A stretch of DNA of 63,724 nt, the filler included, from Desulfonatronovibrionaceae bacterium (GTDB taxonomy: Bacteria; Desulfobacterota; Desulfovibrionia; Desulfovibrionales; Desulfonatronovibrionaceae): NCBI GenBank assembly GCA_046539845.1. It is 4 parts of 4 records of this genome, joined end to end, with 100 filler letters (N's around TTAATTAATTAA, not from the genome) between each part and the next. Parts side by side here need not be neighbours in the genome. Positions count along the whole stretch, not along the records: positions 50,566 to 63,724 come from JBKHGE010000053.1; 3 more parts are not named here. One strand, written 5' to 3'. Positions 1-63,724 of the stretch are shown here, one piece after another. The number at the start of each line of letters is the position of its first letter. Position 1 is the stretch's first letter. A model generated the notes under the pieces. It was given only the letters and a program-made list of their open reading frames with translations. It was not told the origin of the DNA and did not search any database. A program made the position numbers and the translations under genes.

Positions 1-172
1 TGTTGCCCAAATGTGGAGGGTTTTTTATGCACTAAAATCGATTAATCTAGGTTTTACATAATGCGTATTTGAATTTATGTACAGTTGAAAACATTTTTTT
101 ATAACTTTTCGAACCTAATAGCTATTTAGGACACAAAAGATTAACCTTACATGTCTGTTTGCTGAAAAGGAT

Positions 173-2491
173 TTGATTTTGAAAGACAGCGTAATCGAAC
201 TGATAGGTAAAACTCCCCTGGTGCATATTTGCCGGCTTAATCCGTATGCAAACGTATCCATACAGGCCAAGCTGGAAATGAATAATCCCGGTGGTTCCAT
301 CAAGGATCGGGTGGCCCTGAGCATGGTCGAGGCGGCAGAGAGATCCGGGGAGCTCACCCCGGACAAGACCGTGGTGGAGGCCACCTCCGGCAACACCGGC
401 ATTGGTCTGGCCATGGTCTGTGCGGTCAAGGGGTACAAGCTGAAGCTGCTTATGCCTTCCTCGGCTTCCGAGGAGAGAAAGCGTATAATGCGGGCCTATG
501 GCGCCGAGATTGAGCTCACTCCGGGTCATCTGGGCACGGATGGGGCCATAGAGGAGGCCTACCGCCTGGCTCGGGAGGAAGCGGATAAATATGTGCTTAT
601 GGACCAGTTCAACAATCCGGCCAGCATTTATGCCCATTACAAGGGCACAGGTCGGGAGATATGGGAGCAGACCTCGGGAAAGGTTACCCATGTGGTGGTC
701 TGCCTGGGGACCACGGGCACGATAATGGGCATAAACAAGAGGCTCAAGGAGTACGATCCTGGCATCACAGTCGTCGGAGTGGAGCCCTATGCCGGACACA
801 AAATTCAGGGCCTGAAGAATATGCACGAGTCCTATCCCCCGGGAATTTACGACAAAAAACAGCTGGATCGGGTAATTCACGTCCAGGACGATGACGCATT
901 TGAGGCCTGCCGCAAACTGGCCCGGGAGGAAGGGCTTTTCGTGGGCATGAGTTCTGGGGCCGCTCTTGCGGGAACGCTTAAGCTGGCCGCGGAGATAAAA
1001 GAGGGGGTTATCGTGACCGTCTTTCCGGATGGCGGGGATCGATATCTGAGCACTTCGCTCTTTGTCGAGCCCAGCCGTCAGGGGGCGGCCCTCTGGGATA
1101 TCGCCTCCAGAAAAAAGGTATATCTGGAGTCTGAATCCGGGGGTGCCGGGCTCTTCAGTTTTGGACCCAGTCTGGACAATATTGGCTGCCCCGAGGTTTG
1201 GCGCCGGGTTGTGCTTGTGGATGTGCTTAAGAGATATCTGGACAAAAAGGGGCTGAAACCAGCGGCGGTAGTGGGAGTGGCCGATTTTGACGACCGCACT
1301 CTTGAGGCCGGCCGTAGCCGGGGCCTATCCCGGTCTGAGTTCAGCCGGAAAAGCCTGGAGGACATTTATACCGCTGCAGCCGGCCTGGGTGTTCATCCGG
1401 ATGTCTATTTTGTCTCCGCAGCACAATGCACGGATACGGCGGTGGATCTGTGTGATCGCCTTTTGTCCCGGGGATTGGCCTATGAGCGACTGCGTTCGGT
1501 GTACTATGATGTGCGCAGAGACGGTGAATATGGTCGGCTGGCCCGTATGGATCCGGAAAAGATCCTTTCCGGAAAGACCGTGGACCTGGAGAGCTACGAC
1601 AAGGGCAACCCCCGGGATTTCACCCTTCTCAAGCGGGCCACCCTGCAGGACTTAAAGGAGGGCAGCGTGGTCAAAACCAAATGGGGTAATGTCCGGCCCA
1701 CTTGGTATCTGCAGCAGGCGGCTGCAGCTGTGGACCATCTGGATCAGACCCTTCTCGTCCTGGCCGGGCAGCTGCATATGTTTCCCCATCTGGACAACCT
1801 GCGCAGTATCTGGAGTTCGGCCTTGCGCAGGCAGGTCCAGGCCTGGGCGGTGTCCTATCCGGTAATCGACGCCGAGGGCGGGGAGGAGAAGCGAGATGTG
1901 CGCGCCTTGGCCGAAGAATGTGGCGGTTTCCGCGTTCTGCGGATGTGGCTTTTGTCTATTTCCTATCACAAGCCTTTGGTGTCCGGAGAGAAGAATCTCT
2001 ATATGTGGCAGCGCAATTGGAGGCGGGTCCAGGACATGCTGGTCAAGCTGAACGCGGTGCCCCCGGAAAAGGAAAACGGACTCAGACCGGAAGTGGATCA
2101 GGCGGTATTTGATTTGGGTGCAGAGCTGAAAAAATGTCTGGAAGACGATCTGGGGCTGCACAACTTCTGGCCTGTTCTTTTCCGATTGGCCAGAACGGTG
2201 CACAAGCTTGCGGATCAGGGCGGGATAACCGCCGAGGAACAAAAGGTGGTAAGCGGTGCGCTCAAAGAAATGGACGATATCTTGCGTATTCTGGACTGGG
2301 AAAGTGTTCCTTTGGTCTTTTCCGGTCTGCCGGAAGAAGTGCAGGAAATGATACGGCAAAGGGATAAGTCCAGACGGAATAAAGATTTTTCCCGGGCGGA
2401 TCAGATTCGGGAAGAACTTTTGCAATTCGGGTACAGTCTGCTGGATTCCCCACAGGGCGTGCAGGTGTTTCGGATACGCCGAAGCGGCTGA
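173..2491 (+). CDS. Cysteine synthase (PLP, CysK/CysM family) fused to a degenerate cysteinyl-tRNA-synthetase-like region
   Basis: N-terminal ~300 aa has NPGGSIKDR, EATSGNTG, GTTGT and FPDGGDRYLS. The C-terminal part resembles CysRS (NPRDFTL, WGNVRPTW, FPHLDN, KDFSRADQIREEL) but lacks HIGH and KMSKS. TTG start. Confidence 0.85.
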   Translation: MILKDSVIELIGKTPLVHICRLNPYANVSIQAKLEMNNPGGSIKDRVALSMVEAAERSGELTPDKTVVEATSGNTGIGLAMVCAVKGYKLKLLMPSSASEERKRIMRAYGAEIELTPGHLGTDGAIEEAYRLAREEADKYVLMDQFNNPASIYAHYKGTGREIWEQTSGKVTHVVVCLGTTGTIMGINKRLKEYDPGITVVGVEPYAGHKIQGLKNMHESYPPGIYDKKQLDRVIHVQDDDAFEACRKLAREEGLFVGMSSGAALAGTLKLAAEIKEGVIVTVFPDGGDRYLSTSLFVEPSRQGAALWDIASRKKVYLESESGGAGLFSFGPSLDNIGCPEVWRRVVLVDVLKRYLDKKGLKPAAVVGVADFDDRTLEAGRSRGLSRSEFSRKSLEDIYTAAAGLGVHPDVYFVSAAQCTDTAVDLCDRLLSRGLAYERLRSVYYDVRRDGEYGRLARMDPEKILSGKTVDLESYDKGNPRDFTLLKRATLQDLKEGSVVKTKWGNVRPTWYLQQAAAAVDHLDQTLLVLAGQLHMFPHLDNLRSIWSSALRRQVQAWAVSYPVIDAEGGEEKRDVRALAEECGGFRVLRMWLLSISYHKPLVSGEKNLYMWQRNWRRVQDMLVKLNAVPPEKENGLRPEVDQAVFDLGAELKKCLEDDLGLHNFWPVLFRLARTVHKLADQGGITAEEQKVVSGALKEMDDILRILDWESVPLVFSGLPEEVQEMIRQRDKSRRNKDFSRADQIREELLQFGYSLLDSPQGVQVFRIRRSG

Positions 2492-2637
2492 TCTTACCGC
2501 CCGGATGGAATGCTTGTGTGCTTGGCGCTTGAGCTTTGTATCCGGAAAGAATAAATTTAAGGTGTTAAAATTAGACGGGCATAGAACGCGGTCCCGGATC
2601 GGCAAGAATTCTCTGTCCATCGTTTAGGAGGTTTGCC

Positions 2638-3306
2638 ATGGCTGAAAAATACTGGATCATACTCGGCGATATCCATATGGATACCGCTTTTGCGGACAGC
2701 GTGCCGGATCTGCCTGGAGCAGCCGGTGTGATTGTCTCCGGGGATTTGACCAATAACGGCAACCGGGAGGATGCGGCCCGGATAGTGGAGCGCATCCGGG
2801 CGGTTAATGCGCACGTTTTGGCCCAAGTGGGCAATATGGACACCCCGGAGGTGAACAAATGGTTGGAGGATAACGGATTAAATATACACAACCGGCTGCT
2901 CTCCCTGGATGAGGGTCTGGATCTGTTTGCCGTGGGTTATTCCACGCCCACTCCCTTCGGTACTCCCCTGGAAGTTGAGGAGGAGGTCCTGGCCTCCTGG
3001 CTCAGGCAGGCTCAGGACAAATGCCGCCGGGCGGATAGGCTGATTTTTGTCTCCCACACCCCACCTGTGAATACGCGTACCGACGCTCTGGGCAATGGGT
3101 CTCACGTAGGCAGTCAGGCTGTCCGGGAGTTTATCGAGGTGGTGCAACCGGAGGCATGTGTGACCGGGCATATCCACGAGGCGGTGGCCGAGGACTGGGT
3201 TGGAAATTGCCCGGTAATAAACCCCGGGATGGCCGGCAGCGGGGGGTATGTCCGGGTGGATTTGACCGCAGAAGGCCTGAAGGCGTCACTTAAGGGTGTG
3301 GGCTAG
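2638..3306 (+). CDS. Metallophosphoesterase (calcineurin-like)
   Basis: GDIH, GDLT, GNMD, HTPP and GHIHE motifs; AGGAGG RBS. Confidence 0.9.
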   Translation: MAEKYWIILGDIHMDTAFADSVPDLPGAAGVIVSGDLTNNGNREDAARIVERIRAVNAHVLAQVGNMDTPEVNKWLEDNGLNIHNRLLSLDEGLDLFAVGYSTPTPFGTPLEVEEEVLASWLRQAQDKCRRADRLIFVSHTPPVNTRTDALGNGSHVGSQAVREFIEVVQPEACVTGHIHEAVAEDWVGNCPVINPGMAGSGGYVRVDLTAEGLKASLKGVG

Positions 3307-3308
3307 GC

Positions 3309-4073
3309 ATGCGTCTTTATTCTTGGAATGTGAATGGATTTCGGGCCGTGCTCAAAAAGGGTTTCTGGGAGTGGTTTTCTTCGGTTTCGGCTGATGTGGT
3401 CGCCCTGCAGGAAATAAAAATGGAGCCGGATCAGCTTAAGGCGGAAGACAGGGAGCCGTTCGGGTATCATTCCTTCTGGAATCCCTCCAGAAAGAAAAAG
3501 GGCTATTCCGGAGTGGCCTGTTTTTATCGCCATGAGCCGGTGCATGTGGACAGTGGGCTGCCCGAGGACGAGTATAACGGCGAGGGCCGCCTGATACGGA
3601 TTGAATTCGAGGAGTTTTATTTTTTTAATGTCTACTTCCCCAACGGACAGATGAGTCAGGAAAGACTGGATTTCAAGATGGGCTTTTACGATGCCTTTTT
3701 GGACTATGCCCAGGCCCTGCGGCAAGAAAAGCCCATTGTGGTCTGCGGGGACTTTAATACCGCGCACAAGGAGATTGACCTGAAAAATCCCCGGGCCAAT
3801 TCCGATCGTTCCGGTTTTCTGCCCCAGGAGCGGGAGTGGCTGGATAAGTTCATCTCCGCCGGATACATAGACACTTTCCGTATGTTCAACTCCGAGCCCG
3901 GGCAGTATACTTGGTGGACCTACAGGTTCGGAGCCCGGGCCAGGAACGCGGGGTGGCGCATAGATTATTTCTTTGTCTCCGAAGAGTTGCGGCCCCGGGT
4001 CAAAAGCGCCTGGATTGAGCAGGAGGTGATGGGCTCGGACCACTGTCCTGTCGGTCTGGAGCTGGACATATGA
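3309..4073 (+). CDS. xth: Exodeoxyribonuclease III
   Basis: SWNVNG, LQEIK, GDFNTAH, GWRIDY and GSDHCP motifs. Confidence 0.95.
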   Translation: MRLYSWNVNGFRAVLKKGFWEWFSSVSADVVALQEIKMEPDQLKAEDREPFGYHSFWNPSRKKKGYSGVACFYRHEPVHVDSGLPEDEYNGEGRLIRIEFEEFYFFNVYFPNGQMSQERLDFKMGFYDAFLDYAQALRQEKPIVVCGDFNTAHKEIDLKNPRANSDRSGFLPQEREWLDKFISAGYIDTFRMFNSEPGQYTWWTYRFGARARNAGWRIDYFFVSEELRPRVKSAWIEQEVMGSDHCPVGLELDI

Positions 4074-4415
4074 CTGTCTGCCCTCCCGGAGGTCGATCCG
4101 GTTGTCTTTTGCGACAAACAGGGCTATAGGCCGTTTTTTGGGCGGCCAGGGAACAAATTTTGTTACCTGGGTGTTATTCAGGAAAAAAATTTTGGGAAGA
4201 TGGTTCATCCGTTTGAGGTGTGCTTTTGGGCAGGGAGAAGGGGTACCTCACCCCTTGCGCACTTATTTTTTGGGAAGATGCGCCGGAAAAAGCTGGCCTG
4301 AAGCAGGGCCGACGCTACCGGGCAAGACATGAAAAAGAGATTTAGAGTCCCTATCAAATGTTGAAAACTCAATCTTGGGAAAATATCAGGGATCGATTTG
4401 CCGGGGGGTGGCAAA

Positions 4416-5054
4416 GTGGATTACGCAGCCGGATTTAGGCCGGGGGGTTCCGGCCGGGCGGCCGGACTGGACTGGATGCAGATGCTCTCCGGTATTGCCC
4501 TTTCTCTTTTTATTGTTTTGCACTCCTTTTTCACCGCCAGTGTGATCATCGGGGAAGAAGCTTTCAATGCTTTGGCTAAAATGTTCGAGTTTTCTTATCT
4601 CGCCCAGATCGGCGGCCCGGCTGTGGCGGCCTTGTTTTTGGCCCATTTTGTTCTGGCTGCCCGCAAGATACCGTTTGCCGGCCGCGAACAGGGTATCGTC
4701 ACCAGGCACGCCCGCATGCTCGGTCATTCTGACACCTGGCTGTGGATCATTCAGGCCTTGAGCGGGATGATCATCCTTTTTATGGGCGCAATCCACATGT
4801 GGGTACTTTTAAATGACTTGCCCATTACCGCGGTCAAGTCCGCGGAGCTTTTGCATCAGGGCCTCTGGGTTTGGTTCTATGTTCTTTTCATTCCTGCAGT
4901 CTTTGTCCATCTGGGCGCAGGCGTGTATCGTGCCGGTGTGAAATGGGGATTGGTTTTACGTTCCAACCGTCGGGTGGTAAAAAAGGGTTTGTTTATTTTT
5001 ATCGTTTTGTTCATATTGCTTGATTTAGTGTCTCTTACCTTTTTTTATTTCTGA
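4416..5054 (+). CDS. frdC: Fumarate reductase/succinate dehydrogenase cytochrome b subunit
   Basis: About five hydrophobic segments with His heme ligands; directly upstream of the flavoprotein. Start uncertain (GTG 4416 or TTG 4398). Confidence 0.85.
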   Translation: MDYAAGFRPGGSGRAAGLDWMQMLSGIALSLFIVLHSFFTASVIIGEEAFNALAKMFEFSYLAQIGGPAVAALFLAHFVLAARKIPFAGREQGIVTRHARMLGHSDTWLWIIQALSGMIILFMGAIHMWVLLNDLPITAVKSAELLHQGLWVWFYVLFIPAVFVHLGAGVYRAGVKWGLVLRSNRRVVKKGLFIFIVLFILLDLVSLTFFYF

Positions 5055-5089
5055 TCTTCCTTTTTAAGGGTGGCCAATTTATTCAGCTT

Positions 5090-6922
5090 ATGATTGAGAC
5101 TATTTATACGGATTTTCTCTGTGTTGGAGCGGGGCTGGCCGGAGAGAGGGCGGCCATAGAAGCCGCCGAGGCCGGATTCAAAGTGATCGCTTTGAGCCTT
5201 GTTCCGGCCCGGCGCTCACATTCTTCGGCCGCCCAGGGCGGCATGCAGGCCGCTTTGGGCAATTGCATCAAGGGCCGCGGGGACTGCCCGGACATCCATT
5301 TCCAGGACACGGTCAAGGGATCGGACTGGGGATGTGATCAAGAGGTGGCCAGGCTCTTTGTGGAGAACGCGCCGCGGGCCATTCGGCAGACTGCCTTTTG
5401 GGGCGTGCCCTGGAACCGGGTCGTTCCAGGGAAGTCTTTTTTTTATCAGGGTGGGGAGAGAAAAGAAAAAGAAGAGTCTGAGGAGAGTAGGGGGCTTATT
5501 GCCGCGCGCAATTTCGGGGGTACGGCCAAGTGGCGGGCCTGCTACTGCAGCGACGGAACCGGGCATGCGGTTTTGTACACCCTGGACAATAAGGCGTTGC
5601 AGGTCGGGGTGGAGGTCCACGACCGTGTGGAGGCTTTGTCTCTGATCCAGGACAATGAGAATTGCTTGGGAGTAGTGGCCCGGGACATGAGAAACGGTGG
5701 GCTGCGCGTCTATCTGGCCCGGGCCACGCTCATCGCCTCCGGCGGGTTCGGCCGTATCTACCGGGCATCCACCAATGCGGTGATAAACGAGGGCACGCCC
5801 CAGGCGGCAGTACTAGATACCGGCCTGGTCCCCCTGGGCAATATGGAGGCGGTTCAGTTCCATCCCACCGGCCTGGTGCCCACGGACATACTTATTACCG
5901 AGGGCTGTCGCGGGGACGGCGGGACCCTTCTGGATGTAAACGAGCATCGGTTCATGCCTGAGTATGAGCCGCAAAAGGCGGAGCTTGCCTCCAGGGACGT
6001 GGTCGCCCGGCGTATGACCGAGCATATCCGCAAGGGTCTGGGGGTGAAGAGCCCCTATGGGGATCATTTGTGGCTGGATATCCGCCATCTGGGCGAAGGG
6101 CATCTACGGACCAAGCTGCGGGAAGTCCACGATATATGTCTTGATTTCCTGGGTCGGGATCCGGCCCGGGATCTTATCCCGGTCCGACCCACCCAGCACT
6201 ACAGCATGGGCGGAATCAAAACGGACAAAAAAGGTCGGGCCTACGGTCTGTCCGGGCTTTTTGCAGCCGGCGAGGCCGCCTGCTGGGATCTGCACGGGTT
6301 CAATCGCCTGGGCGGTAACTCCCTGGCCGAGACTGTGGTTGCAGGCATGCTCGTCGGAGAAGAGGCGGTAAGATTCCTCAAGGGTCGGGAAGTGAGCTTC
6401 AGCACCCGGACGGTGGATGAGTGTGTCCAGGTTCAGGAGGAAAGACTGCAGGGAGTGATTTCCGGAAGAGGCCTGGAGAACGTGTATCAGCTGCGCAACG
6501 AGATGCAATCCGTACTCATGGATCGGGTGGGCATTTTCCGCAATGATGAGGATCTGCGCATCGCAGTGGAAAAACTCCAGGATATTCATGCCCGCTCCCG
6601 GGGAATCGGCCTGCGTTCCTCGGGAAAAGGGGCTAGTCCGGAGCTGTCTTTGGCTCTGCGCCTACCCGGAATGGTTCGGCTGGCCCTTTGTGTGGCCAGC
6701 GGAGCGTTGGCCCGAACCGAGAGTCGGGGGTCGCATGCCCGGGAGGATCATCCGGCCAGGAATGATCGGGACTGGCTGGTACGCACCCTAGCCTTTTGGC
6801 CGCAGGGGGCGGAAAAGCCGGTTCTTGAATACGAGCCGAATACGGCGGTGGTGGAAATGCCCCCGGGAGATCGAGGTTACGGCGGGGCCGAGGTCATAAG
6901 CGCGGACCGAAACGGGAGCTGA
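5090..6922 (+). CDS. frdA: Fumarate reductase flavoprotein subunit
   Basis: GAGLAG, RSHSSAAQGG (FAD-binding His), QFHPT, HYSMGG, HGFNRLGGNSL and RTESRGSH. Confidence 0.95.
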   Translation: MIETIYTDFLCVGAGLAGERAAIEAAEAGFKVIALSLVPARRSHSSAAQGGMQAALGNCIKGRGDCPDIHFQDTVKGSDWGCDQEVARLFVENAPRAIRQTAFWGVPWNRVVPGKSFFYQGGERKEKEESEESRGLIAARNFGGTAKWRACYCSDGTGHAVLYTLDNKALQVGVEVHDRVEALSLIQDNENCLGVVARDMRNGGLRVYLARATLIASGGFGRIYRASTNAVINEGTPQAAVLDTGLVPLGNMEAVQFHPTGLVPTDILITEGCRGDGGTLLDVNEHRFMPEYEPQKAELASRDVVARRMTEHIRKGLGVKSPYGDHLWLDIRHLGEGHLRTKLREVHDICLDFLGRDPARDLIPVRPTQHYSMGGIKTDKKGRAYGLSGLFAAGEAACWDLHGFNRLGGNSLAETVVAGMLVGEEAVRFLKGREVSFSTRTVDECVQVQEERLQGVISGRGLENVYQLRNEMQSVLMDRVGIFRNDEDLRIAVEKLQDIHARSRGIGLRSSGKGASPELSLALRLPGMVRLALCVASGALARTESRGSHAREDHPARNDRDWLVRTLAFWPQGAEKPVLEYEPNTAVVEMPPGDRGYGGAEVISADRNGS

Positions 6923-6924
6923 CA

Positions 6925-7701
6925 ATGGTCAGGATGCTCAATTTAAGGATATTCAGGCACAATCCGGCGGATCCCCATTCCGTGCCCGGGATACAGTCCT
7001 TTTTTCTGGATGAAACCAGGAACATGACCTTGTTTATCGCCCTGAACAGGTTGCGCGAGGAGCAGGATCCGTCCCTTAATTTCGACTTCTGCTGCCGGGC
7101 CGGGATCTGCGGTTCCTGTGCCATGATAATAAACGGCCGTCCGGAGCTGGCCTGCCATACCAAGACCGCTGATCTGCCGGAGCAGGTTACTTTATTGCCC
7201 CTGCCCGGTTTCAGATTGATAGGCGATCTGTCCGTGGATACCGGCGCTTGGTTCCGGAGTATGAATGAACGCGTCCGCTCCTGGGTGCACACGAATAAAA
7301 AATTCGATCCCCAGGCCCGGGAAGAGCGCATGGACAATGGGCTGGCGGAGGAGATCTACGAGCTGGATCGGTGTATTGAATGCGGCTGCTGCATTGCCGC
7401 CTGCGCCACGGCCCGGATGCGCGATGATTTTTTGGGTGCGGCCGGACTGAACCGTATAGCCAGGTTTATGCTTGATCCCCGGGATGGTCGTTCGCAAGGG
7501 GATTACTTTGATGTCATCGGAACCGACCAGGGCATTTTTGGGTGCATGGGGCTTTTGGCCTGCGAAGATGTCTGTCCCAAGGGTATACCTCTACAGGATC
7601 AGCTGGGGTATGTGCGCCGAAAAATGGGGATTTATGCCCTGAAGCGCCTGCTGCCGGCCCGGAATCAGAAAAAGACCGCTGATAAGAAGCAAAATGCGTG
7701 A
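6925..7701 (+). CDS. frdB: Fumarate reductase iron-sulfur subunit
   Basis: CRAGICGSC, CIECGCCIAAC and CMGLLACEDVCP clusters. Confidence 0.95.
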   Translation: MVRMLNLRIFRHNPADPHSVPGIQSFFLDETRNMTLFIALNRLREEQDPSLNFDFCCRAGICGSCAMIINGRPELACHTKTADLPEQVTLLPLPGFRLIGDLSVDTGAWFRSMNERVRSWVHTNKKFDPQAREERMDNGLAEEIYELDRCIECGCCIAACATARMRDDFLGAAGLNRIARFMLDPRDGRSQGDYFDVIGTDQGIFGCMGLLACEDVCPKGIPLQDQLGYVRRKMGIYALKRLLPARNQKKTADKKQNA

Positions 7702-8530
7702 AATCCGCACGGAATCGATAATCGAGCCGGTGGCCGCAGCGATTGTGGACGCCAATCTGTATCTCCCCCGGGACGTAAAAGATGCCCTGGCCCGGGCTCG
7801 GGAGACGGAGACCGGTTCGTCCGGCCGGACTATTATGGATCAGCTTTTGGAGAATGCGGATACGGCCGCGAATACCGGACTCCCTTTGTGTCAGGACACC
7901 GGCCTGGCGGTTTTTTTCGTGTATATCGGGAAGGAATGTTGCCTGCGCGGAGATCTTACCGAGGCTCTGAACGAAGCAGTACGCCGGGGGTATTCCCGAG
8001 GCCGGCTGCGCAATTCGGTCTGCCATCCCTTGACCCGAGAGAATACCGGGGACAATACTCCGGCGGTGATCCATACCGAACTGGTCCCGGGCATGGACTT
8101 TAGAATCAGGTTCATGGCCAAGGGCGGAGGGAGCGAGAATATGTCTCGGGCGACAATGCTCACCCCGTCCGGCGGCTGGGAGGGGATAAAGGATTTTGTC
8201 CTTTCCCGGGTGGCTGAGGCCGGCCCCAATCCCTGTCCGCCGACCATTGTTGGGCTGGGGATAGGGGGGAGTTTTGACCGGGCGCCGATCCTGGCCAAGG
8301 AGGCGCTTTTTCGCCCCCTGGGGGAGGTACATCCGGACCCGGAACTGGCTGGTATGGAAGAGGAGCTATTGACCGCCGTAAACAGGCTGGGTATCGGCCC
8401 TATGGGCCTGGGCGGTGAGGTGACCTCCTTGGGGGTAAAGATCAATATGGCCCCCTGTCATATAGCCAGCCTGCCCCTGGCTGTGAACATTCAATGTCAT
8501 TCCGCCAGACGGGCCGAGGTGAGCTTATGA
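7694..8530 (+). CDS. Class I fumarate hydratase, alpha subunit
   Basis: PLCQDTG, KGGGSEN, PNPCPP, PCHIAS and QCHSAR. Confidence 0.93.
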   Translation: MREIRTESIIEPVAAAIVDANLYLPRDVKDALARARETETGSSGRTIMDQLLENADTAANTGLPLCQDTGLAVFFVYIGKECCLRGDLTEALNEAVRRGYSRGRLRNSVCHPLTRENTGDNTPAVIHTELVPGMDFRIRFMAKGGGSENMSRATMLTPSGGWEGIKDFVLSRVAEAGPNPCPPTIVGLGIGGSFDRAPILAKEALFRPLGEVHPDPELAGMEEELLTAVNRLGIGPMGLGGEVTSLGVKINMAPCHIASLPLAVNIQCHSARRAEVSL

Positions 8531-9072
8531 CCGGCAGTGGATACAGACTGCGCGCTCCGCTTAAAGACGAGGATACTGCCCGCCTCAGATCCGGGGATAA
8601 GGTCTTTTTGTCTGGGACCGTATACACGGCCCGGGATGCGGCGCACAAAAGGTTGATAAACGCATTGGACGGGGGGGAAAAGCTTCCTTTTCCCCTGCGG
8701 GGAGCTGTGATTTACTATGTGGGACCGACTCCTGCGCCGCCGGGCCGGCCCATAGGTTCGGCCGGACCAACCACCAGCTACCGCATGGATGCTTATGCAC
8801 CCCGGCTACACGAACTCGGAGTGAAAGCGACTATAGGCAAAGGTAAAAGGGGACCGGAGGTGAGAGAGAGCCTTAGGGAGAACGGCGCAGTTTATTTCGG
8901 GGCCACTGGCGGGGCCGGGGCGCTTTTGTCCTCCCGTATTTTGGCCTGCGAGGTGATCGCCTATCCAGACCTGGGGCCGGAGGCGGTCCGGGTCCTTGAG
9001 GTCAAGGATTTCCCGGTCTTGGTAATAAACGACTCCTTCGGCGGGGAACTTTACGCCGAGCCTAATCTCTAG
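8527..9072 (+). CDS. Class I fumarate hydratase, beta subunit
   Basis: TARDAAH, SAGPTTSYRM and IGKG; ATGA overlap with the alpha subunit. Confidence 0.93.
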   Translation: MTGSGYRLRAPLKDEDTARLRSGDKVFLSGTVYTARDAAHKRLINALDGGEKLPFPLRGAVIYYVGPTPAPPGRPIGSAGPTTSYRMDAYAPRLHELGVKATIGKGKRGPEVRESLRENGAVYFGATGGAGALLSSRILACEVIAYPDLGPEAVRVLEVKDFPVLVINDSFGGELYAEPNL

Positions 9073-9158
9073 CCTGATTCTGCTTGTCTTTAGGCAGCCT
9101 GCCTTAAAGGCATAAGATAAGGATCAGGGAAGATCCACAGTAAACGGCGGGGTTTAAG

Positions 9159-9653
9159 TTATCCTTCGTAGATTTTGGATCCGTTGTATTCCACGGATAC
9201 TATCTCGTATTCCACCTTGCCTATGGGCGCGTTCACCTCAACCTCGTCCCCTTCCTCCTTGCCCAGCAGGGCCCGGGCCAGCGGAGCCTGAATAGAGATG
9301 GTCCCTTTTTCTACATTTGATTCGTCCGGGCCCAGGAGAGTGTAGCGCTTGTTCTCCTCGGTTTCGACATTCACGATCTCCACGGTGGCTCCGAAAGCGA
9401 CCCTGCTCCCGCCCATCTTGTCCAGGTCGATGACCTGAAAATTAGGCATCCTGGATTCGATCTGGGTTATCTTGGCCTCCAGCAGGCCCTGCCTCTCCTT
9501 GGCCGCGTCATAGCCTGCGTTTTCCCGCAGATCGCCTTCCTCCCGGGCCTCTTTTATGGCCTGGGTGATTTCCGGCCTCTGTTTTTTGAGCTCCTCCAGC
9601 TCCTGTTTTAATTTGGCAAATCCCTGTTTGGATATGGGGATGGATGTACTCAT
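9159..9653 (-). CDS. greA: Transcription elongation factor GreA
   Basis: EAREEGDLRENAGY and ISIQAPLARALLGK. Confidence 0.95.
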   Translation of the reverse strand: MSTSIPISKQGFAKLKQELEELKKQRPEITQAIKEAREEGDLRENAGYDAAKERQGLLEAKITQIESRMPNFQVIDLDKMGGSRVAFGATVEIVNVETEENKRYTLLGPDESNVEKGTISIQAPLARALLGKEEGDEVEVNAPIGKVEYEIVSVEYNGSKIYEG

Positions 9654-10142
9654 GTGTTCCCTCTTTAAAAGATTATATTTATCCTCAATCCGGGCGGCCT
9701 ATATCTGCCAGATCCGAATCCAGCGGTGCCTGTCTGCCGGTGGAAACGGCCTTTGTTGTCCATCCAGATCGAACAGTTACGTGCACAAAGGAGCAGGGTA
9801 TATTCATCTTAAAGAAATTTTCAAGCCCTGTATTTTATTTTTTAAATCCGGCTGGTTAACTCTGGATGATGCTTTGTTTTTCCCCTTGTTTTTCGTGTCA
9901 CTTTTCTATGACTATTTATTCTCGAGTTTTACGAATTTTATGTTGATATTCAAAGGGAAAAAGGTTACCAGTAACACTAATTTGAGATTTTAGTCCTTAG
10001 CTGACAGCTGAAAGATATCAAAATATCACAGCCGGCTGTTCAAGTCCTAAGTGTATTTATATGTAGGTTAGAGTTGGGGCGTTTTCCGCTCTAGCCTCAG
10101 TGGGGGTCAAGGGCGAGTAGTCAGTCATAATAAGGAGTGGCT

Positions 10143-11297
10143 ATGCAGATTAAGAGTAGTTTGAATCTGGTGTTGATCCTTGTACTGGTTTTCCTCTTCG
10201 CCGCCTGTGGGGAAGCTGAAGACAGCAGGTCTGAGGATGACTCTGAAGCCGGTTTTGAGCACATAGAAGATGACACCGGCAGGACAGTCCGCGTGCCTGC
10301 GGATGTGGAGCATATTGTCTGCTCCGGCCCGGGGTGTTTGCGGTTGGTCACTTATCTTGACGCCCAGGATATGGTCGTGGCCGTGGACGATATCGAGACC
10401 AGGGAAACCGAGTTTGATGCCCGGCCCTATGCCCTGGCCAATCCTCAGTTTCAAGAGAAGCCCATATTCGGACAGTTCCGCGGATTCGACAATCCGGAGC
10501 TGATTCTCGGTCTAAAGACACAGCCGGATGTGATTCTCAAGACCTACCCGAAGATGGGCCATGATCCAGCCGAGCTGCAGGAAAAAACGAAGATCCCGGT
10601 CGTAGCCATGAATTACGGCACCTTTGTCCGCTACCGGGATCAGCTGTACAATACCCTGCGTACCTTTGGCCGCATCCTGAACCGAAAGGAGCGGGCCAAC
10701 GAGGTGGTGGACTTTTTTGAGAACGAGATAGAAAGGCTTAAGCGGCAAACTTCGGATGTCCCAGAAGAGGAGAAAAAGACCTGTTTTGTGGGCGGGATTG
10801 CCTTTAAAGGACCGCACGGTTTTCAGTCCACCGAGCCGGAATATCCGCCTTTTGTATTCACCAACGCCCGGAGCGTGGTCCGGGGGGGCAGCGAGGGCCG
10901 GGGGGATGTCCCCGGCCATACTGACGTGGCTAAAGAGAAGATAGTGGAGTGGGACCCCGAGGTGTTGTTTCTGGACCTGTCCACCATTCAAAACAGGGGG
11001 GAAGCCAGCGCCCTGTATCAGCTGCGCCATGACCCCGCCTATCAGCGCCTTTCGGCTGTAAAAGACAATCGGGTATATGCAGTCCTGCCCTACAACTGGT
11101 ATGCGCAAAACTTCGGCTCTATTCTCGCTGATGCCTATTTTGTGGGCAAAGTCCTGTATCCAAAGCGCTTCCAGGACATTGACCCCAAAGAGGAGGCGGA
11201 TCGTATCTACTCCTTTCTGGTGGGCGAGGAGGTGTTCGCGGACATGAATACTGTTTTCGGCGAGCAGGCATTCGAGCCCATTGATACGAGGAATTGA
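10143..11297 (+). CDS. Iron/cobalamin-type ABC transporter substrate-binding lipoprotein
   Basis: Lipobox FAAC, DDTGRTV and class III periplasmic binding protein pattern; RBS AAGGAG. Confidence 0.85.
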   Translation: MQIKSSLNLVLILVLVFLFAACGEAEDSRSEDDSEAGFEHIEDDTGRTVRVPADVEHIVCSGPGCLRLVTYLDAQDMVVAVDDIETRETEFDARPYALANPQFQEKPIFGQFRGFDNPELILGLKTQPDVILKTYPKMGHDPAELQEKTKIPVVAMNYGTFVRYRDQLYNTLRTFGRILNRKERANEVVDFFENEIERLKRQTSDVPEEEKKTCFVGGIAFKGPHGFQSTEPEYPPFVFTNARSVVRGGSEGRGDVPGHTDVAKEKIVEWDPEVLFLDLSTIQNRGEASALYQLRHDPAYQRLSAVKDNRVYAVLPYNWYAQNFGSILADAYFVGKVLYPKRFQDIDPKEEADRIYSFLVGEEVFADMNTVFGEQAFEPIDTRN

Positions 11298-12367
11298 TGC
11301 ATTTCAAAGACGGTACTGTCCCGGCTGAATACAGCCGCTATGTCGGCCGTAAGGCGTTTTTTGTCCTGGTCTGCCTCTTGGCTCTGGCTTTTTTGCTGGT
11401 ATTGAGTGTTTCTCTGGGCGCTGTGTACATACCTTTCCCAGAGGTGATAAAGACGTTTTTCGTCCCGGGCGGACAGATCCAGGAGGCGACCATAATCTGG
11501 GGTATTAGGCTGCCTCAGGCCCTGACTGCTATAGTGGCCGGGGCGGCCTTGTCTATAGCCGGGGCGGTCATGCAGTCCATCCTGCGCAACCCCTTGGGTT
11601 CGCCATTTACCCTGGGCATCTCCCATGCGGCAGCGTTCGGGGCCGCTCTTTCGGTCATTTTCTTCGGGGCCGGTCAGATGGGCAGCACCGGGACTGATGC
11701 AGTCATCCTGAACAGTCCGTATCTGACCACGTTTTTTGCCTTTGCCTTTTGCTTGGCGGCCACCGGGGTGATCATGGGTATTGCCCGCATCCGCGGGGCC
11801 TCGCCCGAGGTCATGATCCTGGCCGGAGTGGCCCTGGGGGCCCTTTTTACTGCTGCGACTATGTTTTTGCAGTACTTTGCCGATGACGTACAGCTGGCGG
11901 CTATGGTTTTCTGGACTTTTGGTGACGTGGGCCGCGCGGATTGGAATGAGCTGAGCATAATGGCCGGGGTGACCGCGATTTCCAGCCTATATTTCTTTAT
12001 CAACCGCTGGAACTACAACGCGATGGACGCCGGGGACGAGACAGCCAAGAGCCTGGGCGTGCCGGTGAAAAGGGTCCGCTTGACCGGCATGCTCACGGCC
12101 AGTCTTATCACCGCAGTGGTCATTTCTTTTTTGGGGGTCATCGGGTTTGTCGGTCTGGTTTGTCCGCATATTGTCCGCCGCATTATCGGAGACGATCATC
12201 GATTCCTGCTCCCGGCCTCCATCCTGGTCGGCGGACTCCTCCTTCTGGCCTCTGATACCGCAGCCAGGCTCATGCTGGCCCCGACTGTCTTACCGGTTTC
12301 CATTCTGACCGCGTTTCTGGGTGCCCCGGTGTTTATCTATCTTTTGATCAAGGGGTATAAGCGGTGA
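11297..12367 (+). CDS. FecCD/BtuC-family ABC permease
   Basis: IRLP, LRNPLGSPFTLGIS and GVIGFVGLVCPH. Confidence 0.92.
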   Translation: MHFKDGTVPAEYSRYVGRKAFFVLVCLLALAFLLVLSVSLGAVYIPFPEVIKTFFVPGGQIQEATIIWGIRLPQALTAIVAGAALSIAGAVMQSILRNPLGSPFTLGISHAAAFGAALSVIFFGAGQMGSTGTDAVILNSPYLTTFFAFAFCLAATGVIMGIARIRGASPEVMILAGVALGALFTAATMFLQYFADDVQLAAMVFWTFGDVGRADWNELSIMAGVTAISSLYFFINRWNYNAMDAGDETAKSLGVPVKRVRLTGMLTASLITAVVISFLGVIGFVGLVCPHIVRRIIGDDHRFLLPASILVGGLLLLASDTAARLMLAPTVLPVSILTAFLGAPVFIYLLIKGYKR

Positions 12368-12388
12368 TTTTTTGATTGGAGAGACAAT

Positions 12389-13144
12389 ATGCAAATGAAT
12401 GTCTGTGGCGTGTGCTTCAGTTATAATAGCCATCCGGTGCTTGAGGATATAGATTTTGAGGTCGACCGTGGGGAAATTCTGGCGGTCATGGGCCCGAACG
12501 GGGTGGGCAAAACCACTTTGCTTAAGTGCATGAACGATATCCTCACCCCGGGACGGGGAAGTGTGTATGTCCTGAGAGAGGATGTCCGGCGCCTGGAAGG
12601 ATCGGATATAGCCAGGAAAATGGGCTATGTGCCCCAGAAGGCGGAGATTGGTCGAATAACCGTTTTTGATGCTATACTCATGGGCCGCAAGCCACATATC
12701 AGATGGAAGATAAGTGAGCACGACTTGAAGGTGGTGGACGCGGCGGTAAAAAAGCTGGGCATGCAGGAGATGTCTTTGAGATATTTGGATCAGTTGAGCG
12801 GCGGGGAGGTGCAGAAGGTGAATATTGCCCGGGCCCTGGTCCAGGAACCAGCTGTTTTGCTTTTGGACGAGCCCACCAGTTCCCTGGATTTGAAGAATCA
12901 GCAGGAGATACTCAAGCTGGTCCGGCAGGTGGTCCGGGAGCATTCGGTGGCAGCTGTTTTGACCATGCACAGCCTAAACACAGCCCTGCGTTTTGCGGAT
13001 AAATTTCTGTTTATAAAACAGGGGCGGATCTTTGCCGGCACGGATCGAAGCGGGGTTACCCCGGAGATAATCAGTCAGGTCTATGGAGTCCCTGTTGATA
13101 TCCATTATTTACAGGGCAATCCGGTGGTGGTGCCCACAAATTGA
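12389..13144 (+). CDS. ABC transporter ATP-binding protein (FecE/BtuD type)
   Basis: GPNGVGKT, LSGGE and LLLDEPT. Confidence 0.93.
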   Translation: MQMNVCGVCFSYNSHPVLEDIDFEVDRGEILAVMGPNGVGKTTLLKCMNDILTPGRGSVYVLREDVRRLEGSDIARKMGYVPQKAEIGRITVFDAILMGRKPHIRWKISEHDLKVVDAAVKKLGMQEMSLRYLDQLSGGEVQKVNIARALVQEPAVLLLDEPTSSLDLKNQQEILKLVRQVVREHSVAAVLTMHSLNTALRFADKFLFIKQGRIFAGTDRSGVTPEIISQVYGVPVDIHYLQGNPVVVPTN

Positions 13145-13211
13145 TTCTGCCTCCAGTTCTCCTGTTTGCTTTGGCTTGTCTTGACTTAAGCACATAGGCC
13201 GAGTCCGACCG

Positions 13212-13403
13212 GTGTGCAATGAATATCCGTCCTTGGTCGTCCTGGAAGACCTGGCCTGCGGTTGCCGGGTGATAGCCACTGCTTTGTCCGGAACAAGGGA
13301 GCTGGCTGGCGGACTTGGTGCGGAGTGTCGAGCTTGTTTAATCCCCGCGTGTACTTCAGGGGGAATGATCTACCCCAAAGACAAGGCCGAATTTGAGATT
13401 TGA
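13212..13403 (+). pseudogene. Probable glycosyltransferase family 4 C-terminal remnant
   Basis: EYPSLVVLEDLACGCRVIAT resembles the GT4 E-G-x-P-L-V-x-L-E-A-x-A-C-G motif; no N-terminus or RBS. Confidence 0.5.
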
Positions 13404-13644
13404 CCGGCCGGGTGTATACAGTGACAAATCGCCCGGGTGAGCAAGAATCCGGATATCGATCTAAATCCGGTTCAGATCAGGCTTGAGTCCTATACTTGGT
13501 CTGAGGTATACGAAAAGATGCATGCAGTTTATACAGGCGTTTTGGGCCAAGTCCTGTTTTGATAACCAAAGGAGGTCTTCAATTGTGGCATAAATGGCGG
13601 CAGGCAAGGCTGATTGCCATACACGGAGCCCGGAGGCAAAAGAA

Positions 13645-14733
13645 ATGTCCGGCTTCCGGAAGTTAGCGCTCGCGTCAGCGACAGTTTTTTGTTTGTCTTT
13701 TTTTGTTTCTGCTGCCTCGGATGCTGAGATATATAAGTATAAAACAAAGGATGGTGTGTGGCATTTTGTAGATATCCCGGATCAAAGTGATTTGAACGCC
13801 AGTGTAAAAAGAGTTTCCGGCAAATCTTCCGGAAGGGTGAAGCCCCTTTTTAATTCTGCCCCGCCTGAAGGGGAGGTGCAAAAGGCCACGCGTGCGGTAG
13901 TAACCATTTATTCATCCCGGGGATTCGGGTCCGGATTTTTTGTCACTGAAAACGGCCATATCCTTACCAACAAACATGTTATTCACGGCAGCAAAGACAA
14001 GACTGCGGCGGAGAAAAACAGGCTTGAAGAACAGGAAAATTATTTTCAGCAATTCGCTGCTAGATTAAAGGAGCGGAAGAAGGAAATCGAGGAATACAAA
14101 CGGGAAATCGAGGCATTTAAGCAGAGAATCGCGAGGATTTCGGATTCAAAAAGAAAAGACGCCTTGTTGAATAGATATAAAAAGTATCAACAAAGACACG
14201 CAAAAATGCTTAAAGATTACCGCAAGCACCGTGAGCGGTTCCGGACCGAAAAACAGCGTTTTGAAGCAGAGAGAACCCATTATAAGTACTCCTTGGCCAA
14301 TTCCGCTTTGAACAAGAGTTTTAAGATAGAACTCAAGGACGGCCGCAAGTTTCAGGGCCATGTGGTCTGCGAGAGTCAGAGGCTGGATCTGGCCCTTTTA
14401 AAGCTGGATGGATACAAGACCCCGTATATAGAGCCGGCTGTAGAGATCAGCCAAAGCATGCCTGTTTACGCCATAGGCTCGCCTAAAGGGCTGAAGGATA
14501 CGGTCAGCCGAGGGATTGTTTCCGGCCGGAAAAACGGCTTTATCCAGACAGATGCCAGCATCTATCCCGGAAACAGCGGCGGGCCCCTGGTAAACGAGTC
14601 CGGTCAGGTGGTGGGGGTCAACACCTTAAAGGAACTTACCCGCAGATTCGAGGGGCTGGGTTTTGCCATCCCCATCCGAGCGGCACTTTCTGAGTTTTCC
14701 AAATGGGTGGGAGAGGGCGGGACGGTAGAATAA
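13645..14733 (+). CDS. Secreted trypsin-like serine protease with DUF4124-like N-terminus and coiled-coil insert
   Basis: Signal peptide, EIYKYKTKDGVWHF, GSGF, TNKHV, DLALLK and GNSGGP. Confidence 0.85.
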   Translation: MSGFRKLALASATVFCLSFFVSAASDAEIYKYKTKDGVWHFVDIPDQSDLNASVKRVSGKSSGRVKPLFNSAPPEGEVQKATRAVVTIYSSRGFGSGFFVTENGHILTNKHVIHGSKDKTAAEKNRLEEQENYFQQFAARLKERKKEIEEYKREIEAFKQRIARISDSKRKDALLNRYKKYQQRHAKMLKDYRKHRERFRTEKQRFEAERTHYKYSLANSALNKSFKIELKDGRKFQGHVVCESQRLDLALLKLDGYKTPYIEPAVEISQSMPVYAIGSPKGLKDTVSRGIVSGRKNGFIQTDASIYPGNSGGPLVNESGQVVGVNTLKELTRRFEGLGFAIPIRAALSEFSKWVGEGGTVE

Positions 14734-14885
14734 GTCTTAATAGCCCGTTGTAAAAGAACTTGTCTAGCAGACCGGTTGAAAACCCCAGGACACGGTGGAA
14801 AAAATTCAGCTTTCTGATAACCCTTATGGATTTCAATGCCTTATCCGTCTCTCCGGGAGCCGGGAGAGTTATATGCTGCCGGGGT

Positions 14886-16721
14886 TTATGTCTGCCGGTC
14901 TTTTTCTTTGAGGAGGCTGTAGACCTCCTCTCCGGGGATCTCCTCTTCGTGCAGAAGCTTTTCCGCCAGCCTGTCCAGGATTTGGCGTCTTTGTGAGAGG
15001 ACTTTTTCCGCCCTGGTGTAGGCCTTGTCGAGCAAAGACTCCACTTCCTGGTCCACTTCCCGGGCAGTGTTTTCACTGTATTCCCGGGGCCTTCCCAGTT
15101 CCTCGCCCAAAAATATTTGCTCTTTTCTGCCTCCCAGGGCCATGTGCTCGAACCTCCCGCTCATGCCCCATTCCAAGACCATTTGCCTAGCCATCTGCGT
15201 GGCCTGCTGTAGATCGTTGCCCGCCCCGCTGGTGGCGGTGGAAAAGACTAAGACCTCCGCGGCCCGGCCGCCCATTATCACCGCCAGACGGTCCAGGAGA
15301 TAGTCGCGTTCGTATATATATTTCTCCTCCTCCGGGAGTTGCTGGGTGACTCCCATGGACTGGGTGCGGGGAACGATGGACACCTTGTGTATAGGATCCG
15401 CCTTTTTCATACTGGCCCCGACAATTGCGTGTCCGGCCTCGTGATAGGCCACGATCTTTTTTTCTTCTTCGCTCATGGACAAGCCCTCCCGGACCAGACC
15501 CATGAGGATTTTGTCCCTGGCCTCCTCTATGATTTGGTTGTTTATGGAATTCATCTCTCTTCTGGCCGCCAGAATAGCGGCCTCGTTGAGCAGGTTCTCC
15601 AGGTCCGCACCGGAAAATCCGGGTGTCCCCCGGGCCAGACGATCCAGGTCCACGTCCGGATCGAACTTTTTGTTTTGGCCATAAACCGATAGTATTTCTT
15701 TGCGGTCTTTGGTGTTCGGGAGGTCCACGATTATGCGCCGGTCAAAACGTCCGGGCCGCAGAAGTGCCTGGTCCAGTATGTCTGGTCTGTTCGTGGCGCA
15801 CATGACGATCACATCCTGGGTTTCCTCGAATCCGTCCAGTTCAGCCAAAAGCTGATTCAAGGTCTGTTCCCGCTCATCGTGTCCCCCGCCGAGTCCGGCA
15901 CCGCGTCTGCGGCCAATGGAGTCTATCTCGTCAATAAAAATAATGCTCGGGGCGTTTTTTTTGGCCTCTTCGAACAGGTTACGCACCCGCTTGGCCCCGA
16001 CCCCGACGAACATTTCCATGAAATCAGATCCGGTGATGGAGAAAAAAGGTGCGTCCGCCTCTCCGGCCACGGCCCGGGCTAGAAGGGTTTTTCCGGTCCC
16101 GGGCGGTCCGACCAGCATGATGCCTTTGGGTACCTTGCCACCCAAAGATCGGATGCGTTCCGGCTCTTTGAGATATGAGACCACTTCCTGAAGCTCTGTT
16201 TTCGGGCCTTCGGCCCCGGCCACGTCTTCAAATGTGGTCTTTTCCTGGCTGCGGTCGTAAAGCCTGGCCTGGCTTTTGCCAATGGAAAAAAGACCTCCAC
16301 CCTGCCCCTGCATCCTTTTGTACTGTACAAAGAGGATAAAAAACAAAAATAAAAAGGGCAAAAGCAGGATAATGGATTCCCATGTTGAGCTTTCGGGTTC
16401 CGGCCGGGTCTGGATATCCACCCCTTTGTCTTCGAGGGTGTTCAAGAGGTTTTGGTCTCCGAAAGAGGGCAGATAGGTGACAAAATGCGAGTACTCGGAA
16501 CCGGGCCCATCTTTGTCGGCCTTGGCCTCAACCGGCTGCTTGAGCCGGCCCTCAAGCTTGTCTCCCTGGACAGTGACTTTTTGTATGTTCTCCTTTTTGA
16601 GCTGGTTTATAAAGGTGGTGTAGCTTATCTGGCGGATACTGGTGCTTTGCTGGTAATATTGCCATCCAAACAAGAGCAAAAAGAGTAATATGACTATTCC
16701 CCAGCTGGTATTTCGATCCAT
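14886..16721 (-). CDS. ftsH: ATP-dependent zinc metalloprotease FtsH
   Basis: Two TM segments, [24 protein letters not shown] and HEAGH; RBS AAGGAG before ATG 16721. Confidence 0.95.
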
Positions 16722-16967
16722 AGGTTGCTCCTTATCCGGAATATTCCCGGTATACATACCGAACCGGGGCCGGATTTTTCAGCAGAATACTTGGCCCAGG
16801 CCGCCTGTTCATGCAGGCAGCAGGTCTTAATATAAAAAAGAGGGTTAACTACTATTATATATCTGTCAATAACTGAGCGGATATCCAGAAAGTCTGTCTT
16901 CAGGAGAGGGACTCGGATCACAGGACAAGTATTTCGTGTTTATCCGTTCATTTGTTTTTTAAACCCT

Positions 16968-17167
16968 TGTACCGGTCAACAGTTATTTGGACACCAGTGA
17001 CCACTAATTCAGGCTGNNNNNNNNNNNNNNNNNNNNNNNNNNNNNNNNNNNNNNNNNNNNTTAATTAATTAANNNNNNNNNNNNNNNNNNNNNNNNNNNN
17101 NNNNNNNNNNNNNNNNCGACATGCCATACTCCTAATTTGGTGTCCAAACTAATTGTAACCCGGGCCA
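16968..17167 (-). mobile_element. IS3-family insertion sequence (ends only; body lost in the assembly gap)
   Basis: TG...CA termini with imperfect inverted repeats (TGTACCGGTCAACAGTTATTTGGACACCA vs rc TGGCCCGGGTTACAATTAGTTTGGACACCA). CCCT direct repeats at 16964-16967 and 17168-17171. AGGAG plus ATG (17122, minus) points into the gap. Confidence 0.8.
17017..17116. other. Assembly gap with artificial linker
   Basis: N run containing TTAATTAATTAA. Confidence 0.99.
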
Positions 17168-17196
17168 CCCTTAATCTTTCATCAAAGGGCTAATCA

Positions 17197-18309
17197 ATGC
17201 AGTTTCCCTCTTTCGATCTGGAGCGTTATCTGGACCGCTATGAATTCAAGGCCCCGTATCTTTTGTGCTGCTCGGACTGCGAATCCTTGAGCGTGGGCAA
17301 TCTTTTGGCCCGGGAACCGGGCTCGGAAAAGAGGTTTTTGGATCTCGGGCTCGGCTATACCGAGAGCCCCGGGGATCCGGAGTTAAGGGCCCTGGCCGCT
17401 GACCTGCACGGGGAGAGCGATGCCGATAGGGCACTTCTTTTTGCCGGGGCCGAGGAAGGTATTTACAATTTCATGCATGTCCTTCTTGAGCCGGGGGACG
17501 AGGTGGTGGTCCAGTGGCCGTGCTATCAATCCCTTTTTCAGATCGCGGAGAATATCGGCTGCCGAGTCAGGAGATGGCCGGTTTCCTTTGCCGGAGAATG
17601 GCGGGCTGATATTGATCAGCTGCGGGAGTTGACCAATTCCAAGACCCGCCTGGTGGTGATCAACAATCCGCATAATCCCACCGGGGCCTTGATGGACTCC
17701 TCCCAGATGCGGGAAGTGGTTTTTATTTGCGAAAAACACGGCGCCTATCTCTTTTCCGACGAGGTTTACCGCGGCCTTGATCATGAGGTGGCTCCCTTGC
17801 CCGCGGCCGCAGCTGTTTACGACCGGGGCGTTTCCCTGGGAGTAATGTCCAAGACATACGGCCTGGCCGGACTGCGCATTGGCTGGGTGGTAAGCAGGGA
17901 CAAGCATCTCCTGGGTCGGATGCAGGCCTTTAAGGATTATACCAGCATTTGCAACAGTGCCCCGAGCGAGTTCTTGGCCAAGGTGGCCCTGAAAAACGCC
18001 GGGGCGATTGCGGAGAAGAATCTGGAGATAATCCGCTCCAACCTTGCCCTTTTAAAGGATTTTTTTGCCAGGCATGAGGATCTTTTTGAATGGCTCCCGC
18101 CCAGTGCCGGTCCGATTGCTTTTCCCCGCCTGGTTTCCGAAGAGTCGGATTCCTTTTGCCGGGACCTGGTCCAAGAAACCGGGGTTCTTCTCCTTCCCGG
18201 GTCAGTCTATGGCCGGGAATATGCAGCTCATTTCCGCATCGGTTTCGGCCGGGCCAACATGCCTGTGTGTCTGGAGGTGCTGGAAAAATATCTGGGATGT
18301 GTTTCTTAA
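17197..18309 (+). CDS. Class I/II PLP-dependent aminotransferase
   Basis: NNPHNPTG, SDEVY, SKTYGLAGLRIGW and FRIGFG. Confidence 0.92.
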   Translation: MQFPSFDLERYLDRYEFKAPYLLCCSDCESLSVGNLLAREPGSEKRFLDLGLGYTESPGDPELRALAADLHGESDADRALLFAGAEEGIYNFMHVLLEPGDEVVVQWPCYQSLFQIAENIGCRVRRWPVSFAGEWRADIDQLRELTNSKTRLVVINNPHNPTGALMDSSQMREVVFICEKHGAYLFSDEVYRGLDHEVAPLPAAAAVYDRGVSLGVMSKTYGLAGLRIGWVVSRDKHLLGRMQAFKDYTSICNSAPSEFLAKVALKNAGAIAEKNLEIIRSNLALLKDFFARHEDLFEWLPPSAGPIAFPRLVSEESDSFCRDLVQETGVLLLPGSVYGREYAAHFRIGFGRANMPVCLEVLEKYLGCVS

Positions 18310-18426
18310 CCACTTAAAACTTAACACATAATCACTTAATCACAATCCAAAGGCCGACAATTCCCTTTGCTTTTTGTTCCCTTGCCGTTGTATGGGGGTT
18401 TATCCGCAATTTAAATCGGAAAGGGC

Positions 18427-19206
18427 ATGTCTGATATTTTTGTGCATATAATAGGCCGCAGTGTTTTGAACCGACTGGCTTCCTGGCGGATGATCCTGCA
18501 TCTGCTCTTGCAGGCTCTGGGCGCGGCTACACGCTTTTCCCTATTCAACCACGCCGTATTCCGCGTCTTTGTTCGGCAGGTATATTTTACTGGAGTGCAG
18601 GCGATCTTTTTGGTCTGTATATCCGCTTTGGTCATCGGTTCCATCCTGGTCAAGTACCTGCTTTCCTTTTTGACCAGTCTGAACGCCTACGATCGGGTGG
18701 GAGAGTTTCTGGTGTATATCGTGGCCCAGGAAGTGGGGCCGATTGTCTGTACCCTAATAATCCTGCTCCGTTCCGCGACCGCGGTCATTTCCGAGGTGGC
18801 CCTGATGAAGATAAATCACGAGTTCGATGCTCTGAACTTTATGGATATAGACATACTGGACTATGTCCATCTGCCCCGGATAACCTCCTTTCTGATCTGT
18901 GGGCCCTGTCTGACCTTTATTTTTTGCGCGGTTGCCTTGGTCGGAGGGTATCTGGTCCTAGGCTTCGGACAAAATATCACCTTTGACAGCTATATCAACC
19001 AGATCGTCTCCGCACTCAACGCCTCCGACTTTATTATCCTTTTGTTAAAGCCAGCGCTCATGGCCCTGGCTATAGTCCTGGTCGCCCTGCAAAAGGGGAT
19101 GGAGGTGCGTTCCTCTATCACCGAGGTGCCCATCCAGCTGATACAGGGCATGATAAACATAATTGTCCTGCTTATAATAATAGAGCTCATTTTTGGTATA
19201 TTCTGA
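18427..19206 (+). CDS. MlaE-family ABC permease
   Basis: RQVYFTGVQA, EVGP, SEVALMKINHEFDAL and LPRI; hydrophobic. Confidence 0.85.
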   Translation: MSDIFVHIIGRSVLNRLASWRMILHLLLQALGAATRFSLFNHAVFRVFVRQVYFTGVQAIFLVCISALVIGSILVKYLLSFLTSLNAYDRVGEFLVYIVAQEVGPIVCTLIILLRSATAVISEVALMKINHEFDALNFMDIDILDYVHLPRITSFLICGPCLTFIFCAVALVGGYLVLGFGQNITFDSYINQIVSALNASDFIILLLKPALMALAIVLVALQKGMEVRSSITEVPIQLIQGMINIIVLLIIIELIFGIF

Positions 19207-19712
19207 TGCAGGCGCATGATTTGCTAGGTTTTGATTCGCATTTGGCCCTGGTGTTCAGCTATCATGGCCGGGAGAATCTGCTTATTCATTCCATCAGCCA
19301 GTCCCAGGGGCATACAGGGATAATAAGTGATCGCCTGGCCCCGTTTGTTTCCAATATCAACCTGGCCGAGAATATCACCTTGCCCCTGCTGTATCATAAA
19401 AACGTTTCCCTGACCGCGGCTTTGAAAAAGATGGAGCTTTGGTTTAAGGCCCTGGAGCTAAGCGACGTCTTAACTGCGCCCAAGTATCAGCTAAGCCGTA
19501 AACAGCTTTTGGCCGGCTATCTGCTACGGTCCGCGGCCAGTGGAAATCGGGCGGTGTATGTGGATTGGCCCAGGATGTGGGAGGTGGATTTTTTTCTTGA
19601 CTGTCTGCATAAGATCGATAGCAGAATACAATTGTGGGTCCCGGTTGAGGAAGAGAGCATCCGGGAATTTGAGAGGCGGGGTTTTGAAGTTCGAGACATA
19701 AACCGGGATTGA
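19206..19712 (+). CDS. Degenerate/truncated ABC ATPase-like protein
   Basis: SNINLAENITLPL and a QLS... signature-like segment, but no Walker A motif; lies between mlaE-like and mlaD-like genes. Confidence 0.6.
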   Translation: MQAHDLLGFDSHLALVFSYHGRENLLIHSISQSQGHTGIISDRLAPFVSNINLAENITLPLLYHKNVSLTAALKKMELWFKALELSDVLTAPKYQLSRKQLLAGYLLRSAASGNRAVYVDWPRMWEVDFFLDCLHKIDSRIQLWVPVEEESIREFERRGFEVRDINRD

Positions 19713-19713
19713 T

Positions 19714-20694
19714 ATGGATGATTTCAGAAAAAAGGAGTTCAAGGTCGGGGTCTTTGTCCTGGGCGTTTTGGCTTGTGTAGTCGCTGTTTTCGTCTATGTA
19801 GGCGTAAAAAAGGATATATTTGCCGAGCGCATTGATTTTGTAATCCTCAGCTCCACTGGTGAGAACATCGAACGGGGAATCCCGGTCCGCCTTTCCGGGT
19901 TTAAGGTGGGCCAGGTGGAAGAAGTGGAATTGGCCAGCGTGGACTCAGTGCAAATAAGGATTCGTATCCTGGCCAGGTACCATAAGTGGTTCCGGGAGGA
20001 TACCCGGATTATCCTGGATCAGGAAGGAGTGATAGGGAACAGCTACCTCAAAGTGGTCCCCGGATCCCGTGATACCGCTAAGCTGGAGCCCGGGGCAAGC
20101 ATTACTTTGAGCAAGATAGCCGGAGTGAAAGAGCTTTTGGCTGAACTCGACCCAGTTTTGGAGGATTTGAAAGTTATAGTGGGCAACGTGCGCAATATAA
20201 CCGATCAATTCCTGGATCCGGAGGGGAGTATGCAGACGGTTCTGACCAATATGCAGGACATAACCAACAGGATAAGAGAAAACGAAGGACTCTTATATTA
20301 TATGACCGAGGATCCCCGACCAGTGGAAAAGATCGACACCATGCTGACCCGCATAGATTCGCTCATGCTCAGTATGGAGGGGCTGGCAAACAACGCCACG
20401 GCCCGGGTCGCAGACCTGGGTCCCATTGAGGAGGAGTTTTTGGGCATAACCAAGGATTCCCGGGAACTCGTACAGGAGTTTAAGGGCATAAGGGAGGATG
20501 TCTCCCCCACCCTGGACAATATCCAGCAGATAAGTGAGGACATCCGCCGTACGAGCAAGGATCTGTACCGCATGCGTCAGCAGACCGAATATACCATACG
20601 ATTGGGCAGCGATCTTTTGCAGGACATGCGCCAAAGCTGGATCTTTATGGATAAAAAGGGTCTGGATCCGGAACTCAGCTATCCGGACCCGTAG
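19714..20694 (+). CDS. MlaD/MCE-family protein
   Basis: N-terminal TM, GIPVRLSGFKVGQV and GVIGNSYL..PG; helical C-terminus. Confidence 0.88.
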   Translation: MDDFRKKEFKVGVFVLGVLACVVAVFVYVGVKKDIFAERIDFVILSSTGENIERGIPVRLSGFKVGQVEEVELASVDSVQIRIRILARYHKWFREDTRIILDQEGVIGNSYLKVVPGSRDTAKLEPGASITLSKIAGVKELLAELDPVLEDLKVIVGNVRNITDQFLDPEGSMQTVLTNMQDITNRIRENEGLLYYMTEDPRPVEKIDTMLTRIDSLMLSMEGLANNATARVADLGPIEEEFLGITKDSRELVQEFKGIREDVSPTLDNIQQISEDIRRTSKDLYRMRQQTEYTIRLGSDLLQDMRQSWIFMDKKGLDPELSYPDP

Positions 20695-20818
20695 TCGGCT
20701 AGATTCCCGCTGGATGTCGCCGCTGCCCAGGGCCGGGCGGGAGTAAAGATGAAGATAATTCAGGCGTTGCGGATCAGGGGGCTTAAAAGCGGACCCGGCG
20801 GCGAATCATGGGGGTATT

Positions 20819-21571
20819 ATGCATAGCAAGATTTACGAATCCTTATTTTCCGGTCGCGGAAGGGCGTGTTTTTTGCTCGCCGGAGTTTTTTTTGTTTTTT
20901 CCGCATGCATTGGCGGAAGCCAGGAGCCGTATCCGGTGCCGGAAAATATCGGCCGGGCCCCGATGCAGCGCCAGGAATTCGTCACTCTCTTCCTCCGCGG
21001 ATGGTGGGGGGAGGCCGAGGCGGCCTTTCGCATGAGCGTGGACAATTTCATAAGCCAGGATGATTTCTGCTCCGCGGCCCGCAATTATGTTCTGGCTCAT
21101 CGCCTGCTCAAGTATGCCGGAGGGAGTGATCCCGGGCTCTTGCAAAAGGCCAGGGATCTACAAAAAACCGGGCAGAGCTGCCCCCGGGTTCTGGATGACA
21201 GCGGTCATCCTGTCTCGAGTCTGAAAAGCAGGGAATATTCAGCCCGGCTTGAGGAGCTGCAGAAAATGGAAAAGATCCTGCAGAAAGAGTCTGATCCTTT
21301 GTATGTTTCCGTGTATGCCCGCAAAGCCGCGGACAGGGCCTTGAATCAAGGCAATAGGGAGCTGGCAAAACGATTTCTGCAAATGGCCAGGGAGATGGAT
21401 TCCAAACGCGGCTGGGTGGTATTTTTGATTCGGGACTGGGAAGGCCTCTTGGCCCTGGAAGATGATCGGGAGCAAAAAGAGGAAATAAAGAAACGGATTG
21501 ATTATCTGCAAGCGCTTATTTCGCCGGGCGAGGAGGTGTTTGTCCACGAGAGAAGCGGTAACTCCGGCTGA
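20819..21571 (+). CDS. Hypothetical lipoprotein, TPR-like helices
   Basis: Lipobox FSAC followed by an all-helical region. Confidence 0.65.
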   Translation: MHSKIYESLFSGRGRACFLLAGVFFVFSACIGGSQEPYPVPENIGRAPMQRQEFVTLFLRGWWGEAEAAFRMSVDNFISQDDFCSAARNYVLAHRLLKYAGGSDPGLLQKARDLQKTGQSCPRVLDDSGHPVSSLKSREYSARLEELQKMEKILQKESDPLYVSVYARKAADRALNQGNRELAKRFLQMAREMDSKRGWVVFLIRDWEGLLALEDDREQKEEIKKRIDYLQALISPGEEVFVHERSGNSG

Positions 21572-21574
21572 TTT

Positions 21575-22627
21575 ATGGGAATAAACGACCTTATTTTTGC
21601 TCAGAACTCCCGCCAACTTTTTGGGCAGGTATACAGGGGTTTCGAATCCTCTGGGGCCACTCCTCAGGTTATAGCCGTCGCTTTGTTGACTTTGGCCGCC
21701 ATCCTGGCCGCTGTTTTGGGCTATGTTATTTATAAACGCTTTTTTGTCTCCCGCAGTGAGCAGAAGCTCTTTTTCGGGGAGATTACCGGGGCGGAGACAG
21801 TGTCTTCCATAATCGATCAGGCCGTTGTCCAGCGCAGTAAAGTAATGGCCAGGTTCAGCCGGAAAAACCGTCCCTTTGACTGTGCCATTTACAAGGCTGA
21901 ACAAGGGGAAATTGTTCTTGAGCCCCCGTATTTTGTCCAGCCCACCCCGAAGTGGCTGACCAAGCAGCTGGAATGTAATTTTCGTATCGGCCTGGACAGC
22001 CGGAATTTCCTTTTCTATTCTTTTTATTCCCCGATAATCGGGTTTGAGGATATGCAAGGCGTGCGCATGCTCCGTCTTACCTATCCCCAGAGCCTCTTTC
22101 TGGGCCAGAAGAGAAGACATCTACGTATAGAGCCCCCGGCCCGATGGGTGTATGGGCTGGCCGTATGGCAGGCAGTCAGGGGAGACGATTCTGGTTTTGA
22201 GTCTCGCATGGACTTTTGGGGCAGGCCAGTGGCCAGGCTGGAAGGGAAAAAACAAGGGCTTTTGTGGGTCGGGCTTATGGATATATCGGCCGGTGGCGCA
22301 CGTCTCAGGCTGCCCCGCGAGGCTGCTTCTGTAGTAGAGAAGATACGCGAGACCTATCCGTACCTCTTTGTATACATGTCTCTTTCAGACGGGAACCACG
22401 GCGTGGAACGCTTTGTTTTGGTTGCAAGGATAAAGTATAGTCATGTGGAATACGAACAGGATTTCTTTTCCGTGAGTCTGGAGTTCGTTCGCAGTGGCCG
22501 GGTAAAAAGTAAAAAGCATCGCCTGTTGCAATGGGGGGAGGTTGACTCGGCTCAGGGAGTGGAGGACCTAGGAAATTGGGTTTTTCAGCGTCATCTCCAG
22601 CTGTACCGCGAGAAGGGGACGGGCTGA
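21575..22627 (+). CDS. Membrane-anchored PilZ-type domain protein
   Basis: One TM segment; QKRRHLR and DISAGG PilZ motifs. Confidence 0.75.
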   Translation: MGINDLIFAQNSRQLFGQVYRGFESSGATPQVIAVALLTLAAILAAVLGYVIYKRFFVSRSEQKLFFGEITGAETVSSIIDQAVVQRSKVMARFSRKNRPFDCAIYKAEQGEIVLEPPYFVQPTPKWLTKQLECNFRIGLDSRNFLFYSFYSPIIGFEDMQGVRMLRLTYPQSLFLGQKRRHLRIEPPARWVYGLAVWQAVRGDDSGFESRMDFWGRPVARLEGKKQGLLWVGLMDISAGGARLRLPREAASVVEKIRETYPYLFVYMSLSDGNHGVERFVLVARIKYSHVEYEQDFFSVSLEFVRSGRVKSKKHRLLQWGEVDSAQGVEDLGNWVFQRHLQLYREKGTG

Positions 22628-22840
22628 GTTTTGTAAAGCCCGGATGCTGCGCGGTTGCGTTCCATTGTTTGTTTATTTACGATTATACTTTAGGGGTATG
22701 TGGTTTTTTGTTTGTCCCCTGTATTTGCCGGATACAGGCCTACCATACAGGGAAAAAGCTGGGCTGAGTTTCGGGGTGCGGACATAGCCGGGAGTGCAGT
22801 AGAGTTTAGTTCATCGATCAATATTTTTAGGAGGACGGGG

Positions 22841-23674
22841 TTGGAGGATAGTTCAGACAGTAGATTTTGGTCCTTTTTGCGGCGCATATTCGGTCAGAAA
22901 TGCGATCTGCCCCTGGAGGAGATCATTCTGGAGGCCAAGGACGAGGGTGAGCTCAAGGCCGACGAAGTGGCCATGCTTTTGAATGTCCTTCAGCTTGGAC
23001 AAAAGCAGGCCAGTGAGATCATGATCCCGCGGACCGATTTGGTCTGTGCAGAAGCGGGAAATTCCCTCAGGGAAGTGGTTCAGGTCATTATTGAGAGCGG
23101 GCATTCGCGTATTCCTATTTATCGGGAGAACCGGGATCATATCGTGGGCATCATTCACGCCAAGGACCTCTTGAGTCATTTGCTGGAAGGCGAGGCCGCA
23201 AAAGCCGGGGTGGAGGATATTATGCGTCCACCTTTTTTTGTCCCGGATACCAAGAATATAAAACAGATCCTGGTCGATTTTCAGAACAATAAGATTCATA
23301 TGGCTATTGTCTTGGATGAGTACGGCGGGACTTCTGGCATTTTGACCCTGGAAGATGTCCTGGAGGAAATCGTCGGAGAGATCGAGGATGAATACGATCC
23401 TCCCAAGCAGGATGAAATCGAGATCCAAGAGGATGGAACAGTTGTCGCTTTTGGAAGGACAAGCCTTGAGGAGCTTGCGGAGCGGGCGGGCATAGAACTC
23501 GACTCTGAGCAGGTGGAGACCGTGGGCGGATATGTCTGTGGTTTGGTGGGCCGGGTGCCGGAGGTAGACGAGGAAGTGCGCGACGGCTGTTATTTGTTTA
23601 AAGTCCAGGAAGCGGATGCCAAGCAGATAAAATCTTTGCTTATCAGGACGTTGCCCTCCCAGGAACTGCCATGA
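22841..23674 (+). CDS. CorC/HlyC-family CBS-domain protein
   Basis: IMIPR, GHSRIPIY and DEYGGTSGILTLEDVLEEIVGEI; TTG start after AGGAGG. Confidence 0.9.
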   Translation: MEDSSDSRFWSFLRRIFGQKCDLPLEEIILEAKDEGELKADEVAMLLNVLQLGQKQASEIMIPRTDLVCAEAGNSLREVVQVIIESGHSRIPIYRENRDHIVGIIHAKDLLSHLLEGEAAKAGVEDIMRPPFFVPDTKNIKQILVDFQNNKIHMAIVLDEYGGTSGILTLEDVLEEIVGEIEDEYDPPKQDEIEIQEDGTVVAFGRTSLEELAERAGIELDSEQVETVGGYVCGLVGRVPEVDEEVRDGCYLFKVQEADAKQIKSLLIRTLPSQELP

Positions 23675-25206
23675 ACCCCACTTTGTTCATCTCCGGGATC
23701 GCGGCCGCGGCTGGCGTGTTCTTCGGATTTGCCAATCCTGTCTTTTATTTCCCCCCGTTTATATTTTTGTATTTGATAGTCGTCAATCGGGTCCTGCTTG
23801 TATCCGAAGGGGTAAAGCAGGCCTCAAGCCGGGTTTTTTTTCCGGCGGTTTGCGGCTGCCTGGCCGGGTTGTATTGGGTGGTGGTGCCTGTGCATTACTA
23901 CGGTCATCTGCAGTGGTTTTTGGCCGTTCCGGCCGCAGTACTGCTGGCTATGTATGTGGCTGTGTTTACCTCGGTTTATGCGGCTTTTGTTCGCTGGATG
24001 CGGGACGGTTTGTCCCCGGTTTGGCTGGGAATATTTGCCGGCAGTGTGTGGGCGGGCCTGGAATACCTACGGCAGTGGCTTTTCGGGGGTTTCCCCTGGC
24101 TGAATATGGGTGGGGCTTTTGCCGGCTGGCCGGAGTCTGTTCAGGCCGCGGGATGGGTGGGCGAGGTGGGGCTGTCCGCCTCAGCGGCCTGTCTGGCTCT
24201 GTGGTTGAGCCTTCCGAAACGGGGGACAATTACGGCCGCTGTCGCCTTGGTCCTGGTCTTGCTTATCCCCGGCCTTTTCCGGGATGACCCCAGTTCCTTA
24301 AAAGAGGTCTCTTTGCTTTTGGTTCAGGGGAATGTGGATCAGAGCAAAAAATGGAGTGATGAATACAAACTGGACACATTGGAGAAATATAAGTCCCTGA
24401 CATCCAGCGGTCTGGAGACCGGAGATTTTGACTTGGTCATCTGGCCGGAGACAGCCATGCCTTTTTATGTCCAGGAGGTAAATGATTACAGCAGCAATTT
24501 GCGTGGTTTTGTCCGCAAGAATGACTTGTCTCTTGTGCTAGGGGCCCCAGGTTATGAAATGCTGGATTCCGGTGAGGATTACCAATTGTTCAACCGGGCC
24601 TTTTTCTTTAATTCCGAAGGAGAAATAGAGGATGCCTACGATAAAATGCGCCTGGTCCCCTTTGGGGAATATGTGCCGCTGAAGAATATTTTCCCCTTTC
24701 TGGACAAGCTGGTGCACGGGGCCAAGGATTTTTCTCCGGGCGGAGCCCCGCGCCCACTGCAAACCGATTCTCTTGCCTTGGGGATGCTCATCTGCTATGA
24801 AATCATATATTCCGGGCAGGTGCAAGACGAGGTCGAGGCTGGGGCTAATCTGTTGGTCAATTTGAGCAATGACGCTTGGTTCGGCCGGACATCCGCTCCA
24901 AGGCAGCATTTGCACATGGCTGTTATGCGGGCGGTGGAGCAGGGTAGGTACCTGGCCCGGGCCACTAACACTGGAATATCGGCGTTTATTTCCCCGGCTG
25001 GCCGGATCCTGGAAGAAAGCGGTTTGTTTCAGGCCGGATTTCTCCATGCAGAGGTGTCTGCCTCCGATTCCCGGACCTTTTTCAGCCGCCATTATTCAGC
25101 GGTGCATTGTTTTTGGTTTACAGCAGCTGCTTTGCTATTGCTGTATGGTCTTTTGCGGGGAAAGAGGCAAAAAAGGGATTTCTCAGCCGTATCCAGCCGG
25201 GGCTGA
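23671..25206 (+). CDS. lnt: Apolipoprotein N-acyltransferase
   Basis: VQGN, IWPETA, YDKMRLVPFGEY, LICYEI, SNDAWFG and RATNTGIS. Confidence 0.95.
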   Translation: MNPTLFISGIAAAAGVFFGFANPVFYFPPFIFLYLIVVNRVLLVSEGVKQASSRVFFPAVCGCLAGLYWVVVPVHYYGHLQWFLAVPAAVLLAMYVAVFTSVYAAFVRWMRDGLSPVWLGIFAGSVWAGLEYLRQWLFGGFPWLNMGGAFAGWPESVQAAGWVGEVGLSASAACLALWLSLPKRGTITAAVALVLVLLIPGLFRDDPSSLKEVSLLLVQGNVDQSKKWSDEYKLDTLEKYKSLTSSGLETGDFDLVIWPETAMPFYVQEVNDYSSNLRGFVRKNDLSLVLGAPGYEMLDSGEDYQLFNRAFFFNSEGEIEDAYDKMRLVPFGEYVPLKNIFPFLDKLVHGAKDFSPGGAPRPLQTDSLALGMLICYEIIYSGQVQDEVEAGANLLVNLSNDAWFGRTSAPRQHLHMAVMRAVEQGRYLARATNTGISAFISPAGRILEESGLFQAGFLHAEVSASDSRTFFSRHYSAVHCFWFTAAALLLLYGLLRGKRQKRDFSAVSSRG

Positions 25207-25245
25207 TGTACGGTATAAAAATAAATAAAATAATTACAGCGGTAT

Positions 25246-26353
25246 ATGTTACAATTAGCAGATTTGAGGAACCGGGCCGAGGAACTCTTGACCAGATTTG
25301 AATCCTTCTGGGGGCGGCTTTGACCTGGGCGGGAAGAAGGAAAGGCTGCAGGAGATAGAGAGTATACTTGCCCGTCCCGGGGCCTGGGACAATCCCGAGG
25401 CCTTGACTCCTGTACTGCAGGAAAAGAGCCAGCTGGATGAATCAGTGCACAAGCTGGAGAGCCTGAAGAGCGCTGAACAGGACCTGCGGGAATGGCTGGA
25501 TTTTGCCGAGCAGGATCACAGCGAGGAGGTCCTGCAGGCGCTTGAGGATAATCTCCTTCTCCTGAGTCGGGCTTTGGAGCGGGCCGAAATCGAAGTCTTT
25601 CTGTCCGGCCCCGAGGACAAGGCACCGGCTATTCTGGAGATACATCCGGGTGCCGGCGGGACCGAGGCTCAGGACTGGGCGGAGATGCTTCTGCGCATGT
25701 ACAAGCGTTGGGCGGAGAGGCAGGATCTTAAAGTCGAGTATCTGGATTACCTCCCCGGAGACGAGGCCGGGCTCAAGAGCGTGGTTTTGCAGATCACAGG
25801 CGCCTTCTGTTACGGTCTTTTGAAGGGGGAAAAGGGTATACACCGTCTTATTCGCATCTCCCCGTTCGATACTTCCGGGCGCAGGCATACTTCCTTTGCC
25901 TCGGTGGATATATATCCGCAGGCGAGCGAGGGTATCGAGATAGAGGTCCGCGACGAGGACCTGCGTGTGGATGTGTATCGCTCAAGCGGGCCGGGGGGGC
26001 AGCATGTGAACAAGACCAGCTCCGCCATACGCATCACTCATATTCCCACTGGAATGGTCGCCCAATGCCAGAACGAACGTTCCCAGAGCAGGAACAAGGA
26101 GGCTGCTTTGAAGCTTTTGAAGGCCAAACTCTACGACATAGAAGTCCAGAAAAGGGAGCAGGAAAAGCAGTCCGAATATGAAAGTAAGGAAGCCATTGCC
26201 TGGGGAAGCCAGATCAGGACCTATACCCTCCAGCCCTATCGCCTGGTCAAGGACCATCGTACTGGTGCGGAGAGCGGCAATGTGGATGCGGTCCTGGACG
26301 GAGATATTGATTTGTTCATGCGCAGCTATCTGATGGCGAGTCATGCCGGATAA
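25246..26353 (+). CDS. prfB: Peptide chain release factor 2 (programmed +1 frameshift)
   Basis: ATG 25246 runs 25 codons to CTT-TGA-C (25318-25324) and continues in the +1 frame; SPF and GGQ motifs. Confidence 0.97.
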
Positions 26354-27194
26354 GATCTTGTCCACGTACGGCGTGAACGAACAGAGGATGTTCTCTGAGT
26401 TGTCTGAACTGGAGGCCATCATCCGCTCGGCTGTCCCGGCAGACGGCTCTGAGACCGGCGGGTCGGTCGCTCTCATCCGTCTGGTCCACGGTCTTTCCGA
26501 AGAGGAAATGCATCGTTTTTTAAAGGCCCATGAGCTGGCGGACAGATGGGTGCCAGTGTCCCTCTCTAGGGATTTTCCCGCCTTGGATCGTTTCAGTCGG
26601 ATTCTAAAGCGGCTGATTCAGGAGCGGGACCGCGATTATCTGACCGGACTCAGGAATCGGCGTTTTTTTGAGCGGGTTTTGGACCGGGAGATGGAGCTGG
26701 GCCGGGAGTTCAGAGTACCCGTGACATTGGTCATTCTGGATGTGGACGATTTCAAGGATATAAACGATACCTTCGGACATTCGGTCGGGGACCGGGTTCT
26801 GCGTGAACTGGCCGGGACAATAAGTAGTGAACTCAGGGCTACGGATGTGGCCGCCCGGATAGGAGGCGAGGAGTTCGCGTTAATTCTGTCCGGTTCCGGC
26901 AAGCGGCAGTCGGAAAAAATACTGCAAAGGCTCCGGGAGAGGATTTCGAATTCCGTACTCAGATGCGACCGGACTGAAAAGGATGTTACCTTTACCGCCT
27001 CCTTTGGTGCGGTCACTTATCGCGGGGTTGGTGAAACAGATTGGAAGACCTTGTTCGAGGCCGCGGACAAGGCTTTGTATCTGGCCAAGGAAATGGGCAA
27101 GAACCGGGTGGAGATAGCGGTGCTCACCGGACTGAGAACAAAAGACGCGGCCGTGGTCGGCCGCGAAGAGAAAAAGTTTCTGTTTTCCGGCTGA
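26343..27194 (+). CDS. Diguanylate cyclase (GGEEF)
   Basis: DYLTGL.NRR, DVDDFKDIND and RATD...RIGGEEF. Confidence 0.9.
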   Translation: MPDKILSTYGVNEQRMFSELSELEAIIRSAVPADGSETGGSVALIRLVHGLSEEEMHRFLKAHELADRWVPVSLSRDFPALDRFSRILKRLIQERDRDYLTGLRNRRFFERVLDREMELGREFRVPVTLVILDVDDFKDINDTFGHSVGDRVLRELAGTISSELRATDVAARIGGEEFALILSGSGKRQSEKILQRLRERISNSVLRCDRTEKDVTFTASFGAVTYRGVGETDWKTLFEAADKALYLAKEMGKNRVEIAVLTGLRTKDAAVVGREEKKFLFSG

Positions 27195-27290
27195 TAAAGG
27201 GGCGGGAGCCGTGCTGCCGGGCGGATTAATCTAACAGGCCGCAGTCCTGTCGAAAGAGTGGCTGCGACCCGGAGAAGTCAGCAGGAGACC

Positions 27291-28109
27291 ATGAAGAAAT
27301 ACAATACCTACAGTCTGTCCGTTATGAGCGGCAAGGGCGGCGTGGGCAAGACCAATCTGTGCCTGAATCTGGCCTATGCCCTGTATGCGAATTACAAGTC
27401 AGCCATCCTTATGGACTGTGATCTGGGCCTGGCCAATCTGGATGTGCTTTTGGGTATATCCCCGGAGAAGAACATGCAGGACCTTTTGCAGGGTGAGGCC
27501 GACCCCGGGGAGATTGTTTTAAGTCTGGAAAAGAACGGTCTGGATCTTTTGCCGGCGGCATCCGGAGTCCCGGAGCTGGTGGAGCTGGACGAGGACTTAC
27601 AGGGCGTGCTTCTGGAAAAACTGAACCGCCTTTTCAGCGCCTACGAATTTTTGCTTTTGGATCTGGGCGCGGGCATAAACAATTCGGTCCTTTCCTTTGC
27701 CCGGATGACGCATGAGCGGATAGTAGTCATCACCCCGGAGCCCACTTCCCTTACTGACAGTTATGCCTTGATCAAGGTCTTGAGCAGTAAATACGGCCTC
27801 AGGCATTTTTATCTGTTGGTGAATATGGTCGATTCGGATCGCGAGGCCAAACTCGGATTCGAACGCATGAAGGTGGCCAGTGAGAAGTTTCTGGGAGTGA
27901 CCTGCAGTTTTTTGGGTGCGGTGCACAACGATCCCAATCTCCCTCTGGCGGTTCGGGACCAAAGGGCGTTTATAAAAAACTACCCCGATTCCCGGGCGTC
28001 CAAAGACATCCGAACCATAGCCGATCGTATCCTTGCATTGCGCGGGGCCAGGGCTGAGGACCTGGACCGGGCCCCGGTGCTGAGCTTGGGAAATGATAAT
28101 GTATATTAA
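27291..28109 (+). CDS. MinD/FlhG-family ATPase
   Basis: SGKGGVGKT, DCDLGLANLD and TPEPTSLTDSY. Confidence 0.9.
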   Translation: MKKYNTYSLSVMSGKGGVGKTNLCLNLAYALYANYKSAILMDCDLGLANLDVLLGISPEKNMQDLLQGEADPGEIVLSLEKNGLDLLPAASGVPELVELDEDLQGVLLEKLNRLFSAYEFLLLDLGAGINNSVLSFARMTHERIVVITPEPTSLTDSYALIKVLSSKYGLRHFYLLVNMVDSDREAKLGFERMKVASEKFLGVTCSFLGAVHNDPNLPLAVRDQRAFIKNYPDSRASKDIRTIADRILALRGARAEDLDRAPVLSLGNDNVY

Positions 28110-28192
28110 AGAACTCCTTGACCTTTTACCGCTCTTTCAGGCAAATAAGTCTTGAATATAGGCAATTTAGTGTCACGGCAACGAGGGAGAAA

Positions 28193-28468
28193 ATGAACAA
28201 GAGCGAATTGATCCGACTATTGGCTGAGGAGAGGGATATGGCCCATGAGGATGCGGCCAAGGTGGTGAATACCTTTTTCGAGTCCATGAAAGAGGCCCTC
28301 AAAAACGGCGACCGCATCGAAATCCGGGGTTTTGGAAGTTTCAAGATCAAGGAGTATGAGGGCTATGTTGGGCGCAATCCGCGTACCGGGGAAAAGGTGG
28401 ACGTCAAATCCAAGAGACTGCCTTTTTTTCGGGTGGGCAAAGAATTGCGCGAATATCTGAATAGTTAA
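28193..28468 (+). CDS. ihfB: Integration host factor beta / HU family
   Basis: MNKSEL, IEIRGFGSF and GRNPRTGE. Confidence 0.88.
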   Translation: MNKSELIRLLAEERDMAHEDAAKVVNTFFESMKEALKNGDRIEIRGFGSFKIKEYEGYVGRNPRTGEKVDVKSKRLPFFRVGKELREYLNS

Positions 28469-29322
28469 TGCGCCGTCTCTTTTTCCTGTTTTCTCTCTGT
28501 ATATTGCTGTTTCCGTTTTTGGTCTATGCCGGAAAGGCCGATTTAGAGATTTATTATACGGCCAACTCGTTCGGAAAGATCCGGGCTTGTCCCACCTGAG
28601 GCGGTAAGACCATTGGCGGGTTGGCCCGGAGGGCCACTTTAATGAAAAAAAACCGGGCCGAGGAAGAAGCAGGTGTGTGGATCCGAGGGCCGTATGAATA
28701 TAAAAATCCGGATCGGGCCGAGTCCCCGAGTCCTGAACGCGTTGCTCTTTTGAACCGCGTTTACTCCAGGCTGGATTACGACTTGAGCTTTCCCCTCTCG
28801 ATTGAGCATATCCCTGAGGACATTCAGGACGGCGCCCTTTCTTTTTCTACCGCTGAGGCCAAAACATTATTTGCGGATACTGCTGCGGGCCGGATCGGTT
28901 TTTTGCTTTTGCCGCGAGAAGCCGGGGAGCAGTCCAGAATAGGGATGCAGAAAACCATAGAAAGACTGCGCAAAGACCCGGAGGTGGTCCTTGTTGTTGC
29001 TGTGTCCTCGCTGGGGGCAAAAGAGGAGAACGCCCTTTTCAGCGACCAGGATTTTTCTCCGGATGTGTTTCTGGGCGGAGGCCCGGGCGCAGGGATGCGC
29101 GGCCGGGTGAAGGACAACGGTCAAACCCTGTGGGTAAGGCCTTATCCTCGAGGAACGGCAGTAAGTGTAATTCGTTTTTATTCTCTGACCGGGAGGTCAG
29201 GCGAGCATACATGGGTCAAAAACGAGACAGTCGAGTTTGATGCGCTTCCATTGCGCGGAAAATACAAAAGGGACAAGGAAATACTGGACATCCTGACCGG
29301 AAAACCAGATAAAGGGAATTGA
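28468..29322 (+). CDS. UshA-like selenoprotein (CxxU), exported
   Basis: ATG overlaps the ihfB stop (TAATG). Signal peptide, then YTANSFGKIRACPT-TGA(28597)-GGKTIGGLARRAT in frame with the 28621 ORF. Hairpin TGGCCC-GGA-GGGCCA at 28622-28636. Confidence 0.8.
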
Positions 29323-30174
29323 ATGCACCTATTCACAGGCCGCAGTGTAGTTTTTTACAAAATGCAGGGCAGCGGAAACGACTTTATTCTCTTTGATAAT
29401 CGAGAGCTGTGTCTGCCTGCAGACAAAATGTCCGAGTGGGCAAAGCGCCTTTGTCCAAGGGCGTTTGCTGTTGGTGCGGATGGAATGATATTTCTGAATC
29501 CACCGTCCGGACCTGAAGTGGATTATGAGTGGGATTTTTTCAATTCCGACGGATCCCGGGCGGAGATGTGCGGGAACGGTTCCCGTTGCGCCGCCCGGTT
29601 GGCATACATGCTTGGTCTGGCCGAAGCAGAACACGTGTTCGGCACAGATGCCGGTCCGGTGGCGGCCCAGGTCCTGGACCGGGACCGGGTCCGGGTCCAA
29701 TTGACCGCGGTCAAAGAGGTCCAAACCGGGATAGATCTCCCCGCTTTGGACGGAGGGGAGCGGTTGAGCGTGTATTTCACCAATACCGGGGTGCCGCATG
29801 CGGTTGTGATCAGCCGGGAAGTGCAATCCGTGGATGTTTATGCTCTCGGGCGCAGGATACGTAATCATGACTATTTTGCCCCGGCCGGTGCGAATGTGAA
29901 TTTTGTCCAGTCGATGGACAGCGGCCGGATCCTTTTACGCACCTATGAGCGGGGCGTAGAGGAGGAGACATATGCCTGCGGCACCGGCGCGGCGGCTGCT
30001 GTGGTAGTGGCCCGCAACCTGGGCCTCTGCGGGGAGGAGGTCGAGGTGACCACTTCCGGCGGGGAGAGGCTAGGCATACTTCTGGAGGAGGACCGGGTCT
30101 TTCTTTCCGGACCGGCCAGGCTTGTCTTTCGCGGGGAGACGGAAGTGGAGAGATTCGGTCTGGCTAGGCCGTAG
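29323..30174 (+). CDS. dapF: Diaminopimelate epimerase
   Basis: KMQGSGNDF, EMCGNG, NTGVPH and ERGVEEETYACGTG. Confidence 0.95.
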   Translation: MHLFTGRSVVFYKMQGSGNDFILFDNRELCLPADKMSEWAKRLCPRAFAVGADGMIFLNPPSGPEVDYEWDFFNSDGSRAEMCGNGSRCAARLAYMLGLAEAEHVFGTDAGPVAAQVLDRDRVRVQLTAVKEVQTGIDLPALDGGERLSVYFTNTGVPHAVVISREVQSVDVYALGRRIRNHDYFAPAGANVNFVQSMDSGRILLRTYERGVEEETYACGTGAAAAVVVARNLGLCGEEVEVTTSGGERLGILLEEDRVFLSGPARLVFRGETEVERFGLARP

Positions 30175-30294
30175 AGGGCGGGTAGTGTCTCCGACAGGAT
30201 ACTTGTCCTGATTGCAGATTTTTGCCCGGGACCGTTGTTTTCAGATGCGTTTACCGGCATCTGGGAAAGAGAATTTTAACCCAAGGAGGAGATT

Positions 30295-31173
30295 ATGCAG
30301 TTTAAGGGAGCATACAGCGCCTTGATAACTCCTTTCAAGGACGGACGAATAGACGAAGAGACCTATCGTAATTTTATCGAGTGGCAGATTGAACAGGGGA
30401 TTGACGGCCTAGTCCCGTGCGGGACCACGGGAGAGTCGGCCACTCTCGATCACGGTGAACACAAAAAGGCCATCAGCATCTGTGTGGATCAGGCTAAAAG
30501 CCGGGTCCCGGTAGTGGCCGGAGCCGGGTCCAACGCCACGGCTGAGGCCATTGACCTGGCCGGGCACGCCCGGGATGCCGGTGCGGACGCCGCCCTTATG
30601 ATCACCCCTTACTACAACAAGCCTACTCAGGGAGGGGTTGTTGCCCATTTTAAGGCCATAGCCAAAGAGGTGCACATTCCTATGTTCGTATACAATGTGC
30701 CCGGCCGCACTGCGCTGAATGTTTTGCCCCGGACTATGGCTAGGCTCTTTCAAGAGGTCCCGGAAGTCATCGGGACCAAGGAAGCCTCGGCCGATCTGAA
30801 ACAGATATCGGAAGTGGTGGAGTTTGCGGGTCCGGATTTTTGTGTGCTTTCTGGGGACGATTTTACCGTGCTTCCTTTGCTCTCCGTTGGCGGTCAAGGT
30901 GTCATTTCAGTCACTTCCAATATAGTTCCGTCCATGATGAGCAAGATGTGCTCTGCGTTTGATAAAGGAGACCTTGATCGGGCCCGGGATCTACATTATC
31001 AGATGGCTCCCCTGTGTCGGGCCATGTTTCTGGAAACCAATCCTATTCCGGTCAAGACCGCGGTCCATCTTATGGGCAAGTGTCCGCTCGAGTTTCGGCT
31101 TCCTTTGGTCGAGCTGGCTGCAGAGAACAAAGAGGCCCTTAAGAGCGTCCTTAAGGAACACGGGTTGATTTAA
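30295..31173 (+). CDS. dapA: 4-hydroxy-tetrahydrodipicolinate synthase
   Basis: GTTGES, PYYNKP, YNVPGRT and ETNPIPVK. Confidence 0.96.
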
Positions 31174-31195
31174 ATCTCTTCCCGGACACAAGTCT

Positions 31196-31226
31196 AAAAA
31201 CCCGCAGTTTTTAAGCGGGTTTTTTT
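31196..31226 (+). terminator. Rho-independent terminator after dapA
   Basis: AAAAACCCGC...GCGGGTTTTTTT. Confidence 0.75.
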
Positions 31227-31265
31227 GTCTCCAGTATCCGGGGTAGGTTGAAAAGGAGAGATGAA

Positions 31266-31727
31266 ATGCAAAAGAAACCGATTCAGCACCAGTATGCGGA
31301 TGAGTTGTGTCATTGCTACGGCTGCGGGCGTCTGAATCCCGAAGGATTGGGGATAAAGAGCGTGTGGGACGGCAGGGAGGCTGTGGCCCGTTTTACACCC
31401 CGCTTTTACCATATCGCCATCCCCGGGTATGTTTACGGGGGATTGCTCGCCTCGCTTGTGGACTGCCACGGTGTGGGCACGGCTGCGGCCGCTGCAGCGG
31501 AAGAAGCGGGGGAAGGCGCTGCAAACACGCTTCCGCGCTATGTTACCGCTGCTTTGCATATCTATTTCCTCAAACCCACCCCCCTGGGTCCGGAACTGGA
31601 ACTCAGGGGCAGGCTCAAGGAGAGAAAAAAAAGCAAAATAGTGGTGGAAGTGGAAATTTATGCCCAGGACGAGATCAAGGTCAAAGGGGAGGTAGTGGCC
31701 GCGCCCATGCCCCGGGCAATGAGATGA
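31266..31727 (+). CDS. PaaI/hotdog-fold thioesterase
   Basis: HCYGCG..NPEGL, GYVYGGLLASLVDCH and YVTAAL. Confidence 0.85.
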   Translation: MQKKPIQHQYADELCHCYGCGRLNPEGLGIKSVWDGREAVARFTPRFYHIAIPGYVYGGLLASLVDCHGVGTAAAAAAEEAGEGAANTLPRYVTAALHIYFLKPTPLGPELELRGRLKERKKSKIVVEVEIYAQDEIKVKGEVVAAPMPRAMR

Positions 31728-31771
31728 TCCGGTGTTTTGCTGAATGCTCTTTCGAATGATGAAGAAAGAGT

Positions 31772-31857
31772 ATTAGTGTAAATAAGCGTTATTAGCGGGC
31801 GAAAAAGAAGGGCAGGTCCGCGAATTGCGTGAATAAGCGCAAATAAAGAGGATCAGC
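31772..31857 (-). repeat. Dispersed palindromic (REP-like) repeat, copy 1
   Basis: Its reverse complement aligns over ~85 nt with 35436-35524. Confidence 0.75.
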
Positions 31858-31928
31858 GCCAAAGGTATCAGCCCCTTGGTAACCCTTGCGCTCTTTTCGT
31901 TTTGCCGCCCCCTCATTCTTTTGCATGC

Positions 31929-33257
31929 TTAAAACGGTCCGTCGTCGCTTTCTGCTGCCTGCAGGGTCTGCTCCAGCTCGGATTCAAAAAAGAACTGTTC
32001 TTCTCCGAATGCCGGCTTGAGGTGGTTGATCCAGGTGGCCGAGGGATCAAATTCTGCGAAAAACGGCCTGTGCACCCAGTCCGGATTGCGGCCTTGCAAA
32101 AAGCGCAGCTGATAGACTTTTTGCCCTTGGATTTCGGTTACGCCCAGGATTTGAATTTTGCCCGGATTTGTGGACATGACCGGCCCGCGCACGGTGCGGC
32201 ACAGGCCGCTTGTCTTCTGATATGCCTCACGAAAGATTTCCCAGGCCCTGACCAGGGGGATGTTGAAATAGTGTCCGGCTCCGGTATTGCGGGCAATGAA
32301 CATATAATAAGGTACGCAGCCGTGGTCCACCTGAATGTCCCACAAACGCTTCCAGGCCTCGGAGTCGTCGTTTATGTTCCGCAGGACAGGGGACTGTGTG
32401 CGTATCTCCGCCCCGGTGTCGTGCACCTTATGCAGAGCTCGGCGCACATGCTCGGAGGCGAATTCGTTGGGATGGACGAAATGGGCCATCACCGCCAGAT
32501 GCATCCCGGAGTCAGTTACCCGTTCCAAGAGTCGCAAAAGGTCCCCGGAGTCCTTGTCGGTCAGAAAGCGAAACGGCCAGTAGGCCAGAGACTTGGTCCC
32601 GATGCGGATGCGGCGCAGGTAGGGGAGCTTTGCTTTCAAAACCGGGTCGATTATCTCCGCCAGCCGGTTTGCGGACATGACCATGGGGTCGCCTCCGGTG
32701 AGCAGGAGGTCTGTAATTTGCGGGTTTTCGCGTAAGTATTCAATGAGCATATCCACTTCCCGGGCTGCGAAGTGCAGCTTGGACATGCCCACAAACTGGG
32801 GCCAGCGGAAGCAGAAGGTGCAGTAGGCGTGGCAGGTCTGCCCCTGGCGCGGGAAGTAAAGGGCGGTTTGGCGGTATTTATGTTGCACCCCAGTCAGGTA
32901 TTCCCCTCTAAAATGAGGCACATTGTATTCAAGCTGCCCGGCCGGATGCGGGTTCAGGCTCAGGCGGATGCGGTTAGCGGCCTTGTTTATGGCCTGTTCG
33001 TCAGCTCCACGCTGAACCAGTTCCGCTATTTCCTGGTAGTGTTCCGGTAAAAGCATCTCCTTTTGCGGAAAAGTGAGCACAAAAATGGGATCATTCGGGA
33101 CGCTGTCCCAATTGATCAAGTGATCTAGGACAAAGTTGTTTACTTTAAAGGGCAACACCCGGGCCACGATCTCGATATCCCGTTTAACTTCCTCGTTTAG
33201 TCTCTCCAGCTGCGGAATTTTTCGAAAGTTTTTTACTGTATAGGACTTGTATTGCAT
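31929..33257 (-). CDS. KamA-family radical SAM protein (lysine 2,3-aminomutase-like)
   Basis: QHKY, CHAYCTFCFR, LLTGGDP, RTQSP and GPVMST.PGK. Confidence 0.9.
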   Translation of the reverse strand: MQYKSYTVKNFRKIPQLERLNEEVKRDIEIVARVLPFKVNNFVLDHLINWDSVPNDPIFVLTFPQKEMLLPEHYQEIAELVQRGADEQAINKAANRIRLSLNPHPAGQLEYNVPHFRGEYLTGVQHKYRQTALYFPRQGQTCHAYCTFCFRWPQFVGMSKLHFAAREVDMLIEYLRENPQITDLLLTGGDPMVMSANRLAEIIDPVLKAKLPYLRRIRIGTKSLAYWPFRFLTDKDSGDLLRLLERVTDSGMHLAVMAHFVHPNEFASEHVRRALHKVHDTGAEIRTQSPVLRNINDDSEAWKRLWDIQVDHGCVPYYMFIARNTGAGHYFNIPLVRAWEIFREAYQKTSGLCRTVRGPVMSTNPGKIQILGVTEIQGQKVYQLRFLQGRNPDWVHRPFFAEFDPSATWINHLKPAFGEEQFFFESELEQTLQAAESDDGPF

Positions 33258-33740
33258 AGATTTGCTCTCCTTACATAGGCCCTGTGATTTCTTAGCCGGC
33301 AAAAGAGAACTTGTTGCTCTCTGTCTGCTCCGGTACCTGCCCAGATGCGCTTTTTTGCCGGGTAGAAGTTTGGGTACGCGTTCAGGGCTGTAAACCTGTT
33401 TGTCTATTTTTTCGAGACTAAGGTGTGCATATATATGGATTGTATAAAAATATTACTCGTAAAAAAAACAACTGTCAACCAAGAAAATCCAGGTCTATTT
33501 CCCGGACAGGTGGTCGAGGGAGGTAGGTGTGTCAATGGAGTCAAAAATGCCTGAAAAAGAGTTTCAGTCCAGGATAAAGAAACTCCCTATGTCCGAAAAA
33601 TATAGGGGAAAGTTGCGGACAAATTCGAGCCGGCAGGGCAGATCAAATTAAGAGGCAGTTATTTCACTTACCAGGATATCTATGTGGGATTTTGAGGAGA
33701 AAGGATTGCTTGTCTGCAAGCCATCGAAATAAAAAAAAAT

Positions 33741-33754
33741 TGGTGGAGGCGGCG
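33741..33754 (-). ncRNA. ssrA: 3' end of tmRNA (or tRNA-Ala), cut by the gap
   Basis: rc CGCCGCCTCCACCA gives an alanine-type acceptor 3' strand with CCA; only 14 nt are visible. Confidence 0.55.
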
Positions 33755-33854
33755 NNNNNNNNNNNNNNNNNNNNNNNNNNNNNNNNNNNNNNNNNNNNTT
33801 AATTAATTAANNNNNNNNNNNNNNNNNNNNNNNNNNNNNNNNNNNNNNNNNNNN
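33755..33854. other. Assembly gap with artificial linker
   Basis: N run containing TTAATTAATTAA. Confidence 0.99.
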
Positions 33855-33894
33855 CAAGAAAGAAAAGGCTGTTTGGGGACTGGGGGGTATGTTT

Positions 33895-33937
33895 TTAAGT
33901 GATTAAGTGGTTAAGTGGTTAAGTGGTTAAGTGGTTA
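33895..33937. repeat. 8-bp tandem repeat (TTAAGTGR)x5
   Basis: TTAAGTGA followed by four TTAAGTGG units and TTA. Confidence 0.9.
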
Positions 33938-34151
33938 GGGGCGGGAATTGAGAACAAATGATTTTTAACCGGCCGGGCCTAAAAAAAACTCTTTGGCGCG
34001 GGTGCCGCTCACGCGGCACACACGGGCGGCCCTGGCGGGCCGCGCGCGGTGAAGAAGGCAGGTAAAACAAGGCGCCTTGTTTTACTGCTTTATGCACCCT
34101 GCCTACGCAGGGGGAAGAACAGTATAAAAACTAGCCACAGAATGAGGCTGT

Positions 34152-34272
34152 TTTTTATTCGCGTCCATTCGCGTTACTCGTGGGCCTAGCTTATCTTTTT
34201 TTGCCCGCGAATAACGCGAATTTACGCGAATATTTCTTTTTCATCAGCGAAGATCTGCGAAATCTGCGGATA
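34152..34272 (+). repeat. Dispersed palindromic (REP-like) repeat, copy 2, plus related ATCTGCG repeats
   Basis: ATTCGCG units facing CGCGAAT units with 9-nt period, followed by ATCAGCG/ATCTGCG/ATCTGCGG. Confidence 0.7.
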
Positions 34273-34282
34273 CAAGCTCTTT

Positions 34283-34472
34283 CCTGCCGGGTGGACGCAA
34301 GTACCCGTGTGGAGTAGGAGGCTCCCCGGGCCAAGAAACTCTTCTGGCTGAGATATCTCCAGACAATAGATTCGAAGGGCTAACAACCGAGCGGGATTTT
34401 GAGGGCGGGTGTAGAGGACGCACTCTGTCCCTCCTGGGGGCACATGGCCCCGGCGTTCAAATTTGAACACAC
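34283..34472 (-). ncRNA. Candidate structured ncRNA, possibly an orphan IS110-type non-coding end
   Basis: Closing stem CCGGGGCCA/TGGCCCGGGG with internal hairpins; TTGACA upstream at 34506-34501; no convincing ORF. Confidence 0.4.
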
Positions 34473-34570
34473 TTCAATACTTAGGCCCCAACTTTGCTAG
34501 TGTCAAGGCGAGTTACCGCATTTGCGGACCGAATAATCCGGAAATATCCGGGTTAAAACATTGCCTTACA

Positions 34571-34602
34571 ACAAAGCCCGACTCTGAAGAGCCGGGCTTT
34601 GT
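34571..34602 (-). terminator. Terminator-like hairpin after the comEA-like gene
   Basis: ACAAAGCCCGACTC...GAGCCGGGCTTTGT. Confidence 0.7.
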
Positions 34603-34633
34603 GCCGCTTATAGTTCTAACTAAGCCGAAATGA

Positions 34634-34912
34634 TCACTTCGCCGTTATATCATCCTTAATCTGGGCGTAAGTCCCCGGGCCAATGCCCTTGACCTCCATG
34701 ATCTCGTCTTTGCTTTGAAACCGATGGTCCTGCCTGTAGTCCACTATCCGCTCGGCTTTGACCTCTCCTATCCCCTGCAGATCCTGCAGCTTGGACTCGG
34801 AAGCGGTGTTAATGTTTATTTTGTCCGCGCCCAAACCGATACCAGCCGTACCCAGGACAAACACAAGGGCCATGCAAAAAACAACCGTCCGAAACAAAAA
34901 GGATTTTTTCAT
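34634..34912 (-). CDS. ComEA-family helix-hairpin-helix DNA-binding protein
   Basis: Signal peptide, KININTA, LQGIGEVKA and VKGIGPGT. Confidence 0.92.
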   Translation of the reverse strand: MKKSFLFRTVVFCMALVFVLGTAGIGLGADKININTASESKLQDLQGIGEVKAERIVDYRQDHRFQSKDEIMEVKGIGPGTYAQIKDDITAK

Positions 34913-34925
34913 AAGAAAACCTCCT

Positions 34926-35051
34926 TCATGGATTCCGGTCCATCCGGATCAAGCGGATATACCAGACAAAAAAAGACTGCCGCCACACACAGCCGGGATT
35001 GGAAACACCTTTGAAAAAATCAATCAAGACCGAGGTATCAACAAGGATCAT
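34926..35051 (-). pseudogene. Truncated VapC (PIN) toxin
   Basis: MILVDTSVLIDFFKG PIN N-terminus, then loss of similarity and a stop after 41 aa. Confidence 0.75.
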
Positions 35052-35059
35052 TGGTCTTC

Positions 35060-35248
35060 TCAAAGACTTTTATAGTCATAGTCTTCAGAAAACTCAATTT
35101 TTCCAGTAAGTTCGATCAAATTGCGCCGCTTTCGCGTAGCCACGAATTCCTGTAAAGCCTGCGCTATCAGCTCTTTCTTGGTCCTGGCGCAGCTAAGCTT
35201 CATTGCCTCGCGCACTAGGAGATCATCCAAGTCAACATTCGTTCGCAT
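35060..35248 (-). CDS. VapB-family antitoxin
   Basis: MRTNVDLDD.L..EA...TKKELI..ALQEF; RBS GAGGTG. Confidence 0.85.
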   Translation of the reverse strand: MRTNVDLDDLLVREAMKLSCARTKKELIAQALQEFVATRKRRNLIELTGKIEFSEDYDYKSL

Positions 35249-35435
35249 AATACACCTCATATTGTGTATATCTATTCACCAAAAAACAGGACCGGTCAAT
35301 ACAGGCTCAATTAGCTAAGTGATGAGTACTGAGCTTGTGAGTCCGTCTATGCTCCTGGACATCTCCTGGGCCAAGGAACTGATTTCATGAAAAGCGGGAA
35401 ACCTTGTCCACGATATCTAAAAAAATATTTTCGGG

Positions 35436-35524
35436 GCTGATCCTCTTCATTCCCGCTTATTCGCGCAATTCACGGGCCTGATCTTCTTCTTTTCAGCCGC
35501 TAATAACGCGAATTTTCGCCAATT
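35436..35524 (+). repeat. Dispersed palindromic (REP-like) repeat, copy 3
   Basis: Aligns with rc of 31772-31857 and with 34152-34232. Confidence 0.75.
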
Positions 35525-35593
35525 AAGACCCTCTCTAGATGGCGCACCGGCCGAGGTCTTGCATTCACCGGGCACCGCAGGTAAATTCCGGCC

Positions 35594-36103
35594 ATGTCCA
35601 AAAACGCCGACTATTGGATAAAAGAGCTTGGCCTTGCCCCCCATCCGGAAGGGGGGTATTTTAAGCGCATGTTCTGCTCGCCGGAGAGCTTCGGCCGGCC
35701 GCCCGCCCCCAGATTCGACGGGGACAGGCCATTTTACTCCGCCATATACTATCTGCTGCGCTCCGGGCAGTTCTCTGCGGTGCACCGCCTGAAAAACGAC
35801 GAGATATGGAACTACTGCAGCGGAAACCCGGTGCGGATATTTAGCCTGGATCAAAACCGGGGGCTATGCAAACAGGATATAGGGCCCGATCCCGGGGCCG
35901 GACAGACATTTATGCTCCGGGTCCCGGCCAGGGCATGGTTCTGGGGCCTGCCGCTAGACGGGAATGCGGACTTCAGCCTGGTAACCTGTTTTGTCTCCCC
36001 GGCCTTTGACTATCAGGACTTTGAACTGGGCGGGAAAAAAAAGCTCATGTCCAGATTTCCGGAACACGCGGACCAGCTCGCCAAATACTGCATCCGGCCC
36101 TGA
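35594..36103 (+). CDS. Cupin (DUF985 type)
   Basis: LAPHPEGGYF, SAIYYLL, HRLKNDEIW and VSPAFDYQDF. Confidence 0.9.
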   Translation: MSKNADYWIKELGLAPHPEGGYFKRMFCSPESFGRPPAPRFDGDRPFYSAIYYLLRSGQFSAVHRLKNDEIWNYCSGNPVRIFSLDQNRGLCKQDIGPDPGAGQTFMLRVPARAWFWGLPLDGNADFSLVTCFVSPAFDYQDFELGGKKKLMSRFPEHADQLAKYCIRP

Positions 36104-36141
36104 CTGTTTTCCCCCTGTCCGGGCTCCGGACATGCCCGGGA

Positions 36142-36633
36142 TCACAGATCCAGGCGCATAATCCAGGCGTCCTCGCCGCTGTCCAGATAATAGTTTTCCC
36201 GCACCCCGGATCTTGCAAAACCAAGTTTGGTATACAGGGCAATGGCCGGCCGGTTGGACTCCCTGACCTCCAAAAACACGCTGCCCCCGGAGCTGGTCTC
36301 TCTGAAAACCCCTACCGCCCGCAAGAGAAGGGAGGTGCCCAGCCCTTGCCTGCGGTATCCCTCCCGGACCGCCAGATTGAGCACCTCCAGCTCCCCGGGC
36401 ATATTAAAGCAGGTGATAAACCCGACCAAGCGCCCCCGGTCCAAAACGCCCAGCGCCAAAGAGGTCTGCTGCAGGAAAAAAGCGGTATATTCTCTCTCCC
36501 CCCAGGGAAGTAAAAAAATCTCCCGCTCTATTTCCACCAGCTCACCCAGCCGGCGGTTGTCCAGACTGCAGACCCGTAGCCGGGCTGCGGTCCTGACCCC
36601 CAGGGACCATGCATTAACCCCGTATTCTTGCAT
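36142..36633 (-). CDS. rimI: Ribosomal-protein alanine N-acetyltransferase
   Basis: NLAV, RRQGLG, LEVRESN..AIALY and RENYY...EDA. Confidence 0.88.
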   Translation of the reverse strand: MQEYGVNAWSLGVRTAARLRVCSLDNRRLGELVEIEREIFLLPWGEREYTAFFLQQTSLALGVLDRGRLVGFITCFNMPGELEVLNLAVREGYRRQGLGTSLLLRAVGVFRETSSGGSVFLEVRESNRPAIALYTKLGFARSGVRENYYLDSGEDAWIMRLDL

Positions 36634-36735
36634 CCAAGTCTCCCTTCAAGACCGGGTATATCTAAAAATCGTCCCCGGCAACACCTGTTTCAATCTTAAA
36701 CAAGGACACAATTTTTTTAACCTCCAAGCCCAGTC

Positions 36736-36753
36736 TTGACATTTCTTTCACAA
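36736..36753 (+). promoter_or_regulatory. Possible -35 box overlapping a Rex-like operator
   Basis: TTGACATTTCTTTCACAA vs Rex consensus TTGTGAA-N4-TTCACAA (right half perfect). Confidence 0.35.
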
Positions 36754-36834
36754 GCCAATAGTGGTGCAAATTGTTTGTTACAAAAAGCAACCTCAAGTTA
36801 CAAAAGAGAACTCAAAAAGCAAAGGACGGTTACC

Positions 36835-37800
36835 ATGAAGAAAAGACTTTTTGGACAGGCCCTGGCCGGAGCTGGAGTGGCTGTCCTTTCCTCTCCTGTG
36901 GCGGTCATGGCCGCTGAGGAAGCAGCAGCCGGGGCTGTCAAGCCGTGGTGGTTCTGGCCGCTCATCCTGCTGGTGTTCTGCTTCATTTTAGGCGTGGTCG
37001 CTGTGCTGGCCGGAGTCGGGGGCGGTGTGCTCTATGTCCCGCTGGTCAGCGGCTTTTTCCCCTTTCATATCGACTTTGTCCGCGGGGCCGGACTTATGGT
37101 TGCCCTGGCCGGGGCGCTGGCTGCCGGGCCGGGACTCTTGCGACAAAATCTGGCCAGTCTTCGCTTGGCTCTACCCGTGGCCTTAGTCGCCTCCACCTTT
37201 TCTATCGCCGGCGCCCTGCTCGGACTGTATCTGTCCGGGCTGGATCCGAGAATTGTCCAGGTCTGCCTGGGGGCGACAATTATCGGCATAGCCGCCCTGC
37301 TTTTGTTCTCCAAAAATTCAGAAATGCCGGTGGTGACCAAGCAGGACGCCTTGGGCCTGGCCCTGGGTATCCGCGGGGCCTTCAAGGACCAGAGCACCAA
37401 TTCCATCGTGGAGTGGAAGACCCATCGGACTATCCTTGGACTTTTTCTGTTCGTGTTCATCGGGCTTTTGGCCGGCATGTTCGGCCTGGGCGCCGGCTGG
37501 GCAAATATCCCGGTTTTAAACCTGGTCATGGGCGCACCGCTCAAGGTCTCAGTCGGGACCAGCAAATTCCTTCTGTCCATAACCGACACCTCTGCGGCCT
37601 GGGTCTACCTGAACAAGGGATGCATCATCCCGCTTATGGCCATCCCCTCGATCATTGGGCTCATGCTCGGGTCCCTGGTCGGGGTCAAGCTTTTGGCCAA
37701 GACCAAGCCCAAAGTGGTCCGAATCATAGTCATCGCGGTTCTGCTTTTCGCCGGGCTCAAGGCCATGGACAAAGGCCTGGGAATAGGAATTTTGGGTTAA
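36835..37800 (+). CDS. TauE/SafE-family permease
   Basis: GVGGGVLYVP and GMFGLGAGWANIP; multi-TM. Confidence 0.88.
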   Translation: MKKRLFGQALAGAGVAVLSSPVAVMAAEEAAAGAVKPWWFWPLILLVFCFILGVVAVLAGVGGGVLYVPLVSGFFPFHIDFVRGAGLMVALAGALAAGPGLLRQNLASLRLALPVALVASTFSIAGALLGLYLSGLDPRIVQVCLGATIIGIAALLLFSKNSEMPVVTKQDALGLALGIRGAFKDQSTNSIVEWKTHRTILGLFLFVFIGLLAGMFGLGAGWANIPVLNLVMGAPLKVSVGTSKFLLSITDTSAAWVYLNKGCIIPLMAIPSIIGLMLGSLVGVKLLAKTKPKVVRIIVIAVLLFAGLKAMDKGLGIGILG

Positions 37801-37821
37801 ACCCTCAGGAGGTATGAAATA

Positions 37822-38256
37822 ATGACTACACACAACAACGAAAGCGACAAGGCCACCCCGCTCAAAGAGCAGCTTTTATATGCCGATGTCTTGTCCATAG
37901 GCATGTGGAGTGGGATCGCAATAATGACCATCACCTACATCCTGTATGTAACCGGGATCATCCAGCCGCACGTGGACATGAGCCTGGTGGTGGCCAATTG
38001 GGACAAGGGAGTAAACGAATACATGCGCATAACCAACTCCCCGGACGGCTGGTCCTGGGTGGCCCTGCTGGGTACGGGGGACTTCCTCAATTTCATAGGC
38101 ATGGCCCTGTTGGCGGTTTTGACCATTGTCTGCTTTCTCATCCTGCTCAAGGGCTATGTGGTCCGCAAGAACTATACCTTTGCCACCATCTGCGCCGTGG
38201 AGGTCCTGGTCCTTGCCCTTGCCGCCTCCGGCATCTTCGGCTCCGGGGGACACTAG
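37822..38256 (+). CDS. DUF1634-like membrane protein
   Basis: EQLLYA, GWSW...GDFLNF; usual TauE partner. Confidence 0.75.
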   Translation: MTTHNNESDKATPLKEQLLYADVLSIGMWSGIAIMTITYILYVTGIIQPHVDMSLVVANWDKGVNEYMRITNSPDGWSWVALLGTGDFLNFIGMALLAVLTIVCFLILLKGYVVRKNYTFATICAVEVLVLALAASGIFGSGGH

Positions 38257-38278
38257 CCAGCGGAGGGAAAAAAGCACC

Positions 38279-38315
38279 AAAAAGCCCCTGCTCGCATTGA
38301 GCAGGGGCTTTTTTT
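38279..38315. terminator. Bidirectional Rho-independent terminator
   Basis: AAAAAGCCCCTGCTC...GAGCAGGGGCTTTTTTT between convergent genes. Confidence 0.9.
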
Positions 38316-38344
38316 AACGCGGATATCGCGCCGAGCAGGGATGT

Positions 38345-39616
38345 CTAATCCCCGCCGGCCAAAAGTTTGACCGCGCAGAATTCCCCGCACATGGCGCATT
38401 CCTTTCTGCCGGCGAATTCCCGGCGTCTCTTTTCCACCCGGGACGGGTCCAGGGCCAGGGAGGTCATCTCTTCCCAGTCCAGGTCGCGCCTGGCCCTGGA
38501 CATGGCTGTGTTGCGCCGCACCGCCGGAGCCCGGCCCAGGGCCAGCTCCGCGCTGTGCGCGGCTGCCAGGGAGGCCATCACCCCCTCGCGGACATCATCT
38601 GCGTCCGGCAGGGTCAGGTGCTCGGCCGGGGTGAGGTAGCACAAAAAATCCGCTCCGTTCATACCCGCCACCGCCCCGCCCACTGCCCCGGCTATATGAT
38701 CGTAACCCGGGGCTATATCCGAGGTCAGCGGTCCCAATACGTACAAGGGGGCATGGCCGCACAGGGTCTTTATCCCTCGGATCTGGGCCGGGACCTGATC
38801 GAGGCGGACATGACCCGGACCTTCGATCATCACCTGCACTCCACGGCTGCGGGCGCAGGCGGCCAGTTCAGCCAAGACCACCACTTCCTCCCACTGGGCC
38901 GGATCTCCGGCGTCATCAACGGCCCCGGGACGCATCCCGTCTCCCAGGCTCAAGGTCACGTTGTGCCGGGCGGCGATATCCAGCAGGCGGTCAAAATCGC
39001 TGTACAGGGGATTCTCCCTGCCGTTTTCCTCCATCCAGCGGACAAGCAGGGAGCCGCCGCGGGAAACAACGCCCATGATCCGGTTGGAACTTGCGGCCAG
39101 CTTTGCAGTTCGCCTGGTCACCCCGCAGTGCACGGTCATAAAATCCACACCCTGCTCGGCCTGCTTGTCTATCTCCGCCCACAGCTCCTCCGGATCCATG
39201 CCCGCCGGGCTCAACCCCCGGCCGATATACCTCTGGGCCGCGGCGTAAATGGGCACGGTCCCCAAGGGGACGTCTATCTCCCGAAGCATGCGCGTCCGGA
39301 TGCGATCCAGATCACCGGCTGTTGAAAGATCCATTATGGTGTGTCCGCCCGCAGCGACAGCAATACGAGCCTTTTCCAGCTCCAGATCAGGATCATTTAC
39401 AAACGGCGAGGTCCCGATATTGGCGTTGACCTTGATACTGCTCGGCTGGCCCACGAGCGTAGGCCTGACCCCTTTGTGTCCGGGATTGACCAAAAGGACC
39501 ATGGAACCTTGCTCCAGATCCTCACGGATATCCTCTTCTTCCAGGCCTTCGCCCCGGGCCAGGCGAAAGGCTTCAGCCGTCCAGACATCAGAAAGCAGTC
39601 TATTTTTGCTTAACAC
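38345..39616 (-). CDS. thiC: Phosphomethylpyrimidine synthase
   Basis: KVNANIGTS, MDLST, SRGGS, EGPGH, PAEHL and CAMCGEFC; GTG start after AGGAG. Confidence 0.9.
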   Translation of the reverse strand: MLSKNRLLSDVWTAEAFRLARGEGLEEEDIREDLEQGSMVLLVNPGHKGVRPTLVGQPSSIKVNANIGTSPFVNDPDLELEKARIAVAAGGHTIMDLSTAGDLDRIRTRMLREIDVPLGTVPIYAAAQRYIGRGLSPAGMDPEELWAEIDKQAEQGVDFMTVHCGVTRRTAKLAASSNRIMGVVSRGGSLLVRWMEENGRENPLYSDFDRLLDIAARHNVTLSLGDGMRPGAVDDAGDPAQWEEVVVLAELAACARSRGVQVMIEGPGHVRLDQVPAQIRGIKTLCGHAPLYVLGPLTSDIAPGYDHIAGAVGGAVAGMNGADFLCYLTPAEHLTLPDADDVREGVMASLAAAHSAELALGRAPAVRRNTAMSRARRDLDWEEMTSLALDPSRVEKRRREFAGRKECAMCGEFCAVKLLAGGD

Positions 39617-39629
39617 GCAAGTCTCCTGT

Positions 39630-41528
39630 TTAACTTCGGTCCACAAGGGAGAGCACAGACTCCTTTATCCCCTGACTGCCGAGTTTGTATTTCCGGCGCA
39701 ATTCCTTCTGCTTGCCGTGCTCGACAAAACTGTCCCCGATTCCCACCCTTTTTATCCTCTGTCCGGAAAACGCCCCGGAGTCACAGACCAATTCCAAGAC
39801 CGCAGAAGAAAAACCGCCCTGCCTGGAGTTCTCCTCAACCAGGACTACATTCTCGTGCGCGGAAAAGATGTCCACTAGCTGTTTTTCCGGCAGGGGCTTT
39901 ACAAAGCGGGCATTGAACACGGTTACCCGCACCCCGGCCTCCTGGAGTTCCTGAGCTGCCTCCAGGGCCGGATACACCCGGCTTCCCAGGGCTATGACCG
40001 CCGCATCCCCGCCCGAGGACAAAAATTCGCCCTCGCCTACGGGAATCGGCTCCACCCGGTCCGTCAGGTCCGCGCCCGGGCCCACGCCGCGGGGATAGCG
40101 CACCGCACCGGGGCCGGGGAGATTGACCGCGGTAAGCATAAGCCTTTTGAGCTCGAACTCGTCCTTGGGGGCCATTAGGGTCATATTCGGGATATGGCGC
40201 AGAAAGGAAAGATCAAAGACCCCGTGATGCGTCGGGCCGTCCTCGCCCACCAGGCCGCCCCGGTCCAGACAAAATGTGACCGGCAGATTCTGCAAACATA
40301 CGTCATGGACGACCTGATCATAGGAGCGCTGCAGAAAAGTGGAATAAATAGCCAGAACCGGACGAAAGCCCTGAGTGGCCAGCCCGGCGGCAAAGGTGAC
40401 CGCATGCTGCTCGCAGATCCCGACATCAAAGAACCGCTCCGGGAATTTGTCCTCAAAGTTGGACAGGCCGGTACCCTCGGGCATGGCCGCGGTTATGGCC
40501 ACTATTCTCTCGTCCTTTTCAGCCAGTTCACAGAGGTAATCTCCGAATACTGCGGTATATGACGGGATCCCGGCCGCGGAGACCTTTTTGGACGCCCCGG
40601 TTTCCGGCTCGAAACCGCCCACGCCGTGGAAATAGGTAGGATTTTCCTCCGCCGGGGGATATCCCTTGCCCTTCTTGGTGGTCACATGGACCAGTACCGG
40701 TCCCTGCAGGTCCCGGACCTGATGGAAGACATCCACAAGGCTCTTAATATTGTGTCCATCAATCGGGCCCAGATAATTAAACTTAAAGGCCTCAAAAAGC
40801 ATGCCCGGGGTAAAAAAGCTCTTCAGCGATTCCTCGCTCCGCCGGGCATACTCGGCCAATTCGTTTCCGATCCGGGGGATCTGGCGCATCCAGGACTCGA
40901 TATCCTTTTTCAGCCTGACCACCCAGCGCGAAGAGAGCTTGCGGCTCAAGTACGAGGACAGGGCACCCACATTTTTGGAAATGGACATCTCATTGTCGTT
41001 TAAGACCACCACCAGGTCCCGGTCCAGGTCCCCGGCCTGGTTCAGGCCCTCGTAGGCCAGCCCGGCGGTCATAGACCCGTCCCCGATGACCGCAACCACC
41101 TTGTTATCTTTGCCCAGGATATCCCGGGCCACAGCCATGCCCAGACCGGCGGAGATGGATGTGCTGGAATGGCCGACGCCAAAGGTGTCAAACCTGCTCT
41201 CGCTCCTCCTGGGAAAACCGCTTATCCCGTCCAGCTGACGCAGGGTAAAAAACTCCTGCCTCCTTCCGGTCAAGATCTTGTACGCATAGGCCTGATGGCC
41301 GACATCCCAGATAATCCGGTCCGAGCCGGGATCAAACACCCGGAGCAAAGCCAGAGTCAGCTCCACGACCCCCAGGGACGGGGCCAGATGCCCGCCGTTG
41401 CGGGAGACAACGTCAATAATGAGCTCCCGGATCTCCCCGGCCAGCTCCTCCAATTCGCTTATCTCCAGACCGGCCAGATCGCCCGGGCTGTTAAGCCGGT
41501 CCAGAATTTTTTTCTCGCTTGCATTCAT
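39630..41528 (-). CDS. dxs: 1-deoxy-D-xylulose-5-phosphate synthase
   Basis: GGHLAPSLG, WDVGHQ, GDGSMT..LNDNEMSIS and DGPTHHG. Confidence 0.96.
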   Translation of the reverse strand: MNASEKKILDRLNSPGDLAGLEISELEELAGEIRELIIDVVSRNGGHLAPSLGVVELTLALLRVFDPGSDRIIWDVGHQAYAYKILTGRRQEFFTLRQLDGISGFPRRSESRFDTFGVGHSSTSISAGLGMAVARDILGKDNKVVAVIGDGSMTAGLAYEGLNQAGDLDRDLVVVLNDNEMSISKNVGALSSYLSRKLSSRWVVRLKKDIESWMRQIPRIGNELAEYARRSEESLKSFFTPGMLFEAFKFNYLGPIDGHNIKSLVDVFHQVRDLQGPVLVHVTTKKGKGYPPAEENPTYFHGVGGFEPETGASKKVSAAGIPSYTAVFGDYLCELAEKDERIVAITAAMPEGTGLSNFEDKFPERFFDVGICEQHAVTFAAGLATQGFRPVLAIYSTFLQRSYDQVVHDVCLQNLPVTFCLDRGGLVGEDGPTHHGVFDLSFLRHIPNMTLMAPKDEFELKRLMLTAVNLPGPGAVRYPRGVGPGADLTDRVEPIPVGEGEFLSSGGDAAVIALGSRVYPALEAAQELQEAGVRVTVFNARFVKPLPEKQLVDIFSAHENVVLVEENSRQGGFSSAVLELVCDSGAFSGQRIKRVGIGDSFVEHGKQKELRRKYKLGSQGIKESVLSLVDRS

Positions 41529-41889
41529 AAGGTGAAGACTCTAATCCCTGGCCGGGTCTTTTTCAAGGGGGAGGGTTGAGGGGGACCTTCCGGGGGGGGT
41601 TGCGGTCACATAAATAAAGGCTGCATTCAAGCCAGGCAAGCCGTCCTGACCCAGCCTGCTGCCTTTTGAAACTCAAAAAGGCGGCCGGCCAGATCCTTGG
41701 CCCAAAAAGGTTCGTGCCCAGCCGCTAAGCCGGCAGAGGAAATGATCCGGTCCACTGATAGCGATCTTTCGGTCTTGAGACTGCGGCTCAAAAGCATAGC
41801 CCGGCAAACAAGCCCCGCCGCCAGAAAAAGACCACTCCCGGCCCTTGCCCCCCCAGGGCCATGGCGGCAGACCTTGTTTTTCCCGCCTC

Positions 41890-44800
41890 CTAGGGCTGAG
41901 CAAAGATCTCTTTTTGTTTCTCCCAGGCCTTTTTCTGCTCCTCAAAATTGGAGAATCCGGCCTGGTGCAGGGCGTCTTCCACGGTATGGTTCCAGTCCCA
42001 ATTGGAATAGATGACCGGCTTGTGGAATTTCTCCCGGAAATTATTCAGCTCCTGGCGATAGAAATTCTCCTTGCCCGTGCCCAGGTTGGCATGCAGCTGA
42101 TCCTGCAGCCTGGCCAGCTCACCGTCGTACCATTCCTGCAGGTCAGCGGCCGAGGAATTCTTTTTCAGGATATGGCCATAGTTGTTCTCTTTTAAGAGCG
42201 TATGCAGCCGGTTCAAATGCTGCTTTCTGATCCATTCCCCCAGGTCCTTGAGGCCGATGTCCTCCTTTTCCACCTCGGCCACGTCGTATTTGGTCTGGGC
42301 ATAGGTATCCGGGACCACTGATGCGGAGACTATCCCCGCGATGCACACCAGACCGCGCAGTATCTTGCTGTTGGACACACCCTGGCCGCAGAACCCGACC
42401 TTTTTGCCGTATTTCTGGCCGGTGAAGATGGTCACCAATATGGCCCAAATCACGGCCGGGTCCTCCTCGTCATATATATGCCGGAGCATGGAGTTGTCCC
42501 GGTCCGTGCCCAAAACCAGCTGGGTCATGTCGTTGGAGCCGATGGAAAAGCCGTCGAACTCGCGGATGAAATCCTTGGCCAGGATGGCGTTGCTCGGGAT
42601 CTCGGACATGAGGATGATCTTCAGCCCGTCCTCCCCGGAACGCAGATTATGCACATTGGCCAGATAACTGCGCATGCTCCGGCCCTCCTCCAGGGTGCGG
42701 ACAAAGGGGAGCATAAGGTGCAGGTTGCTGCCCCCGAACGCACCCCGGGCCTGCTTGAAGGCGTCTATCTCCCAGTCGTGCACATCCCGGGCCACGCCCC
42801 GGTAGCCGAGCATGGGATTGTCCTCGTGTCCCTCAAAGAGCATCCCGCCCAAAAGATTGCGGTATTCGTTGGTCTTATAGTCGGTGGTCCGATAAATGAT
42901 GTCCTTGCCGTAAAAGGCCATGGCGAACAGGGCCAAGCCCTGGGCCAGAGTCTGGACATACAGCTCTTTGCCGCTCCTATAGCCCTTTACCCGCAGATTC
43001 TCCGCGATCTTGCCGGACAGCTCGCGCAGATCGTCCATGTCCCTTTTCAGGCCGACCTTCATGGCCACATCCTCGCGCAGATCCTCTATCTGGGCCAAAA
43101 GGTCCTTTACAAACGGATCGTCCTCTATCTCCCCGACCCGGCGCCGGATGCGGTCCTGAAGCTCCTGCTTGCGCTGCATCTCCTCCGGATCGTTGCCCAG
43201 GAGCATGAGCTCGTCCTGATAACCCATAATTATGGCTACATGCTCTTTTAGATCGGTGGAGGTCTTTAGCGTCTCCAGCTTCTTGGTGGCCATGTCCAGG
43301 TGCTCGTCCCATTTGTGCTCCAGCTCGCGCATCTGGCGGTGCACGGCCAGGACCTCATCCGTTCTCTTGGCCCCGGTCTGCTCGGTAAGGACCTGGGTCT
43401 GCTCGGCCAGACCGGTGACAATACCCACGTACTTGCGAAGCGGCAGGTCAAAGGAGATAATCCCGGCCGCGAGCTGATCCTTGACCACCTTGGCCAGATC
43501 CTGCTTGAGTTCAGTGAGCTTTTTCTGGACCACGCTGTCCAGGGTGCCGTTGTCATAGGCGTCCAGGGCCAGGGGATGCACGCCGATATTGCCCAGCATG
43601 AATTCAGCCCTGAGCAGGCCGACTTCAAAATCCGGGACCTCACGCAAACGGGATAAAAACAAGGCCTGACCCACGTCGGCCAGGATCAGACCCACCTTGG
43701 TCCGGGTGGCCGGGAGCTTGGATACGTCTATCTCCCCGCCCACTTCCTGCAGAGGCACCAGACCGCGGTACACCTGGCCCCGGGACCCGTCCACGGTCAC
43801 TTCCTGGCCGTCCAGGGCGCGCAGGACCTCCAGGCGTTTGATCCCGATGATCGCGGGTATGCCCAGCTCCCTGGAGGTAATTGCCGCGTGGCTGGTGTCC
43901 CCGCCCGCGTCCGCCATGATCGCGGAGGCGATGCGCATACCCGGGACCATATCCGGGTCGGTGCGTTCCGCAGCCAGGATATCACCCTTGTTTATCTTGT
44001 TCAGCTCCAGGGCGGAACGCAAAAAACGCACCGTGCCCTGTCCGGCCCCCCGGGAGGCCCCGTTGCCCTCGATGACCACCTCGGCCTCGCCCAGGGCCTC
44101 GGGGTCGGCCTCCATGCGCCGCATGTAAATGGTGTGCGGGTGTTTGGTCAGCTCCTCGTTCCACCTGGTCTCCGGCCGGGCCTGGACGAACCACAGCCGG
44201 TCCCATTTGTCGATGCAGAACTCGGTGTCCATTATCATCCCTTCGTAGGCCGCGCTTATGGCCCGCACCCCCTTGGCCACAGTCTCGGCCTGGGCCAAAG
44301 AAAGGGACCAGCGGCAGGCCAGCTCGTTCTCCACGGCCTCGACCACGGTCCCGGCCCCGGTCTTGTCGTAGACTATCTTTTTGTCCTTGTAGCCCATGTA
44401 CCGGATGACCACTTCCTCCCCGTCATCGCGCTGAAAGACATAGAATTTGTCCGGAGTGACCATCCCGCTGACCACTGCCTCACCCAGCCCGTAACTGGCG
44501 TCTATGGACACCAGGTCCCGGCGGTCGGTGCCGCGGCAGCCGGTGGCGGTGTCCGCGGAAAAGGCGGTCCCGGAGATGACCGGGTTGATCATGCGCATGA
44601 TGCACACCGAAAGGGAGGTATTCTCAATGGACCACTCCTTTTTGGCCCGGGTGGCAATGGAGTTGTCCCCGGTCCTTTCCGCCTTGTCCACCGCGTCCAG
44701 AATGGCCTCCCTGCGGTAGGTCATGCTCCGCAGGTTATACGCCGAGGCGCAGTCCCAGTGATAGGCCTCCACGGCCTGATCCTCGCCCACGATATTCAGA

Positions 44801-45465
44801 TAGGTATCCTGGAGACCGGCGAAGGCCTTTTTCCGGCTGTCTTCGCCTGCGGCCGAAGAGCGCACCGCCACCGGCACGTTCTCCCGGCCCGCCTCCTTGC
44901 AGATATTGGTATAGGCCTGGCGCACCGCCTGGCGCACTTCCTCAGGCAGGTCCACGGAGAGTATGGCCGTTTGGACCAAAAGGGATCGCTTGCGCAGTTG
45001 ATCTATGCCTTCGGGTGAGACCGCAAACCCTTCGACCACATTGTTTATAAAGGTACGCAGGGCCGTACGGCGCACGCCATCGTCCGGCTTCTCCCGGACC
45101 TTGGCCGCCACCTTGCGCACGAACTTCTTCAAAAAGTCCGGATCCCGGTTTATTTCCGAGTCCCCCCAGTCGATATTGTCGTATTCCTTCTCTACTGTGG
45201 ACCGGATCGCCGAGGCATGGACCTTGGTTTCGTCCAGGACCTTGTGAAAGGCCAAAGAGGAGATGGCCCGGAACTGCGGGGCCCGTATATTCTCAATCGT
45301 ACTGATGATCGCGGTGTTGTAGTTCTTGCCCCCGACCAGAAGCTCCGCTTCCTCGCCAATGTCCTTGATGTTCTGGCCGGTCAGGATAAGCTGCTTCTTC
45401 AGCTTGTCCATCTTCCCGGTCCCGCTCTTCGGACTACCTTTGCCTTTGCCTTGGGTTGCGGCCAT
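41890..45465 (-). CDS. ppsA: PEP synthase / pyruvate,water dikinase
   Basis: VGGK, AVRSSA, FAGLQDT, VQARPET, TSHAAITSRELG and SIGSNDMTQ. Confidence 0.92.
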   Translation of the reverse strand: MAATQGKGKGSPKSGTGKMDKLKKQLILTGQNIKDIGEEAELLVGGKNYNTAIISTIENIRAPQFRAISSLAFHKVLDETKVHASAIRSTVEKEYDNIDWGDSEINRDPDFLKKFVRKVAAKVREKPDDGVRRTALRTFINNVVEGFAVSPEGIDQLRKRSLLVQTAILSVDLPEEVRQAVRQAYTNICKEAGRENVPVAVRSSAAGEDSRKKAFAGLQDTYLNIVGEDQAVEAYHWDCASAYNLRSMTYRREAILDAVDKAERTGDNSIATRAKKEWSIENTSLSVCIMRMINPVISGTAFSADTATGCRGTDRRDLVSIDASYGLGEAVVSGMVTPDKFYVFQRDDGEEVVIRYMGYKDKKIVYDKTGAGTVVEAVENELACRWSLSLAQAETVAKGVRAISAAYEGMIMDTEFCIDKWDRLWFVQARPETRWNEELTKHPHTIYMRRMEADPEALGEAEVVIEGNGASRGAGQGTVRFLRSALELNKINKGDILAAERTDPDMVPGMRIASAIMADAGGDTSHAAITSRELGIPAIIGIKRLEVLRALDGQEVTVDGSRGQVYRGLVPLQEVGGEIDVSKLPATRTKVGLILADVGQALFLSRLREVPDFEVGLLRAEFMLGNIGVHPLALDAYDNGTLDSVVQKKLTELKQDLAKVVKDQLAAGIISFDLPLRKYVGIVTGLAEQTQVLTEQTGAKRTDEVLAVHRQMRELEHKWDEHLDMATKKLETLKTSTDLKEHVAIIMGYQDELMLLGNDPEEMQRKQELQDRIRRRVGEIEDDPFVKDLLAQIEDLREDVAMKVGLKRDMDDLRELSGKIAENLRVKGYRSGKELYVQTLAQGLALFAMAFYGKDIIYRTTDYKTNEYRNLLGGMLFEGHEDNPMLGYRGVARDVHDWEIDAFKQARGAFGGSNLHLMLPFVRTLEEGRSMRSYLANVHNLRSGEDGLKIILMSEIPSNAILAKDFIREFDGFSIGSNDMTQLVLGTDRDNSMLRHIYDEEDPAVIWAILVTIFTGQKYGKKVGFCGQGVSNSKILRGLVCIAGIVSASVVPDTYAQTKYDVAEVEKEDIGLKDLGEWIRKQHLNRLHTLLKENNYGHILKKNSSAADLQEWYDGELARLQDQLHANLGTGKENFYRQELNNFREKFHKPVIYSNWDWNHTVEDALHQAGFSNFEEQKKAWEKQKEIFAQP

Positions 45466-45724
45466 CTGTATCTCCTTTAAACAAATTCTTGATCACCGGG
45501 CCTTGCGCGGCCCGGGCGACTGGGAAACAATCTCCGGCTGCAAGGCCCTGACCTTGCAGCGCCCCGCTTCATACCGGCAAAATACCCGGCGGGTCCGGAC
45601 AGAATCGTGACCCGACCCTGCCGCACCCGCCTCCGCTCCCGCGTTGTTTATAATAATACAAATATATATAAAATAATATGTTAAGGCGATGAAAGTCAAC
45701 CAAAAACACCGCTCATCCCGGGAG

Positions 45725-48700
45725 CTAATCGGCTTCGCTCCCCTGGTGCATCCCGCACTGGGGGCAAAAGCGCATCTTTTCATTGTCCAGCTGGTATCCG
45801 CACTCCGGGCAGCTCCCGGCGGACGGGGCCAGGCTGATTATCAGCTCGCCCTCTTTTACCGGGACCATCCTGCGGTTGGCCTGATAGTCGGCGAACTTGT
45901 GCACCTCGCGGACCACTCCGTCCACAGGGGACAAGACCGCTTTTTCCTGCTTCATAACCGAGATATTGAATATCTCCTCGCCCTGGCGGACCGCGTCGCC
46001 GGGCTGGACGTGGACCACCCACAGATCACCGTTGCATGGAGAACCCACCTGATAAGGATCGCCGGGGTCGGCCATCCGGACCGAGCTGTCCGCGACCCCG
46101 GCTGGCTCAGCCACCTTGATCTGTTCGGTAAAGAACTCCGAGTCCAGCGCATAGCGGACCACAGAATTCCCGGAGGCGTCCGGGGCGGATATATCCATGA
46201 TATTCAGCTGATGCGGCTTGCCCGCGGTGTCCCGAAAGACCACTTCCTCTCCGGGCCGGGCCCCCTCGAACCAGACATGCACGGGCAGATTGTTCGGATC
46301 TCCGTATTTGCGCTTGAATTCAATGGTCTTCAGCGCGTCCCCGGGGTGATTCAGATACAGGACCAATTCCTCCCGGGTGGGGTCCCGGCCCAGGGATTCG
46401 GCCAGCTTGGCTTCCTCGGCCCGGATATCCATGTCTTTGAGCGTGGCCAGGGGGGAATTCTCGGTACGCAACGGGGCGATTTCCGAATAATCCTTACCGA
46501 ACGCGCTTTCATACACCCAGGCCGGGGGGAACCCCAGGGGCAGGCGGCCGAATTTGCCCAGCAAAAGATCGCGAAAGGCATCGTTGCTCTCGCGGTACAA
46601 GAGGAGGCGGTCCTTTTTGGTCTGCTCATCCAGCTCCTTTTCCGGGCGGCTGACCACCTCTTCCAAGACCTCCAGCAGGTGGCGCACCGCCTTTTCCCCG
46701 CCCTGCTTGTAGGCCCCGGTCACGGCCAGAAAGGCGGTATTCCAGGTTATCTGCGAGCCGGGGGTCACGTCGTGGTAGCGGACCACCTGTCTGGTCCCGG
46801 CCAAAAAGCGCAGCATATAGGGTAAAAGATGAATATATCCCTGCTGCATGGCCCCCTCCTGGGAGGAGGAGGTGGCCCCGCCGGGCATGCCGTGGTGGAC
46901 GACGTCATAGTCTATGCCCTGGAAATAGGGAGCGGCATAGCGGTCATAATAGGGCATGATCTGCTTTAAGACAAAATTACACTTGCGGATCATATCCTTG
47001 TTCACATTGGTCTTAAGCCCCCGCTCCTCCATGTATGCGGCCGTGGACAAAACCTCGCCCTGACCGTACCAGCGCACCGAGGCCCCGATGGCTGTGTCCA
47101 CGATATGCGCCCCGGCGGCTGCCGCTTCGACCACCGCGGGCACGAAAAGGCCGTCCGTATAATGGCGGTGGTAATGCAGGACCAATTCCGGATACCGGGA
47201 GCGGATGCTCAAGACCAGTTCGCGCATGAACTGCGGGGGGCAGACCCCGGCCATGTCTTTTAAGCCCAGGATAATCGACTTCTGCACCCCGGATTCAGAC
47301 AGACCCGAGGCCCCGGCACAGACCCGTATAATCTCCTCCACAGTCTCCAGGTAGTGCTTTACCGTGAACCCGGAGGCCCAGGACAAAGAGATGGCCGGTT
47401 CAAACACATTGGCCCGGCTGCTCAAAGCGACTTCTGCGAACGGACGCATGTTCTCGATATGATTTAGAAAATCAAAACAGCGGATCACGTGGTAGTGCTC
47501 GCAGATCATCTCCCCGGTCAAACGCATCAGGTTCTTGGGCTGGGGCTTATAGCCCAGAACATTCGTGGAACGGATAAGGATCTGCTTCATGGTCTTGGGC
47601 GCGAATTTGTTCCACTCCGCAGCCTCGGTAAACGGATAGGTCATATTGGCCAGCATGGCCACGTGGAAATGCGCCCCGCCCCCGTTTTCCAGGGAAAAGA
47701 ACCCGCACTCGTCCAGATAGGGACCAATGAGCCGGTCCTCGGCCAGCCGGAAGCGGTTCCCGCTGTTGGATTGGGTGATGTCCCTGGTGGTTGTGTCGGT
47801 CAAGTGCACGTAGTCGGAAGCGCGGATAAAATCGAGAAGCGCATCCCGGTCTCCGGCCGGATAATTGTTATGGAAGCGCTCCTGCTTTTCGATCCGGGGC
47901 AGGACAAACTCCACCGGGCCCAGTCTCTTGTCCTGATAGCCGCGGTACTCCCCGAGCTGTACATGCGGGTTGTATCCCTTGGCCGAGATCTCGGCGGTCA
48001 GCCTGGAGAGCCGCAGGGCCTCAGGCTCCTTTTCCCGGTAGATCATAAGCTCCGGGGTGTTGGCCACAAAATTGGTATCAAAATCCCCGCTACGGAACTT
48101 GGGATGGCGGACGATGCGCAGGTGAAAGGGGATGGTCGTCTTGACCCCGCCGATTATGTATTCCTGCAGGGCCCGCTCCATGACCCCGAGCACCTTGCGC
48201 CAGGTCCAGCCGTAGGTAATAAGCAGGGAGGCCGCGGAGTCGTACTGGGAAGGGAAATTGTATCCAGCGGCGATGCAGGAATCCACGCGCACTCCCTGGC
48301 CGCCCGGACTCTGATACCTGTTTATAAGCCCGGCATTGGGCGCAAACCTGTCCTGGGGGTCCTCACAGTTTATGCGCACCTGCATGGCATGGTTGCTCGG
48401 CCGGGTGTCCTTATCGTTGAAACGGAGCTCAGACCCGAAGGCTATGGCTATCTGTTCCTCCACCAGGTCCACGCCGTAGCGGGATTCGGTTATTCCGTGT
48501 TCCACCTGCAGCCTGGTGTTGACCTCGATAAGATAGGGCGAGCCGTCTTGGTCCACCAGAAACTCCACCGTGGCCAGGGAATAATACTTTGCGCTGCGGA
48601 TCAGTCTGCGCGCATATTCCTTTAAGCTCTCCCGCAGCTCTGCGGTCATTTTGAACCAAGGCGAGGGGGTGATCTCCACCAGCTTCTGGTGATTGCGCTG

Positions 48701-49426
48701 CACTGTGCAGTCCCGTTCGTCAAAGGCGAAAACATTGCCATGCATATCCGCGATGACCTGGATCTCTATATGCCGCACCGAGGTCAAAAGCTTTTCAATA
48801 TACAGCCGGGGATTGCCGAACGAGGCCCGGGCCAGAGAAGAGGCCTTGGAAAAGGCCTCGTCCATCTGCTCCGGACCAAAGACCTCGTATATCCCCCGGC
48901 CGCCACCGCCGCCTTCGGCCTTGAGCATAACCGGGTAGCCGACTTCCGAGGCGATGCGCTCCGCCTCGTGCTGCTCGACCGCCTTTTCCGAGCCGGGGAC
49001 AATGGGCACGCCCACTTCCTTAGCCAAATCACGGACCGCCACCTTGTTCCCGAGAAGGCGCATGGCATCCGCTTCCGGTCCAATAAAGACCAATCCGGCC
49101 TCCCGGCATTTCTCCGGGAAGGAAAAGTCCTCCGAGGCAAACCCCCAGCCGGGGTGCACGGCTATGACCCCCATCCTCTTGGCCCTGGATATGATCCGGT
49201 CCACATCCAGATAGGCCTGGGGGTCTTCTCCCAGAAGAAGGAGCTCCCGGGCCCCGGAAGTCACCGGAGCTGTCTTGTCCACGTCTGTGGCGGTCATTAC
49301 CGGAACGGCCCGGAAGACCTCATAAAAAGAGCGCACCAGCCGCCTGGCCGGGATGCCCCTGTTGGCCACCAGGATCTTCTGTCCCCGCAATTCCTCGACT
49401 ATCTGTTCAAAACCCTTGGCTTGCAT
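45725..49426 (-). CDS. pyc: Pyruvate carboxylase
   Basis: LVANRG, EVNTRLQVEH, DTTTRD, KDMAG and a VMKQE biotin site; C-terminal CxxC...CxxC. Confidence 0.95.
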   Translation of the reverse strand: MQAKGFEQIVEELRGQKILVANRGIPARRLVRSFYEVFRAVPVMTATDVDKTAPVTSGARELLLLGEDPQAYLDVDRIISRAKRMGVIAVHPGWGFASEDFSFPEKCREAGLVFIGPEADAMRLLGNKVAVRDLAKEVGVPIVPGSEKAVEQHEAERIASEVGYPVMLKAEGGGGGRGIYEVFGPEQMDEAFSKASSLARASFGNPRLYIEKLLTSVRHIEIQVIADMHGNVFAFDERDCTVQRNHQKLVEITPSPWFKMTAELRESLKEYARRLIRSAKYYSLATVEFLVDQDGSPYLIEVNTRLQVEHGITESRYGVDLVEEQIAIAFGSELRFNDKDTRPSNHAMQVRINCEDPQDRFAPNAGLINRYQSPGGQGVRVDSCIAAGYNFPSQYDSAASLLITYGWTWRKVLGVMERALQEYIIGGVKTTIPFHLRIVRHPKFRSGDFDTNFVANTPELMIYREKEPEALRLSRLTAEISAKGYNPHVQLGEYRGYQDKRLGPVEFVLPRIEKQERFHNNYPAGDRDALLDFIRASDYVHLTDTTTRDITQSNSGNRFRLAEDRLIGPYLDECGFFSLENGGGAHFHVAMLANMTYPFTEAAEWNKFAPKTMKQILIRSTNVLGYKPQPKNLMRLTGEMICEHYHVIRCFDFLNHIENMRPFAEVALSSRANVFEPAISLSWASGFTVKHYLETVEEIIRVCAGASGLSESGVQKSIILGLKDMAGVCPPQFMRELVLSIRSRYPELVLHYHRHYTDGLFVPAVVEAAAAGAHIVDTAIGASVRWYGQGEVLSTAAYMEERGLKTNVNKDMIRKCNFVLKQIMPYYDRYAAPYFQGIDYDVVHHGMPGGATSSSQEGAMQQGYIHLLPYMLRFLAGTRQVVRYHDVTPGSQITWNTAFLAVTGAYKQGGEKAVRHLLEVLEEVVSRPEKELDEQTKKDRLLLYRESNDAFRDLLLGKFGRLPLGFPPAWVYESAFGKDYSEIAPLRTENSPLATLKDMDIRAEEAKLAESLGRDPTREELVLYLNHPGDALKTIEFKRKYGDPNNLPVHVWFEGARPGEEVVFRDTAGKPHQLNIMDISAPDASGNSVVRYALDSEFFTEQIKVAEPAGVADSSVRMADPGDPYQVGSPCNGDLWVVHVQPGDAVRQGEEIFNISVMKQEKAVLSPVDGVVREVHKFADYQANRRMVPVKEGELIISLAPSAGSCPECGYQLDNEKMRFCPQCGMHQGSEAD

Positions 49427-49464
49427 AGTCAAAACCTGTTTTCATTAAAATTTATCCTTGCCGC

Positions 49465-50277
49465 TCAGTCCGCAGGGTCCGGAGATACGCTCCGGACCTC
49501 AACCAGAGTGCCCGAGGCCAGAGACCGCATCCCCTTGCTGGTATAGATGCAAATCTCCCCTTTGTCCGTGAGCCCCATGAGCCGGCCGCATATCTTTTGC
49601 GTATCGGTTTGCAGGCACACATATTCCCCTTTGAAGGCCATCACTTCCTCGAATTCAGGGACAACATCCACTGGATCGCTGGCAGCAATTTTTTGCTCAT
49701 ACCAGTTGCGCCCCTGATAGACAAGACAGGCCCACAGCCCGGAAATTGACCACTTCGGGAGCTCCGGACCCAGGCAAAAGGCCTTGCCCAGGGCGTTTGC
49801 ACGGAGCCCGGTCTCATCCGGGGGGGAGTGCAGGTTAATACCCGCCCCGACCATGCACCGGCCGCGTCTCTCCTCAACCAAAATCCCTCCGGCCTTGCCG
49901 CCGCGCCCCCAGAGGTCGTTGGGCCATTTGATCCGCACCCCGGCGCCCAGGCGGAAAAGGCCGCGGCAGAGCGCATAGCCCGCGGCCAGGGAAATCAGGT
50001 TTTCCCAGCCCGGCTTTGGGTCCGGCCAGAGCCAGGCCGCGTATATGTTTCCCGGAGGGGAATGCCAGACGCGGCGCATCCTGCCCCGGCCGCCGCTCTG
50101 GGACTCACACAGGACACTGTCCCAGGTCTGAAGCCCTCCCTGGTCCAGAAGGTCCCAGGCCAGATCCAGACAGGAACCGGCCCGGCCAAAGGAAAATATC
50201 CTTTCCCGGCCATCCTGGCCTGAGCCTAGCCCAAAACACCTCTGGGGAAGGACATCTTTTACGTAAACGGTATGCAT
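49465..50277 (-). CDS. birA: Biotin-protein ligase
   Basis: QSGGRGR..RVWHSP, KWPND and KAGGIL. Confidence 0.9.
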   Translation of the reverse strand: MHTVYVKDVLPQRCFGLGSGQDGRERIFSFGRAGSCLDLAWDLLDQGGLQTWDSVLCESQSGGRGRMRRVWHSPPGNIYAAWLWPDPKPGWENLISLAAGYALCRGLFRLGAGVRIKWPNDLWGRGGKAGGILVEERRGRCMVGAGINLHSPPDETGLRANALGKAFCLGPELPKWSISGLWACLVYQGRNWYEQKIAASDPVDVVPEFEEVMAFKGEYVCLQTDTQKICGRLMGLTDKGEICIYTSKGMRSLASGTLVEVRSVSPDPAD

Positions 50278-50411
50278 AACCCCGCAAATGCAGTTTGCAG
50301 CCCCTGGAAGCAGTTGAGGGGCTCAAAAACCTAAACAAGGCCGAAGGTGGAGACAAAAGCGGCCCTTATGTCCCGGGAAACAAAACAGATCCCCTCTGAC
50401 CACCTAAGCAC

Positions 50412-50465
50412 GTGACTGCTCCCGGCATTAAAATGCCAGGCATCTAGGCGGCGGAGGCCGCCAGC
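50412..50465 (-). mobile_element. Right end of an IS200/IS605-family element
   Basis: rc TAGATG-CCTGGCATT-TT-AATGCCGGG-AGCAGTCAC: a subterminal hairpin ending in TCAC, next to a gap. Confidence 0.65.
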
Positions 50466-50565
50466 NNNNNNNNNNNNNNNNNNNNNNNNNNNNNNNNNNN
50501 NNNNNNNNNTTAATTAATTAANNNNNNNNNNNNNNNNNNNNNNNNNNNNNNNNNNNNNNNNNNNN
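50466..50565. other. Assembly gap with artificial linker
   Basis: N run containing TTAATTAATTAA. Confidence 0.99.
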
Positions 50566-50975
50566 AGCGAGCATATAAAACCCCTGACACCCTCATGTCA
50601 ACAGGTTTTTATCGGAAACTTTTCCAATAGATCTCAATATATTGGAAAAGTTTATTTTTTTGCTAATTCAGGTTTAAAAATTACAGCTCTCCTCCACAGG
50701 GTCAAGCGCAGCAATGTCCGGGGGGATACTCCAACAAGCGCGCCTTTTGCCTTTGACCGGGGGAGAAAACACCAAGCCGGGAGCTATATATTGATTGACA
50801 AAGAATGAATAAACTGAGGAAATTGTAAGGCCCGTATGGAAGGCTGGACCCTAAAATAGACAAAGGTCTCCACCTTGACTCGCCCCGTTTTTAATCCAGC
50901 CGATGGGGGAAGCTCAAGCACTAAAAATCCATTTTTTTCAAGGGACCTGAAAACTTTTGTTTACAAAGGAAGGCC

Positions 50976-51827
50976 ATGCACACCAGACTGGACTGTCTAC
51001 CCTGTTTTCTGCGCCAAGCCCTGCACGGAGCACGCCTGACCTCACCTAATGACACCAAGGCGCAGGAAAAAATCCTGCGCAGGGCGGCGGAAATGATCTC
51101 GGAAATGGATACGCGGCACCCGCCGCCCCTTCTGGCCGGAAGAATGTACGCGGATATCGCCGAAACAAGCGGGACAAGCGACCTCTTCCATCAGTACAAG
51201 CAAAAGTGCAACCGCGAGGCTCTGGCCCTCCTGCCCGAGCTTGAAAGACGGCTGGACCGGGAGGAAGACCGGCTCTTTTTCGCCCTGCGGGTATCTATAG
51301 TCGGCAATTACATGGATGCCGGTGTGGCCAGGGAATACGACTGGCGCGGGGCCCTGGAGCAGGAAGAGGACTCTTGTTGGGCGGAGCTGCACTACAATCA
51401 ATTCCAAAGGCATTTGGCCGAGGCATCCAAAGTCCTTATTCTGGGCGACAACTGCGGAGAGATCGCTTTGGACACCCTCCTGGCCAAAGAACTTGTTCGG
51501 CAAGGGCATGCAGTAACCTACGCGGTAAGGGGACAGCCGATCCTGAACGACGCCACTCTTGAGGACGCCCGCCAGGTGGACATGTTTGGTATCTGCCGGG
51601 TCATGCCCAGCGGGTCGGATTGTCCGGGCACGGTCCTCTCCCGCTGCACCGAGGAGTTCAAAAGCGAATTGTGCTCCTCGGATATAGTCATAAGCAAGGG
51701 ACAGGGAAATTTTGAGGCCTTGGGCGAGGAGAAAAGCGGGATATACTTTGCCTTTAAGGTCAAGTGCGAGGTGGTTGCCGACCTGGTGGGCCTTCCCATC
51801 GGCAGTTCAGTCTTCCGGAGGATTTAG
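50976..51827 (+). CDS. ARMT1/DUF89-like damage-control phosphatase
   Basis: DCLPC, GNYMD, DNCGEI, PILNDAT and SKGQGNFE. Confidence 0.9.
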   Translation: MHTRLDCLPCFLRQALHGARLTSPNDTKAQEKILRRAAEMISEMDTRHPPPLLAGRMYADIAETSGTSDLFHQYKQKCNREALALLPELERRLDREEDRLFFALRVSIVGNYMDAGVAREYDWRGALEQEEDSCWAELHYNQFQRHLAEASKVLILGDNCGEIALDTLLAKELVRQGHAVTYAVRGQPILNDATLEDARQVDMFGICRVMPSGSDCPGTVLSRCTEEFKSELCSSDIVISKGQGNFEALGEEKSGIYFAFKVKCEVVADLVGLPIGSSVFRRI

Positions 51828-51840
51828 TCCGCAGCCGAGT

Positions 51841-52995
51841 CTACAGGGCCGCATCCAAAAGCATGTTATCCCGGTGCACGGCCTCGGTATACATGCAATG
51901 GCCCAGGATCTCCTGGATGTCGCCGCTGTTGCTGCCCTTTATCCTGCGCAGCTCAGACGATTCATAATTACTCAGGCCGGCGCCGATCTGATTGCCCTGT
52001 CCATCCACCAGCCGGACCATGTCCCCTTTGCCGAATTCGCCCCGGACATCGGTTATACCGGCCGGCAAAAGGCTCTTGCCTCTTTCCCGCACCGCCCGTA
52101 CCGCTCCGGAGTCCATAACTATTTCTCCGGCCGGGTCCAGATTGTAGGCCAGCCAAAACTTGCGTCTGGCTATGGCCCGGGCGCCGGCTGTGATCAAAGT
52201 CCCCAGCTCCTCACCGGAAAACGCCTTTTCCAAAGCAAAATGATTGCGTCCGGACAGAATCAGGGTGGGTACCCCTATCTGGGCGGCCCTGCGGGCGGAA
52301 ATCAACTTGCTGTACATCCCTCCGCTCCCTTGCACGCTCTTTCCGCAGCACATGGTCTCCACAGGCAGGCGGTCGATATCCGCTATCACCGGCAAGAGCT
52401 CGGCATCCGGGAATTCTTGCGGGTTCTTGTCAAAGACCCCGTCTTCCGAGGTAAGGTTTATAAACAAATCGGCCTCGACCAGGTTCAAAACCAAGCTGGC
52501 CAAAGAATCGTTGTCCCCGAACTTGAGTTCCTGGACAGCGACCGTATCGTTTTCGTTGACCACCGGGATGATTTGCCACTGCAAAAGCTGTAACATAGTA
52601 TTGCGGGCGTTTAGAAACCTCTCCCTGCTCTTCAGATCCTCCCGGGTCAAAAGGACCTGGGCGGTTGTCTTCCGGTACCGGGCAAAGGCCTCATCATAGG
52701 CGTGCATAAGCCGGCTCTGACCCACCGCAGAGACTGCCTGCTTGCAACGCAGGGTCTCGGTTATCCGTCTGGAACGCATCACTCCGCGCCCGGCGGCCAC
52801 GGCCCCGGAAGAGACCAACACAATTTCCCGGCCCTGATCCTGAAGCAGGGCGATCTGGTCGGCCAAGCGATTGACCACCCGGAGATCCAGCCCGGCCCTG
52901 TCCGTGAGCACTGCACTGCCCACCTTGATCACCACCCTGTGCGCCCGGTCCAGAGCCTCCTTTTTTATCCCGGAAAATCTGCCTTGTTCTCCCAT
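51841..52995 (-). CDS. proB: Glutamate 5-kinase
   Basis: VIKVGS, VSSGAVAAG, NENDTV and FGDND; PUA domain. Confidence 0.95.
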   Translation of the reverse strand: MGEQGRFSGIKKEALDRAHRVVIKVGSAVLTDRAGLDLRVVNRLADQIALLQDQGREIVLVSSGAVAAGRGVMRSRRITETLRCKQAVSAVGQSRLMHAYDEAFARYRKTTAQVLLTREDLKSRERFLNARNTMLQLLQWQIIPVVNENDTVAVQELKFGDNDSLASLVLNLVEADLFINLTSEDGVFDKNPQEFPDAELLPVIADIDRLPVETMCCGKSVQGSGGMYSKLISARRAAQIGVPTLILSGRNHFALEKAFSGEELGTLITAGARAIARRKFWLAYNLDPAGEIVMDSGAVRAVRERGKSLLPAGITDVRGEFGKGDMVRLVDGQGNQIGAGLSNYESSELRRIKGSNSGDIQEILGHCMYTEAVHRDNMLLDAAL

Positions 52996-53069
52996 TACCT
53001 TCCCCGCACCGAGATTAAACAAAACAAGCCCGCTCCCCGGCTGCAGACCCGTTCCCTCATGCAAACGAC

Positions 53070-54074
53070 TCAGCGTTCAAGCCCGAGCCACAGCTCCCTG
53101 AGCAGATCCTCAACCCCGGTCCCGTATAAAGCAGAAATACAAAAGAGATCCAACCCCTGCTCCCGGGAGTTCTGCCTGATCGCTTCCAGTCTTTCCGGAC
53201 TCAATAGATCTATCTTGTTTAAAACCGGAATCTGCTGCTTCTTGGCCAAGCCGGGGTCGTATCTGGCCAGCTCTTCGTTTATCAGGTCGAATCCGGACCG
53301 CACGTCGTCACCGCTCACGTCCTCAGCACTCAAGACATGCACCAGTATCCCGGTACGCTCTGCATGCTTCAGAAAACGATGCCCCAAGCCGTGGCCCTGG
53401 TGCGCCCCTTCTATCAAGCCGGGGATATCCGCAATGGTCATCTTTTCTCCCGGATCCCCGAAGACCACGCCCAGGCAGGGGGCAGTGGTAGTGAACGGAT
53501 AGGCAGCGATTTTGGGCCGGGCCGCTGAAACCGCGGAAATCAAAGTGGACTTCCCGGCGTTGGGCAGACCAATGAGCCCGACATCAGCGATTATCTTCAA
53601 ATACAGGGCCACGGTCTTTTCCTCGCCCTGCTCACCGGCCTGGGCAAAACGCGGGGCGCGCATGGTCGAGGACTTGAAATGCACATTGCCTTTCCCCCCC
53701 CGGCCGCCTGCGGCCGCCAAAAATTCCTGCTCCGGCCGGGAAAAATCGTGCATAAGTAGCTCTTCCCCGCTTTCCAAAACCTCATATACCTGCGTGCCTA
53801 CCGGCACCTGGACATACAGGTCTTGGCCGGCCCGGCCGCTCTTCTGGCGGCCCATACCGGGCCGGCCGTTTTCCGCGGTGTATACCCGTTTGTGCGTGAA
53901 GTCGTACAGGGTGTGCAACCTGGGATCGGCCTGAAAAAGGATATCGCCGCCCTTGCCCCCGTCACCCCCGTCCGGACCACCTTTGGGTATAAAGCGCTCA
54001 CGGCGGAATGACACGCAACCGGCTCCGCCCTTGCCCGATTTAATGGTAATCTTTGCCTCGTCCACAAAACGCAT
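53070..54074 (-). CDS. obgE: GTPase ObgE
   Basis: MRFVDE, GGPDGGDGG, GLPNAGKST, DIPG and NKID. Confidence 0.96.
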   Translation of the reverse strand: MRFVDEAKITIKSGKGGAGCVSFRRERFIPKGGPDGGDGGKGGDILFQADPRLHTLYDFTHKRVYTAENGRPGMGRQKSGRAGQDLYVQVPVGTQVYEVLESGEELLMHDFSRPEQEFLAAAGGRGGKGNVHFKSSTMRAPRFAQAGEQGEEKTVALYLKIIADVGLIGLPNAGKSTLISAVSAARPKIAAYPFTTTAPCLGVVFGDPGEKMTIADIPGLIEGAHQGHGLGHRFLKHAERTGILVHVLSAEDVSGDDVRSGFDLINEELARYDPGLAKKQQIPVLNKIDLLSPERLEAIRQNSREQGLDLFCISALYGTGVEDLLRELWLGLER

Positions 54075-54184
54075 CAGCAAACCTCGTTATCCTGACTGCG
54101 ACGGCGGAAGCTCACGATCCAGCCGCATGCCGCCTGACAGATATTGGATATGCTAGCACCACAGGCACCCAAGCTCAAGAAAAC

Positions 54185-54220
54185 AAAAAAAAGACCGCCT
54201 GAACAGGGATTCAAGCGGTC
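54185..54220 (-). terminator. Terminator after rpmA
   Basis: rc GACCGCTTGAA...TTCAGGCGGTC followed by a T run. Confidence 0.75.
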
Positions 54221-54250
54221 GACACTATTTAGTGAACGCAAAAAAATCGA

Positions 54251-54517
54251 TCAGGCGGCCTGAACAACGCTAACCCGCGTCTTGACCTTTCTCTTGCGCG
54301 TGAACTTGTCGAATTTGACTTCACCGTCCACCTTGGCGAACAGGGTATAATCCTTGCCCACACCCACATTCTGTCCGGGATGGACCTTTGTCCCCAGCTG
54401 CCTGGCTATTATATTTCCGGCCCGGACCTTCTGGCCTCCGAACTTTTTGATGCCTCTTCTTTGCCCGCGGCTGTCGCGGCCGTTTCTGGAGCTTCCACCC
54501 GCTTTCTTATGTGCCAT
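54251..54517 (-). CDS. rpmA: 50S ribosomal protein L27
   Basis: [16 protein letters not shown]. Confidence 0.98.
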
Positions 54518-54534
54518 TTAGAACCTCCTGGCTT

Positions 54535-54846
54535 TTAAGCCTGAATGGCTTTTACCTTGAGCCGTGTAAAACACTGCCGATGTCCCCGGGTCCGGCGGTA
54601 GTCCTTGCGCCGTTTGTGCTTGAACACAAGCACCTTCCGATCCTTGCTCTGTTCCAGGACATCACATTTGACCTTTGCATTCTCCACATAGGGACGGCCG
54701 AGCTGAACTTCCTCATCCCCGCCCAGACAGATCACCCTGTCCAGAGAGATCTCCTCGCCGGGTTCGGCGCTCAACTTCTCCACCTTGAGCTGGTCGCCCT
54801 CGCGCACCTTGTACTGCTTCCCGCCTGTCTCCACTATAGCAAACAT
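54535..54846 (-). CDS. rplU: 50S ribosomal protein L21
   Basis: MFAIVETGGKQY and GHRQ. Confidence 0.97.
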   Translation of the reverse strand: MFAIVETGGKQYKVREGDQLKVEKLSAEPGEEISLDRVICLGGDEEVQLGRPYVENAKVKCDVLEQSKDRKVLVFKHKRRKDYRRTRGHRQCFTRLKVKAIQA

Positions 54847-54939
54847 AATATTACCTCCAAAAAGTGAAACGAAGCAGTTAAACCAATCCCGGCCAAAGGT
54901 CAAGGGTTTTGTCCGTTTCGAAAAAAGGAAAAGGTTGGG

Positions 54940-55638
54940 TCAACTGGCCCGGGCCAGGCAGATAACATCCACCCGAGCGGCCTTGCCGGCAATGAGTTCT
55001 TTGCTGCAGGCGGCTAAAGTCGCGCCTGTGGTGGCCACGTCATCGACCAAAAGCACGTTTTTGCCCCGGACCTTGTCCTTACGGACCACAAACGCCCCGG
55101 CCAGATTGGACAGCCTTTCCTTTCTGGGTAAAGCGCTTTGCTCCGAAGTTGACCGCTGCTTTTCGAGGGCGCTGCGTTCTACGCGGATTTTTGTCCGCCG
55201 CCCGAGCTGAACGGCCAGCTCCAGGCTCTGATTAAATCCCCGTCTTTTGAGCCGATCCCCCTGCAAGGGGACGGCCGCGATCAGATCCGGCGCGGTCGGG
55301 CACCGAGCCAGATAGGCCTCGTACAAAAGGTATCCCAAGGCTGCGCAGCAGCCGTAATCCGGGCCGAATTTGAATCTGAGCAAGAGGTCGCGCAACAGCC
55401 CGGAGTAGGCCCCGAAAAAGGCAAAAGAGGCCCAGGGCGGCCTTTTTTGCCGGCAACTCCGGCACAGATACGGTTCTTCGGCGCTTAGCTCATAAAGCTC
55501 CCCGCACGCTGGGCAGTAACCAGTCGTGCGCATGCGGAGTCCGTCCCGGCACCGGAGACAAAAAAATCCGGACCCGGAAGCCCCAGCGCCGCAGACAGGG
55601 CACCGGGCGCCGCAAAAACCCTTAAAAGCGGCGAGCAT
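54940..55638 (-). CDS. ComF-family protein (zinc ribbon plus PRTase)
   Basis: CxxC pairs, RGFNQS and LVDDVATTGAT; start uncertain. Confidence 0.88.
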   Translation of the reverse strand: MLAAFKGFCGARCPVCGAGASGSGFFCLRCRDGLRMRTTGYCPACGELYELSAEEPYLCRSCRQKRPPWASFAFFGAYSGLLRDLLLRFKFGPDYGCCAALGYLLYEAYLARCPTAPDLIAAVPLQGDRLKRRGFNQSLELAVQLGRRTKIRVERSALEKQRSTSEQSALPRKERLSNLAGAFVVRKDKVRGKNVLLVDDVATTGATLAACSKELIAGKAARVDVICLARAS

Positions 55639-55657
55639 CCGCCCCGTTACAACGGCC

Positions 55658-56272
55658 CTATTCCCGCCCCCCGGCAACATGTTCTTCAATCCTGTACGCG
55701 TTTTCCCCGCCAACATCTCTAAGATCAGCGCCGGTCTCAACGCCGCGCAGCCCGAGCGTGCGCAGTTTTCTTCCGAAGAGATGCAAAAAATACTTCAAGG
55801 TTATTTCGCTTCCGGTAAACAGAGATCGGCCACGCTTACGCCCGGCCAGTAGCACCGCGCTGGCCACCGGTTTTTCCTCCGCCGCCTGCGCCCAATATCC
55901 GGAGGGATTATTATACACGCTCTGGGAACGGTCAATAAATGCCTTCAAAAGGGCCGGGAGGTGATAGAAATAGATCGGGGCACAGAAGCAGAGTCTGTGG
56001 CTGGATCTAAGCATCTCAAATAACATGCGACAGTCGTCCTCGGCCTGAAACACACACTCCCCGGTCTCGGCGCATTGTCCGCACCCAAGGCAAAAGCGTA
56101 CTCTGTATTCACGCAGATAAACGATCCCCGGACTGAAGCCGCACCTTTCCCAAGCCGCGGCCACCATCAGGGCCGCTCTGTCCGTGGACCCCCCGGAATG
56201 CGGGCTGCAGGCAAAGATTAGATCATCCCCGGCCCTGTTTCCGGGTGAAAAGCGCCCGGATGTGTCCTTCAT
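55658..56272 (-). CDS. Iron-sulfur flavoprotein / flavodoxin family
   Basis: SPHSGGST, CLGCGQC...C and PIYFYHLPA.LK.FIDR. Confidence 0.88.
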   Translation of the reverse strand: MKDTSGRFSPGNRAGDDLIFACSPHSGGSTDRAALMVAAAWERCGFSPGIVYLREYRVRFCLGCGQCAETGECVFQAEDDCRMLFEMLRSSHRLCFCAPIYFYHLPALLKAFIDRSQSVYNNPSGYWAQAAEEKPVASAVLLAGRKRGRSLFTGSEITLKYFLHLFGRKLRTLGLRGVETGADLRDVGGENAYRIEEHVAGGRE

Positions 56273-56468
56273 ATTCCTCGATCTCCAAATCCCATTGCGG
56301 CTCAAGATGCAGGGTGTTTTTCAACTGACTCAGGGCCCCGGGTGCAGCCAGCACTTCCAGACTGTTTCCGCGGGTGAAGCGGAGGTACCAACTTACCTCC
56401 TGCCCCACCCCTCAACACTTATCCTGAAGATCAACCCTTATATCCTGATCCAGTATTCTGCCTTTCAT
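56223..56468 (-). CDS. Candidate 81-aa selenoprotein (Cys-Sec), possibly TusA/SirA-like
   Basis: ATGA overlap with the upstream stop and a GGAGG RBS. MKGRILDQDIRVDLQDKC-TGA-GVGQEVSW... is in frame with the 56408 ORF. A SECIS-like hairpin follows immediately. Confidence 0.65.
56372..56410 (-). promoter_or_regulatory. Putative bacterial SECIS element
   Basis: GGGTGGGGC-A-GGAGGTA-[AGTTGG]-TACCTCC-GCTTCACCC, starting 1 nt after the UGA. Confidence 0.65.
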
Positions 56469-57496
56469 GTCTGTCCCCCCTCCCGGGCAAGGAAATAGAC
56501 TTTACGGTAATCAGCGGCCATCCTCCGGGCAATGAATTTCTTCTTCCCCTCGTTCCAGGCTCGATAGGCGGCCTCGATTCTCTGCCGGTCGTTTCTAAGG
56601 ACCTGAACCGCGACCCCGGGCATATCCCGGAGCTCTGTAGCCAAAAAACCGGTCTGTGTATGTTCGATCTGCTCCGGAATGCCTCCGACTGCGGAGGCAA
56701 CCACGGGCAGCCCGCAGGCCATGGCCTCCAAAACCAGCAAGGGGTGGTTGTCTGCAAACGACGGATAGACCAAAAGCAGACACTTGTGCATAAGCTTTCT
56801 CAATTCCGCATTCGGGACCAGAGGAAGGCATTGTATATCGCCTTTTTTCTCGTGTTTTTGTCCACCCACGAAATAGGCGCGGATCTCCGGGAATTGTCTT
56901 TTTATCTGTCTGTATACATCTACCCAGCGTCCCCCGCCCTTGTAGGCGGCCGACTCGCCGGAATGGGCCGCAAACAGTAAAACCGGCAGGCGCCCCCTAA
57001 AATACGGTTTTCCGGGCTCCCAGGGCACCCCGTTGGGAACAATGCGAATACGCAGCTTGGGCCACACCTGTTTGAGCATATCCCTCATCCAGACTGACGG
57101 AGCGACCAGCACGGGGTCAAGGGAGGCCACCAGCTCTTTTTTCTGGCCAGCGACCCGGTCTGCCCCGGGGAACCCGCGGCCGCAGGAATTACATCCTTTT
57201 TTCCATTGAACGCAGTCAAGGGGGAATGCGCACCCCCCGGTAAAAAGAGCACAGTCGTGGGCTGTTATGACCAGAGGAGAGGCTTTGTCCAGCCCGGACA
57301 TAAGCCCAACCCAATCCCCGGAGGAGTGAAGGTGGAGCACGTCGCCCGGCCCGGCCTCAGCCAGTCCCTGCGGCCCCGGTCCGGAGACTTCCCACACATG
57401 TCTGTACTCGGCCCCGGAAGTATACCGGATCAGATACTTGGCTACTGCAGCAGCCCCTCCCCCCTCCTGTACATAGCTGTAATGCCAGACGCGCAT
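56465..57496 (-). CDS. Glycosyltransferase family 4
   Basis: HDCALFTGGC and YPSFADNHPLLVLEAMACGLPVVAS.VGGIPE. Confidence 0.9.
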   Translation of the reverse strand: MRVWHYSYVQEGGGAAAVAKYLIRYTSGAEYRHVWEVSGPGPQGLAEAGPGDVLHLHSSGDWVGLMSGLDKASPLVITAHDCALFTGGCAFPLDCVQWKKGCNSCGRGFPGADRVAGQKKELVASLDPVLVAPSVWMRDMLKQVWPKLRIRIVPNGVPWEPGKPYFRGRLPVLLFAAHSGESAAYKGGGRWVDVYRQIKRQFPEIRAYFVGGQKHEKKGDIQCLPLVPNAELRKLMHKCLLLVYPSFADNHPLLVLEAMACGLPVVASAVGGIPEQIEHTQTGFLATELRDMPGVAVQVLRNDRQRIEAAYRAWNEGKKKFIARRMAADYRKVYFLAREGGQT

Positions 57497-57505
57497 ACGA
57501 AACTG

Positions 57506-58138
57506 TCAGGGGTGCCAGACCCGGGCAAAAAACGGATTGTGCAGCTCCTCGTCCCGCACCCGGGTTTCCGGGCCGTGCCCCGGATACACCATGGTCTCCG
57601 GGGGCAGGGTAAATATCTTCTCCCGGGCGGATTTAATGAGCAGGTCCTGATCCCCCCCGGGGAAATCAGTCCGGCCTATAGAGCGATAAAACAGCAGATC
57701 CCCGGAAAAAACAGCCCCGGCCTCAGGGAAATAAAAGGACAGGCTGCCCGGGCTGTGGCCGGGGGTGGCCAAAACATTACATATATTTCCGGCAAATTCG
57801 TACTCTCCGGGGGAAAGGTCCTCGTATTCGAACCCGGGAGTTCGGGGGAAGCCCATGAATCCACCTCCGCCCACCTCTGCGTCCAGAAGGAACCCGTCCG
57901 CGGACGAGGCCAGAATGCGGGCGGAAAACTCCCGGGCCAGACCGGCATTGCCCTGGATATGATCGAAATGCAGGTGGGTGTTCAGGACCGCCTGCAGGGC
58001 AAGGCCCCTGGCCCGCAGAAAATCCACCACCTCAGTCGGGTCCCCGCCCGGATCGATCACCACGGCAATGGAGCCGTTGTGGACCAAAAAGCAATTGGTC
58101 TCCAGGGGCCCCAGGGCAAACGTCTTGATGCTTATCAT
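57506..58138 (-). CDS. MBL-fold metallo-hydrolase
   Basis: THLHFDH, TPGHSPG, GDLLF and PGHG. Confidence 0.92.
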   Translation of the reverse strand: MISIKTFALGPLETNCFLVHNGSIAVVIDPGGDPTEVVDFLRARGLALQAVLNTHLHFDHIQGNAGLAREFSARILASSADGFLLDAEVGGGGFMGFPRTPGFEYEDLSPGEYEFAGNICNVLATPGHSPGSLSFYFPEAGAVFSGDLLFYRSIGRTDFPGGDQDLLIKSAREKIFTLPPETMVYPGHGPETRVRDEELHNPFFARVWHP

Positions 58139-58140
58139 TA

Positions 58141-58644
58141 TCAGTCCTCCAGCATGAGTTCACTAAGCTCCCTGCGGTTCGAACCGCCCTCCCCTTCCGG
58201 GTGGCCCAAGGCCAATACCGCCATCAGCCCCAGCTCGGAATTGTTCGTCCCCAGGACTTCATGTACCCGGTCTTCCCGGTTAAGGATTTCTCCGAGCCAG
58301 ACCGCCCCCAGACCCAATCCGTGCGCGGCCAGAAGCATATTCTGAATACAGGCCCCGACTCCCTGATAATCCTTGACCGGACTGTACATTGCTTCTTTGG
58401 CCAGAAAGACAACAATCAAAATATCGGCCGCTAAGACCACGTGGCTGTACTTTGTACATCCCTGCAGCCCATCTTTGCGGGGATCGTCACGGTTCACGAC
58501 CAAAAAGCGCCACGGCTGATTGTTCAGTCCGCTCGGGGCCCAGCGCCCGCAGTCCAGAATCCTGGCCACATGTTCCCGATCCACTTTCTGACCGGTAAAT
58601 CTACGGATGCTCCTCCTGTTGTACAAGGCGTCAAAGAGTTCCAA
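58141..58644 (-). CDS. Nitroreductase family
   Basis: RRSIR.F, APSGLNNQPW and QNMLLAAH.LGLG; TTG start after AGGAGG. Confidence 0.92.
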   Translation of the reverse strand: MELFDALYNRRSIRRFTGQKVDREHVARILDCGRWAPSGLNNQPWRFLVVNRDDPRKDGLQGCTKYSHVVLAADILIVVFLAKEAMYSPVKDYQGVGACIQNMLLAAHGLGLGAVWLGEILNREDRVHEVLGTNNSELGLMAVLALGHPEGEGGSNRRELSELMLED

Positions 58645-58918
58645 GGTGCCTCCTGTTTTTAATCCATTGGCTTTAAACGTCTTTTTTCGCGGCCCAAGCT
58701 TGCCGGGACAAAATACCGACCAAACTTTTTTTGATTCGGACCGCTTCAAACCTCAAAAGACAGTTAATTTTCAATTATTCTGGACAAAGCCACCCATTGT
58801 AGGGCAGATAACACTACCAGCGCCCCGGATCCGGACCTTCAGCCTGGCCCGGTCAGCGGGCTACAGACACAGAAGTCCCCGAACAACTTCAAGCCGGAAA
58901 AATCTCTGTGAGCAGGTA

Positions 58919-61312
58919 ATGCAAAACATATCCGATCCCACGGCAATTCTCAAGCGCGAGGACCTGATCGCTATGGAAGGTCCCTTATACGCCACTCTCG
59001 CCCCCTTTTTCCCCGGAATGAGCTTAAGCCTGTTCTTCCCCCCCAAGGTGCCGGAAAACATGCGTACCGAACACGGATACACCATCCTGGAAGAAAAGGA
59101 CAGGCTCCTCTTACCCTTGGTCCAGAACAATACCCTGCTGGGCATTATGGTGGCCAGAAGGACCAAGGATCAAAGTACAGAAATGCCAAAGACCGAGGTG
59201 CTGACCCCGGTCCTGGACCTGTGCCTGGAGAATCTACGTCTGTACAAGGCAAAGAGGACCGACCCGCTCACCGAATTGTATAACCGGGGCACGTTTTTGG
59301 ATATCGCCGCCCGGGACATCGAACAGATATGCTCCGGACTGGAATCCGGTGCCAGTGCCTGGCCGGAAAGCACATTCAAGGCCATGTTCAGCGTAATGGT
59401 GGTCAAGGTGGACAACCTGCGGCACATAAGCAGCCGCTATGGATTCGCCCTAAGCGACCGGGTCCTGCAACAGGCCGCGGGATGCGTTAAACAGGCCGCA
59501 CCCGACCACGCTGTGGCCGCCCGCCTGGAAGGCGACGACGAAATCGCCCTGCTTTTGTCTAACACCAACCACCGGGCGGGGAAACAACTGGCCCGGGACA
59601 TCGCGGCCAAAGTAGCCGGCATCGAGCTCAGGACGCCGCTTACCCGGGAGAGGGTGGTGCTGTCCGTCAGCGCCGGCCTGGCCTCTTTTCCCCAGGACAT
59701 AGACGGACCCGGCGGAGGAAACGCCCCGCTGGACACGGCCAGAAACATCCTGGAAAAAGCCAGGACCGCCCGCAGGTATGCAGCCGGGCTGAACCGCCCT
59801 TTCTGCGCCTTCAGTCGTATCCTGCGCTCCGGAGGCAGGATCATTGAACCTTTGCCTCTGGGGCGGGTATTGGTTGATGTGGGCAGATTCGCCGGTGCCC
59901 GGGAAGGACAGCGCTTTGTGGTTACTTCGGACAGCTACGGGACCGGAGGCGGAGATGCCCCGGAGCGCCCTTTTCTGCCCAAAGCGGAGATCGTGCTCGT
60001 GGACGTCCGGGACCGAGAGGCCATGGGAGAAGTACTCCAGTTAAACGATCCTGCCTGGCCCATAGCCAGCGGCGACACCTTGGACCTGCTTCCCAGGGAC
60101 CGGGAGCTGCAGATAAGCGACGGGCAGAAAGAAAGCAGGTCCAATCCCAGCCGCGACCCTTTGACCGGCCTATTCACCCACCGCGATTTTCTGCATTTCT
60201 GGGACCGGATAAAAAACGAACCCGAAACATTTTCTTTGCTTATCATCCGTCTGGGAGAGAACGGAATGGTTCGGGGACCGGAATACAGCGAGAACCAGGA
60301 GCTGAAAAAAATTGCGGAAAGGACTTCCGAGCACCTGCCCCAGAACAGCGTGGGCGGGAGATATGGATCCGGCTCCCTTATTTTCTTTATCCCCGGGATG
60401 CGGCCTGAAGATATTTACCCCTCCTGTTTGCGCATGGAGGAAATCTGCCGCAAGGAGTTGGGAATGCACTCCTGCATGGGTATTGCCGGATACCCTTTTT
60501 TGGATCACTCCCGCTCTGCAGTCATTCGCAATGTACACAAGGCCCTTGAGCACGCTTTGATGCTTTCTCCTCCCCGGGTGGCAGTGCTGGACAGCCTATC
60601 CTTCAATATCAGCGCGGACCGATTCTTTGCCGAAGGCGATCTGTTCTCGGCCCTGGAGGAATACAAGACATCCCTCACCCTGGATGCAAATAACCACCTG
60701 GCCCGTAATTCCCTGGGGATATGCTATGCCAGACTGGATATGCTCCCGGAGGCAAGCTCCTGTTTCCGGGAGACTGTTTCCAGGGCGCCGGAGGACAGCA
60801 TAGCCCTGTACAATCTGGGCTGCGTCTGCATGCGGCTGAACGAAACAGACGAGGCCCAAAAGGCCTTTGAAAAGGTACTGGCCGCAGATCCACAACAGGT
60901 GTTCTGCCTGTTCAGACTGGGGCTGCTGGCCGAGGGGCGGGGCGAGCTGGACCGAGCGGCTGCCTATTATCAAAAGGCAAAAGACAGCGAACAGGGAAAG
61001 ACAATAGCTCCCAGGCATTTGGCCCGAGTGGCCTTTAAAAAGGGCGACCTGGAGACCGCCCGGGACCTGCTGCATCAAGCCCTGGTTACCTATCCCCGCG
61101 ACCCGCATTCTTTGCATCTGCTGGCCCGGATATATCTCCAGTCCGGAGACGATCCGGAAATGGCCGAGATGCTGGCCCGGCAAAGCGCAAGCCTGGCCCC
61201 GGACAGCCGCGAATATCTGCTCACCCTGAGCCGGGCACTTGAGGCCCAGGGCAAAAAAGAAGAGAGCGAGCTGGCCCAGGCCAGGGCGCAAAGCCTGCAT
61301 GCCCCCGGCTGA
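58919..61312 (+). CDS. Tandem degenerate GGDEF-domain protein with C-terminal TPRs
   Basis: DPLTEL.N...RLEGDDE and DPLTGL...RYGSGS, followed by TPR repeats. Confidence 0.85.
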   Translation: MQNISDPTAILKREDLIAMEGPLYATLAPFFPGMSLSLFFPPKVPENMRTEHGYTILEEKDRLLLPLVQNNTLLGIMVARRTKDQSTEMPKTEVLTPVLDLCLENLRLYKAKRTDPLTELYNRGTFLDIAARDIEQICSGLESGASAWPESTFKAMFSVMVVKVDNLRHISSRYGFALSDRVLQQAAGCVKQAAPDHAVAARLEGDDEIALLLSNTNHRAGKQLARDIAAKVAGIELRTPLTRERVVLSVSAGLASFPQDIDGPGGGNAPLDTARNILEKARTARRYAAGLNRPFCAFSRILRSGGRIIEPLPLGRVLVDVGRFAGAREGQRFVVTSDSYGTGGGDAPERPFLPKAEIVLVDVRDREAMGEVLQLNDPAWPIASGDTLDLLPRDRELQISDGQKESRSNPSRDPLTGLFTHRDFLHFWDRIKNEPETFSLLIIRLGENGMVRGPEYSENQELKKIAERTSEHLPQNSVGGRYGSGSLIFFIPGMRPEDIYPSCLRMEEICRKELGMHSCMGIAGYPFLDHSRSAVIRNVHKALEHALMLSPPRVAVLDSLSFNISADRFFAEGDLFSALEEYKTSLTLDANNHLARNSLGICYARLDMLPEASSCFRETVSRAPEDSIALYNLGCVCMRLNETDEAQKAFEKVLAADPQQVFCLFRLGLLAEGRGELDRAAAYYQKAKDSEQGKTIAPRHLARVAFKKGDLETARDLLHQALVTYPRDPHSLHLLARIYLQSGDDPEMAEMLARQSASLAPDSREYLLTLSRALEAQGKKEESELAQARAQSLHAPG

Positions 61313-61471
61313 TCCACTTCCTGCCCGGCATGTACAGAGGATTTTGCAAGGAACAAAAATGATTTTTGCCCAAAGGGATCAAGGGTATTGAAAAATACTC
61401 AGAAAAAGTCTATGGACTGATCTGATACAGGTGGAAACAGATGTTACCCCAAAAACTTCATGGAGGACTCT

Positions 61472-61663
61472 ATGGCACGGACAATAACAATTGACGAGGA
61501 ATGTTGCATGGGCTGTGAAGCCTGTGTGGAGGTATGCCCTGATGTCTTCGGCTTCAATGAGGATGAAGAAAAGGCTTATGTTATCGATCCCAATGCCGGG
61601 ACCGACGAGGATGTTCAGGAAGCGGCCGAGACCTGTCCTGGAGAGTGCATCGTTATCGAGTAG
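61472..61663 (+). CDS. Single-cluster ferredoxin
   Basis: CMGCEAC...CP and C-terminal CP..CI; GGAGG RBS. Confidence 0.93.
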   Translation: MARTITIDEECCMGCEACVEVCPDVFGFNEDEEKAYVIDPNAGTDEDVQEAAETCPGECIVIE

Positions 61664-61694
61664 CCCTTTTGAACAGACAGCGGTAGATTAAAGA

Positions 61695-61724
61695 AGAGGC
61701 CCGGCGAATCGCCGGGCCTTTTTT
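61695..61724 (+). terminator. Rho-independent terminator after ferredoxin
   Basis: AGGCCCGGCG...CGCCGGGCCTTTTTT. Confidence 0.85.
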
Positions 61725-61725
61725 A

Positions 61726-61947
61726 TCATCCTGGTGTGCAGGAACTCCTTGCGGCCTTTTTTATGCGGCGCATGAATTCCTCCCGGTCCAGACCGTATTT
61801 GCGGATGACCTCAGCCAGGGTATCGAACAGAGAACTGCAGCAGATGCACTCCCCGGCCTGGCCGTCATAGGCCTTAAGGACCGGTTCCGTTTCCCTGTAG
61901 CTGGATATAACTTCCAGAACAGTCATCTCCGGATGGATATCGTCCAT
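61726..61947 (-). CDS. Small hypothetical protein (DUF1858-like)
   Basis: I.PEMTVLEVI..Y.ETE.V, CICC.SLFDTL and YGLD. Confidence 0.7.
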   Translation of the reverse strand: MDDIHPEMTVLEVISSYRETEPVLKAYDGQAGECICCSSLFDTLAEVIRKYGLDREEFMRRIKKAARSSCTPG

Positions 61948-61974
61948 AACACCCGCTTTTGCCGCCCTTTCGGA

Positions 61975-63210
61975 TTACATGGAAGCGATTTTCTCCCTAG
62001 TCCACACTTTCGGATCTTCCAGGCGCTCTGCCTTCGGGCCCGGATCATGGCTCTTTTTATCCAGCAGAATTTCCTTGACTATATCCCCGGTTTCTCCGGC
62101 ATTAAACACGTCTTGCAGCAAAAAGAAGGTAAAGTCTTCCACTGCTTTTACCATCCGTTGGCGGACATTGCGGGGTTCACTCTGGAGCAGATTTTCAAAC
62201 GGCAGATTCAACTTTTTGTAGTTATTTTTCTGCCACCCCTGCTCGTTGGCGTAGGCAACCATCTCCTCCCACAGCTCGTCTGTCACGCCCTTGTCCGATT
62301 CCTTGATAAAATTGCCCTGCGCATCAAGCTCGGCGTTTCCGAATTCATTCACGCGCACCCCCCAGGAAAGCATCTGCAGGGCAGTGGCTACATTGGCCTT
62401 GGTGGTCCGGGTGTTTTTTACAATCCGGCGCAGGTGATCATAATTATTACCTGATGTCCCGTGCTGGGCACCGGATACCTTGTATGGCTCAAGGGCCGCA
62501 TGAATCTCGGCGGTCAACTCCACGTCAATATCCCCGCCGGTTGACTCCAGACCGTGCGTGGACCCGTTATTCAGGGCGATCCAGTCCGGGAACAGAGCGC
62601 TAGCGTTAAGACCGCGGATCAAAAACAGGGCCTCTTCCGGAGTAGACATGCCGGACTTGCCCTTTATCTCGCCCACCTCGGTTTCATACCCGGACCAATT
62701 TGGAACATACTCGGCCAGTTCCAGATTGGCCAATAGATTATCTTGGTCCGGGAGATGTGAGGCATCAATGGCAATGGAAGTTACTCCGGCATCAAATACG
62801 GACGGGATCTGGACCTTGGCCTTCTGGAGATCCCCTTCGTTCTTGATCGCAAAATGGTCGGCATGTATCGCCACCGGCACGGTAACCCCAAGTTCGTTGC
62901 AAAAGGCATCCACAATCCGGGCCAGATTCCACATATTCACGGCGCAGTAAGGTTTGGGGCCGCCCTCGGACTTGGCGATCTCCAGAATGACCGCGGCATT
63001 GGCTCGCTGCGCCGCCTTTAATACCCCGCGGATAACAAAGGTATTGCGACCATTCGCCGCAATGGTCATGGCCCCTGTTTTCTGGCGCATGGCCCGGTCC
63101 ACAATTTTGCCGCTGACCAGAAGGGCCCGGGAATTGGGGAAAAGCTCGGTCACATTGGGCGGCCTTCCGACCCGCAAGAGTTCATCATAATTCTTGTCTA
63201 AACTGAGCAT
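61975..63210 (-). CDS. fba: Class II fructose-bisphosphate aldolase
   Basis: IHADH, IDASH, ETEVGEI, NGSTHG, QHGTSG and KANVAT. Confidence 0.9.
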   Translation of the reverse strand: MLSLDKNYDELLRVGRPPNVTELFPNSRALLVSGKIVDRAMRQKTGAMTIAANGRNTFVIRGVLKAAQRANAAVILEIAKSEGGPKPYCAVNMWNLARIVDAFCNELGVTVPVAIHADHFAIKNEGDLQKAKVQIPSVFDAGVTSIAIDASHLPDQDNLLANLELAEYVPNWSGYETEVGEIKGKSGMSTPEEALFLIRGLNASALFPDWIALNNGSTHGLESTGGDIDVELTAEIHAALEPYKVSGAQHGTSGNNYDHLRRIVKNTRTTKANVATALQMLSWGVRVNEFGNAELDAQGNFIKESDKGVTDELWEEMVAYANEQGWQKNNYKKLNLPFENLLQSEPRNVRQRMVKAVEDFTFFLLQDVFNAGETGDIVKEILLDKKSHDPGPKAERLEDPKVWTREKIASM

Positions 63211-63420
63211 GATAAAGACCTCCCTTTGCTCCGATTCCCTCCCAGCCGTTAACGGGAAGAGAAACCGGATATTTTTATCCGCAAATCTCCCTCATAATCC
63301 ATTTACTGGACCATACTTAACTCAAAACAAGGTAATTTGTCCATTATGTCTACATCTGAACTTATAAAATATATGGGGCGCAAGCCTGGGGCATCTTTGG
63401 GAAAGAATTATCTCCATACA

Positions 63421-63636
<216 letters not shown>

Positions 63637-63640
63637 CACT

Positions 63641-63678
63641 AAAAAAGCCCCGAGAGACTTGCATCTCTCGGGGCTTTT
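63641..63678. terminator. Rho-independent terminator (intron target site)
   Basis: AAAAAAGCCCCGAGAGA...TCTCTCGGGGCTTTT. Confidence 0.9.
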
Positions 63679-63724
63679 CGGACTTTAGCAAATCGCTAAA
63701 GATTGTTTTCTGGCTCCCCGGGAC

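What the first reader, a model, noticed from the sequence alone, without database searches (positions are those of the whole stretch)
56223..56468. Hidden 81-aa Cys-Sec selenoprotein candidate inside a nitroreductase-MBL-GT4-flavoprotein-ComF gene cluster
Seen: an ATG at 56468 overlaps the glycosyltransferase stop (ATGA) and has a GGAGG RBS. It reads MKGRILDQDIRVDLQDKC, hits TGA (56414-56412), and continues in frame for 62 more codons. One nt after the TGA a 39-nt hairpin begins, with a 9-bp lower stem (two G-U pairs), an A bulge, a perfect 7-bp upper stem and an AGUUGG loop 18 nt from the UGA. Knowledge: bacterial SECIS elements sit directly 3' of the UGA with a G early in the apical loop, and many Desulfovibrionales use selenocysteine. 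Inference: VDLxxxCU and the ~80-aa size resemble the TusA/SirA sulfur-carrier motif (D-x-x-G-x-x-C-P), so this may be a sulfur/selenium relay or redox protein. ORF callers miss it, and I do not recognise it as a described family.
Basis: partly seen in the sequence, partly recalled or inferred. Interest (0 to 1): 0.85.

Follow-up and report, generated by a model that had tools for sequence, protein, structure and literature searches.

The report
Hidden TusA-fold selenoprotein of sulfate reducers
A small gene that annotation cuts at a TGA 'stop' really encodes an 81-residue selenocysteine protein shaped like a sulfur-carrier protein, shared by about half of the Desulfovibrio-like genomes searched and missing from the published selenoprotein catalogue.

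Summary
Observation confirmed. Window 56468-56223 (-) encodes an 81-aa protein with Cys18-Sec19 and a SECIS-like hairpin; the genome has selA, selB, TGA-containing selD and tRNA-Sec. A family profile hits 207 of 401 genomes of the order (Desulfovibrionales, inferred from named records). All 67 loci inspected keep TGA at this codon, while their terminal stops vary. A Cys paralog has Cys there in 120 of 120 proteins. The one Sec-free ortholog found (C-P-C) lies in a genome where no selA/B/D was found. The model has the TusA/SirA fold (best Z 9.9, 9.2, 8.7: SirA-like, YeeD, TusA), with Sec at TusA's catalytic Cys position, but there is no CPxP and no Pfam/NCBIfam match. No TusA-fold family is in a 2026 list of 119 prokaryotic selenoprotein families. 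Best mechanism (inferred, ~50%): a sulfur/selenium carrier with Cys18 as resolving residue; rivals are a redox relay and metal handling. The MBL-flavoprotein-comF operon persists where the gene is lost, so it says little about function. This scan noted a similar Cys-Sec TusA-like gene on other DNA (e1-7437601), possibly the same or a sister family.

The parts
56223..56468 (-). Gene for the 81-aa TusA-fold selenoprotein (Cys18-Sec19); databases hold only a 61-aa fragment starting after the TGA
56412..56414 (-). In-frame TGA read as selenocysteine (Sec19), in the column of TusA's catalytic Cys
   Evidence: TGA in 67/67 loci and 80/80; Cys in paralogs 120/120; column alignment
56415..56417 (-). 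Cys18 codon (TGT), vicinal to Sec
   Evidence: Cys in 66/67 loci, TGC 49 / TGT 17
56372..56410 (-). SECIS-like hairpin; conserved core is the upper stem 56400-56394 / 56387-56381 with loop AGUUGG 56393-56388
   Evidence: z -3.64; covariation; codon constraint; RNAalifold negative
56479..56483 (-). GGAGG ribosome-binding site, 10 nt before the ATG, inside the GT4 3' end
   Evidence: most homologues show a purine-rich site and a start 9-20 codons before the TGA
55658..56272 (-). Downstream flavodoxin-fold FMN reductase with CxxCxxC..C motif (iron-sulfur-flavoprotein-like, label recalled); probable start 56272 overlaps the Sec gene by 50 nt
   Evidence: Pfam FMN_red; Cys motif 39/39; start positions; neighbour in 59/80 loci
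56465..57496 (-). GT4 glycosyltransferase, inserted between the MBL gene and the Sec gene in this lineage only
   Evidence: 4/80 loci
57506..58138 (-). Metallo-beta-lactamase-fold hydrolase (glyoxalase II-like), the usual upstream neighbour
   Evidence: 55/80 loci
58141..58749 (-). Nitroreductase-family flavoprotein, first gene of the cluster (start not settled)
   Evidence: 32/80 loci
54940..55740 (-). ComF-family protein, last gene of the cluster (start not settled)
   Evidence: 52/80 loci

Best explanation
WHAT IT IS (about 95% sure): a real, unannotated selenoprotein gene. SelB-tRNA(Sec) binds the hairpin just after the UGA and inserts Sec at residue 19, giving an 81-aa beta-alpha-beta-alpha-beta-beta protein of TusA/SirA fold. 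Sec19 sits just before helix 1, where TusA and YeeD carry their catalytic Cys. It founds an unmodelled family: a Desulfovibrionales Sec branch, a Cys paralog branch, and a sister Sec branch outside the order. HOW IT WORKS (inferred, about 50%): a cytoplasmic chalcogen carrier. The Sec selenolate takes sulfane sulfur or selenium from a donor (a cysteine desulfurase, thiosulfate/polysulfide or a selenium source) as Se-S or Se-Se and passes it to an acceptor. Cys18 can resolve it to a Cys-Sec selenenylsulfide that cellular reductants reopen. SHOWN: gene, conserved UGA, fold, Sec position, Sec/Cys interchange. NOT SHOWN: Sec incorporation itself, any donor, acceptor or pathway.
For: Sec machinery in the genome. 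Internal TGA 67/67 against terminal stops TGA 43 / TAA 12 / TAG 12. TGA in 80/80 fetched loci where TGC/TGT was also allowed. Upstream D, R and C are conserved with synonymous variation. Nucleotide-level constraint in the hairpin: Glu(+5) GAG 49: GAA 1 versus 166: 158 elsewhere; Ser(+7) AGT 28/28 versus 14/135 elsewhere. Covariation: 33 both-sided cells, 0/500 shuffles. Cys paralog: profile match 98.7%; x-C-G motif 120/120 with the preceding residue variable. G716 has no selA, selB or selD hit and carries a C-P-C ortholog in the same synteny with a weaker hairpin. AF2 pLDDT 88.9; the only three Z>=8 hits are TusA-family chains; the paralog model has the same top hit; paralog profile vs TusA 79.6%, E 1.5e-5, Cys on Cys. 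TusA-family chemistry runs through that Cys (PMC11073785, passages). One relocated copy follows a MoeA-PBP gene co-directionally.
Against: No CPxP motif. Direct profile of the Sec family vs TusA gives only 0.9% (A1) and 24.9% (A4); the sister family gives 0.5%. Foldseek had no hit at E<=0.001 and ranked IF3-C and SpoVS first. The Smr domain scores Z 7.9 and 8.8, close to TusA, so the fold is a common one. I recognised no desulfurase, selD, yeeE, rhodanese or dsrE gene as a conserved neighbour. The genome already has two ordinary TusA-family genes. The operon survives without the gene in all 5 non-carrier genomes examined. RNAalifold found 0 consensus pairs, and two slid controls matched the covariation score. 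G716 is one genome, 85% complete.
Confidence: 0.5

Rival explanations
1. Redox shuttle rather than carrier: Cys18-Sec19 cycles between selenolate/thiol and selenenylsulfide, as in the Cys-Sec C-terminus of mammalian thioredoxin reductase (recalled). It passes electrons from the neighbouring Fe-S flavoprotein or nitroreductase to peroxides, polysulfides or oxidised thiols.
For: Cys18 in 66/67 loci. When Sec was lost, both chalcogens were kept as C-P-C. The flavoprotein is the commonest neighbour, 59/80, with start and stop often overlapping, and its Cys motif is invariant, 39/39.
Against: The flavoprotein persists without the gene and the gene persists away from it in about a quarter of loci (15 of 64 with full flanks). 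59 of 120 Cys paralogs have a single Cys. One Sec member has Gly-Sec (L095).
Confidence: 0.2
2. Metal-binding or metallocofactor-assembly protein: the Cys-Sec pair chelates a soft or transition metal (Co, Ni, Mo/W, Zn, Hg) for delivery or sensing.
For: Haft and Gwadz link the rare CU motif to heavy-metal interaction (bioRxiv 2022.07.06.499078, section 25). Relocated copies follow MoeA-PBP, ZIP and GDT1 genes. Sister-branch genes lie just upstream of a cobalamin riboswitch (5 of 6 sister loci scanned) and cbiK, divergent from DUF4198.
Against: The main context has no metal gene. The riboswitch lies downstream of the Sec gene and so cannot control it. No further conserved ligand residue is evident in alignment A4. 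Each context may be one inherited event.
Confidence: 0.17
3. Selenium-sensing leader: the product is secondary; UGA read-through couples translation of the downstream flavoprotein and comF to selenium supply.
For: The ORF overlaps or abuts both neighbours in many loci.
Against: A folded domain with conserved Trp and Arg far from the UGA; relocation away from the operon; stand-alone Cys paralogs; a Sec-free ortholog is retained.
Confidence: 0.05
4. Nucleic-acid-binding protein of the IF3-C / Smr / Alba fold class, with Sec as a redox switch.
For: These folds rank just under TusA; the C-terminus is basic and helix 1 has a conserved W-x-L-R.
Against: The D-x5-(C/U) register matches TusA; identities to Smr, IF3 and Alba chains are 6-20%.
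Confidence: 0.05
5. Not a selenoprotein: TGA is a true stop and the real gene is the 61-aa ORF starting at GTG two codons later, as databases annotate.
For: 68 of the 71 representative proteins found begin after the TGA. No expression data were obtained.
Against: The +2 codon is GTG/TTG in only 37/67 loci. The fragment lacks strand 1 of the fold. TGA is never replaced by TAA/TAG. Cys homologues are continuous through the position.
Confidence: 0.03

Closest known systems
TusA/SirA sulfur-carrier family (Pfam PF01206; PDB 3hz7 SirA-like DSY4693, 3lvj chain C E. coli TusA)
   Same: About 75-80 aa, same fold (Z 9.9, rmsd 1.9 A over 69 residues; Z 8.7, rmsd 2.4 A), D-x5-chalcogen residue before helix 1
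   Different: Sec in place of Cys, preceded by a vicinal Cys; no CPxP; 16-19% identity; no Pfam hit in 30/30 members; forms a separate clade from the TusA proteins of the same genomes
YeeD (TsuB) and YedF-type SirA-like proteins linked to thiosulfate uptake or SelD (PMC11073785; PMC2432076)
   Same: Fold (8j4c chain B, Z 9.2, rmsd 2.7 A); plausible sulfur/selenium role
   Different: Those are Cys proteins with CPxP encoded beside yeeE or selD; this gene is not. The passages of PMC2432076 that I read link SirA-like proteins to selD by neighbourhood and do not describe them as selenoproteins
CU-motif selenoproteins (HgcA, SaoL/SaoB/SaoC, MbdU, KCU-star, Csac_0668 family)
   Same: Vicinal Cys-Sec, truncated in databases at the UGA
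   Different: No NCBIfam match at a meaningful level in 44 members (best E 0.03, one member); different length and context
Sec-containing sulfur-transfer proteins in the catalogue (DsrE-like UxxC, rhodanese forms 1-5, YeeE/YedE; PMC13188914 Table 1)
   Same: Sec replaces the catalytic Cys of a sulfur-handling protein
   Different: Other folds; Table 1 (119 families, read whole) lists no TusA/SirA/PF01206 family

Membership tests
Bacterial selenoprotein | In-frame UGA conserved at one position across species | tested here: met
   67/67 loci; 80/80; all 150 listed matches contain a TGA
Bacterial selenoprotein | Host encodes selA, selB, selD and tRNA-Sec | tested here: met
   205 of 207 matching genomes have selA (lists compared by hand); the two others have a TGA-containing selD
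Bacterial selenoprotein | Coding conservation on both sides of the UGA | tested here: met
   D(-6) 66/67 as GAT 47 / GAC 19, C(-1) 66/67; 58-78 codons after the TGA in 66/67
Bacterial selenoprotein | Cys-containing homologues at the Sec position | tested here: met
   paralog 120/120, profile match 98.7%; C-P-C ortholog in G716
Bacterial selenoprotein | SECIS hairpin directly 3' of the UGA with a loop G | tested here: met
   window z -3.64; family median z -1.45 vs 0.0 control; loop G in >=90%; covariation 0/500. Weakness: RNAalifold 0 pairs; bSECISearch not available
Bacterial selenoprotein | Selenium shown in the protein (75Se, MS) | not testable with these tools
   needs bench work
TusA/SirA (PF01206) | TusA fold | tested here: met
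   Foldseek alone inconclusive
TusA/SirA (PF01206) | Reactive chalcogen residue at D-x5-C before helix 1 | tested here: met
   Sec19 / paralog Cys aligns with the TusA Cys; TusA register seen
TusA/SirA (PF01206) | CPxP motif | tested here: not met
   Sec family U-[G/H]-[V/L]-G; paralogs C-G-[L/M]-[I/V]-P
TusA/SirA (PF01206) | Score above the Pfam cut-off | tested here: not met
   0 of 30 members; the own-genome PF01206 search finds two other genes, not this one; 0 of 4 valid paralog/ortholog rows
TusA/SirA (PF01206) | Persulfide formation and desulfurase binding | not tested
   no assay possible; no complex with a desulfurase was modelled
YeeD / YedF subfamilies | Encoded beside yeeE/yedE or selD | tested here: not met
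   neighbours are MBL, flavoprotein and comF
Catalogued selenoprotein families (NCBIfam June 2026; PMC13188914 Table 1) | Match to a family model | tested here: not met
   Table 1 has no TusA/SirA entry

The most novel reading that the evidence does not exclude
This is the founding member of a Desulfobacterota-wide TusA-fold selenoprotein superfamily whose vicinal Cys-Sec acts as a self-resolving selenium or sulfur carrier. It could be a missing in vivo selenium donor/buffer, or a selenium-accelerated sulfur donor for Mo/W, Co/Ni or Fe-S cofactor assembly in sulfate reducers, tying their sulfur trafficking directly to selenium supply.
Probability: 0.2. Interest if true: 0.82.

Novelty: new variant of a known kind. 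Interest (0 to 1): 0.63.

Why it matters
It adds a fold to the prokaryotic selenoproteome: no TusA/SirA family is among the 119 families listed in May 2026. The gene is hidden in about half of the Desulfovibrionales genomes searched, organisms that matter for the sulfur cycle, corrosion and mercury methylation; databases hold it as a 55-70 aa fragment without its active site. Natural Sec, Cys-Cys, single-Cys and C-P-C versions of one 80-residue scaffold give a ready series for asking what selenium adds to persulfide-carrier chemistry. The same review states that the in vivo selenium donor to SelD is not fully known; a Sec-bearing carrier is a testable candidate, though nothing here links it to SelD.

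Tried and rejected
Pfam and NCBIfam scans of the protein and alignments: nothing meaningful. PDB sequence searches: spurious only (PHR1 coiled coil E 0.024; none; importin repeats). The search for homologous proteins with the full protein found only its own 61-aa fragment. The search for related loci found nothing because its pattern read Sec as Cys; a TGA-aware pattern replaced it. No match in viral contigs. No RNA holder was listed, which is no evidence on expression. The complex of the C-P-C ortholog with its neighbouring flavoprotein gave no verdict (score 0.00); it is not counted either way. No ESM Atlas comparison is available for this protein. RNAalifold consensus was empty. The promoter/terminator scan was at chance level. 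Rfam found nothing at the window locus. The GT4 link was rejected as lineage-specific (4/80). The selA/selB proximity in genus g49 is weak: opposite strand, about 1.3 kb past selB with a Usp gene between. A search for D. vulgaris locus tags recalled from memory found no papers. My recollection of a published 'SirA-like selenoprotein' was not borne out: the paper found links Cys-type SirA-like proteins to selD. One row (L098) was in the wrong frame and was corrected.

Full report
1. Observation. Every feature reported is in the sequence: the ATG overlapping the GT4 stop, GGAGG 10 nt upstream, Cys-TGA at 56417-56412, 62 further codons, and a 39-nt hairpin one base after the UGA (z -3.64, 0 of 200 shuffles). 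The window is four contigs joined by N; the locus lies in C53. The genome (98.9% complete) has tRNA-Sec, selA, selB and a selD that itself contains a TGA.

2. It is a conserved gene with a conserved UGA. The read-through protein matches 48 of 101 relatives. A 30-sequence profile matches 207 of 401 genomes of the order at 90% completeness or more. All 150 listed matches contain a TGA; 70 were not listed, and at least one genome (G116) matches only through the Cys paralog. I inspected 67 loci, not a random sample. All 67 have TGA, with Asp six codons before and Cys one codon before in 66 each, and synonymous variation upstream. Their terminal stops are TGA 43, TAA 12, TAG 12, and 66 of 67 run 58-78 codons past the UGA; one (G381) is broken. 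A DNA pattern that allowed TGA, TGC or TGT found 108 stretches in GTDB genomes; all 80 fetched have TGA, and their names, where specific, are Desulfovibrionales (Pseudodesulfovibrio, Solidesulfovibrio, Desulfomicrobium, Nitratidesulfovibrio, Maridesulfovibrio, Desulfonatronovibrio and others). The annotated alternative, a start at the +2 codon, is possible in only 37 of 67. Databases hold fragments: 68 of 71 representatives begin after the UGA.

3. SECIS. Across the 67 loci the hairpin region folds better than shuffles (median z -1.45; 47 below -1) and a downstream control does not (median 0.0; 6 below -1). Codons in the stem and loop are constrained beyond the protein: Glu GAG 49: GAA 1 against 166: 158 elsewhere, Ser AGT 28 of 28 against 14 of 135, Leu CTC 47 of 65 against 40 of 326 (kin are not independent). 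The 8-pair upper stem is 76% paired with 33 both-sided changes, 0 of 500 shuffles. Against this, slides of -2 and +2 gave equal covariation scores and RNAalifold predicted no pairs. One clade visibly uses a shifted register around the same loop G, which may explain both.

4. Sec/Cys interchange. A paralog without a stop (profile match 98.7%) occurs in 94 of 401 genomes, all in one family; 91 of these also match the Sec gene. All 120 listed paralog proteins have x-C-G-[LMI]-[LIVMT]-P, with x = Cys in 61 and another residue in 59; they are named hypothetical where named at all. So the Sec column, not Cys18, is the invariant one. selA is found in 363 of 401 genomes and in 205 of the 207 matching ones; the two exceptions carry a TGA-containing selD. 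G716 (85% complete, 30 contigs) has no selA, selB or selD hit. It keeps the gene in the same MBL-gene-flavoprotein-comF order, with C-P-C in place of C-U and a weaker hairpin (-13 vs -22 to -24 kcal/mol in two congeners). In the tree it nests within the Sec clade (81 columns, long branches, so deeper forks are unsure). This is one genome, but it is the expected pattern.

5. Fold and family. AlphaFold2 gives pLDDT 88.9 and beta-alpha-beta-alpha-beta-beta. Of 48,161 chains, three reach Z 8: SirA-like 3hz7 (9.9, rmsd 1.9 A, 69 residues), YeeD 8j4c (9.2) and TusA 3lvj (8.7); Smr follows at 7.9. The paralog model ranks 3hz7 first, Smr second, YeeD and TusA next. Foldseek gave nothing at E 0.001. 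Profile comparison with 24 TusA proteins from these genomes gives 79.6% for the paralog with Cys on Cys, 24.9% for the joint profile and 0.9% for the Sec family alone. There is no CPxP motif and no Pfam or NCBIfam match. It works like a TusA in architecture but fails the membership tests for PF01206.

6. Range. The close profile found nothing outside the order in a 301-genome phylum sample. The broader profile found two weak TGA-containing hits among 251. Both have D-x4-C-U and a hairpin, and 16 of 16 metagenome loci of that type have TGA; this sister branch matches the family at 94.4%. Within the order the gene was not found in families f2 (0/19) and f5 (0/8) or genus g16 (0/73), most of which have selA.

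7. Context. Within 3 kb of 80 named loci: flavoprotein 59, MBL 55, comF 52, nitroreductase 32, GT4 4. In five non-carrier genomes the MBL gene directly abuts the flavoprotein (3) or comF (2), so the gene was lost cleanly and the cluster does not need it. Relocated copies follow MoeA-PBP, ZIP and GDT1 genes or face selB-Usp convergently. Sister genes precede a cobalamin riboswitch and cbiK. Context therefore does not fix a pathway; it hints weakly at redox or metallocofactor work.

8. Mechanism. TusA-family proteins act through the Cys before helix 1, which carries persulfide or thiosulfonate (PMC11073785, passages). Sec at that position points to the same chemistry with a stronger nucleophile (established selenium chemistry; inference for this protein). 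The conserved vicinal Cys, kept as C-P-C when Sec was lost, suggests a resolving role. I put a chalcogen carrier at 0.5, a redox shuttle at 0.2, metal handling at 0.17, a regulatory leader and nucleic-acid binding at 0.05 each, and a true stop at 0.03. No partner is shown.

9. Literature. PMC13188914: section 7 parts 1-2 of 3, including the whole of Table 1 (119 families), plus a word search; TusA, SirA and YedF do not occur. PMC12013277: passages and searches of four supplements; no TusA/SirA and none of five motifs. PMC13326102: passages; its supplement is cut after Table S1, so the family list (Table S2) and the database were not seen. PMC2432076, PMC1914089 and PMC13745706: passages. bioRxiv 2022.07.06.499078: passages and section 25. 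Haft and Tolstoy 2025 was not held; NCBIfam of June 2026 gave no match. Searches for a description found none; subscription journals are largely outside the library. The labels 'iron-sulfur flavoprotein' and the thioredoxin-reductase analogy are recalled; one search gave a listing only.

10. Earlier scan notes. No sequence look-alike. By words, e1-7437601 describes a 90-residue Cys-Sec TusA-like family in sulfate-reducer relatives, and e1-2879732 a Sec TusA-fold gene in a sulfur-oxidation operon. I could not compare sequences. The first may be this family or the sister branch; it prompted the wider search in paragraph 6. These are unchecked notes, not support.

11. Verdict. A real hidden selenoprotein gene (about 95%), TusA-like in fold and active-site position, not a catalogued family as far as these searches reach, function untested. 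New variant of a known kind; interest 0.63.

Noticed in passing
L099:1474-1722 (-), L100, L098, L257-L263; proteins P0075-P0194: Unannotated Cys paralog family (x-C-G-L-[IV]-P, C-terminal tail such as LDTLDY), in 94 of 401 genomes, no Pfam match, variable neighbours; one copy directly follows an mnmE-like gene (L258, label recalled).
   Followed up: partly
L286:1498-1737, L288:1498-1752, L291-L306: Sister Cys-Sec family outside Desulfovibrionales (D-[YHS]-R-x-D-C-U), 16/16 metagenome loci with TGA and a tight hairpin, often just upstream of a cobalamin riboswitch and cbiK.
   Followed up: partly
L274 (G716:C7:10374-10589): Sec-free ortholog with C-P-C in a genome with no selA/selB/selD hit: apparent natural Sec-to-Cys conversion with a proline inserted.
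   Followed up: yes
window 61726-61947 (-): Small DUF1858 / hybrid-cluster-associated protein with C-I-C-C; DUF1858 is a catalogued selenoprotein family (CxxU), here in an all-Cys form.
   Followed up: no
window 56272-56223 (-): The flavoprotein's nearest in-frame ATG overlaps the Sec gene by 50 nt (47-53 nt in two congeners), longer than the 4-14 nt overlaps common elsewhere.
   Followed up: partly
L037 (G000:C5:31851-32057), L038 (G000:C55:6191-6382): The genome's two ordinary PF01206 genes: one after a YeeE/YedE-like membrane gene, one the N-terminal domain of a longer YedF-like protein (labels recalled).
   Followed up: partly
L096 (G381:C22), L170: Two copies with an early stop or frameshift after the UGA; pseudogenes or assembly errors.
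   Followed up: no
window 58607-61312 (+): Large GGDEF + TPR protein divergent from the cluster; a homologue lies within 3 kb in 24 of 80 named loci.
   Followed up: no
window 17017-17116, 33755-33854, 50466-50565: The window is four contigs (C42, C43, C44, C53) joined by N runs; gene order across the joins is not real.
   Followed up: yes
L155, L164, L187, L150, L216: In Solidesulfovibrio-type loci the Sec gene follows MoeA-PBP, (ZIP) and a short GDT1 gene co-directionally.
   Followed up: partly
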